Shown: positions 1-64,000, counted from the first letter of the stretch. The stretch is DNA of 64,000 nucleotides from Amoeboaphelidium protococcarum X5 (GCA_023515725.1 JALDTO010000215.1:459053-523052); one strand, 5' to 3'. The notes: generated by a model from the sequence alone, not told the origin. Numbers and translations are program-made.

Positions 1-1
1 T

Positions 2-1678
2 GATTTTGACAAGATCATGGATACGCCTGATGTTTACACTGCACCTGTAGAGGAACCATACAAAGAGAAGGAGCAGTTGAACAGTTGGCTGATGGACGCT
101 CAAGCTCGTGACCAATTGGCAACTCTGGTTGGTGAGGAGACTTGCATCTATTGGAATAGTGCTCACATCAGTGCCATTGATCCTATCCACGCGCGTAATA
201 ACTGGACTGAGAATATCTTCAAGTGGTCGCCTCAGGGCACTTATCTCGCCACTATGCACAAGCAAGGTATTGCTCTGTGGGGTGGCAAGTCCTGGGAGAG
301 AATGGCCAGATTTGTTCATCCTAACGTGAGATTATTGGATTTTAGTGCCAAAGAGTCCTATTTGACCACTTGGAGTCCAGAGTCATCCACCTAGAAGGAT
401 GATAATCTTCGTATCTGGGACATCAAGACTGGAAAGTTGCTGCGTGCTTTCAAAGTGGAAGATTCTGCTCTAAAGTATGATGGAGCTAATTTCAAGAACT
501 GGCCTCTGTTCAAATATTCCACTTCCACGGAGAACTATGTCGCCAAGCTGAATGACAAGAGCGATTTGGAGGTGTTCGAGCTTCCTAGAATGACTTCAGA
601 TACGCTCAAGTTGGGCAAAGTACATGACTTTGCATGGCGACCAGGTCACGATGAGTTGGCCTACTGGGTGCCTGAAGACAAGAATATCCCTGCCAAGATT
701 GCCGTCGTTGATGTCCGCAGCAAGAGTGTGATCCGTACCAAGAACTTGTTCTTAGTTGCCGACCTGCAAATGCATTGGCAGTCTGAAGGCAAGTTTATGG
801 CTGCGTAGGTTGAGAGATATACAAAGACCAAGAAGAGCACGTTCACGAACATTGAACTGTTTGACATGACTGAGAAGGGAGTGCCAGTACTGGTGTATGA
901 GGGCCTAAAAGATAAGTCTATCATTTCGCTGGCGTTTGAACCCACTGGTAATCACCTTGTAATGTTGAGCACTGATGATAGTAGAACCTTTTACACTGTG
1001 GCCAAGGTTCAATAGGATATTAAAGAGGTGCACACTGAGGAGCGTAAGAATGCCAGTATGGTGAAGTGGTCTCCGAATGGAAGATTCTTTGTGGTTGGCG
1101 CTCTGAAGTCGGCGGGTGAATTTGACATTTACGATGTTGAAGGTGGTGATTTATCTATGCCTCTGTGTACATGTTCCCACTTTAATGCCTCAAGCGTTGA
1201 ATTTGATCCAAGCGGTAGGTATCTGTTGTCGCTGGTTAGCTATTTCAACATTGTATCTGAGAATGGGTTCATCATTTGGAATATGAAGGGTGAGATTGTG
1301 AGTAAGAATGTCTTACCTAAATGCAAGATGGCCGAGTGGAGACCGCGACCACCTTCTATGTTGAGTGCAGAGCAGATTAAGGATATCAAGAAGAATCTGA
1401 GCAAGTACAGCCAGAAGTACGATGAGTAGGATAAGAAGTTCTAGAGTGGTATGGATCTGCGTGCTCGCCAACACAGAGCAACGCTGAGGAGCGAGTGGCT
1501 GGCATGGCGTGCAGAGTGTGCCAAGTGGGCTTTATAGACAAAGGATGAGCATGTTAAATTGTTGGGTGATAATGCAAAATCTGATCAAGACTCTGGCGCT
1601 GAATAATTGGAGCAGTACGAAGAAGAAGTGGAGGAAATTGTCGAGGAGACTGTCGAAGTTGTTAAAGATTCAGAGTGA
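2..1678 (+). CDS. PRT1: Translation initiation factor eIF3 subunit b (5'-partial)
   Basis: One frame joins track ORFs 17-394, 437-808 and 1028-1429 through TAG/TAA. Motifs: WTE..KWSPQGTYL.T.HKQGIALWGG, ELAYWVPE...PAK, WSPNGRF, FDPSGRY, WRPRPP. Ends at TGA 1676-1678. Confidence 0.95.
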
Positions 1679-2170
1679 TTCTATTAATTAATTCAGGATT
1701 AGAATTTATTACTTTGATCTATATTAGAAGCTTCATCTCATTTCAATAGTGTTTTGTCTTGAGCGGTCCAATCTTGAGAGAACTTCGGTTATTGCTGCAT
1801 TTAATATTACAATAGCTTCCACTGAGATAGTTGATGGTACAAGTAGATTCCATTTGATGTTGTAACTTTTATCATAGCACTCAGAACTAAAAACGGAACT
1901 AAATCGCGTCAATCTCTCACTCAGTCCTCACTACAAACTGATTACAGTATAGCTTATCTATAAGATAAAATCTATTTACTGTAGTCGTTGCAAAGATCAA
2001 AATGCTGTCCAAAAATTTTGCGCCTCTTGCGGCCAAGTGTAAACACAGATTGACAGTCTTAAGGAGATAGCAATCTTTATAAGTAGATTTAAATACAAAT
2101 CCATGCCAGTCACGCCGTTTAAAGAAATCTAATATATTTCATCAAAAACGGTACATATATTCCAAAATCT

Positions 2171-4213
2171 TCACACAGACTCTTGGCTACTATTCTGCTC
2201 ATACATGGGGAGGTCGGCAGATGGCTATACGTCGACGCGATCCACGATGGGGTGATCATCGTGGCCTTCAAGCGCGCCAACTGTGTTGATGTGCTCAATA
2301 TCTTGGTAGTCTTCATCTTGGACTTCCAACTCAACCGAATCATTAGAGAGGAGAGTTGCTTTGAGATTAGTATGCTTCCTCATCAGCGCTTAGTTGTGCT
2401 CCAGTACATTGATCAGATACAGTTTAATGCCAAGATTCTAACATTGCTTAGATATCTGCTTCAGACCATCCATAGCAGAAAAGTCAAATATTTCCAACTC
2501 TATACAATCAATTAGGACAACTCCGTCAATTAGTTCTTCAACATTATCATCAACGGATTGCTCCTACTAACTCTAAATCTTACGCTCAAAATTCTACCGC
2601 ACCTGCCAAGAGACTTCCTGTACAAAAGTTCTCACAGAGCCAAAAAATAATAATCCACTCGGTTTACAGAATAGAACCTTACGCCGCCGTTAAGTGGAAT
2701 CGTCTGTCTTTTAATCTATCAAGAGGTCAGCCGTCCACTAGGGAGCCTGGTGCAAATCATCACTGAAGGTAATTTGGAGAGAAGATGATGCCTGGATGGT
2801 GAATACCAAAACTGACCAGACCAGCCCGGCCGCTAAAGCATACGCCAAATTGGTCAATACTGCCATCACAGTCACCAAGATTATGGTAATATAGTCGGTA
2901 ATATTAGCCTACCGCTTCCACAAATACTTGAAAAACTTCCACTCGAATGTATGAATAACCACGACAAAGAGAATTCCAGTCAGACTGGCGATAGGTAGCA
3001 ATTCAATGGCAGGACCAGCGAATGCAATCATTAGTAGAATGAAAATGGCTGCAAATACGCCAGCAAGTCTATTCTGTGATCCATTTAGAATATTAACCGT
3101 CGACTATCCAATCATAGTGTTACCGCCAATAGACTAAAATAGTCCAGAGAATATACAGCCAACACCCTGAGCCATGAGCTCTTGCAGTCCATTCTTTGGC
3201 TTTAATTTCCGTTTTAAATACACAGTTATGAGCTAAAGAGTAAGTAGGTTTTCGGTTATGGCTACAGCAGCTAATATCGCGGCATATTTGAGAATAAGAG
3301 GCCACGTTTGTGATCTTTGACCATCAATCTAAGGGAAGTAAAATGTCGGTAGATCGCCCGATAATTTTGCGACATCGCCAACCACTTTAGTTGATACTTT
3401 GAATGCAGTGCGATATATGACATGTTCTACAAATGTAGCCACCAACATGGCAGTTAGAGAGGCAGGTATCAGCTTGGAACTTATAACAAATCGGCCAACA
3501 CGAACAGTCTTTTTAATTTTAGGCTGCAAGAACATAATCGCCATCACGATCGCTACTAAAATTAATACCAGCCACGTCTATAATTCACCAAGCGTTAACC
3601 ATCTCTGTGGAATGCCGGCAGTTTCATTGGGAGCAGGACATCCGGTAGGCTCTGGATTAAAGTCTTGCGCCGACTAATCGTCCACCTGGAATGCGCCAAG
3701 CTAGCTCCGAAAGACAATAATAGCTAGTCCATTAACAAATCCGATTGCGATAGTCTATGGTAGAAGCATGAATAATCGATGGATCTGCAATAATCCGGCA
3801 ATCATTTAAAACAAACCACAGAATACAATGGTAATATAGATGAGATTCAAACGCTCAAACTCGCATATACCAAGCGCCTTCATCTCGTAAACCATTTCTT
3901 AAACGACCACAACCATAGCGCCAGCGATACCTGAGATCATACCAGGCCTACCTCCGAGTGCAGCAGCGAACAGCACCATAAAGAATGTAGAATATAGTCC
4001 GCGAATGGGTGAGATCTAGGCTATGAAAGCGAATGCAATCGACTCCGGAACTTGCATGATACCGACAGAGAAGCCACTTAGAATCTCCACATTAAATTAC
4101 AGTGGATTCGTACGATAATACTAAACAGTGCCGGAAGAATATTTATATAGCGAAAATGGCGCATACTTGACTAGTTTAGCTAGTTGAGATAAACTTTGGC
4201 GGAGATTTGACAT
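2171..4213 (-). CDS. SulP/SLC26 anion transporter with C-terminal STAS domain, intronless
   Basis: With TAR=Q: [61 protein letters not shown]-like GLLFFGS and [13 protein letters not shown] 4213, TGA 2171-2173. Confidence 0.9.
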
Positions 4214-4622
4214 TATCTATTTTCAAATTTTGTACCCATAGATTTCAAGCGACAAAGGAAATCCGATCAAAAGAGCGCGTGTGTCGATTGATGACGAGGC
4301 GATCGATGTGCTGTTGAAATTCTGTTGAATGAGTGAATGAAGTTGACTACTACAAGAAGGCAACGCGTAGAAGCTCATGTGATGAGCATACATTCCCATC
4401 TTTTTAGGAGGGAAAGTTAGGCATCGATATTCGCGTGAATGCTACAGTAAGTCAGAACTGCGATCTACATACTTTTCCTGGGCACGTTTACATAGAATGG
4501 GTTGGTTAATTAGTGTTGTGTTGCTTGATTGCGTTGAAATGTCCACTCGCGAACTAAAGTTTAAAATGCATCTCTTACATTTTCCCATCTTTATATAATT
4601 CTATCTATATAATTGTGAAGAA

Positions 4623-6836
4623 TCACGGAAACTGACCAATTTCTACCAGTACTACCAATTGCTTGGAAATCTTCCCTCCATCGATACCACCTTATCCTCC
4701 TTTGTAAACTTGGTCACTATAATCTTCAAACGATGCAACGTCTTCCTTCTGCGACAGCCTTACGAACTTACATGATGAGACATCGAGATTCAGTTCATTG
4801 ATAAAACATTCAAACGATTCAGCCCAAGAGAAGGCACTAACAACAATAGAGACGTCAGAACTCTAGTAGATTCTGTATACATTCTTGTTGGAAATTCCAT
4901 GCGAATCCACAATAACATTATCAGCAACGTATTCAAGGTTACGACAATTAAACTCCTTGCTATTCAAAATAAAATCAGGCCATTTAGCACCAGGAGCAGA
5001 GTAAAACGGCACAACAACATGAGCATATTCCTCGATTAGATTTAAGTTCTCCAGTGAAAGATTCTCAAACGTGATAGCTTCAGGATGCAACTCGTACATC
5101 AAATGCTTGAAGAATTCCTTTAAGCCAATACCTTTAACTCCACCTTGTCGAGATGCTAAACAAATTGCAGATGCCATCAAAGCATCCAGCCACTAATCAT
5201 CACTCACGGTATGAGATGCTTTTTTCAATTAAGAAAGGCTTAGACTAGATCTAACTTTTTCATCTTGCAGCATCTCTTTCAAGCAAACTCGCAAAGGACA
5301 TACCGAAGAACCTCTATATATAGCTTTGTATCCCAGCCCACCCAACATTACCAAATGCAACAACAAATCATCTTCAGGAGATGGAAAAGCCGACTTTGGA
5401 CACCACGGAGAATAAACTTTCGAATCTACAATAAGTCCATCGGTAGACACAACCGTTGGTTCATAATCAAGCAACAACCGTCCATAATGGTAATTAATAA
5501 GATATGCGGAGTCATCATAATTGCTAGCTGTATGACAAGCATTCAGCGCCAATGCCACCTATGCACGCTGCCCGGCAATACACAATTCATTTCCTAATTC
5601 CTTGTAATCCCTAAATCTCTGGAACAATTCACTAAAAACCTTGTCAATGTCTTGTACTTTCTACAGCAGATTGTAAGCATCTAATGCGAACAATGGTCGA
5701 GAACTACAAAGTATTTTATGCCATAATGGTTGAGACTCTGCTACACTAGAAAACATTTATTTAAAAACTTTAGGTAGACGCGTGTAAATGACGCTCCACT
5801 AACGCTATTGGGATCTACTACAGGAACCGTCATCGTCTTACCTCACATTCGCCACCTGAACATCAGTACCCATAGTTATGACCATGATACCAACAGTCAA
5901 GAAGCAATTGCGAATAAAGTTCAGCAGTTTTTCATTAATTGAATCCTCACTCTCAGTGCGAGGTAAAAATTCATCCAGAATAACTACAGGCCTATTGGAT
6001 GCATCAAATTTACTACGTACCAAGGATGCGAGTTCTGTGCCTTCAAACTTCTTCACTTTAACTTCAGCTTACTTTCCATAAATATCATCAAAAAGCAGCT
6101 AGCGAATAAAGTCAAATACATATAGTTTATTCTCAAGCAACTGATTTCTTGATTCACTTGGAGACATTTTCGCATTAAAATCGGACTCAACGCACTTCAT
6201 GAACAGCGCCGATGGTGATTCGAAATAACGATAAATATGCTAAGTACTCAGACTTTAAACTATACAGTTGAGATAGTAAACTTTACGCGCAGAACTTTGC
6301 ATCAAGCTTTTGTGGTACAGAGTCATGGCCAACTACGATTTACCACATCCAGAAGAGCCTTCAATGAAGATAAATGGAAGCTCAATTCTTTCATTGTACA
6401 GATCATAGACTTTCTACTCCACATTTTTGACAATGTCACTATTCAACATCAACTGCGCGACGCGTTAATAAGCTTCAAATTCAGAGATAGGCCCTTCCAA
6501 TTTGGAAAATGTAGCATTTCCAACCTAGAGATTACGATCAGGCACTGTAATGACAATTCGATTCTCTAACGAGCCATACCCAGCGGATTACAGATCTTAA
6601 ACAGTGAAACTACTCGGACACTCAATACCATTGTCAAATTAGATCTAGTTAAGATATACCTTCATATCGCTAATAACATAATCTGGCCACTTAGGTATTT
6701 TAGCAACGGCCTTGCACAGGTCAGGCAGGCTAGAATCTTATGCGACTTTTTTACATTCTTCAATGTTAGTTTCGTTACCCTCCTCTTTAATGTACACAAG
6801 ATCAAAAAAGACCAATACGTCCCCCTTATCATCCAT
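4623..6836 (-). CDS. Crinkler (CRN)-family effector-like protein with P-loop NTPase
   Basis: A single frame links track ORFs 5838, 5229 and 4863. N-terminal header ends in RIVITVP (CRN HVLVxxP-like). Walker A PFIFIEGSSGCGKSQLA, Walker B PVVILDEF. Confidence 0.75.
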
Positions 6837-7682
6837 ACCTGTGTGATGTATCGAAATGGGGATTCAATATTATGATGAAATGCCTATATGAATGCGAAAT
6901 CCGATGTGGTAAATTGTTCGAGAACGAAAGAAAATGGCCGCGTCGGGTCAGCGATTTCTGTATTTTGATTGGAGTTTCCAGATTCATTCGCGTGTTTCGG
7001 TTTCGATATCTTCTTCTGGTGATAATTGATTTAATGTTTCAATATCGGTTATGACTATTAGTAACAGGAGGGTATTTCTAATCGCTTAAAGTCTGTAGAC
7101 TTGAATCAAAATCAGTTTTGTGAGGCGTTCTTCAGGTAAACTTACGGAACATCTGCATGAAACTAAGTTGAAATAATCTCATCCATTTGAATTCAATAAT
7201 TTGATTCTTGGAGATAATAGTTTTGAATCGTTTATTATTATAGCTGATAATTTACTAAATTGCAGCTATGCTTATTCAATATTCGCCGTGTTGCAAGCAA
7301 TGCTGGAAAATGATTCGGAAGGTTAATACTATCGTGGCGACATGAACCATACAGTAATATGCCAATAAATGAACTAATTAAAAGTTATAGCGGACCTTTA
7401 AGCGGCGCCAGAACTACTATAAATTAAATGATTTAAACATTGTATATACTACACGGGTTTTAGCGTTCAGCTTTGACTTATTCTGCATTTCAGTTACCGT
7501 TATTATTTATAAAACTGAGACTTCGTTGATATGCTGATTGGACCACAATTTCAACGCCATTATATAGGCACTATCGCATAAACAAGTGATTTATTTTTCA
7601 ATTCTTTATACACTGCAATATTTTAGTTGTTTGAAATAGAAAGTAAATATCTAAACTTACGAATCACCATCATCAATTTAGA

Positions 7683-9563
7683 ATGTCCTTCCTGCATCAT
7701 GATATGAGTCCTCTGGACCCGCTTGTCCTCAAGAAGTAAGAGAAAGATAATTAGAAGCCTGCGTAGTCTACACGCGTCAAGAGCACTGGCTTGGATAGTC
7801 TATACGTTAAACCGTAGACTGAAGTTGCAGCTGTAAAGTAGAATGGCAAGACAGTGCCATATGATCATTTCTCTCACGGCGGAATGACCCTTGATGGAGC
7901 CACTTAATAGCAACAGCCCAACAATGTTGAGACAAGTAGCGGCAATAAAAAGAAGAGCGCCGCGAAATCAGAATTTGAACATCCAACTGTCTTCAATGGC
8001 GTATCTACTGATGGCAAGACGCGTAGTATCAAGTCGGGCCTGAGTCGCAAAGTTAATCCAAATGAGCCTGAGCATAGAGTTGCCAATGAGCAGCGTCAGA
8101 AGGAAGACTACTTAAAGTCGCTGAAGGATCAGATGCACGAGCAGAGACGTCAGGCGTTAGGGTAGTCTTAATCAAGCACTGATCCAGCCACATCACTGCC
8201 AATTGGTAAAGATCCTGTTGTCGGTCATTCTAAGCTGGTGGGCTCGGTATCACGCCCTGATAAGTATCAATAGAAAAGTATGAATCCAACTGACAATGTG
8301 AACACTCGTTTGGCGCGTACCTTTGAGCGCAAGGTAGATCCGGTTGGTGATCAAACTCTTGATCAGTGGTAGTAGCAGAAGGAGCAGCAAATTAGAAGGC
8401 GCAATGAAGAGAAGTAAGAATGAACCGAGGCCTAGGATGGAATCTACGATAAGATTGTCTAATCTTCTCAGATGCATAAGTAGGAGCAAGAGAGAAAGCG
8501 CTAGAGAAGATTGACATTATAATCGCAGAATCCATCCAAGAGGAAGGCTGCAGAGTATCTTGTTGATTTGAAATCTCAACTTTAAGAAGAGCAGCAGCGA
8601 AAGAAGGCTGGTGAGGTCGATACATCGTTAACTACTTCCAAAGTCAGAGCAAGACGCTAATCAGCGCTTGATCCTACCAATGTCAGTGGAAAATTTTATG
8701 ATGGTGGACGCGTTGATTCATTGTATGGTCGAATGGCAGACGCAGAGTTGAAGATTGGAGATTAGAATGCTAATAAGCGCAAATTTCATCGTCAATCTCT
8801 AGATGCTACTGAATAACGTTACAAAATGGACCAAATCGCTCAGATACGCCGCGATCTGGAGGAGGTCAAAATAGATTAGGAGATTACCAGGAAGCGTGAG
8901 TCTGAGTTGGAGCAGGGTCTTGTCAAGTTGCATCTTGATCATTTCCCGTACGGTAAAGAGCATTTGGTACCAAAGTCTGGTAAACACGCCTGGACTCATA
9001 ATGGCAATGATCCGGAAGATGTGCTTGAAATACGACGTCAGCAGCGAGAGTAATATCAGCGAGAGTTGAGCTAATTTGATCGCGAGTAAAAGCTATAACA
9101 ATCCAAGCGAGAAGCAGAAGAAAGATAGAGGACGAACCAGCACCTGGAAACTGATTACTGGAAATGGAATAGGGACGAGTTGCGTAAAGCAACCAAACCT
9201 CGCCAAGTACATGCCATAAGTCCAGAGTAGCTAGAATTGAGACATAATCTTGATTCGTAGGTAGCATCCCAGCGTGAGAATCATTAGCGAGATATACAGC
9301 ACGATCGATCATACTCTACAGAGCATTATGAAAATCATTTTGTGAACAAGATGGGTGCTGGCGGGAGAGTTTAGAGTCCAACGCTGAAATCATTTACGCG
9401 TACTTTTGAAGAAGCTGACAATGAAAGACCATACTCTCCACACAGTCGACCACCTGCTAATTTGAAGCTGAATTCTTTTTCCAAAGATTTCTATACTCAC
9501 ACTGATCATGATAAACATCGAAATCGGCGCGACAATATGAAAGATTTGATGATGCATGAATGA
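7683..9563 (+). CDS. Q/E/R-rich coiled-coil protein of unknown function
   Basis: About 626-codon frame open under TAR=Q (spot-checked). Repeated Y-L-x2-L-x2-Q-x2-E-Q-x-R motifs (KEDYLKSLKDQMHEQRR, AEYLVDLKSQLQEEQQRR). TGA 9561-9563. Confidence 0.75.
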
Positions 9564-9731
9564 TGAATGAATGGTTAATTGACATGATGATGAATAAAAT
9601 GAAGTACTTAGGTGATCTGTCTTACATTCCCGCTCATTGATCCCACCTTTACATAGAATATACTTCCAAGTTTATCAACTATAGCAAAGATACAAGTTCA
9701 ATAAATCTATTTTTTCTTCAACGCACAATGT

Positions 9732-10719
9732 TCAACTAACGATTGAGGATGCGACAGAGGCATCACGTCTCAGCTTCTAAAACATCGTCTATGCCACATT
9801 ATATACGTAATCAATGTCCGGGCGATCATCTGGATTAGCTATTAAGCATTTGGATACCAGATCTCTGAGCTCTGGAGAATATGTGTTACTTAATGGAGGA
9901 AACTCAACCTTTTCGATTTTCTGACATAATAAATATAGATTCATCTGCTCACCATAGAATGGACTATGCAGAGCTGCGAGTTCATACAAGAGACAGCCCA
10001 AACTCCAAATATCGCTCTTGAAATTGTATCCGGCTTCATGAATACGCTCCGGACTCAAATAATATGGTGTACCAACAAGAGAATAAGCAGCCTGGGTGGT
10101 GGCTCCAAAGAACCGTCCCAATCCTAAATCGCCCATCTTTACCACACCTTGAGCAGTTATAAAAACATTAGCCGGTTTGATATCTACACATAAACGTAGT
10201 CATCTTAAAAGTCAATATTAATAAATCAAATCATTAGAAGAAAGTACCAACCTCTGTGCATAATACGCCTGCTATGCATATGTTGAATGGCACTGCAAAC
10301 TTGAACGAAGTACTTCCAAACCGTCTTCTCAGGCATCGTCTTATTCTGAGCTTTAAAGAACTTTATCATTTTGAGCAAATCTCCAGCATCTGCCAGCTCT
10401 AACACTATAATCAAATCCTTCTTATCCACAAATGACTCCATGTACTTTATTATATTAGGATGATCCAGAGACTTGAGCAGGTCAGTCTCTTTGATACAGT
10501 CATTTCTAGCCTTTTCATCAGTCATCTCAAATATCTACAAGGTTTCATTATAGTAATAAACTCAATCTAAGACATGAAACTATTTTAATGAGACCAATAT
10601 CTTACAGGAATTTTTTTGAGAGCTACAATGACCTCAGTCCTAACATCCCTGGCTCTATACACTTCACTGAACTGGCCTTTACCAACCCGCTTCTCGATCA
10701 CATAGTTTTATAAACTCAT
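9732..10719 (-). CDS. NEK7: NIMA-related kinase of the NEK6/NEK7 type, 2 introns (10535-10605, 10184-10251)
   Basis: [77 protein letters not shown] match animal NEK6/7 closely. GT-AG introns restore the frame. Confidence 0.92.
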
Positions 10720-11166
10720 TTCTATTCAAATCTTGATTTAAAAAGTTGGGAATATGCTCTAGTTAAAATAAACCCAGCTTAAAACGAGATATAATTAAAA
10801 CAAAATAGTATACTACACTAGATACCCCACTTTCACTAAGAGAAAAGGGAGAGTTTCAAACAGAAAAGATCATCGTCGCCCCGTGAGCCGCGCTTGGATG
10901 AAACAGTTGACGTATAATCTTTGCATAGTGGACCCAGGCTACTAAATAGGACATGATTATAAATCTCCCACCATCCATCCATGAGAGTAAGTAAAGAACA
11001 GAAAGTAATATTCAGTCCCACTATTTAATATTGCGCCTCAGTCGTGTCCTGATTATTTCACTGTTAGCTATCATGCACTCAGATTTATAACGCGCAACTG
11101 GCTTGCGAATTTTCCACTTCCAGCATCAGCAAGCTTGTTGTTTTCAAAGTGCTAAAGACCTTCGCA

Positions 11167-11628
11167 ATGAAGAGATCTAGTGATAAGTTTGAGTCACTTA
11201 CAGTTGCTGAATTACGGAATTAATTGGAACAGAAGTAAATTAACACTGACGGCCTTAAGAAGAAAGAGTTAGTTGAGCTGATGAGGTAGCATTAATCATA
11301 TGCTGATAGTTCTACATCGCGGAATGAGGGCGACACTGGCAGTAAACGATAAAGAACTTCAAGTCCAAGTCCCGAATCAACGTCTCTTAAATAAGAAGTA
11401 TCAGGTGATTCAATAAATGGTGAAGTTTAAAGATCTGGGCCAGATAATGGCTAAGCTGAACGCGTAGAAACACCGTCTCCACGAACAGACACGTTGAATG
11501 TAGTCGAAGGGGATGAATATGACTCTGGTATGCCAACCGAGGATGATCTAATACGACTTGGATTCAAGAAGACAATCACCTAACCGCATTTGTTTTATAA
11601 GCCACTCCAGCAGCATACAACTGAATGA
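11167..11628 (+). CDS. SAP-domain protein
   Basis: FESLTVAELRNQLEQKQINTDGLKKKELVELM is a SAP consensus, followed by a low-complexity tail. TGA 11626-11628. Absent from the ORF track. Confidence 0.7.
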
Positions 11629-11750
11629 TCTGCTGTGTAATACCATGAGACTTTTAAATGAAACTTTCGTGTTGGAGTTTTATTCTTCTTTTCGTTTCAA
11701 GTTTGGTCTCGTCACTATTTAGATTTCTCTTTGTTACATACTGCATTGCA

Positions 11751-12954
11751 ATGGAGTAGTAACATGAACATAGTTTTGTACATCAATAGTGGGTCCACTG
11801 TGAAAGGTAAATTATTTTTAAGTAGCAGACATATAGTAATAGCATCAAATATTGTAGTTGTTTATGGGATTATGGCACATAGCAAAGAAGATCACGCGCC
11901 GAAGTGGAGATGGGTGTTCAGATATCTCATTCGTCAGATGATAGATCCTTGGCAATACTATTGTGTAGTCACATTGTGTGTACTTCATGCATTCAAAGTC
12001 AAAGACGTAAATATGTTAGTACATCAAAATTGTACTTAATATTAACACACGCTTTGTAGCTCGAGATATGGCCGTGGTGTGTCCAATATGCAATGAGTTT
12101 GTCGCGTTTCACCTCACCAATTAACGCGTAAGTTTTGTAACAAATTTGAAATCTCATGTTTATACACTTTAATAATGTAGCTTCCAGAGAGTATATAAAG
12201 CTTTATGGGAGATCCTATCGTAATACTTGAGTAAATTACAGAGACTTTCAAGTTTCAGACGAGCAAGTCGAACAATCTAATGGACACGCTGAAACAGAAA
12301 CTCGTTTCACAAAAATTGCAGATTGATCAGCTGGTTCTGGAAGTGAAGAGACTGCAAGCGATCGAAGAGCAGTATCAAGAACTGCGTTTGCAAATACAAG
12401 GGGACGGATATGCTGGTCAGAGAGGAGCTCCATTCATGCGTTCCCATGCACAGTCACCGCCTCACCATCTGGATGTGCCATAGTAGTCAAGCAGTAACAG
12501 CAATAGTAAGAATCCTTTTACTCATCAGTACTCAGCTGAGAACAATAGGAAACGTCAATGGTCTGACAGTCGGATGAGATCAAATTTAAGTGACAGAGAG
12601 ATCAGAACTCCAAACTATAGTAGAGGCCGCTCTAGCTCGATGAAGTTTCAGAATCCCACTACCCCGATGCAGACATCACAGAAGCAATCTGGCATCAATT
12701 AATAGCTGTTCTCAGTGTAATAGCCTCGTTCAAGATCTGCGCGTCCGTTCTCTCATCAGCATTTGGTATCCACATCTTCACTAAGCAGTAAGAGTAATAA
12801 TAATTAAAATAGTGGTCCTAGATTACCCTCTCGTTCATCATCATCAATGCTGAAGTAAGTGAAGAATATGAACGTCACGTCTCCATATCTACGAAGTCGT
12901 CCAGTCACGTCAATAATTGGCAAATCTACTCCCAACAAGAAACGATGGATTTGA
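11751..12954 (+). CDS. RNF212/Zip3-like meiotic RING protein, 3 introns (11807-11857, 12007-12059, 12128-12180)
   Basis: Spliced product: WVHCESC...LLCSHIVCTSC...VCPICNE, then LPESIQSFMGDP...FKFQ, a coiled coil and an S/T/P-rich tail. This is the Zip3/RNF212 architecture. Confidence 0.72.
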
Positions 12955-13069
12955 TATGATCGTTGTTTTAAGATATGAACGCAGTCTCTCTCTCTTTCTA
13001 TAATAGTAATAATCTATGCCAACTTCAAAATTATTTAAGATGAAAATGTCATGAAGGAATCAATAACAA

Positions 13070-14590
<1,521 letters not shown>

Positions 14591-15111
14591 ATCTAAAATA
14601 ATTCAATTAATATTTACTATGTGTATATAGACGGTATAAAGTATCAATGTTTAACTACAGTATTGCTATTCTCTGACTGAGCAACGAACGGCAAGAAAAC
14701 TTGTTGAAACAATCAATCAAAAACATGTGAGCTACAATTTATAATTAACATTTGCTGAAACTTACAGCGTAATGTATCGCTTTTAAAAGCTATTTATCTC
14801 AATAAAAGAAAAAAGTTAACTTGACGTCTACTGGTTCCAGAGTATTGTTCTGGATGGTCTAGATTACAAGTTTCTAGTAAACCGGCCGCGTTGTGATTGA
14901 TCCACTAATAACACGAAGCTTTAATTAGAATTCCAGGAATTCGATTCGCATATAGCCGATGACCAACTTGGTCTTTTCTACTTCTGTCATGAGATTACGC
15001 CTTGTGAATGACTGATCTTTTTTATAAACAGATCATTATCATTATTGACGATATTTTAACAACTTTGATTGTTATTGGTATAACCGATTGATTGATTATC
15101 TTAAAGTAATA

Positions 15112-15795
15112 ATGCAAAACAACATTGGTTGTCACAGTTTGAACTCGTCGCCTTACGCCAGACGCAACGTTGGTGTTCAGTTTAGAATAAGGGCCTTATC
15201 TGATGCTGCGGCGCGTATTTTGCCAGAAGAAGAAATGTCCTCCATGGAATTCCAACTGCCTGCTGATGCTTTTCTACACACTGACTCTTATTAACAATAT
15301 CTACAACAACATTCTATAGACAATTCTCCACGTCAATCTCGTTCAATTAGTTCCTCTGTCAACTCATCCAACTCAAGTAAGACTCCTCGTGCATTGCGCG
15401 CGGCCAGCAAGATTGCCATTGCGCATCAGTAATAATAATAGAAGTCATCTATAATGTCATCAAGAATGAGTCTTCTCCACATCCCGACTGCGACATCCTC
15501 TAAATAAGCCTCTAGGAATTCCATAATCATTCGTACCATCGTCAGTAGTCAATAGGATCTGCCTTCAAAGACGCTGACTGCACGCGCTTAATTGCTTAAA
15601 TTGATCAGACAATATCGCCGAGACGAGATGCGCGCACGTCCTTATAACATTGATGATGAACAACATCACCATATTCTGTTTGAACTACCCTCATGCGGTC
15701 TATCTCCTCAAGTGTCAATGGGATATCTAGGAGTTCAAACACCAATGGACTCGTTGCTCGACTTTTCTAAAGACTAGTTGAGCATTGAACACTGA
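15112..15795 (+). CDS. Hypothetical protein; may extend to 15981
   Basis: Frame joins track ORFs 15088 and 15592 through TAA/TAG. First TGA is at 15793-15795. Confidence 0.5.
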
Positions 15796-15971
15796 GTACC
15801 ACCAATATGGGAAGTTGAAATGTTCGCACTCAAGTCTAACAAATGTGGCCGCTTGAAAAGACGCCTTATCATAAAATCAAATTTTACAAAGTAAGGACTA
15901 AAAAGTGACGAACAAAATGTACGAATATAGTTACAATCATACATGAAGTTTGTCTATTACTATTTACATTT

Positions 15972-17558
15972 TCATTAATGAGGCGCATACAAGAGGAGTT
16001 GTGGCACGCGAAGGATCGTCTCTTCCATGTACTATTCCAGTATACGATCATTAGTGTGTCTCTAGTAGGAGCAATTCTAATAATCTGTAGTCATGTTCAA
16101 TTTTGGAAAGAATTTATTAAATTAAGCGGCAGCAACAGCATCATTATCGATATACGTGTCAAGTGGAGGCTAGTCGTAGACGGAATAGTTATGCAATGGG
16201 CCATGGCTTCGTGATATAAAGTGTTCAAATCCACAGGAGACATCATTCAGAACCTCCATCATCTCGCCATCATCCTTCAACTACTGTTAGAGCAAAGAGC
16301 CACGAAAGAGCCCACTTTTCCACTAGCCCAATTCTGAATAGACTTCAATACGTTGAACCAGCATGCAACGCGGCGTCGAATTCAGAGTAACAGCAATGAT
16401 ATCATTGATACAGATGCAGTATCCGCGCATAAACACCATGTCCACAGACTGGCTACCCAAGTGAGGTGTAGTGGAGATACCACCATCCGCTGTCCAGGCG
16501 GAGATGAGAGAATGATATTAAATTAGAGCTGATCGATATTGGTCCAATAAGATACATTTCAGAGGAGATTTTGATTACACATTATTGAGTTCTAACACTT
16601 GCTGATAATCGGGACTTTCCCTGCTTAGAGGATTACCACCTTTCAGAATATTTACATCTACGATACAGGATGTAATGCCGAGTATAAGTGGGAGATGCAA
16701 CACCTCAACGCGCGATAACTACTTATTAAAGATTTTAACTATTTAACATGGCCATAGTGTAATCTACATATCTACTAGGAGCGTGAGGAGTGTATTGGAG
16801 AAGTGACAACATCGAACGTCAATCATATAAACTTCTCCACATCTATAATCTATACAAGACGAAGCAATATCAAAGTCACATTATAAACAATCACAGCAGA
16901 GAGGGGAGCATAGTTCATCGCAGCGATTTATAGAGAATAAGTTGAAGATGTGAGTTGCAAAGTCATATGACGACTCAAAACCTTAACCACTTGGATGGCC
17001 ATAAACTTTAAGAGATTTAGATAATTTAATAGTTAAAGCAAATGGGCCACTACTATCCAACGGTTTATCGATGCCAGTTTTACAAAGATACTTCCGGCGA
17101 TCTAATGCAAAGTAATACGGGCAAGGTAGCGGATACTCTACTACCCATTCTTCGACCAGCAAATATCCAGATGGTAAATCACGCAGTATCCGTTGGACAT
17201 TATCAGCATCTTTGCATTTAGAAGAACTATATTAATTTTACGTGTCATAGTCTTACTAAGGTCCCGACTAAAGTTCCTAAACCAGACGCGACAATTCGAT
17301 CAAATACTCAACATAACTCTTCTCATCTCTATCCAAAAGAACGTCAAATTTAATCTTTATTGGTACATAACTGCCAGCATTAATTGTTCCATTCTAAACA
17401 GACTATATCCACGGGCTATACTCCAGTTTCCATAACCGTTCGATAAACTGAGCGGTCATGAAGTTTCGCCTCACAAACTCTGCAATGTACAGCTCTTGCG
17501 GATGGTAACACACTCTCCCATCTGAGAATACAGGTGGATCTATAATTATTAGATCCAT
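15972..17558 (-). CDS. Clr2-like (cryptic loci regulator 2) transcriptional silencing protein
   Basis: 528-codon frame missed by the track. FSDG; LPSGYLLVE...KVYGHPSGQGFESSYDFATHI...CCDCLQC matches the Clr2 N-terminal zinc domain; then YRCGEVY..LWPCQIV and a BAH-like VFMRGYCICINDII. Confidence 0.65.
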
Positions 17559-17904
17559 TAATCAATCTATGTAAATATTTACAATTTTTATACAACGCGT
17601 CAAAATGAATAAGTAGAGTTGGAGATCCACAGTGTCTCCTCACTCTCTCACGTACGCTCTGTTATAGCCGACAACAAGTGGAGAATCGTAAAATGGAAAA
17701 CTCGGCAAAAGGAGTGAACAGAATGCAGTAAAAAAATTGCTTGGCCAATCTACCAGTTTTGACTTGAATTTTATTTATATATTAATCGATGCGTATTCTA
17801 TTAGATCCATGTGATAGAATTCAGTAAGGACTCAACCATTGATTGCGGCGAACCAATATTTGCTCCGTCGATCCCCGCTGACTGTTCACAACACGCTATT
17901 GTTA

Positions 17905-18970
17905 GTCTCCCCTGAAACTTCGCTGTAACAACCAGAAAAGATATGGTGACTAGATTTAAGCAGATTCACAATATTCATCATATAAAATATCTATTTCAAG
18001 TAGATTTAGCAAGCCGTTCATAGTCTGGCCTTGAAAAATAGTCGAATGCAGTTTTGGTGCATACGGAACATGAGCGAATGCAGTTTTTATGCATACGGAA
18101 CATGAGCGAATGCAGTTTTTATGCATACGAAATATCTCGGCAGCGAGAGGCTATTACAACGTCGCTTCAACTGTAGTTTATTCAGCTTAGTTAGAAAGTG
18201 AGACATACGGCTTTGTACCGCGTCAAACTTACCAGGGACTATATAATAGATGTGTGTTCTATCGGATCGCTGGTCTGTGACATCAACACGCGATGAGCAG
18301 TCTCACCTGAAACTTCGCTGTAACAACTAGAAAAGATATGGTGACTAGATTTAAGCAGATTCACAATATTCACCATATAAAATATCTATTTCAAGTAGAT
18401 TTAGCAAGCCGTTCATAGTCTGGCCTTGAAAAATAGTCGAATGCAGTTTTGGTGCATACGGAACATGAGCGAATGCAGTTTTTATGCATACGAAATATCT
18501 CGGCAGCGAGAGGCTATTACAACGTCGCTTCAACTGTAGTTTATTCAGCTTAGTTAGAAAGTGAGACATACGGCTTTGTACCGCGTCAAACTTACCAGGG
18601 ACTATATAATAGATGTGTGTTCTATCGGATCGCTGGTCTGTGACACCAACACGCGATGAGCAGTCTCACCTGAAACTTCGCTGTAACAACCAGAAAAGAT
18701 ATGGTGACTAGATTTAAGCAGATTCACAATATTCATCATATAAAATATCTATTTCAAGTAGATTTAGCAAGCCGTTCATAGTCTGGTCCTGAAAAATAGT
18801 CGAATGCAGTTTTGGTGCATACGGAACATGAGCGAATGCAGTTTTTATGCATACGAAATATCTTGTCAGAGGAAAGATATAAAGATGTCGCTTCAACTGT
18901 AGTTTATCCAGCATAGTCAATTTAGTGAGACTTGAGAGTTTCTACCGTGTCAAAGTTATCAGCGACTATA
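17905..18970. repeat. Tandem repeat, about 3 x 363-bp units
   Basis: Near-identical units start at 17911, 18306 and 18669. Unit 1 has an internal 32-bp duplication and unit 3 diverges distally. Confidence 0.92.
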
Positions 18971-19382
18971 AAAAAATTGATATGCGATCACCACTGTCAC
19001 TGGCTTAACAAGCCGCTACATGATCTGGATTGTCTCAACTAAATCTTTGATATTAAAATTTGTGATGGAGGCGATTTTAATTATATTTAGAAGAGTCAGT
19101 ATAGGCACATGTGTAAAATGAAGAAAAAGAAGGCAGAGAGAGCTCCGCATCTCTCCCATAGTTCAATTTATAACCAACAAGGGAGCAATGCTAAGTGAAA
19201 CCCATAAATCGAGTCATACAACTGAAATCACCACACGCAGTACCTAGTTAAAATCACGATATAAAGAGAAAATACTTGAAGACTGTTTAGTAATTTCTCA
19301 TAGTATTAAGATTCATTTATTCAATTCTTTGGCAATATACTCAGTATTACCATAGCATGACAATATCAAATCCCACCGTAAC

Positions 19383-21541
19383 TCAAATAATTTTCTCCAA
19401 CAGACATGGAACAGCGCGTGCCTTGTAATGATTAACCAATTTCAGAACCTTCTCTGCCACCACTTCTGGCACCAGACCAACCTACTTGTAGATCTACTGG
19501 TACGGAGCAGATGCACCAAACTGATGCAAGCCAACCTGGGCATGAGAATAACGTTCCCAGCCCATGGTGGAGTACGCCTCGACACTCAGCACTGGAACAT
19601 TGACGGGGAACACAGACTTCTTATGAGCTAGATTCTGCAATTCGAACGCCTCCCAGCACGGCATGGAGATGACACGTACGTTCAGATTGTGCTTTTCAGT
19701 CAAAAGCTGTGCAGTCTCCATACAAAGACTCACCTCGGAACCGGTACCTACAATGGCAACATCAACCTTCCCTCCGGCAGCATCGCTACCCTTAGTATCC
19801 TTCAAAACGTATGCGCCGTGCAGCACTCCGTCAACACTGGTTCCCTCCAGTTGAGGCAAGTTTTGTCTAGATAGACACAACACAGTCGGGCCGTCATGGT
19901 GAGTCTCCAGAGCGGCAACATACGCACCATTGGTCTCATTGCCATCACAAGGACGGATAGACCACGCGTTAGGGGTGGCACGCAGCAGCGGAAGAATCTC
20001 TATAGGCTAATGAGTAGGACCATCTTCACCCAGACCAATACTATCATGAGTCATGATATACAGTACTCTAAAGTGCGATAATGCACTCAGACGAAAAGCA
20101 CCCTGAGCATAGCCAATAAAGTTCAAAAATGTTGCTCCAAATGGAATCAGACCACCATACGCAGCAATACCATTCAGCATTGCAGCCATACCATGTTCTC
20201 TGACACCAAAGCGCAGATACCGCCCACCGAATGTGCCCAACTTACTTCCATCCTTCTAGAATTCCTGAGCAGACTTCCACTTGGTCAGATTGGAGTGAGT
20301 CAAGTCAGCACTACCACCAATCAATTCAGGCAAGAGATCTCCGATAGCATTTAGAACATTCTCCGAAGTCTTACGCGTGGCTATTGCTCCACTCTTGGCA
20401 TCATACTTTGGCAGATTATCTTTCCATCCATCAGGTAACTTACCGGCAACTCTTCTCTCAAACTCTGCTGCCAGATCTTTGTGCTCACCCTTGAACTTGT
20501 CAAACAGCTTATTCCATTCACTTTCCAACTACTATCCACGCTCGGTGTAAGATTGCATAAACTTTTGCACATCCTCAGGCACAGTGAAATTTTGAGATGG
20601 ATCAAAACCAAAAGCCTTTTTCACACTCTGCAGATCATCTTCTTTCAGAGGAGCACCATGTACTTTCTCAGTTCCTTGCAACTTGCTACCAAATCCAATC
20701 GTGGTCTTAATACGAATAATGGATGGCTTATCATGAACACCTTTAGCAGTCTCGATTGCACTGTAAATACCAGCTAGATCCTTATCACCATCCTCGACAT
20801 ACAAAGTGTGCCATCCATAAGACTCAAATCTTTGTAGAACATCCTCGGTGAACGCCAAGTCAGTAGAGCCATCAATCTAAATGTGATTATCATCGTACAA
20901 GACAATCAATCGCCCCAAGCCCAAATGTCCGGCCAGAGCACACGCTTCACTAGCTACACCTTCTTGCAAGCAGCCGTCTCCGACAATGCAGTAGATGTAG
21001 TTATCCACCAACTTCTCATAACCCGGTCTACTAAAGTGAGCATTTAAGTGATGGGAGGCCACAGCCATTCCAACGGCATTGGCAATTCCCTGACCAAGCG
21101 GCCCGGTGGTGACCTCGATACCATCAGTATGATGAACTTCAGGATGCCCAGGAGTCTTACTATCCAGCTGTCTAAACTATTTAATGTCATCCAAAGACAG
21201 GTTGTAGCCATACAGATGCAGCAGCGAGTATTGCAGAGCACAAGCGTGACCATTACTCAACACAAATCTATCGCGATTGAACCAATGCGAGTTCTTTGGG
21301 TTGAACTTCATGAAGCGCGAGTAGAGAACATGAGCAAGAGGTGCAAGTCCCATAGGCTACATAAAATGAAGAAAAAGGAGGATATGATAATGATTACGTT
21401 GTCTGACTATCTAAACAGTTAAAATCTTACCGCTCCCGGGTGACCAGAGTTGGCCTTGAACACCATGTCTGCAGACAGAGTACGCACGGTGTTAATAACT
21501 TTTTCGTCAATCTTGTCAAATTTTGGACCTTCCACTGCCAT
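19383..21541 (-). CDS. TKL1: Transketolase, 1 intron (21357-21430)
   Basis: [49 protein letters not shown] (this Q is TAG). Confidence 0.97.
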
Positions 21542-21755
21542 ATTTATTGCTCCGTTAAAAGTTTAAAAGTGTATAATTAAGTCGACTATTTTTACACTAA
21601 AAGTAGAGCTTTGATCAAGAGAGAAGATGCCGCGCTCTGAATCAGATCAACGGCGATGGGAGCGACAACGCGCTTAGAGAATCTGAAGGCGCGCCACAGT
21701 TCGCAGGTCGAAACACTAATTGTGATCATAATCTAGGTGTAAAATATTCAAACGT

Positions 21756-23120
<1,365 letters not shown>

Positions 23121-23445
23121 GTCTTTTCAAAATCAGTAGCCTAAGAGTAATCCAGTTTAATTTAATAAATACACACTTCCTTCATGGTAGAAAGTATAAT
23201 CTATTTTCTGCATTGTTACTTGAGTTCAAATGCTGATGGTCGCGAAGGAGATCAAGTCAATGCTGAAACGAAGTTGAAACATCTCAATCATTTCCTTTTT
23301 AGGTACTGAAGTTTGGAGGAGGAGCAATGAAACGAGTAAATATTCAGCCTCGTCCGCCTAGTAAGATGTTTCATCCCAGATTAGAAAGTTCATTTCTAGT
23401 CTACATTAAATTTCTTAGGGAAGTAGTATTACCTGCTTACTAACA

Positions 23446-24772
23446 ATGAACGCTTGTGAGACTGAGTAGTTATTTCTGAAGCTGTAAAGATGGTTGACGC
23501 GCTTGAGAGAATCTACTGATCCAATGACTGCTTTCAATCTGCATGATGACCAAGTTTCAAGAACTCTGGGTCAGAAAATGTTTACTATGATCTCCAATCT
23601 GTACTACGCAATTCAACATGAATGGATTGATGAACACAGCCAAGATGATTTACGTTCCCAAGGCAATGCTATGGATGTCAAGTTGATGTATCTTTTGCCG
23701 CAATTGCCTATCGGAGCGTAAGGCGGACTCAGTCAGAAGTTGACCATGATTACGGAATCGGGATCCGAGATGAAAGTTTGCAACGTCTGTAATGCAATAA
23801 TTTGGAACAGATGTTGGAAGCTTAAGGGTAATGCTGACGCGTATTATTGCTCAGAGTGTCTGCTCAACTGTGAAGATCTGATAGCTGATCCTTGCAAGAT
23901 CTTGTTTCAACGCTATCGGATGAGCGACGTGATTGAAGTTTACGATGATGCCGTGAAGTGGTTTAAATTTCTTTTTGCCAAGTCTTTTGATGAATTAAAG
24001 CTGGAAGAATGCGCGCTGAACTTGAGGTATTCTAGTTTTAATATCAGTTTGAAGACACGTCAATCATTGTACCTGAGTTTGTAGGGATGGAAAGCCAAAG
24101 ACAAGATCGTTGCTCACTGTAAGTTATTGGCTGCATTGGCGTGTCATCATGAAGGTTCCCGGATTTAGCTGCCATCGTTGTCGTCAGCGAAAACCGGCCC
24201 AGGTGCTTGTAGCTTGTACTAATTCTTGCCATCAGAGCAGTGAACGTGGTGCTGCTAGAGCTGGATATTACATGTGTGTAAAATGTCTTTACTCAAAGTT
24301 TGATTTGGATTTCATTGAAGCACTAAGAGATTATGCTTACGAATGCGCTGTATGTTTGAGTACTTGCAGTTGCAGTAATTGCCTGTAATAGTTGAAGAGT
24401 TCATCGAGCAATTTCGATGATTGCGGAGATGTTCGTGATGCTAATAAGAAGAGACATCGTTCGAATACTGAGACAGCGGTAAGAGTACAGAAGAAAAAGC
24501 CTCTGCTGCCAGCTGTATCTGAATCCAGTGAAAGATCAGGTGTCAAGTCGTCTATGCCGCAACCTCGGAAGCCAGCCAATTTGTAAAAGTTGTGGGTCAG
24601 ATTCTCTATTAATTCACATCAAGAGAAGCAGGTTGATGCTATTGACTAGTCTCTTCAGGGTGCTGATATTAACAGCGATACTTCTGAAAGTTTAAAAATG
24701 CAGAATCAGATATTGCAAAGTGAGAATCACCTGCTACGTTAGCTATTGTTGGATGTTCACAATGGTCAATGA
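23446..24772 (+). CDS. Zinc-finger protein with a CxxC..CxxC domain and a zf-4CXXC_R1 (CDCA7-type) domain; intron 24027-24084; 5' end uncertain
   Basis: CNVC..IWNRCW..YYCSEC..QRYRMSDVIEVYD; then SCHRCRQRK..CTNSC..CVKCL..CAVCLSTCSCSNC; short coiled coil at the C-terminus. Confidence 0.72.
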
Positions 24773-24869
24773 TATCGCCAACAATATAAGCTATCAAATA
24801 TAAAACACGTCAAGTATTCAGAAAATACAATAGTGAGAGCCGAGTAAAATGAATTCACACTATGTATAA

Positions 24870-27080
24870 TCATACTTTCATTCTCCGAGAACCATACTCA
24901 GCAGTCTTTACCACGCCTAAAAATACTACAGATATAACAACGACAATACAGAGAATATCAAGGTGTTAACCAAATAGAAAGAAATCACCAGTTTCACTGT
25001 CAACAGCATAACTGTCCTGACGGCGGCCAATATCATACCAGACATCAGCTTTGTCAACAATAATCTTGCAATCTGACTTGTGATCTTTAGACACCATAAA
25101 GCCCATGTATGTCTCCTGCATCGCGGCTGGAGCAATTTTACTAACCACTGAGTGATGGTGCTGATTCTAAAAGTCACCAAGCAGAGATGGCGCGTATTGA
25201 GGATAGATACGAGTAGATAGCGACACTCTGTCATTAACAAATATCTCCAGAGCTGAGTTGTCGACAAATATTCTCACATCAAAAGTACTGTTGTCGCGAT
25301 GACTGTATGGAATCGTGGCATTCAAACCAAAGTTGTCGGCAGTAACGATTCGACTGGACCTCCATCTTGACACGTGCAACACCCTCTGCACAGGCTCAAT
25401 GTAAACTATAGTATAGTCGCCCCATGGATGCTACTCCTCGGGCGCTCTACCAGGATCGAAATGCATCAACTGCGGTCCAAAAGGCTTCGAGTGATGGATG
25501 ACAAACCCAATCTTCATAGTATCATTCTTCACTAGATCGCCTTGAACAATGAGACGAGCACGCATCTCCATAAACTTGGACGATCTAACACCTTCCAGAG
25601 GATAATACCATATGCCAACATTACGGCCATCACCAGGCTCTCCCGTGTGATCAGGTGGAAGTAAAGGAGGAGGAACATGAGGTGCCTGCACTAAGCCACT
25701 GCTATGATGATTATTCGACTTTTTACCACCAATTAGAAGCAGATCGTCTACGCGGACGTGAGAACTAGACTTTCTAAACTATTTTACTTCTTTCACCGGC
25801 TGAACAGCAACGTCAGGCATACCATCAGTGTTTTCAATCAAGGTCACTTTACGTGGTAATCCAAACAGACCAGATGTCCCTTCTTTGAGCATATCTGACG
25901 GTTCCCAATCTTCATTAATCCATCCCAGGACAACGTTATCTGAAGTGAGAGGTACATTTCTCACAGAGTTGACAGCATACAACATTCCATGATCGAGCAA
26001 GCCCGCTGAGATTGGTACGAATTCCAATGAGACACCACCAGAGTCACCAAGTATAAAATCAGAAGACTATTCCGTGTCTGCGGCAACTCTCAATGTCCCG
26101 ACGAGGTATGTCTACTGATGATGGCCCCTCAGATGGTAAGCAAAACCTTCAGTTCCCATAGATAGCAAATACAACTACTCACCATCTTTCCACTTGCCAA
26201 GAGGGAGAAGATTAGGAACTTCCCAGTTGAACCCAAACGAAAATTTGTCATAACCAAATGGTCGTAATCCATCATCCAGTCCATAGTTATCATGACGTCG
26301 AGTGTACACTGGATGTTTAAACACTGTCCAAGTGGCCAAGTCATAAGAATAGTACATGATAACAGCACCACCATGGCCTCGGATACCTGATCCTATGAGC
26401 ATATAATAGCGCTCCTTCTTTTCGTTCAATTAACCATTCAGCATAGTATCAATATGATCATCCTGAAATATAAAAGGATCTCGCCAACCAGTAACATTAA
26501 TAGCTGGTGGAGGTTGTCCCATAATAGGATTCCCTTCATACTTATTCCACGTATAGCCACCATCGGTTGACCAGACAAGATTCTGAGTCTCAGTGCCCGG
26601 TACGTAAGGCAGCGGCCAACTAAGAGGAAACTAAGTCACCCCAGTGTAATAAGCAACCTTAAATTAATCCAACTACTACTATTATTACTATGGATCTTAC
26701 ATGGCGGACACATTGCCCATAATTTGACGTGCCAAATCCATCGGAACATTTAACGCGACGCCACTTCCAGTGAAAATGCTCTCCTTGTCATATGTAGCAG
26801 AAGGAGAGAGTACGACGCCCTGATCTGCGAAAGGCCCAATTAAACTGTCTGCAGTGGCATGTCGCCATAACAGAGGCTCTTTCCATGAAGGATAATCTGA
26901 ATACTAATAGTAGATGTGATACTTGCCAGTATTATTATCATAATGAGGCGCACAAGGATCATTCAACCAGTTGGAAGGAGCCTAGAAATGATACCGCGAA
27001 TTAAACTGTCTAGCATCAACCACAAAGACATGGAGCAGTAATACAGCCACAAAATTCTACTGAGCTAATAAATTCATCAT
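24870..27080 (-). CDS. GH32 beta-fructofuranosidase/invertase with signal peptide and C-terminal TM helix
   Basis: YHFQAPSNWLNDPC, FTGSG, GWRDPF, NWEVPN, IFVDNSALEIFVNDR.STRIYP. Hydrophobic N-terminus and ILCIVVVISVVFLGVV near the C-terminus. Confidence 0.9.
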
Positions 27081-27543
27081 TGTCCTGTAATAAAGTATCA
27101 TCAAAATAGACTTTTAACTCTCAATCAACAACCAGTAACACAATGATGATGGTGATCAAATCGCAAATGATGAACGTCACAGCAATGAAAAGCTAAAGCC
27201 AAAAAGTAAAAGTTATTCACACGCCTAGGCTTTTGCTCTTTTAAACGAAAATTCTCAGCGGCGCTCTCTCTTTCTTGGCTGCAGCTCTTTATAGAGAGGG
27301 GCTTTGTGTATGTGTGTGCGTCTGTGGGAAAAAGAAGAAAGCTTCGAGTCCCGGAGAGCCTTCTACGACGATCGGTCTCAAATCTTTAAAGATTGAAAGC
27401 GGTGATTCAATCATCAGGGGTACGCTAGATTACAACATGTACACTCCTCACACAGCGGCTGTCAATGTATACACTAAACTAATCTGTCTGTTAATATTTT
27501 TAAAATGGTCATACCTATTAAATGCATTTTATATAAATAATAA

Positions 27544-29967
27544 TCACGCTTCTAATACCTTGGTGAAGTTGACATAGTCTGAGAATATCTACATGTCTTC
27601 CTTGCTGACCGGTTTCAGTTCCATTTTGACATACTATGCATAGTAGTCATAGTTGTATTGTTACAGATTGTCATCAGACTCGAATTTGTCGCCTTTGAAT
27701 TGATCCACATAACGTTGGTATTCGTCAATTTCCTTCTCAGATAGATCCTTTAATTTAAAATCATTCTTGACGTCAATGAATTCACTCCAGTCAGAGGACT
27801 TATTATATTTGCCATTTTAACTGCTGTAGTTGTTCATGGACTCACTGGTATTCAACTCAGTACCACCGGATAACATCAAAGGTGAAGACTTTTTACGGCT
27901 GAGAACGGTGACTGGAGACTATAACACTACATCTTGTTACATTCTACCTTCAGCACTTGCCCGTTCCAGCAACTTGTACTCTATACAATCTTGCAAAGAC
28001 ACTAGGAGACTCTCTGAAGAAATCGACGAGCTAACTGTCGAATCTTTCTCGGTATGCTCTTCACTTTCTTGACTATTATTACTCTCAGACAGACGGGGAA
28101 GCTCTTGAAAGCTTTTTATTAAAGATTCCACAGAAGTTGAATCAACATGAACATAATTAGAGTTCTGGCTATCATAGCCAATAAACAAATTGATAGCTTC
28201 CTGCTTTTCCGCATCAGTGAAAGAGTTACTGTAGTATCGTTTGATAGTCTCCAGCATATCTCTACTCGAGTACAAGTATGACTATAGACGCTAGTTGAAG
28301 ACATTTCCCATTCCACCATACTCCATTTCATCATCTTCCTGGGTATTCCCATCACTGGCTGAACTAGCGCGAGAGCGAGCAGCAGCGTTCTTCCGCCTGT
28401 ACGTCTCCATAGTGTTCACCAAGGCAGAGCCGCCATACTACAGCGCTATCACATTGCCCATATCATTGCACATTCTCATCAGCAACTTGACAGAGTCATT
28501 ATCAAAAGTGAGATATGACTTGCTTGATAGTTTCATGCTGTTAAGCTGCCGACAAAGTGCCAACTTCCCGATTATGAATTGAGCAGCGTTCGTCCTATCG
28601 AGACAGTCAATGCAATTGGTACGTATGATGCCTCGCTATACTTGCAGAATTTCACCAGAGCATTTCTTGATACAGAATAGACCAGTTTATTGCACAGAAT
28701 CTGCTGTAATTCTCTCCAAGATGCTAATAACATCATTCTTATTGGTTTTATTCAGTAGAAATGTACCTTCATCGGAGGATCTGCTTTTGGCTCTCTACTA
28801 CTACGCGGTCTACCAATTCTACTTGCTCTATTTACTCGCTTTGGCCATATCAAAAGCAATATAATTTATCCTTTCTCCACTAGGCAGGAATTAATTCACA
28901 AAAGAGATGGCAGCATTAAATGCTCCCAGTAAAATAGTCTCCCGACGCAGATCATTATGCTTGACCAGATTGAGCACAGTAATATCACTTGCACCATAAT
29001 ATGATCTCAATTAACTAAAATGCTTAAGCGTACTTCTATAATACGGATCCACAAAGTGTATAGATATCGGAGGCTTTGGAACAAGGTTATTAACCTCCTG
29101 CTGCCAGTGCACCGGTATGGACCCTCTTATCTAGACATGGCTCGATAAATAAAATTAATCTTGAAGAATCTGCTCAGTCTCAACTTCATTAGCCACATTT
29201 CCACTATCGTCAATACCGCGGCGCATGTACCGAACTCCAGCGTAATGTCTCGATCTACGTGCAATAAGAGTAATATTCAGAGACTAATTGACATTGGCAG
29301 ATTCTACAAATCCATGTATTATGGGCAAGACCCAGCAATTTCCATACTTTATCTAATCTAAAGAGAATCCGTTAGAGCAGAGATAATAGTTCCACATGTA
29401 TTTATCACGTATTTGTTTAGGGCGGTCAGCAGTAAGTAGATTCTGAAAAGTATGAGTCAAGTCACAAGTGTATGAAAAGTAGCAATGCTTGGTAAGATCT
29501 ACAGATGACAGTAGATCAATTTTACGCAGCTCATCATCTGATCTCTTCAACTGCTACAATTCTTAAGACAGCTGTGCATTTGTACTAAAGTTGACATTTG
29601 TCACCGGAATTAATCTGACCTGTTCAATCTAATACACATAGTGTCCATTAATACAAGCTATTTCTGAAGCCTTGGATATGATGTAGAGATATAGCAAGTT
29701 GAACTTTACAAATCCAACCAAACCGTAACATCCCCGCAGAACAGATTTCAGTCCACCTTGACTCTTGTTACCATCATCAATCATCTGGAGGAGGGAGTCA
29801 ATTTCCACTCTAGAATACTCTGTATTATCCACAGTCACCACATGTTGGTCCACAGAACTGCGATCAATCTTCAATATTCTGTAGCAGTCTGATCTTTTAT
29901 ACAACTACCCAGTGATGTACATATGCTACTTGGTCTAATACAAATCCAGACACGTCAATGTGTTCAT
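27544..29967 (-). CDS. FIG4: SAC-domain PI(3,5)P2 5-phosphatase
   Basis: [43 protein letters not shown], catalytic [33 protein letters not shown]. Confidence 0.92.
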
Positions 29968-30434
29968 TGTTCTCTTGATATGAAACACTAATTATTACTT
30001 TAATACGATTCCGATTTTTAAAGAATAACTGAAAAAAGCACTTGAATATACACTTGTACTACCTATATTCAGTGCAGATCAATTACAGTACAGAGACTAC
30101 CGAAACAATGAAGGAATAAAAAGATCTCAATGAATTGTCACTCAGCCAAAACACTGATCGTTTCAAAAAGGAACGATTAAAATAAGTGTTTCACAACGAT
30201 TCTCTTAAAAGAACACGTTCATTCATTCACTCACCAACCAATTGTCAAACAGTTCTGTAAGTGTTTTATTATGTAGAGCGGAATTAACGGGCAAACGGAC
30301 CACAAGGATAGAGCAATGAAACGTATGTACGCGTTGAAGCTTTTTACGCGTTATATCCTATAGAAATTACGATGAAGGTAAAGACGATTTAAACTAGTAT
30401 TTAATATTATACACTACAGTGGTATGATCTGGCA

Positions 30435-31040
30435 TCAGCTATTACTCTAATCAACTGTTCTCTGTTTGGGAGAGCGTGGACCACCGGGACGCCTATTCAC
30501 AGCCGTCAACTGTATCATCCGCTCAATCTCTTCATCAGTATTCTTGATATTTACAAAATCTAACGCGTCAAAATTATCATCGTTAGCCTTCTGTGATTTT
30601 TATTTTTATTATTATGTTAGTAAATTTCTTTTTTAAATATCAGCGGGTAGGGAGTCTTATAATTTCAAATGCTGTCTAAGCGCCAGGCGACTACCAGATT
30701 CATATGCATTCTATCTGTCTATTGCATCTCTTTATTTTTCATTCCATTCATGTACGGCCTCTGCCGTGTATGTCAAATTCTTTAATCTATCTGCATCCAG
30801 AGTATCGTTGGCACCTTGACTAGTAGAAGAAGTGGAGGCGGCCAACTATTGCTCAATCTCAAGATCATGCTGCAACTCTCTCAACTCCTTCTCATGGTAT
30901 TTATTACGTCGAGGTGCACGCTCATCCACCCGTAAATGCTCTCTAATCACTTCCTTCTTATTCTCAGACTGGGCTTTGGCAATCTTTTACCTTATATTCC
31001 TCAATCTCTATTTCAAATTGATGTCCGTACTCTTTGGCAT
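30435..31040 (-). CDS. SYF2-like splicing factor, apparently C-terminally short
   Basis: 201 codons: RQKIAKAQSENKKEVIREH, DADRLKNLTYTAEAVHEWNEK, EEIERMI resemble the SYF2 N-terminal and central regions. Confidence 0.55.
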
Positions 31041-31186
31041 ATTTTATACCTTTATTACAGATTGGCGGCAGACTTTTTACTAGGAGAAAAGCGTAAAAGA
31101 CTCCTGCTGTACTACATAATCTCTTCAAACTATAATATCATGAACTTTAAAAAGAATTAAAAAATAATACTATATAATTATTAAAA

Positions 31187-32803
31187 TCAGTCATAAGTCA
31201 CACCAGTAGTCACATCCATGTCGTTCAAGCCGAGCATTTCGTTCTGATCATCTGAGCGTTCGTACAACTCAATCTTCATATTGGGATCAGCATCAGGAGC
31301 ATATGGATTCTGCATGTAACAATTGCCCAGTGGATCGTCCAAAATGAAATGAAAGTTTTAGTTTGGCAAATCGCTGACATCAAAGTCGATGCACTTTTAC
31401 AATTTCTGCAGGAATGCTCTCAGTCTCTCAGATCTCTGCACGTCTTCAGGTGCAGCGTGATTCTAAACGTCACTATCACCACTAAGGAAAGGCATTCGGG
31501 AGTACAGCTCATCTTTCACCTGTGTCAGTAGGCCTTCAATGGTTGTAAACTTTCCACCTAGAGTGTATGCATCCAGAGTGAGTTCTAGCTCAGGCACGGC
31601 AATACCGCAACTCTCGCTCTTCAAGATATCACGATCCAAATCATCTTTACTAGTCACCAGCAATTGGATTCTCTTTCCCTTTTCACTTACGGCTCCACTT
31701 GCTTTAACTTCATTAGATTTATAGCCGCAGCCATCAGCATCGCACGCAGTGGCCATAATCAAAACTTCTTTGAAATACGGAATGGACAACAACTTCATTC
31801 TGCACACTGTGGGACTATAGCAATTAGGACACGATGATGGAAATTGCAAGACCTCCTCACTATCAATTTCTTATGAAGTATTCTGCTCCTTTAGTTATTA
31901 AGTCCCCTCTTGTGGTGAAGTGTCAACTTTACGTCTCTTTAAGTCGCGCTCCACCAGCTGCTATTACATAATCTTTACAGCCTCCTCAACCTACATCTTA
32001 TTCTCCTATTGCTACTGAGTCAATTACTTCTCGGCATCAGGATTCAGACCGATTTACTAAATCTATTCACTTGTCCTCTGGTAGAATGTCTTTGATAGAA
32101 CTTGAGCGGTATCACCATCAAGAGATTCAATGTAAGAGTTACCAGATGGATCATCGACAGAGAACTGAAAATTCATCTTACCATCAACCAGCTACTACAG
32201 CTTATCAACCACTGCATCCAACTGCTGATATAGCGCGTACATGTACTCACCTTCCTATTTAATATTATAGTCGGCGCTCTGCATCTTCTCCTGGGATACG
32301 CGCAGTCTCTCTCCCTAACTACTTCTGATATCATCAATAGCCTGAACTATAAATCCTTCAACAGTATTCAAACTGCCCTTCTACGTACCTGCTGGTATCT
32401 CTAGAAGTGCTTCGCTATTATTATTACCATTCTATTGAGCACCACTACCACCGCCATTAATCGCCTCTCTAATCACCACACAACCATATTCTCCTTTGAT
32501 CACTCGACGATTCAGATCTCTGGAACTACTACCATTATTATTGGTTGATAACACGTATTTGACACCGTGATCTTGAATCTATGAGGCGCTCTCCACGCCA
32601 TTATTAGTCCATCCACAGTCTGGACACTCAAATGCAGAAATGATAACCTCTTTAAAGTGTGGAATACTGGTGAGCAATAGCTAAGTCTTTCCATGTCCAG
32701 AACCACATTGCATACACATGGTATCATGGATCACCGTCGGCATATGATCATCCACCTTGTCCACCTCATCTTCATTCAGCACTCTCTTGATACTTGAAAA
32801 CAT
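31187..32803 (-). CDS. ZPR1: ZPR1 zinc-finger protein
   Basis: Two ZPR1 modules: CMQC..IPHFKEV..CPDCG and [25 protein letters not shown]; [10 protein letters not shown]; LDDPLGN. Confidence 0.93.
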
Positions 32804-33020
32804 ATTATTGACGAATACCAAATATTATTATATTGCTATTATATAATTTATAGAGATCTTATTATAAGGATATCAAGAAGAAGAAGAAAGAAATTCCATA
32901 AAAGTGATGAAAAATTCAAATTTAGTTCCATCAAATTCGAAAGCCATCAGCGCGGAATTCTCAAAATTCAATTAAGCCGCTGGAGAAAACAAAATCAACT
33001 AAATAAATAGAATATAAATT

Positions 33021-33425
33021 ATGCCGATTAGAAAAGTTTTTAGAGAGCCAGCAGATTTTGGACCATTGAGGATAAGATTGTAGCGAGTTGGCGCGCGAAA
33101 TAACGCGTTCTATAACATTGTAGTGGCTTAGGCTAGACATCGATAGTAGAATAAGAGTGTACATGATGTCTTGGGTACTTATTATCCTCACGCGTCATAT
33201 AGCTATAAAGATGTGGGTGCCTCTGATGAGCCTATTGCTGCTTATAAACACATCACTCTGCATTTTGATAGATGTAAAGCGTGGTTGGCTCAAGGCGCAG
33301 AGCCATCCTCGATGGTGTCCAAGATTCTATCTAAGGCTGGATTATGGCCTAGTCCACCGCGAAAGGTTGAGGTGATGAATGTCAGGGCGATTCAACACAA
33401 GGCTGCTGCTGAGAGAAGCTCATGA
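33021..33425 (+). CDS. MRPS16: Mitochondrial ribosomal protein S16
   Basis: LRIRLQRVGARNNAFYNIVVAQAR..VLGTYYP..RCKAWLAQGAEPS. Confidence 0.9.
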
Positions 33426-33537
33426 TCATGACTGATTCATATTGTGTTAGTGATATATACACGAGATCTAATAGAAAACTGTGTTCTCAATATCGCACGT
33501 ATGTAAACATCTATCTTTATTCATTTTTAGTTGAATA

Positions 33538-36369
33538 TCATTAAACTATAGAATCCTTCTTTTGAGCGATAAAAGTTAGAATGGCCTTTTTGATATCAGC
33601 GACTTACGCTGGCTTCTAGATAAAATCATTCATGCCAGCCTCGAGACATTTTAAGCGGTCAGACCAGAACGCATTGGCAGTTATAGCTATAATCCATGGC
33701 TTCTTGTAGGTGACTGTGAGATCTTCCTGACTACTGCTGTACTGTTCCTAGGAGGACTATGCGGAGTTCTATGACTATTACTGAATTAACGCGCTGCATC
33801 TCTTAGTGATTTCACCTGCAGCTTCAATTCCATCCTTGATAGGCATCATAAGATCTGTAAAGAAAATGTCAAAATTACGATGCTATTCCCACAAATCAAT
33901 CGCTTCTTGACCATTTGAGGCTACGAAGCAATCTTGGCCCAGTTTGTCAAATATTTTCTTCAACACTTTCTACGAAATAACATTATCTTCGGCCAGGAGG
34001 ATTCTCAGCCGCGGCAACTCATTCTGAAATATAGTGGATGTGGATTACTATTGCAAATTCATAGCACTCCCAGCAGCATCTTAGGGACCAGTCAAGTGAT
34101 GAGTCAGGAACTGATATAGAACGGCAATCTTGGCAGGTTTTCTGGTGTATATAATTGTGCAATCCGGAGCGGTTGAAGTGATCAACTTCTACCAGGACTA
34201 TATTTAGGATTATGTACCAGTAATTAAAATCTTGTTCCACATGTGTCTATCCCCAATTACCTACAATTACTATTCATGCGCAAGATACTGAAGATCAATG
34301 ACCATCACGTTGAACGCAGTCTTGAAAGCATCATCAAAAGAGTTAACAGTCTCAATTTTGGCAACATTAAGTGCAGACATGCAGCTTATGAAACATCCAC
34401 ATTACAATTTATCCGCGCACACAAAAGTAGTATTAACGTCGGTTAACTATTTCGTGCTTTCATATGAGGTGAATGAGCGCAGGGATAGATCGGGCCACTC
34501 TGATGGCACGTAAGACTCCAGCAATACTTCTGCATGAAATCTAGTGCCCACCCCATCATCCTCATTATCGTGCACAGTGACAACTCCACCCATACACTCG
34601 ACTAATTTTTTCACAATCGCCAATCCGAGCCCAGTGCCACCATACTTTCGTGTTATGCTACGATCTACTTGATAAAATGTCTCGAACAATTTATTCTTTG
34701 CCTATTGCGGAATTCCGATACCTGTATCCTTGACATCAATGAATATACGTACTTTCCCGCTTTCATCAACGATTCTAGAACTAAGCGCCATAGTCACATG
34801 TCCATCAGGAGGTGTGAACTTGACAGCATTCCCCGCCAGATTAAGTAAAATCTAACGGAATCTCGTAAAATCTCCCACGACAAACTCTTCAAATCTACGC
34901 CTACCAGTCTTAGGATCAAGTCCATCTTCAATTTTATATGTCAGTGACGGCAGCTTATGCATATCATCCGACTACTAAAGGAACAGGATATCCATGACAT
35001 TCTCAACTGCATCACGCGGAGAGAACACTTCTCTGGTCATATTAATCTTATCCTCCTCATACTTGCTAAAATCCAAGATATTATTGACAATCGATGCAAG
35101 CATGTCACTACTTTTCTTCATCATGGTGAGGGATTCTTTCAACTCAATAGCATCAGCCGGGGAAGCATTCTATATAGCATTAGAATCAAGAAGCATTTAA
35201 GTAAGAGCACTAGTGGAAAAGAGCGGAGTTCGCATCTCATGAGACATTACGGCAAGGAACTCTCTCTGAGCTTAAGCCACCTTAACTTCCTTCTAGGCAG
35301 CCTGTAAGCTCTAGTTCATTAAATTCAACTTTTCTATAGTGCCACGCTCACTCTTAATCATTGATGCCTACTACATGGCAATAGTCACCTATTCCAAAAT
35401 ATCAAGCAGAATATCTTTAGTCTGCGATACCATAGGCGGCCAAGCACTTGATGATCGACTGAATAAAGACAAATTTATACCAGACTGGGATGTGGGCTGC
35501 CTTTTACTAAACTATATAATAAGATAATAATCTTTGGACGCGCCACCTTTAAAACAGCTAACAATATAAATCATGCTACCGACAGACTATACCATAAGAT
35601 GCTCTTTACGCGCTTTAAGATCATCAAGTAGTGGAATCTCATCAAAAGAGCCAGATATCTATGGAGCAGAATCATGTATTCGCTGATATCCTAACAGACT
35701 CCTTGTAGAGCCATTCTTACTATCAGTACTGTTACTTTTCGACGCCAAAACTTTACTCTTACCACCAGTCTAGTCCATTGATGATCCAACACTCATGCGC
35801 CGCTTTATAGACCGACATACCTCATGGAAGGTGTGTGATTCTCGTAGAAAGACACTGCACTACTCGGCATGGCAGTTCTTAATAATCTACTAGCACAGAG
35901 TCTCCAAGATTACCTTACCATCCAGCGTCTACCTAATCTCATGCGATACATTTCTAAATAAGCCGAGAAGTCGATTCTGATACGATAAATCTCGCTCACA
36001 TTCAATACGCTCAGCAATTTCAATCTCCATATTGCGAGCATAAGCTGGAAACTCTAAAGCCTTCGGTATAATGAATATCAAGATAGCTGATGTATAGAGT
36101 GATACGACTGCAGTCAGAATTTTAAACAGAAGCATCACCACTGGCGTCTTCCACCACATGTTCCACGCGTTAACCAGATGAGTAGTGCCACAGAGTAGGA
36201 TGAAACAAACAAATAGCCACAGCACAGCCTTCCATGTGTAACTGATATCGGGAAACTTTCGACCAAATATCAGAATCTCTACAGGGATAGAGAAATATGC
36301 AATACATATCAGAAAGTCGAAGATGCAATTCATAGTCTAGAACAATGTCGAATCCTCTGGCTTCATCAT
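33538..36369 (-). CDS. ETR1-like ethylene-receptor hybrid histidine kinase (ethylene-binding TM domain, GAF, HisKA, HATPase, receiver)
   Basis: [35 protein letters not shown]; HEIRQTLD; [13 protein letters not shown]; NAVKFTP, DTGIGI, GGTGLGL; LLAEDN..FTDLMMP..KP. Single 943-codon frame. Confidence 0.92.
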
Positions 36370-36769
36370 TAAATATACCACTATTATAATCCTCAGAAAT
36401 GTACGTAAAATAAGTCAATATAATGAATTGAGTAACTGTAATGTGATGCAAATATAATCTCTGTCTGACCGTATAAAGAGAGAGAGAAGGAGAGCCTGGC
36501 CCAAAAATATTATGAATTTGATGAGCCGATCTCTCTAACGCCGAAAAAGAAGAAATGGCTGAAAAGGAGGCACGGCCGAAAAGACCAATGACAAACCGTT
36601 GCGTCATTTTTACCAGAGATCTTATTGACATCATCCTAATGCATAAGACACCATGTAAAATGGGTATAAGAATAATTTAGTTTTGATCATGATTAAGGAT
36701 ATACATAACAAAGGGAAATAATAGAAATATTGCAATTAATCAGACTGTGATGGTATATTTACAGTAATC

Positions 36770-37480
36770 TCAGTTATTCTTGCGGCTGAGTAAAGATTTC
36801 AATTCAACAAGCGCGCGTGGACCGAGAGCGATGTGATTAATATCGTCGTTCTACGCCGCTGTTGCCTCATCAACTTTGATTTTGACTAGCCATCTCTGGG
36901 CCACTAGTTTCCTAACTAAATTCTAAGCTTCTTTTGCACTCAATTTCACGTTCTGGTCGCTCTCCTCCGTGGGGAATAATGCAATGTTTAGAGCCTCAGT
37001 CATTGAGATTGACCACTTGTGCATTTAAGCGTCGGCACTATCATTAGCATTACCATCATCATCATCATCTGTTTCATAATTAGCACCAGCATCAGCAATA
37101 GCGTCAATCCATCTTCTCAGTACGCCTAGCTCATTCAGAGACAAGTCAGTACCGATGAGCTGCTGAGTTGATGCCACATTTTCATTCTTCACAATGCTAT
37201 CCTCACGCACATTGACCAGCATGTACAGAATTTCATTACTACGAGGATCTTGAAAACGTCTCACATCCAGACCTAAATGATCAACGGCACTTCTCAGCGA
37301 TGTAATAAATGGTCCTAGCTGTGCTCTGTCAAATACTATTTAGCCTCCATGTAAACGCTGGAAAACTGTCGTGGCCTTCTCTAAAAGCTGCAATAGCTCC
37401 TACTAAGTGTAACACTGACTTTCACTCCTTAGAAAACCCTGCATTACAGTTTTATGAATCAAATTGTATCCCAAATCCAT
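36770..37480 (-). CDS. NSE1: Smc5/6 non-SMC element Nse1-like (winged-helix part only)
   Basis: YNLIHKTVMQGF, LGLDVRR..YMLVN..LSLNELGVLRRWIDAI, EAQNLVRKLVAQRWL, LGPRALVEL. No RING before the TGA. Confidence 0.7.
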
Positions 37481-37817
37481 ATTATCTCTCTATATATTAG
37501 CTTTTTACCTAAATAATACAGCGTACAGAGTTAAACCAACCGATTTTATGCGACACTATACTGTTCACTACTGTAACAGGCAAGCAGAAACGAAACGGAG
37601 AAACGCGTCTAAAGAGAAATTAAAAACCGCGCTCTCGCTCTGTTCAAATACCTGCGACTTGGATCGTTCCAATAAAATACTGAAAGCTCTCATACGATAT
37701 CTTTTGCCACAAATCTACTCATATGGTACTAAGTTTAAAAACTCCTAATAAGATTGTATAGAACAAATCATTTTTTAAGGACACTTGAATGATGTAAAGT
37801 TCAATTCATCATGTCCT

Positions 37818-39548
<1,731 letters not shown>

Positions 39549-39706
39549 AACGATTTCTGCTTTATATATTTACTCAATGTTTTGTGAGCAAGATCCAAGA
39601 TTGAGAAAAGATTCAGCTTGAGAAAGTCTGATTTGAATGCCAAACATTGCGCAAAGGGAAAATCTTTGATCATATAGATCAGTCAGTCAATATCTATATT
39701 ATGTTT

Positions 39707-40156
39707 TCAGTTCTTATAATCAAAAGATATCTAGACGCCTCTGCATCTCTTCTTGAATTCATTGATAGTCTTGTCGCATAGAATATCCTCCACCACTTGT
39801 TCATTCTTCAGCTGACGTAGCTTACCCTCCTCAACCAAAAGCTTTTACTCAGTACGTTCCACAGCCGCGTCGTCGCCGTCTTTGCTATCATTAGCGCTGC
39901 TCAATTGCGAGTTGAGAGACTTGATTTCTTCTTTATAGAATGTAATACAGCCATTGATAATTTCTCCTCGCTATTTGTACACCTTATCAAGCTGTGATAT
40001 CAAATTCATACACTTTTTATTGATCTCTTCATACTTGTAATCCTTATGGTCCACCGTTGCAGTCGTATTCAGGATATTAATGATATTATCATCAATCTTT
40101 CTACTATTCTTGAGTATTTCTTTCACAAGGGAATAATCACTGCAATCTACAATCAT
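39707..40156 (-). CDS. MIX23: MIX23/CCDC58 mitochondrial protein
   Basis: C.D....KEILKNSRKIDDNIINILN, R..IINGCI, EQVVEDILCDKTINEFKKRCR. Confidence 0.85.
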
Positions 40157-40569
40157 ATTTTAATTTCAATATCCAATATCAACTTTATACGCGTCACGTT
40201 CCGCTCAGTCGGTGCAAAGAAGTGAAGATTTTCAAAAATTTTTACGGCTGTGATGCTCATTGAAGGTACTGTGAATTCTTGTTAGGAAATTTCACATAGA
40301 CGAAATTATATAAATTTTATTTTCTGTCCACAAGGGAGTAAGGTGACATCTAAGCAACTGGGTGTGAAAAGTGGGGAATGATCGAAAACTGTTGTGACTG
40401 GTTGGGCTATTTATAGTGCTGGATAGCGATCAAATTTACCACACCGCTACCATCTTACCAACTGACTGCCTCTTTACTTCTGCTTGAGCTTTGTATTATC
40501 TCAGCCATTCAATTTACAAAAATTAGACATCCACCTAAGTATATAGTAAATTGACTTTAAAGACATATA

Positions 40570-42192
40570 ATGTACCATTACGCGTGCTTGTTGGTCTCGT
40601 TACAAGATTTAAGTGTTGTTTCAGCGCTGCCTCTGCAGGATGATGATCAAGTGTCAATGGTCAAATAGTGGCTTGGTTGCTCACTGCTTTCATTATTAGG
40701 CGAAGAACATCAGGATGAATTTAAATAACTATTAGTCAAGCTATATGATAAGAAGGATTAGTTAAGTGTCCGCACTTGTGATTGCAAGTTTGGTGGACGT
40801 TTTACTTTAGTCACTGGGCTGTTGATTGATCAAAACACGGCTCTGCTTCGTCTATCAAGCGTCGATGGCAACGGCTAGTAGTAAGATCGTAATTTGTAGC
40901 CTCTTAATAACTTTGAGCAGCATCTTTAACGCTTTTTAGACGATTATGAGAAATCTAAGGCAAACGGTGCTGATTAAACAGCGTAAGGTCCTCTAGCATT
41001 ACTATCCGCTGCTTCTGATGCTTTAGAACATGCAGATGACTTTCTTGGTGCATACGATGTCACGAAGTCTGATTATGTAACTGGGCTTCATTCCGATTCT
41101 ACTATGTAAGATCTTGGAATTAGTGAGAACCGCGATTCTATGAATGCTGGCGATTATGCAGTTTACCATCATGCTGACACAAACGTAGCTCTGTTGAAGT
41201 TAACGGATTAGATTCTGCTGGCATATTCGTCACCTAAAAGGTCTATCGTCAATGATTCTGGATATGAAGGCTCGAATTCTAATTTGGATGAGTTTGCTAA
41301 TTTAATCACGTCTCCAGTCAACTAATTCTTTGATAACGCGAAAGATCCTTTGCGGGCTCTTAGTAGAGCAGCTGGAACATAAACTGCTAGTGCAAAGTCA
41401 TCTCATGATAAGAAGATGTTGAAGAAGAGAGGCAATGTTCGCAAAAAGAAAGTTCATTAAGCTGTGGCGTCTGAAGGGGATAATGACGACGAAGGCAATG
41501 CTAAGTAAGACGCTCAGAATCTACGCGTGGATACCAAGTTCAAGCTTGAGGAGAAGATTAGTATGATGAAGAGTGCCAAGATACTGCGTTAGCTTAACTA
41601 ACACTGCGAGAGCTGTGGTATCAGAGATAGTCCTGAATGGAGAAAGGGTCCGAATGGTTTGAAGACTTTATGCAATGCATGTGGCCTGAAGTATGCGCGT
41701 AAAATTGCTAAATCATCCAATAGACAAATGGATTCCGCTTTTCCGTAGACTCCTTAAGAAAGTCCCGTGCATACCAGCTAAAGTAGCAGTGGGAGTGGCG
41801 ACAATTGGCAAGCTCCTGCATAATCATCGATAACTTTGAATGATCCAAGCACTCCATCCAAGCCTGCTTAACAATTAATTTCTCCAAAATTGCCGCTCTT
41901 AATGTAAAGCTAGTAGCCTACACTGGATCCCAATAGTGCTTTAGCTCAGCAGTTATACACTAATTACCAGCCGCTAGTGCCAAAGTATCAGCTAGTACCC
42001 GTCTTTTAGTACGTATCTCCGATGACTTCGGTTTAGCAATAGAAATACACACCGAGAATGTTTCCATAAAGCTTCATGTCACCTCAAATGCTCAGAGGTT
42101 AGTTCATCACACCGTTGGATACAATCTAAAGGCCTGTCGCGAAATTGCCTATAAGCCCAGTGAAAAGGTAAGCAGCTAAATCAAATTAATGA
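40570..42192 (+). CDS. GATA-type zinc-finger transcription factor (CX2C-X18-CX2C)
   Basis: [31 protein letters not shown] at about 41605-41700; Q/P-rich tail. Absent from the ORF track. Confidence 0.88.
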
Positions 42193-42266
42193 AATCGAGA
42201 AGCATTTGAACCACGAAATAGAATTTTAAAAATATAAAAAGTATTTCATTACTGCTACAATTTACT

Positions 42267-43112
42267 TCACATTCTCTGACGCACTGGGCACACGTTAACG
42301 TAGCCAGATGGTCTCTTAAATCCCAGCTCCAATAGCTTTTCATAAGCAGCAGCGAAATCTTTAAAGAACAAAGCCTTATCCTTTGCATACATCTCCACAT
42401 ACTTCTTGAACTCCTTATCTTCAATTAAAGCCATATCAGACGGCAACATCATTAGTTCGCCATCGCTATTCTCATACTACAAAGGACCGTTCGCATACTT
42501 GTGCACAGGCTTCCACTTCTCATTCAACAAGAGGATGTAATACTAGTTAGAGAATCTGGTAGGAGTGTAAGTCCATGGCCCAATGAATCCAGAGCGATCC
42601 TAATGACAACGGCCGAGAGAGTGAGCGCCGCTCAATGCCACAATCTCGCGATCATTGAAATTCATGCGGTAGAAAACGTCACGGATATGGGAAGCACCTT
42701 GAGTAGCATCGGGCAGTCTTCCATTAGGTGGACAGTCCATTTCCTATAATTTATCAGCTCTACCAGGTCTCCATCTAATCACCGGTCCTCCCATGTCGTG
42801 GATGGCCAGAATAGCAGCCAGTGTCCACAGGTCGCCGTAAGATATCCAGTTGTGCTTTAACTTGATAGGCTCCAAGATGGAACGAGCGATATGTAGACCA
42901 TTATTGGCAGCATCAAATGACTCCACATGAAAGCGCATGGTTGCTCCATCACTACCGCCAGTCTGATCATGCTTGCTGTACGTTCCCGATGCGTGCCATG
43001 CCAATCTCACAAGCAGCGGCCCAATGTGACCATCATCGTAATCCTTGTACTTCTTCATCAACTCTTAGATATCCTGAGCGACTGGTTTATACTTGCTATC
43101 TAATGAAGACAT
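42267..43112 (-). CDS. Class I heme peroxidase (cytochrome c peroxidase-like, no presequence)
   Basis: [63 protein letters not shown]. Confidence 0.92.
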
Positions 43113-43488
43113 TTTGAATTCTAAGCCAAATTCAGCGTAATAGTGCGAGGAGAAGATAGATATTTTGTTGAACAAAATTAAAGGTTTTACCGCCGTCTTG
43201 CAAGTTGAACGCCGATCTCGCTCTGTTTCTCTTCGTTCTGATGTCAGGTCGGATTGCATGCACTCTGAAACAGAAACTTTATCTATGAAATAAATTAAGC
43301 AATTTGATTTCTTCTTAAATGAAAAATAAAAATTCATATCAGGGGTGCTAACATTGTTCAATATTGAATATCACTTTTATATATATTAATGCCTCATTCA
43401 AAATCCGTACTCAAACGCGAAATAGCTTTGATGCCGACTTGAAGTATCTCGTCTTTACGACGTTACTGCACGAAAAAGATTCCCATAA

Positions 43489-43755
43489 TCATCTCAGTGG
43501 ATATCTTTCCCTCATCTCAGGGTTCTGGTACATGGAATCGCACAGACCATGAGACCAAGGCAATTGGCAACCAAGCCCACAGTGATCCGCTGAATTGCCA
43601 CACCATCCATGACCAGAGCAGCATTTACCCCTCTTACAAGATACACCTTCGCCACATCTAGCAGGGTCTTAATCTATTTTCTTTACAGAAGCACCGTGCA
43701 GCTGAGGAGCTATCAAGGAAATTACGATGACCAAAGTAATAATTGTGGATTTCAT
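43489..43755 (-). CDS. Small secreted hevein/CBM18 chitin-binding protein (88 aa)
   Basis: Signal peptide MKSTIITLVIVISLIAPQLHG; 8-Cys hevein motif RCGEGVSCKRGKCCSGHGWCGNSADHCGLGCQLPWSHGLC. Absent from the ORF track. Confidence 0.88.
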
Positions 43756-44269
43756 AGTTTTACTTATATTCAATAGTCTATCAAATTTTTTTGTTGTAAC
43801 AAATGCTGTATATTAATAATATAAGAAGACAGTCTTTGAAATAGCACCTTTTAAAGTGCTCGAATATCAATTTGTACAACTTGTAGTTACCGAATGAAAC
43901 ATTGTGTGATGTGAATGCTTCAAAGTACTGGATCAACGTGACTCGTCAAAGCAACCACAATGATCACGCGTGAGTTCGCGTGTCACACATCAGATTTAGT
44001 TTACGGTAGTGATATCGTCAATGGCGTGGAGCTCCTTTATTACATATTATCAAACACCAACAAAATGCCTCCAAAAAGAAATAAAATCTAGTAATAGGGA
44101 AGAAAAAACTTAAGGTTAAGTCTGTGCCCCACCTGCAGCCTTATCAGCGAAGACATCCTTTTGGCAAGGAATCGTGATGGCGCTAATAGTTTGGTTCCAT
44201 TTCTGTACGATCCTCCTCGCGTTTAATATTTACCGCTGATCATACTGTTGCGCGCGGAGACTAGAATGG

Positions 44270-45997
44270 TCATCGCGCTGGGATCTCATTGTCCAACACA
44301 GCGCTTACTTCGTCCATAACAAGACTTGAAAGCCAGCACTTATTGATACTAAAAAGCGCATTCAGTAAAGTGGGGCTCTCTGAATAGTTGTTGTAACAGC
44401 CAACCGTAATTTCTCCGGTCGCTTGATCTTCAAACCGTTTAATGTACGGTGCACCATCATTGTCCTTCGCTGTTCCTGATTTCCTTATTTGTTGGGGAAA
44501 ATACAGTAATCTAATAAAGCTGGAAAAGCAAGTATCGAATTCCATATAATGTACTCACACATCAACCTACTCTAATAGATCTCTCATCAATCTTTACTTG
44601 GCGTTGTCTTTTGCATCAGAAGCCAGTACAAAGTCACCATTCATCAAGATGACATCAACTTTATCAACAAATTGTTGTACGCGACTTTTCTACAGATTGC
44701 GTTACACATGCAGTTAACGTTCTATAATAGTATAATCAAATGGATTAGGATGTAGATTAAGTCTCTGCAAGCCGTGCTCAATTTTATCGTCAGCATCATT
44801 AAGAGAAAACTCGGCACTTCCACCAGGGACGCCCCACGACGAGGAGTCGGTAGAAGGCCAAGTGCCAATAGACATCATTTTGGCCAGAGGACTCTGACCA
44901 GAAACGGAACTATCAATTGAATGACCAAACAAATTTCTATCTCTATCTTCATCATCAGCAGCAGCAGCATTAGAATGGTACACATCCAAAATAGGGTCAC
45001 TCAAATAATGCGTCTATAAAAGCTATTAAACTTCATACGCTTACACGCTATTATACGCAAACACATAGTCATTTCCAATAATATCATCATCTTCTATCTC
45101 CGAGCGGACAGCTTTGACCAAATAACTCAATAAACACGCGTCAGTGGCTACCATACCATTAAATAAATCACCGCATCCATGCAATATAGAATTCTGAAAA
45201 GTTCTTGGTAGCACAGAGTCAAAAGAGCTTTCCAATTCCTATTAAGGAGTCGCCAGTTCAGTAAATAGTGCTAATTAATTTTTGTGATAGGCATCAATTT
45301 CCATTCTCATACTTTAAACGATCAAACTAGCGCACAGTGCAAACTCTCCGTTGGCCTAGCTCTGCACTGACTGGTAACAACCAAAAACGGCAGTGGACTC
45401 GTGAAACATGGCATCAATAAGATCCTTGTCCCATGATAGCTATTCATTCTGACTCTTTCGAATCTATTTACCAATGCTTCCTGCTAACAAAGTAATTATG
45501 TATGCAAAGTCTTCAATCGTAATCTCAGCGAAGTTGGTCAAAAGCTTTCGCATCAAACGCGCATCATTGTCTTGCAACAGCTCGACCATATCATGATATA
45601 TCTGATACATATCAGTAAATTGACCGGGCTCAACACTTTCATCATCATTTGCAGCCATTACCTATCTGGATAGACGAAAGAGATCAACCAAGGCATTAGG
45701 AACCCACAGCACGCGAGTTAAACGCGAATGTTCAATCTCCCTCATTCGCCCGTAGACTTAAACATTGTAAACAGAATGAGCATACTTCCCATAAGGAAAC
45801 ACGCCATTAGAATCCAAATCTTCATAAACATGCTCCAACTAATCATACGCCTATTTAGCAGCAGATCTCTTAAAAGGAGCCATGAACATTTGCTTTGACG
45901 GAACAAAGTATGCTCTAACAGGTATAAAGGCAGCATGGACAGTAAAACAGGTATTCAAACACAATATAATGTAGAGTCCAATTCTCAAAATCATCAT
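44270..45997 (-). CDS. Predicted secreted protein of unknown family (~575 aa)
   Basis: Five same-frame track ORFs joined by TAR; signal-peptide-like MMILRIGLYIILCLNTCFTVHA. Confidence 0.72.
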
Positions 45998-46419
45998 TTT
46001 TGGGTAGTATTGAGAGCGACAATATTCTAGATCGGTAATAAGATTGAATAGCGTCATCGCCTTGTGTAAACACACCGACTAATTTTAACTTCCCGAATTG
46101 TGGTAACTTTCGCACTCCTTGATCCCTTGATTCGTTGATTTGGTGTCCATCTCTAACGCATCAAGGCGATGACTATCATAGTTCCCTTGATTCGCGTCTT
46201 TTGATCGCTGTTTATGCCAAGCATCAGCAGAATCCGCCCCCTTTCGATCTATTTTGTGTCGCTCAGAGCGTTAATGCCGCAAAATTTAATCGACCGTGTT
46301 TCAGCTTTGAGTCGTTTTCCGTTTCTTTTCTTATTTCTTTCCTGTCAGTTTAGATTTTGTGGATTAATATCATTGTAATTGTATTTTACTCAAGATTTGC
46401 TTCTTAGCTATTTACTGGG

Positions 46420-47217
46420 ATGAATAAAGTGCGACTTGCAGTCATGGGACCTGAAGGATCGGGAAAGTCTAGTGTTATCAAGTGGCTATGCACCGTCAAG
46501 AATGGGTTTGAAGTTGAGACTGAGCTGGCTAATTAATTCTCCTGGAGTGGCGAGATTGAAGTTTTATCACATATGTCATCTGTGGATGGCAGAGAGTATC
46601 TTATTGAGCTGATAGAAGTTCCCAGTGTTGATGTCTGTAAATCAAAGCTTACTCCGCGCACTTGGATGTAATAGGTGGACGGTTATATTTTTGTGGTTAA
46701 TTTAATGTAGAGCAATGTCAACTCTTAGCTTTGGCGGTTGCATGATTGTGTGTAAGAAATGGACCAAGGAAATTAGGCGCCAACTTTGACAGTCAATGAT
46801 AATCAATACTTGTAATAACAGCAGATAAACTCTAATAGAAGAGAATAACATCAAGGTTAGAAGAGGCTTCCCAAATCTTTATCCTAGCAGTCGGTAACGC
46901 TACGCCACACGCCGTCGTTCAGTAATAATGCCAATGAAGTTAAATTGAACTTGACTTCAGACACTCATACCAAGCAATTTAATCTAATGGTTGTGGCTAC
47001 ACATGAAGATTTGCAAGTTGGACGTTATGGTGCAACTCAGATGCTACCATTGGATTTTGTGGAGTCTGTGGGCGCGGAATTTACGGGTTTATCAACCTTA
47101 ACTGCTGATGGAAGTACACTGATGGTTGGTCAATCAAATAACACATCACCTCTGCAGGCATTTGATCAATTCCTTGACAAGGTTACTAATAGTAAGAATA
47201 GTGCTAATAGATTTTAA
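46420..47217 (+). CDS. Atypical small GTPase-like protein (RabL3-like); 3' end uncertain
   Basis: VRLAVMGPEGSGKSS P-loop, YLIELIEV, VDGYIFVVNL. The first in-frame TGA is not reached until 47764. Confidence 0.6.
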
Positions 47218-47232
47218 TTATAATAAACAGAT

Positions 47233-48204
47233 TCAACTAGTGTAATCATAAAATCCTTTTCCAGACTTTTTGCCAAACCACCCAGCGTCAACATAAGATG
47301 CCAGCAATGGACATGGTCGATACTTGGTATCTCCGAGCTGAGAGTGGAGAACCTTCATTATCGCCAGGCAAGTATCAAGACCGATAAAATCTGCCAAAGT
47401 CAGTGGTCCCATCGGCATATTAGTACCCAGCTTCATTGTGGTGTCAATGTCTTCGCGAGATGCTATGCCCTCCTAGTAGGCATATACAGCCTCATTGATG
47501 TATGGCATCAACAATCTATTGGCAATAAATCCAGGTATATCACGGCTAATAGTGGTGACTTTGCCCATCTTCTACGCCAATTTCAAAGTCTAGTCCAAAG
47601 TATACGTGGATGTCTACAGACCAGGTATGATCTCAACTAACTTCATCACGGGCACAGGATTCATGAAATGCATTCCAATTACACGAGAGCTGGCATCATC
47701 CTCAGGTTTTATCACCCCACCACCATACTTTTATGCTGCTGCAATTTTAGTTATGCTAATCGATGATGTATTACTGGCGAGAATGGTATTCTTCGGCATC
47801 TCCTTCATAAGCTACTGGAAAATCTTCACCTTTAGATCAATCGATTCTGAGACGGCTTCAATAACAAAGTCCACCTTAGGGTCATCAGCCAGCGACTGGC
47901 CAGATTTTGTACACTGAATCAAGGAGCGAGTCATATCAACATCCTACTATGTAATCTTGTTCTTGGACAAGTCCTTCTGTAGGAGCGAGTTGATAAACTT
48001 CATCTGCTTATCCAGCTATGCCTGCGATGCGTCATGAAGTAGAACAGGCAGTTGAGCATGAAGGGCGGCAACGTATGCAATACCAGTTCCCATTTGACCA
48101 GCACCAACGATACCAACTTTATGAATGTTCAGCGGCTTGTTTTACATGGACGGAGACACAACTCTTGAAGTGCTCCTGAATTACCGAAACATTCTCAGGG
48201 CCAT
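47233..48204 (-). CDS. 3-hydroxybutyryl/3-hydroxyacyl-CoA dehydrogenase with mitochondrial presequence
   Basis: [64 protein letters not shown]. Confidence 0.93.
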
Positions 48205-48598
48205 TATTAATCGCTTTCAGTGGACTACCAAGTATCTTTGCTAAAAAGGATGAAAGTATGAAGTAAATGAATTCCGCGCGAGAAACAAAAGCTTAACAGG
48301 GAGAATGAAACAATTTGTGCCTCTGCAAAACGATCTTTGCTGAGGCGTTCCCCTTGTCTGTTCTTCAGCAGTACAGTAGAAAAGACGCGTAAGGACGAGA
48401 TCGCTAAACCGCAACCGAAGGATGAGCGCGCAGCTAAATCCACTGTTACGCGTCGCTCCCTGCGCCTTTGATCGCGCGTTGAATATATTTTCGCGCTTTT
48501 CTCTCGTCTGTTGTTGAATTCTCTCTTTCTTACTCAGATTTATCAATAGTGATCAAGCGTTTATAAAAGCACTTTTTATACTAAAAAGAAATTAGAAA

Positions 48599-49111
48599 AT
48601 GTTGTTGTACAAGGATTTTTTGACTGGTGATGAAATGTTCTCTGACGCCTTCCCAATTAAGGAGGTTGGAAAGATTGCGTACGAGGTTGACTGTAAGATG
48701 GTACAAATCCGCCAGGGTGTCGACGTGGACATTGGTGCCAATGCTTCTGCTGAGGGTGGTGATGAGGATGAGGGTGTGGAAGAAGGTACGGAGACTGTGA
48801 ACAATGTGGTCTACTCTTTCCGTATGCAGTCCACCAGTTTTGACAAGAAGTCCTACATGACCTACATCAAGGGATACATGAAGGCTCTGAAGGCTCACCT
48901 CACCGAGAAGAATGCTGAGCGCGTGCCAGACTTTGAGAAGGAGGTGCAGCCTTTTGTCAAGAAGATCTTGGAGAACTTTAAGGATTATGAATTCTACGTT
49001 GGTGAGTCTATGAATCCTGAAGGTATGGTTGCTCTGCTCAATTACCGCGAGGATGGTATCACTCCATATCTGACCTTCTTCAGAGATGGTTTGACTGAGG
49101 AGAAGCTGTGA
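48599..49111 (+). CDS. TCTP: Translationally controlled tumour protein
   Basis: MLLYKD..GDEMFSD, IGANASAEG, FYVGESMNPEGMVALLNYREDG.TPY; ends in TGA. Confidence 0.97.
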   Translation: MLLYKDFLTGDEMFSDAFPIKEVGKIAYEVDCKMVQIRQGVDVDIGANASAEGGDEDEGVEEGTETVNNVVYSFRMQSTSFDKKSYMTYIKGYMKALKAHLTEKNAERVPDFEKEVQPFVKKILENFKDYEFYVGESMNPEGMVALLNYREDGITPYLTFFRDGLTEEKL

Positions 49112-49423
49112 TTTGCAGTTGACTAAAAGCGGCACTTATCAATTGCTCATGAAATTAATAAACAATATTATGAACTAAAACATGTATTAACATGCTTATT
49201 TTCGCAATGTATTTGTACGACATTTACGTGAACAGAAAAAACGCATTCTTTCAATTATTTAGTTGAGCTTATAGATTTCAATTCCACTAACAGTCCAGCT
49301 GCCCTTTCAAAGAGATGAAATTGATTATAATGATATAAGACTAAAAATCATTTAATGATCACAACTCATAAGCACAAATTATGGTTCTTAATTGCAAATA
49401 CTAAGATATAGTCACGCATATAA

Positions 49424-50842
49424 TCAGATTGCTTTAGGTGGACAACATTCAGACTGAGGCAGACAATCGCTACTAGTACACTTCAACAGGCATGAGGTCT
49501 CAGTGGGATTCTCTTCAGTGTTACTAGCATAACCATTTGATGATGACGATGTACCTGATTGCAATCTCTACTTTTAATGACCACCTATTATGCCCTGCTG
49601 TCCGGCGATCATGAATTCCGGCTATACTGTCGCAATATGAATTCCATAAGAATGAAGCAGATCCTTAATCTATACAGCCAGCTGCATAAAACCAGTCTCA
49701 CTCACCGATGCGTCAACATTCACATGCACCGTAGACACCCATTTGGTATCACTCAACTACCACACATGCAATTCATGCACGTCCACAACACCGTCAATCT
49801 ACCTCAACGCGTCCCGTATCTCTGGCACTTTACCTCTGAGTTGTGTTGGCAGTCCTTGTAACAGAATATACCCGGCATTCTTAATCAATGGAATGGTGGT
49901 GTACAAAATGATAAGAGTAATCACTATGGATAGCAGCGGATCTACAATAGTCTTCAATGGCGATCCTTCCGGTGAGTAAATGATGGCCAAAGCACTGATT
50001 ATGACAGCAATAGAAGCCAGAGCATCACCCAGCACATGCAAGAATACACCGTGCATATTCAAGTGTCCACCAGCAGAATGGCCATGATCATGACCATGAT
50101 GATCAGACTTTTGCTTCTACTATTCAGCACCAATCTTATTAACAAGTTCAGTACCGGATTGAGGTGATCCATCCGCATCAATATCGATTTCAACCTCATA
50201 ATCCTAATTCTATTACATCTGCTTCCTATACTCTTTCAGCCTGTCATTGATTGCAATTTCCGGAAGATCACCGACAGAATCAAATGGCTCCACAGGAGAA
50301 GTCTCAATCTCTTAATTATCCTAATTAGCGGCAAACTATAAAGTATTTTCCTTTTTATTATTAGCACCATTGCTATGACTATGACTATGTGAATGACCAT
50401 GAGAGTGAGAGTGAGAATGTTCGTGAAATAGTACCAAGCCGAGCAAATTAACAACAAGACCAGCACTGCCGACATACAGCACATACCACGGCTGATCCAC
50501 CTCTGGTCTCTCTATAAATCGCTGAATAGATTCTATAATGATAGTGAAGCACAGGGCAAGTAGAAATACTCCATTAACCAGAGCACCAAGTATTTCGGCG
50601 CGCTAGTAACCAAAGGTGAGATGTGGATGATCACTTCTGTTCAAGGCAGCCAGGCGAATAGCGTACAACGCAACGATTAGACTTAAAACATCAGATAGCA
50701 TGTGAAATGCATCAGCCACCAGAGCAATAGATCCAACAGCATAACCAGCAATCAACTCAATGAAGAAGAATATAGTGCACAGACACAGCATCACATACAA
50801 CCTGACATTCCTCGACCACTTCCACGGCTTCAAAGACAACAT
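49424..50842 (-). CDS. CDF zinc transporter (Zrc1/Cot1/ZnT1 type)
   Basis: SIALVADAFHMLSD, TFGYQRAEILGALVNG, His-rich loop, LNMHGVFLHVLGDAL, HELHVWQLS, TVQPE, Cys-rich tail. Confidence 0.93.
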
Positions 50843-51239
50843 TTATACTTTTATTAATTCTTGTAAATGTTATGAACACGGTAATAATGTACTTATTTCA
50901 AAGCCACAACAAGATAAAAAGCTAATAAGCAATGATAACTACTTTATCAAAGATGAGTTTGAGAAATACCAAAAAGGTGATGTTGATGTTGATGCCGGGC
51001 CGTGTGTTGAGGGGAAACAACGAGCGGCGCAATTTCAAATCGGCGAATCGCGTCATTTCATCGAAAGCAAAGCCATTTTATCAGGATTGATAAATTAGAC
51101 CTGGCCGCTATAGCTTTTCGAGTTGTAATAGTTGTTGTGTAATTAAAAAGAAAATGTTGTTTGTCGATTAAAACTAATGTATTAAGTGAAATAATTGTTT
51201 CATTTAGTCTAATCACGAATCACGTCGAGGTTGAGTAAG

Positions 51240-54115
51240 GATGACCCACTAAATACGTGTGTATATGTGTAGAGTTTGAAGCTTAACTGCTTTACGCGCT
51301 TTTACTGTAATACATGAGAATTTTTGCTCTTAAATAGGTGGACAAAGTGCTAAGCTATTAAGCATACCTATAAAGTTCAAGAGTTGTTGTTAACATTGAA
51401 TTTAAATACGCAAGATATTGAAGGGGTGACCATATGCTAGTTTTGCCTAATTATTGCCGAGTTCCTTGACATATAGCTCACATTGTTTGCGCAGGATAAT
51501 GCAGTGCTGGATAATGTTGACTCGAGACTTTTAAATATACAATGCTTGCTGTTGAGTAAGCTGTTGATGTCGGTTTGCTTCTCACTTTCTAAGTGTCTGT
51601 TCCTTAAAACGTTGGTGTGTTACTGGTTTGAGATGTAATACTTTTAGTACTGCTTCCGAAAGTGCCTGGCTTAGACTACACCAGAACGTACTGGGTTCTA
51701 TAAAGATTTAGGCGTGAAATCTATGGCTATTTAAGCATTATTGGTGGTTGGTGTGCGAGTCGAGGTTATCAGCATGTGCTTTAAATTGTTTAGCTTCGTA
51801 AAGACCCGCTAATGAAAGGGATCAGCATGTGTCAAAGGAGGGCATAAGACGGTCTTCTCCGAGAATGACTAGGATGAGAATCTTGTATCCTCGTGGACCT
51901 TTACACCTTCAAAGCACGTTGACAAGTATGGATATTCTTATCTCCTTATGGCTACTTTAGAGAATTGATGCCTATGTATGCTAAACTCATGGCACCTATT
52001 GAAAAGCTGCGCCATGAGGACACCATACAGATGAGTGATAATTTGTATATTGATGTGCCCCTCTCTTATCTCTCTGTTTGTCTGCCTCTTCCTGAACTAA
52101 ATGTTAACGCGTATTAGATTCGACTACCTATACTAAGTTGTAGGCTAATGGCTGTTTAGCACATGCTGTGAACTTGTTGATCAAAGATATCTGTTCTGTT
52201 CAGATTAACGAGTTATGTTTGAAGAAAGCTGTTATGGTTGTGTGATTACATTAAGTCGCGTTACAAAGTGAACAATCGCTCCAAGGATTTAATACCTTAG
52301 TTCAATGTTACCCATAATTTGGTCTACCAACCTGGGTCGTATCTATTCAGACTTATGTGACACTTTAATGGTGGATTGATGCGTAGAGTTAAGTGCCAGA
52401 AGATCATGTTATCGTCCCAATTATTATAAATTCCGATGCGACTCAGTAAATTAAATCAGGGCGCGTTAAATCTCATCCGGTGTACCTAACTATAGGCAAT
52501 TTGCCTAGGGAGATTAGAGCATCTGCTGGGGATGAAGCTTCTCGTTATTCTGCCAGTTGTAGAATCTTCTGATTTTTAGAATCCAGACGACTATCGCTAG
52601 ATGAAACGTGTCCTTTATCAATATTCGATGTCGATCTTTCTTTAGGAATTGATATCCTTGTATTCTAATGGACTGTAAGTTGTTGGCGCACTTGGCAGAG
52701 CTCTGATTTTGCGGCCTTTGCTTGCGATGTATTTCGGAGATTATGAAAAAATTGCGTAGCGAGTTTGTCTGTTGAAGGCTGGAAAGGCATGTCGTACTCC
52801 AAGCACTGATTTTTATAACTACTATGAACATAGCCAGACTAGATAATGGAGCGCTGTAGATCATTAGTAGTACTCAGATATACATCATGACTGCCGGAAG
52901 CTCTTCACTTAAGTAATGTTGATATATACTAATGCATACCACCGGATGAATTACATGGTATTTGTTTAAGGTGTATTTGTGCATCTTTTTAATGGGTTTA
53001 GATAATGGCTATTAGATACTTTTAAATTATCATCAAGAGATGAGATTATGCAGTAGATTAATCAAGCATTCGCTGATTTGAGCGCAACGGACATGAATCT
53101 CGTTTTTAGAAATGGGTATATTTAAATTACAGTATACAACTGCTAGAGAGAATCTTCTGTTAATGAGAGAGTTACCTATTGTACTTAAAATGATTATGCC
53201 TTTGTTTGTAAAGCAATCTGATAAATGGCTGCCTCATGTTGATCCGTTCATCCTCTTGGCCAAATGGGTCACAATGGTATCTAGCAGAACCTCATCCGAT
53301 TAATATCTTATTGCAAGTTAGAATGTGCTGAAGAAGTGTTCTTAGAGCTCCTTGGTGTACTTTGAAATGCGACAGATTTACAAGATACATAGCCTATTGC
53401 ATTACGCGCACTTTATTAGAAAGTATGGTTGTACACAAAGAATGAGCACTCAATCATTCGAACATGCCCATATTCGAATTATTAAAGATCCTGAGTCAAC
53501 GACTAATCATTGTGATTAATTCAAGCAAATATTGCAGAGGCTTATTAGATTATTAAAGTTGGAGACTATTGAGGGGGATATGAGTACCAGAGCCATTGCT
53601 CGAGGTAATGATGAATGTACCTACGTTAGATTATTCTCTAAGGGCGGGGAAGATTAGTTGAGATAAATCAACATATTGTCTGGCATTGAAGGATTGCTTG
53701 AGATAATAACATAGAGCGTTTGAGTATCTGAGTAGACTTTGGATGGTAAAGTTCAGATCTTTAGGACTGTGGAGAGGCATTTTACGGTGCCAGGAGATGA
53801 CGCGTAAAGGAAGGAATACATCAGGTATAGTAGTTCATTCTATGGGGACAGTGTAAATTATTTTGTGGCGCTGTATAAATCATATGATTCTGAAGATCTG
53901 GAACTTGGCAAATTTCTACTAGCAGTCAAGTTGTATAATGACGTGGATTTTATGATTTCTTAAAAGCTCATATAAAGCAATTCCCCGCAAGGACTATCAA
54001 TACCGTTCTATAAGTTATCAGATACTATATGTGTCAGATCGTCCTCTCTGCTTTTGAAGAAAATGCAGGTATGAAAGGTTGAAGACCTAGTACGTTGTAA
54101 ATCCATTCAGTGATT
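51240..54115 (+). mobile_element. Degenerate Plavaka-type (CACTA/EnSpm-related) transposase pseudogene; boundaries approximate
   Basis: VPIIINSDATQ..SHPVYLTIGNLPREIR (~52410-52520), IPPDELHG (~52935), KIHSLLHYAHFIRKYG..STQSFEHAHIRIIKDP..TNH..FKQIL (~53380-53540). Frameshifts and in-frame TGA (e.g. ~53721). Confidence 0.78.
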
Positions 54116-54399
54116 AGCTGTCATTCTGTTACTTCGCATTTGATCCGTAATTCGTAAATCGCTATTTTACGTTCTTAGAGCTATCTGGTGATATAATTGC
54201 TTCAGATATTTTATATAGATATTTATTTATTTCGTACATATTGAACACAACTAATAAAAATTTGAATATAATATGTATATTTAAAACCATTCATGAATAT
54301 GTATAGATTGAAGTTTTCTGATGGACGGCAAAGTTAAAGATCAAGAATGTAGCGGATTTATTGACATCATTAAACTCCAGCGGGAAAGGCATGCTGCTA

Positions 54400-55212
54400 T
54401 CACCTTCCCCAACTAATTCGATCGAAGTATGCACGATGAACATTGTAAGCAACTACACGAGTTTCAACATCCTTCAACATTGCCTCCCACCTTCTCTGCT
54501 CCAAATAGAATGCAGGAATGAAAATCAATCGTTGAATGATGCGACTTGAGGAATCCAGAGACTAGAAAAAATCGCCTCTATCAACTGTGCAGAATGGATT
54601 ACCACGAACATCGACCACGCTAAAAATCTCAGTGAGCTTTTCAAGGATTAATGGGATTCTGTCTTTTGTCTCTTCATCAATTCCATGAATCCGATTGTTA
54701 CTTAAAAGCAACACACACTCTTCACCGATTAACGCCTTATGCACCAAATGTTAAGCCAATAATAGTACAAGCTCCATCTCCTTTGAAGTGATAAAATTAT
54801 CGGAAAGATCGACGCAAGAGAATTTACCAACCTTCGCTGGCAAATAGTCGTCAAAGTTGACCACGAAAGCCTCCAGACTAGGTTGGACGTACAAATCACC
54901 TCCCAGGGATCCACGAGCCAAAACCTGCAATTCTGAAACGACTGGTTGAGAATGTCTCTTCGTAACATGGTTCTCTCTGGCATCCAAGTAGGGGCGCACT
55001 ACAGTTTCCAAGAAAACGCGCATGAGGACTCTATGAGGAATATTCGGGATGTCTTGTGGTAGCATTTCCAACACTTTCTCATTTAACAAATCTGACAATT
55101 CAAGTTTCTTCAAATAGGTATCCAGCTCTTCAAATTTCTTCTGTCCCACTTCATCCTTGCACAATTTATAAACCAGACCTTGTTGCGGGCGTTCACTTTC
55201 ACTCTTTTCCAT
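54400..55212 (-). CDS. Hypothetical protein with LRR-like motifs
   Basis: Track ORFs 54751 and 54562 joined by TAR; VDLSDNFI, LLLSNNRI, VDVRGNPF. TGA 54400-54402. Confidence 0.7.
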
Positions 55213-55754
55213 ATTATTTATTGTGGAAAATGTAAATATTGGGTGGGCTTAAATCGGAGAAGTGGCAATAGACCCGATCCTGGTTGAGTCAAGTGAGCTG
55301 CCTGAGAATACAGACAATTGTTGTTGAAAATATGAGCCCGTTGATGGAACAATCTTTCGGGTTGATCGTAAATGGCTTTATCGACAGCGATCAGTTCGCG
55401 TTGATCTGTTGATCAATGGCGATCATAATCTGAGCGACATTCTGTATGATTATCGGAATTTAAACAGATCTTTGATAGAATTTGTCATGTATCACGCGTC
55501 ATGTGAATGTACTGACTTCTAATACAGTTCGCAAAGGACTTCCATTACATTGTAGAATCTCTAAAAGGCAATAGTGGCAATGATGTACAAAGATGATAGT
55601 CACTTCACCTCACATTATTCTTGAAGTACAAAGGCATCACTCAAAAGAATATATATAAAAGAAGATAATCAACAAAAGATCAAGTATAAAGTATTTTATT
55701 CAATTCAGTAATTTCCATGACTCCAATTATTTCAAGTGCATTATTTCAATGTAA

Positions 55755-57896
55755 TCAGTCAATCTCCTCCATGGTGCTCTCTTGAGCGGCAGCATCTGCA
55801 CTTTCAACAGATGGCACATCAACAGGCTCAGATTGCTCCTCCTCTTCATCATCACCAATACCCAGACCAAGGCTCAGAATACGGTGGATACGGCCAGCGA
55901 AAGAGCTAGGATCCTCCAAACTGAAGCCAGAGTTGAGCAGGGAAGTCTCAAACAGCAGGTACACCAGATCCTTGACAGACTTGTCATTCTTGTCAGCCTC
56001 AACCTTCTGCTTCAGAGCTTTGATGATTGAGTGCTGGCTGTTCAACTCCATAGTCTTCTTAGACTCCATGTAAGTGGACATCTAGCTATCCTTCAACACC
56101 TGACTCTTCATGATTCTGCTCATGTTGGCACTCCATCCAAACTGACCAGTGACCAACACACAAGGAGAGTCGACAATACGGTTACTGATCACAACCTTCT
56201 CAACCTTGCTACCCAGAATGTCCTTCACAGTCTTGCACAGATCCTCATACTGCTTCTTCTCTTCCTCGAACTGCTTCTTCTCCTCTTCATCTTCTGGCAA
56301 CTCCAGGCCTTCCTTGGTGACACTCACCAATTTGTGACCTTCATACTCCTTCAGCTACTGCACAGAGTACTCATCAATAGGATCAACCATGAACAACACC
56401 TCGAATCCCTTCTTCTTGAGACGTTCCAAGAATGGGGCATGCTCAACAGCCTGACGCGACTCTCCAGTGACAAAGTAGATGTCCTACTGCTTCTCAGGCA
56501 TGCGAGTAACGTACTCCTTCAAAGATACCATCTCCTCACCAGACTTGGTAGAGTAGTAACGCAGCAAATCAGCCAACTTGGCGCGGTTAGTAGAATCCTC
56601 ATGGATTCCAAGCTTGATGTTCTTGCTGAAGTTCTCATAAAACTTTTTAAAGTTCTCCTTGTCCTCAGCAATCTCGCTGAACATCTCCAACACCTTCTTG
56701 ACAATGTTCTTGCGGATCACCTTCAAGATCTTGTTCTACTGCAGCATCTCACGGGAAATGTTCAGTGGCAAGTCTTCACTGTCCACGACTCCTTTTACGA
56801 AGCTCATCCACTCAGGGATAAGGTCCTCGCAGTCGTCCATAATGAAGACGCGACGGACATACAGCTTGATGTTGTTGCGCTTCTTCTTCTGCTCAAACAT
56901 GTCGAATGGAGCACGCTTTGGAATGTACAGGATGGCACGGAACTCCAACTGACCTTCAACAGAGAAGTGCTTCACAGCCAAGTGATCCTCCCAGTCGTTG
57001 GACAGTGACTTGTAGAAGGCGGCGTACTCTTCATTAGTAATGTCATTAGGATTACGAGTCCAGATAGGCTTGGTCTTGTTCAGCTCTTCAGTATCTTTGG
57101 TGATCTCCTTGATCTTTTTAGTCTTCTTCTTGTCCTTATCGGAATCTTCCTCCTCATCTTTGACCTCTTCAATCTTTGGCTCATCACCCTCCTTGGTCTC
57201 TTCATCCTTCTTCTCCTCCTCTTCAGCAGCAGTAGCTTCTTCATCCTCAACCTCTCTCTCCACCTCCTTCTCAACCACCAACTGGATAGGATAACCAATA
57301 AATTCAGAGTGCTTCTTGACAATCTCCTTAATCTTCTTCTCCTCCAAGTACTCAGTCTGATCCTCCTTCATGTACAATCTAATCTCAGTACCGCGTCCAA
57401 TAGACTCATTGACGGTGTCCTGAGTGATAGTGAAAGATCCACCAGCAGCACTCTCCCAAATGTACTGCTCATCATCATTGTGCTTGGTAATCACCTGGAC
57501 CTTGTCAGCCACCAGATATGCAGAGTAGAAACCGACACCAAACTGACCAATCATACTAATGTCAGCACCAGCTTGCAGATGCTCCATAAAAGCCTTGGTA
57601 CCAGACTTGGCAATCGTACCCAAGTTGTTCACCAAGTCAGCCTTGGTCATACCAATACCAGAGTCACGGATGGCCAGGATCTTGTTCTCGCGGTCAGGGA
57701 TGATGCGAATGAACAGCTCCTTGCCAGAATCCAGCTTGGATGGGTCAGTCAGAGACTCGTAGCGAATCTTGTCCAACGCGTCACTAGCATTAGAGATCAA
57801 TTCACGCAAGAAGATCTCCTTGTTAGAGTAGAAAGTGTTGATGATCAGAGACATCAACTGACTAATCTCAGCCTAGAATGCAAAAGTTTCAGCCAT
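55755..57896 (-). CDS. HSP90: Cytosolic Hsp90
   Basis: [47 protein letters not shown]-terminal MEEID. In-frame TAGs fall on conserved Gln. Confidence 0.98.
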
Positions 57897-58335
57897 CTTG
57901 TCAGTAATACGAGTTTAACAGTAAAACGTTAATATTCAGAGGTATGTGTATATATAAAGTGTCAACGTAGTACAACAGTAACAAAGAGAAAGAGAAAGAA
58001 GACACCAGGAGTGGAGTGGAATTTGATCGAATGGCCCACGCTAAGGTCAAATCACGCGAAGAAGTTCCACGAGATTCCATCAGCCCCCGACCGTTTCAAG
58101 GCGTTTCAGAATGATGTATGAATGATTAAAAGGGGCCAAAATCAATGTTTAAAACGTGAAATAATATTATTGACTATCATTATCGTTTCAGATTCACATC
58201 AATATAATCAGTTTATTTTATTGTTGATTGTTGCCATTATTCATTTAAACGGTGACGATGCATGGGCGCGTGATATTTAGTGAACCAAGTAGATCATACA
58301 GTTGCACTCCCTGTGATTTACAGAGCTTCCTTGAG

Positions 58336-59273
58336 CGGGGTGACCAGAAATTACGCAATTATCTCGAGGGGGGAGGGGGCCTAGAATTTCTGAGAAATAG
58401 CGTTACGTGAGATTTCTGTGTCAAGTATGAAACGCGTCTAATGAATCTTTGGATTACTAATGCGATTGCGTTTTGCGCTAAATCGCCCTCTTTCTTTACA
58501 TTTTCTGTTTCAAGTCATAAAATGACAATTTAAACATATCTGAAAGCACCTGGAAAGGTGTAAATAATCATTTATGAGAAGCCGGCATGTAATTATCATC
58601 ATGCTTAAGATTTTGTACAGTGCTTAGCACTCTATAATGGTTTTATTCCATCGCCAACTCTAATGGCGAACAAGCATTTTGATTCCATCGTCTAAAACTC
58701 ATCTCTCTTCCTAGTCTAGCTGGCGTCATCCTGACATGTGTATTCCTTCACTCGAAAGTATCTATGAAGAATACTGCTGCCAGAATCCAGGATGTTGCAA
58801 ACACTACCTTGTAAAGAAGGCTCTGTAGATGCATAGGAAGATTTGTATATATGGGAAACGGTCAAGAAAGAAACATCCAATTGCGCGTTCATACGAGGAT
58901 GATACATTGTAGGACAACTACAATAGCTTAAACGGAAGGTTATCGGCTTAAGTGGTCTTCTTTAGGAATGGCTACGAGTTTGAGTAATTGTGATTATATG
59001 AGACGGCTGTTGGTAATCGAAGAGTAGTGTTTAGTGAGCTTTGACGCGTTACACTAAGCAAATGGTAAGCAAAGGCCGAGTGAATGGTAGTTTGTTAATA
59101 TATCCTAATTTTCGACACCGCATTTACATAGATCATTCGATCCAGATTTTTTACGAGATCTATTTAAAAATGCAATAATATTCGTACATATATATCTTGA
59201 GCAGAGGTTGGCACTTAAGGGAGGGGGGTCAATTTTCCTGAATTTCAGCGTTACGCAATTTCTGGTCACCCCC
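58336..59273. mobile_element. Non-autonomous DNA transposon (~940 bp) with ~22-bp TIRs
   Basis: Left GGGGTGACCAGAAATTACGCAA (58337) vs reverse complement of the right end GGGGTGACCAGAAATTGCGTAA. Flanks TTGA and TTAA; G-rich subterminal tracts; internal zinc-finger remnant. Confidence 0.85.
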
Positions 59274-59390
59274 TTAACAGATAATGAATTTTATAAGAAA
59301 TGAATAAGAAATTGAAGCATTATAACAATTACTAATGATTCTTATTCAATTTTCTTTCATGGGATTGTGCTAATTCTGCGCGACAATATT

Positions 59391-60130
59391 ATATTCTTAC
59401 AAACGGAAGTCGCCATCTTCATTGAGGGACAATCTTAATAGCATCAGCCAGAGGCGCATGCAAGCTGACTTCAATAATTCGATAAAACGTGGCCAAATTA
59501 CAATTACAAATATCAGGACTTTAGACAACCCGAACGGGAAGAGCTCCAGGGCCACGTCAAGGCTTCCTGATGTGTCTGGAGTGGGCTCTTTGTACCTCGG
59601 CGACCAAATCCGAGGCCCAGCATGCGCGCACCCGTGATCAAATACCAGTTAAATACCAAGCGCTACCAGCAAACAGAAGAGCAAGGGTTATCAGTATGGT
59701 CGGTTAGCATGATTGGCTAATTCGGTGTCGGCTTTTACAGTGCTTATCTTGTAGCTGACAATATTCTTACAAACGGAAGTCGCCATCTTCATTGAGGGAC
59801 AATCTTAATAGCATCAGCCAGAGGCGCATGCAAGCTGACTTCAATAATTCGATAAAACGTGGCCAAATTACAATTACAAATTTCAGGACTTTAGACAACC
59901 CGAACGGGAACAGCTCCAGAGCCACGTCAAGGCTTCCTGATGTGTCTGGAGTGGGCTCTTTGTACCTCGGCGACCAAATCCGAGGCCCAGCATGCGCGCA
60001 CCCGTGATCAAATACCAGTTAAATACCAAGCGCTACCAGCAAACAGAAGAGCAAGGGTTATCAGTATGATCGGTTAGCATGATTGGCTAATTCGGTGTCG
60101 GCTTTTACAGTGCTTATCTTGTAGCTGACA
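59391..60130. repeat. Direct tandem duplication, 2 x 370 bp
   Basis: 59391-59760 and 59761-60130 are near-identical, differing by a few substitutions. Confidence 0.93.
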
Positions 60131-60180
60131 AGGTTCAATTCATTACTAAACATAATGAGGACGAGTAATATGTACGATGA
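60060..60180 (+). pseudogene. HSP90 gene fragment (truncated copy also at ~59690-59760)
   Basis: ISMIGQ followed by [33 protein letters not shown], with Q encoded by TAG, TAA and CAA. Confidence 0.85.
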
Positions 60181-60930
60181 TACCCACCGTGCCTCTTACA
60201 CTGGGCTACGGCGGGCCATTACTTAACCCAAAAGCTTAATTTGACTACCACTATAACCTAATAGCGGCAGGTATCTACACCGTAACCGTAAATTAGTAAT
60301 ATGACTAAACATTCAAAGAGATTGTCCAGTGTGTATAGCGCGAGAGGACAAGAATGTCGCGTTGGAGTGTGACATAGAGGAGGGAACTAAAGTATATGCT
60401 GTAAATCCACTTATTGCTGTCGGTCCACATGATGGAAATTATCCGATAATCCACATTACTGTTGAATCCCATCGTCTACAAATTTAAGCACACCAATCTG
60501 AATGTTGACGGGGAAAAGTTTAACAGCAACGTTCGTTGGGAAAAGAAACAGTCAATCTTACGCCTCAATTACGCCGGTTTTATAGATAGATCCCCTATAT
60601 TGGGATCGATCCACGAGTTAAAGTGTATCCTTAATTGGATTTGACTCTTGCCAAAAGCCAATCTTACAATGCTGAGTCGATTAAAGCTTTGGTTAGTCAG
60701 ATGATATTGGTTGAGCGTGTGATTATACAACATATCTATCAGACACAATTCTTCTATATAAGCGCATTCCTTCTCATATGCCGATTGACGAACTCGATGG
60801 TTCTCACGTCGGAAGCGTTCTTAAACCAAACTATACACTTTCGGAACACCCGACTTTAAAACTTCATCCGCTGAAGATATCAATTCGCCATTTTTGTTCT
60901 TTTCTATCACGAATCTTAGCCCAGACAGTG

Positions 60931-61578
60931 TCAACGTGACAGTACCCGCGTTAGACGATCGAATCGATCATACGTTCCACGATGCTTCAATTCACATGAC
61001 TACTCACACAAACGACCTTTCATACCAGTGCGAACGCAAGTGCCATTAAACGCGTCCATATCTACAGTGATATTTTTATAGACATCAATAAAATTAAAAT
61101 CGCTCATATCATGCATATCACTTATCGGCATGGAGCCACTTCTTGCAACCCGCAATATGAAGGACACAGCGGTATTAGGATCTGCTTGCGTTTCCGTTTA
61201 TGATACTATTTTGTAGACTTGGTCCGGTAAGAGGCCATCACTCAGACTGATGACAGACGCAAGATAGTGCACTTCTGGACTCAGATCAGTATACTTGAAC
61301 TGAATCTTAATGATATCAGGCACTTGATACTTACGATCCTCATGTGAATACTCCGTAGATAATTCTGATCCCTCAAAATCATAACCGGAGTACCTTTAAA
61401 CGTAAGGCCTTGAATAAATTGCATCAATTTCTTTCTCATCACGTAGAAATGGCATATTGAAGGCATCATCAGGAAATTGATTCTCTTGATAATTCATTAG
61501 CGATTCATAATACGCTTCCAACAAACTATCAGCAGCAAATACTCGTGCAGCCAATATAAATGCAGGTATTGGAAGCAT
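60931..61578 (-). CDS. Hypothetical, possibly secreted protein (may be frameshifted at its 3' end)
   Basis: 215-codon TAR=Q frame beginning with hydrophobic MLPIPAFILAARVFA. Confidence 0.45.
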
Positions 61579-61954
61579 TACGAGTACACGCTAAAATCAA
61601 ATGAGTAAATGATTAAAGAATACTGATTTTGTGTAATCGATATGAGTCAAGGAACTGTTTTAAATTGATGGTACCCCTTGAAAGATTTGTCAGTGTACCG
61701 TTAGAAGAGCTTCAATGCTAAAATCGTAGAAGATCATCTAGCTTTACAATAACATAACGTTGATTCAAACGTAGATGCATTTTTATTTCGCCTACTTTCG
61801 GCAAATTATATGGTTATACGCCTAGTCGGGAAAAAATTATATCGCTGCCGACCGCAGGTCGGTTGCGATATTTTATACGGATTTCAAGGGATGAGTAAGA
61901 AGAAACCGAAGATCTGCGATCATATCCACTCAATTACTCAATCAGTTCATAAAA

Positions 61955-64000
61955 TCACGTCTATTTCAACTTTCTCTCTCTTTCTACACGCTTTCTGAAC
62001 TTTTTATAGAGACTTGTACGCATTTACAACAAAGAATCGTCTAACTAACTTGATGCATCGCATCTTTTGGAAGAATGGCCTTCAGTACATTAATTGGAAT
62101 CAGCCATCAATCTTGGCTTCCAGCAGATTTTGCAGACTTGTTTCACTGATTCGCTTCTCAAATTACTGTCCAACTCTTCTTCATTGACAAATCCGTTTTC
62201 AGGTGTCAACACGTCGTCGCCGAATCTCTAACGCAGCAGTTCAGTCAAATTGACAGCCTCAGTCATTGTGACAGGCCCAGTATCAGCTTAAATGATATCG
62301 ACGGTATGATAAGTTAATTAGTTAAAGGTCGGCTGTTCGTTGATGTCTACATTCTCTCCAAAATTGTCAACTCTAGGAATATCATCACCATCAGGCAGAC
62401 CCAAAACTGGATTGAACAAAGTGCCCATATCCAGATTGGTGAAGTAAGCATCGTCTATACTATCAACTAATCTCTAAATATCCTAATCTGCAGTAGCAAG
62501 CAAATCATTGACACTCTAAACAGACTGAGTAGCAGGACAGATGCAGCTCAAATTGTTCAATGAAGTCTGTGTTTCTACAGATACATGTTCAACTACTTAG
62601 ACAGTTTACTCAGTAGACACCTAATGCAACTACGGAATTTCGAACGGAATATGCAATGCTGTTGGGTCAGTCAAATGATTTTATAGCTGTCTGAACTGGG
62701 CCTTAAATGGATCAATCGCGTATTTGCATGCCAACTTACGTTCCACAATATCTTCAAAACTCTTCAAATGGCTTGGTGCTTTAAAAGAGTATTCTGATAA
62801 CAAATCATCAACTTCAGACTAATTTGAGCAGGCGGCAATCTTGTTATAAACCAGAAAATTCCATCGATCAGCCATTTACTCATAATCTACTTACTTATCA
62901 TCACCGTTTTTCTTGGTGCAATATTGTTCAAACAGTGACATGAATAAGATGAGCTCTTTTTGGGAGGAGACGGGACGTGATATGACATTGAATGCAAACT
63001 TAGAGATCATATCATCAGAGTTCAGCTTGATGGGCTCAGTAGATATATCACTCTAATCCATATCAATAACAGTCAAATCAACTTCAACTGGATCGGCCAG
63101 TGCATCAATCAGTTCTTCATCAAAGCCACCTTCGCATTCCATCATCAGCTACTAGTCAGAAATGTTCTTTAGATCAAGAGATTTGCCCAAATACTTACTA
63201 CAGCCAAATTTAACAGATTTTGAGAATTCAGATACCTGTGGAATGGTCAGATTCTCAAAAACAGGACACTTGAAGTATTTCGCATTGTCGACATACAACT
63301 GCTTAATTTAGCTCAGCACTAGTGGGTTGTAAATATGAAAATCCGGAGTCAGCCCACAGGTCAGTGCCGCATCTTGATTTCTTCTGTAGACAAAGTCCAT
63401 GAGCATAACATTATATAGCTCAGGAGAGATAGACTTTGCTTAAAACGCATTGTACAACATCATGTGATATCCTTCTTATTGGCTGGTACCTCTAAAACAC
63501 TTGAACTACTTAAAAGATCCATCATCTCCAGGCTTTAATTGCAAGTACATGTCAACACCAGGAGGATCTGATAAACAGCCATCTTTGGCGTGCTTCAGAT
63601 TACGCTCGTGATGTTTCATTACTTGATCATCAATGAACTCACTGTTAACCGCTCTGAACATTTAGACCACCTGATCAATTCTATTCGACAAAATATCCGC
63701 AGGTGGAACAAATCTTCTCACTTTACCATTACGCAATAGATAGCTTCTCTTGATCTGATCCATTTACTTATCTGATACTCCACGCTGCTGTAATACTGAC
63801 TTCACATCTTGCATGTCTTCTTCAGAACAGATGAATATCGCGTCGCGGAGGTTGGAGGCAAAGAGAGAGTATAGAGGATGTTTCTTCTTAACAGGATACC
63901 GCTCCATGAAATGAAATATATCCAAGAGTACTCGCTATCCTTATCCAGTAGCTGACAGAGATTCAAACATATCAGAGAGAAATGCTCTTTCAGTGCAGCA
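61955..64000 (-). mobile_element. DDE transposase-like ORF with DxxH motif (DUF6729/Dada-like), 5'-partial
   Basis: CCTERAFL..VLLDIFHFMER..KHPLYSLF..LRDAIF..VRRFVPP..GCLSDPPGVDMY..CFRGTSQQEGYH; C-terminal CKIC..GH..C. No in-frame TGA was found in the segments read. Confidence 0.7.

Follow-up and report, generated by a model that had tools for sequence, protein, structure and literature searches.

The window, a 64,000-nucleotide stretch of the Amoeboaphelidium protococcarum X5 genome (GCA_023515725.1, JALDTO010000215.1:459053-523052), carries on its minus strand a complete gene for a predicted membrane hybrid histidine kinase whose N-terminal domain belongs to the ethylene-receptor family (Table 1). 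The gene is surrounded by housekeeping genes, namely ZPR1, a methyltransferase gene and, lying convergently on the opposite strand, a ribosomal S16-like gene. The frame starts with an ATG at 36369, continues with codons down to 33541 and ends at a TGA at 33538-33540. It is open only under a code in which TAA and TAG (TAR) are read as glutamine, because it contains 32 TAG and 11 TAA codons (43 in all, beside 19 CAA/CAG codons) and not a single TGA in 943 codons. In a listing of open reading frames made with the standard code, the region is split into fragments. The TGA-free run that contains the frame, at 958 codons, is the longest in the window; with 0.024 TGA per codon, a run of this length has a chance of about 6e-11 per start.

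Several observations indicate that TAA and TAG mean glutamine in the receptor gene. In an alignment with 20 homologs, the columns opposite TAA/TAG codons are 19% Gln, and those opposite CAA/CAG codons 16.5%, against a background of 4.5%. Codon 506, a TAG, stands opposite Gln in 18 of the 20 homologs, codons 327 and 334 behave similarly, and TAR and CAR codons have been swapped for each other between the two genomic copies of the gene described below. The same reassignment has been published for A. protococcarum (PMC5304391). Translated with code 6, the frame is identical to a public GenBank-derived protein (P0152), whose 90% cluster comprises KAI3633784.1, KAI3649455.1 and KAI3648784.1, each labeled "hypothetical protein [Amoeboaphelidium protococcarum]". 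Thus, the gene model was already public but had never been named. Our literature search returned no report combining aphelids with ethylene receptors; co-mentions of "aphelid" and "histidine kinase" were incidental (for example, bacterial kinases), and ethylene was not mentioned in the aphelid transcriptome literature searched. All the protein motifs quoted in an earlier note on this DNA, which had been made from the sequence alone, are found in the translation, including one whose Q is encoded by TAG.

Table 1. Features of the receptor gene, in window coordinates.
Feature	Residues	Position	Strand	Basis
Complete intronless coding sequence	1-943	33538..36369	-	943 codons plus TGA stop, TAA/TAG = Gln
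Ethylene-binding domain, ETR1_N	13-106	36052..36333	-	Pfam PF25487, invariant columns, hydropathy
Coiled-coil linker and predicted divergent GAF-fold domain	109-365	35275..36045	-	AF2 and Foldseek, colinear alignment
Predicted disordered insert in GAF region (54 residues)	192-245	35635-35796	-	AF2 model
HisKA dimerization/phospho-acceptor domain	367-439	35053..35271	-	Pfam PF00512, 58.6 bits
H377 codon (SHEMRTP H-box)	377	35239-35241	-	Motif position
HATPase_c	499-616	34522..34875	-	Pfam PF02518, 92 bits
Lineage-specific linker (173 residues)	617-789	34003..34521	-	No homolog, no Pfam match
Receiver	790-941	33547..34002	-	Pfam PF00072, 65 bits in two stretches
D839 codon, receiver phospho-Asp	839	33853-33855	-	Motif position

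Domain architecture of the predicted protein

Pfam was run on the stop-free pieces of the frame and then on full-length P0152. The pieces gave, in colinear order, ETR1_N, two HisKA halves, two HATPase_c halves and two Response_reg pieces. The ethylene-binding domain model PF25487 scored 98.2 bits on its stop-free piece and 94.2 bits on P0152, with a cut-off of 27, and the match covers model positions 5-96/97. Hydrophobic 19-mers are confined to approximately residues 12-37, 41-68 and 73-106, corresponding to three N-terminal helices by hydropathy. When a column was called invariant if at least 90% of 284 aligned family members agree, the aphelid domain was found to keep, position 76 apart, 18 of 18 invariant positions (D18, Y25, I28, P29, F53, F56, I57, C60, G61, T63, H64, W72, K83, T86, A87, S90, T93 and P102).

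Among these, D18, Y25, I28, P29, I57, C60 and H64 sit in columns that are 99-100% invariant in the 284 members. Together with K83, they appear to correspond to D25, Y32, I35, P36, I62, C65, H69 and K91 of Arabidopsis ETR1 (AtETR1), for which the roles of C65, D25, H69 and K91, and of the "seven residues", in ethylene binding have been described (PMC11819568). The equivalence was drawn from the family-invariant columns, the published numbering (PMC11819568) and spacing instead of a direct AtETR1 alignment, and is therefore indirect; the spacing fits ETR1 if one discounts a two-residue insert (S43, Y44) in the loop joining helices 1 and 2. Read in this way, the predicted counterparts of the seven copper- and ethylene-binding residues that the earlier note had picked out are all retained. 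The second departure from the family is position 76, a Pro in the aphelid protein and a Tyr in 94% of the members. A PDB search found no solved structure of the ethylene-binding domain.

The earlier note had also placed a GAF domain after the membrane helices, a claim that holds for the fold and fails for the sequence profile. None of the Pfam GAF models matches P0152 at E<=0.1, and the same is true of the fungal homologs. Residues 109-365 nevertheless align colinearly with GAF-bearing cyanobacterial homologs and with Entomophthoromycotina proteins, the latter described as having a GAF domain in a preprint on Ancylistes (10.1101/2023.12.22.573025). An AF2 model of the region has a mean pLDDT of 62, with ordered parts at 70-93, and arranges a helix, two strands, a helix, four strands and a long helix. 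When this model was compared with the PDB by Foldseek, the best 29 matches were all GAF domains (best E 5e-5, probability 1.0, target TM-score up to 0.68). We therefore suggest, at the level of fold only and from a model of moderate confidence, that residues 109-365 hold a GAF domain.

The H-box, the N and G boxes and the receiver with its Asp and Lys, which had been noted as intact, are borne out by the Pfam matches and by the motifs themselves. In HATPase_c, the N box spans 510-518 (N510/N514), the G1 box is DTGIGI at 548 (D548xGxG), the F box lies at 562 and the G2 box at 577 (G577-G583), and histidine kinases in the PDB match the catalytic region with E down to 3e-37. The receiver has the acidic pair E794/D795, D839, T897 and K919. 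A Gln/Ser-rich insert follows its helix 3, and its AF2 model has a pLDDT of about 90 and the canonical order of five strands and five helices. The HisKA/HATPase_c core is thus predicted to be catalytically complete, and the receiver to be complete as well.

Between kinase and receiver lies a linker for which sequence searches gave no similarity outside A. protococcarum. Its AF2 model has a pLDDT of 26-61, with strands and helices alternating. A language-model feature search with residues 617-789 returned "response regulatory domain" clusters at 0.92, along with a weaker pointer to plant cytokinin receptors, namely their first receiver. As a lead only, the linker may possibly be a degenerate receiver-like domain.

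Descent, selection and possible transcription

An exhaustive search with a 135-residue stop-free piece returned 5391 relatives (E<=0.001), the majority of which are bacterial and have PAS, GGDEF or EAL outputs. Beyond the protein's own cluster, the best matches have 40-45% identity, with fungal sequences interleaved with cyanobacterial ones; the top fungal matches are from chytrids (Blyttiomyces, Gonapodya, Synchytrium), Glomeromycotina (Entrophospora), Neoconidiobolus and Blastocladiella. Judged by motif, no plant protein is among the best 150 of the 5391 relatives; in word-indexed searches confined to the binding domain, all the proteins returned were bacterial or fungal, and none was from a plant. 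No close ortholog from another aphelid was found in the protein searches.

We built a binding-domain tree from 73 rows and 118 columns, without plant sequences, using IQ-TREE (support given as ultrafast bootstrap/SH-aLRT). The aphelid rows group together (100/90) and are joined by P0065, a protein from a sequencing run that sits on a long branch (94/78). This group falls in turn with the Rozella allomycis "putative ethylene receptor 1" and with Blastocladiella, Basidiobolus, Conidiobolus, Neoconidiobolus and Entomophthora (99/88). The Holomycota rows as a whole form a group (88/85), and the eukaryotes, plus Cyanophora, are set apart from the 54 rows that are bacterial or unnamed (99/95). The inner branches are rough, because the alignment is short and the bootstrap did not fully converge, but the placement of the aphelid binding domain among fungal receptor homologs, and not inside the bacteria, is clear. 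The earlier note had called the gene a complete plant-type, ETR1-like receptor. It is a complete ETR1-like hybrid kinase, but "plant-type" is imprecise because the binding domain is the fungal-lineage version; the protein also has modules that are absent from ETR1.

The 23.6-Mb genome (346 contigs) contains exactly two ETR1_N loci. The second copy, on contig C211, has about 90% DNA identity to the first when flanks are included, and the flanks have diverged; it is intact and corresponds to KAI3633784.1 (947 aa). Other protein families of A. protococcarum are likewise paired per strain (PMC10608142). Between the two receptor copies dS is 0.31, dN is 0.025 and dN/dS is 0.08, with zero amino-acid changes across residues 5-173. 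Both diverged copies are under strong purifying selection.

Assembled contigs give a further view of the locus. Two environmental metatranscriptomes, one freshwater and one soil, contain contigs of 151-271 nt (0-7 mismatches) that lie on the gene. The stretch is also present in four small runs from a single organism (2021, of a kind not on record); in the two of these that were aligned, gene-length contigs are about 96% identical to the window, carry a 12-nt insertion after 33749 and have upstream ends 100-160 nt above the ATG. Since the run contigs have no joints, the gene has no intron. One contig extends to about 33238 and is uninformative on the 3´ end because it also crosses the convergent S16-like gene. 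The contigs are compatible with transcription of the gene but do not prove it, and those from the metatranscriptomes could come from contaminating DNA.

Taken at face value, 43 standard stop codons in frame could suggest that this is no working aphelid gene at all and is instead a chance frame, a decaying relic, a contaminant or a recent transfer from an alga or cyanobacterium, and cyanobacterial proteins do score almost level with the fungal ones. Yet the apparent stops are all TAA or TAG, never TGA, and align with Gln; a gene from a bacterium or an alga would lack them. The low dN/dS between two intact copies, the long contigs they lie on and their diverged flanks also speak against such an origin, as do the position of the protein among fungal homologs in the tree and the ordinary eukaryotic neighbors of the gene. 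We consider an origin of this sort extremely improbable, and the chance frame, the pseudogene and the contaminant were rejected on the strength of the Gln-aligned TAR codons, the dN/dS value and the fungal placement.

Possible ligand and candidate signaling partners

The identity of the product as a hybrid histidine kinase of the ethylene-receptor family is secure. In our judgment, this is probably a functional A. protococcarum gene for a membrane-bound kinase of that family, inherited vertically within the Holomycota. Ethylene binding by the aphelid domain is likely, given that the required residues are kept and that the tested bacterial and plant members that have them bind the ligand.

A different cue could nevertheless be reported by a genuine kinase of this family. 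The copper-bearing membrane domain might respond to copper or redox state, to another small unsaturated or gaseous ligand, or to the state of the membrane, with ethylene being irrelevant to aphelid biology. In line with this idea, the family is very broad (the 5391 mostly bacterial matches noted above, with their varied outputs), few of its members have been tested for ethylene binding (PMC11819568, PMC6682694), and our literature search found no ethylene- or copper-binding test of any fungal-lineage homolog. The two-residue loop insert and Pro76 also depart from the family. On the other hand, all the residues known to be needed for ethylene binding are kept, and plant, cyanobacterial and proteobacterial members with the same residues bind ethylene, including a bacterial homolog with the same seven residues that binds 14C-ethylene (PMC11819568). 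The two copies, in addition, have identical binding domains despite a 31% difference at synonymous sites. We consider a ligand other than ethylene unlikely.

All three kinds of partner that the earlier note had suggested seeking, an HPt protein, response regulators and a Cu-ATPase, are encoded in the genome. HisKA has 17 matches, amounting to approximately nine hybrid kinase loci, most of them paired. There is one type of HPt protein, present as a pair (C233:683417 and C200:377135) with an H..KG motif, and two kinds of stand-alone receiver gene. The first is a Skn7-type HSF+REC gene (C273:60793-62241), with the HSF DNA-binding domain encoded upstream, at a distance of about 0.8 kb, on the same strand; the second is a pair (C264:1252504 and C207:981458) in which the receiver forms the C-terminal part of an approximately 970-codon open frame. 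The HPt protein and response regulators would be candidate components of a multistep His-Asp phosphorelay with this kinase. The genome also encodes a P1B copper ATPase that has two HMA domains along with CPC and DKTGT, as would be expected of any eukaryote.

The genome additionally holds a pair of RTE1-family genes, which raises the alternative of plant-like signaling through a partner outside the phosphorelay, with a CTR1-like Raf kinase and an EIN2/EIN3-like route, the kinase and receiver being largely dispensable. The histidine-kinase activity of plant ETR1 is not its main output, which fits such an arrangement. Rewiring of receptors to partners other than response regulators has been noted (PMC6324907). 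Several observations weigh against this route for the aphelid protein. No match to the EDR1/CTR1 N-terminal domain (PF14381) or to the EIN3 DNA-binding domain (PF04873) was obtained across the 23.6 Mb of the genome, in searches whose control set contained no positive. RTE1 relatives are also found in animals without ethylene receptors. Moreover, purifying selection acts on the catalytic and phospho-acceptor residues, all of which are intact, and HPt and response regulators are encoded in the genome. We regard the plant-like route as very unlikely.

Returning to a phosphorelay kinase that binds ethylene, one can envision the following mechanism. A Ccc2/RAN1-type pump would load Cu(I) onto C60 and H64 in the membrane, and copper-bound ethylene would alter helix packing via D18, K83 and helix 3. 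The signal would pass through the coiled coil and the GAF domain to the kinase, the activity of which would probably be lowered, as in the plant receptors. This could change how phosphate moves from H377 to D839, on to a Ypd1-like HPt protein and finally to a Skn7-type or Ssk1-like regulator. Such an output, suggested by what the genome holds and lacks, would differ from the plant CTR1/EIN2/EIN3 route. Both the switching off of the kinase by ethylene and the choice of response regulator are proposed by analogy only.

The ligand would most likely come from a green-algal host or be ethylene that forms in illuminated water. To our knowledge, green algae, some of them ethylene-emitting, are the only known hosts of A. 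protococcarum. Sensing of host-derived ethylene, as the earlier note had imagined, is plausible because green algae, including a Chlorella (Chlorella sorokiniana), release the gas (PMC11079000), and a comparable suggestion has been made for the alga-parasitic fungus Ancylistes. The full proposal, in which the receptor detects ethylene from its green-algal host or from dense or lit blooms and thereby guides the parasite in finding hosts, in encysting or in timing its development, is speculation that we would call doubtful. If it were true, this would be the first algal parasite to eavesdrop on a "plant" hormone by means of a receptor inherited from the ancestor that aphelids share with fungi.

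Comparison with known receptors

Aphelids are the sister lineage of Fungi, and an intact, selected receptor homolog in an aphelid supports the presence of the receptor before fungi diversified. An ancestral pool of such receptors was proposed by Herivaux et al., 2017 (PMC5285503). Since the host and parasite are both in culture, they offer a tractable system for examining the role of fungal-lineage ethylene receptors. The practical gain is modest, as the gene model was public, though unnamed. Nor is this an uncharacterized kind of signaling system, as the earlier note had hoped, because the fungal group of receptor homologs has been published (Herivaux et al., 2017, PMC5285503) and is recognized as histidine kinase group XVIII of fungi (Kabbara et al., 2018, PMC6324907).

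The nearest known systems are these fungal homologs, among them Rozella allomycis RaHHK2 (APW29918.1, "putative ethylene receptor 1") and the proteins of Blastocladiella, Gonapodya, Synchytrium, Entrophospora and Conidiobolus. They share with the aphelid protein a binding-domain clade, which also takes in chytrids, Glomeromycotina and Entomophthoromycotina, as well as the order ETR1_N, GAF-sized module, HisKA, HATPase_c and receiver, with a GAF region that Pfam misses and a long spacer before the receiver. In contrast, the identity of their binding domains to that of the aphelid is only 38-45%, and they have no sequence counterpart to the 173-residue spacer or to the 54-residue GAF insert. The aphelid gene is also distinct in being written in the TAR = Gln code and in belonging to an aphelid.

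With Arabidopsis thaliana ETR1, the protein shares the three-helix copper- and ethylene-binding domain, a GAF domain (assigned by predicted fold in the aphelid), a histidine kinase with all its boxes and a C-terminal receiver. Unlike ETR1, it does not have the N-terminal cysteine pair before helix 1, having only C15; the loop that joins helices 1 and 2 has two more residues, the GAF region is too divergent for Pfam, and there are two additions, the 173-residue module before the receiver and the Gln/Ser-rich insert inside it. The catalytic domain of ETR1 (4pl9) matches the aphelid kinase at E 1e-14, whereas bacterial kinases reach 3e-37. In addition, searches that had no positive control found neither CTR1 nor EIN3 in the aphelid genome.

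SynEtr1 of Synechocystis and AzoEtr1 of Azospirillum, both of which have been shown to bind ethylene, resemble the aphelid protein in combining an ETR1_N domain that has the seven residues with a two-component phosphotransfer output, which is predicted in the aphelid (PMC6682694, PMC11819568). They differ in carrying phytochrome-like or PAS modules and in having a response regulator gene that adjoins the receptor gene, whereas the aphelid gene lies among housekeeping neighbors, and its product would need a separate HPt step. Compared with all of these systems, the aphelid gene is confirmed as a real but expected member of a known receptor family.

Tree placement and gene neighbourhood

In the tree, the nearest sequence to the aphelid ethylene-binding domain is that of P0065, on a long branch. 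This protein differs in lacking a GAF domain, its binding domain being joined straight to the kinase, and its source may be an unsampled relative. The genes near the receptor gene, a ribosomal protein S16-like ORF and a ZPR1 zinc-finger gene, are housekeeping neighbours; the stop codons of the S16-like ORF and the receptor gene are only ~110 nt apart.

Features discussed (G000, A. protococcarum genome)
Feature	Location	Strand	Remarks
P0065 gene	L054 (logan:SRR28201015 contig, 2692 nt) 311-2431		706 aa; from a sequencing run
S16-like ORF	window 33171-33425	+	converges on receptor gene
ZPR1 gene	window 31190-32872	-	further downstream of receptor gene
Two hybrid histidine kinase genes	G000:C215:8461-12744 and G000:C155:287733-292006		in tandem, ~3 kb apart
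RTE1-family (PF05608), copy 1	G000:C98:477398-477850		outside window
RTE1-family (PF05608), copy 2	G000:C142:601129-601597		outside window
Receptor module	window 34003-34521		173 residues (617-789), between ATPase and receiver

Related genes elsewhere in the genome

Two hybrid histidine kinase genes keep their tandem order on both homeologous contigs. The genome also encodes an RTE1-family pair. RTE1 regulates ETR1 in Arabidopsis, yet because the family occurs in animals and is not known from fungi, the aphelid pair need not be connected to the ethylene-receptor-like kinase.

The C-terminal half of the receptor

A 12-nt (4-codon) insertion at window 33749, inside the Gln/Ser-rich insert of the receiver, is found in runs X5 and X7 and in the 947-aa variants, and is a length difference in a low-complexity loop between strains or copies. 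The lineage-specific module preceding the receiver has a weak strand/helix pattern, and the feature search also points to a receiver-like domain, hinting that the module may be a degenerate one, as in plant cytokinin receptors.
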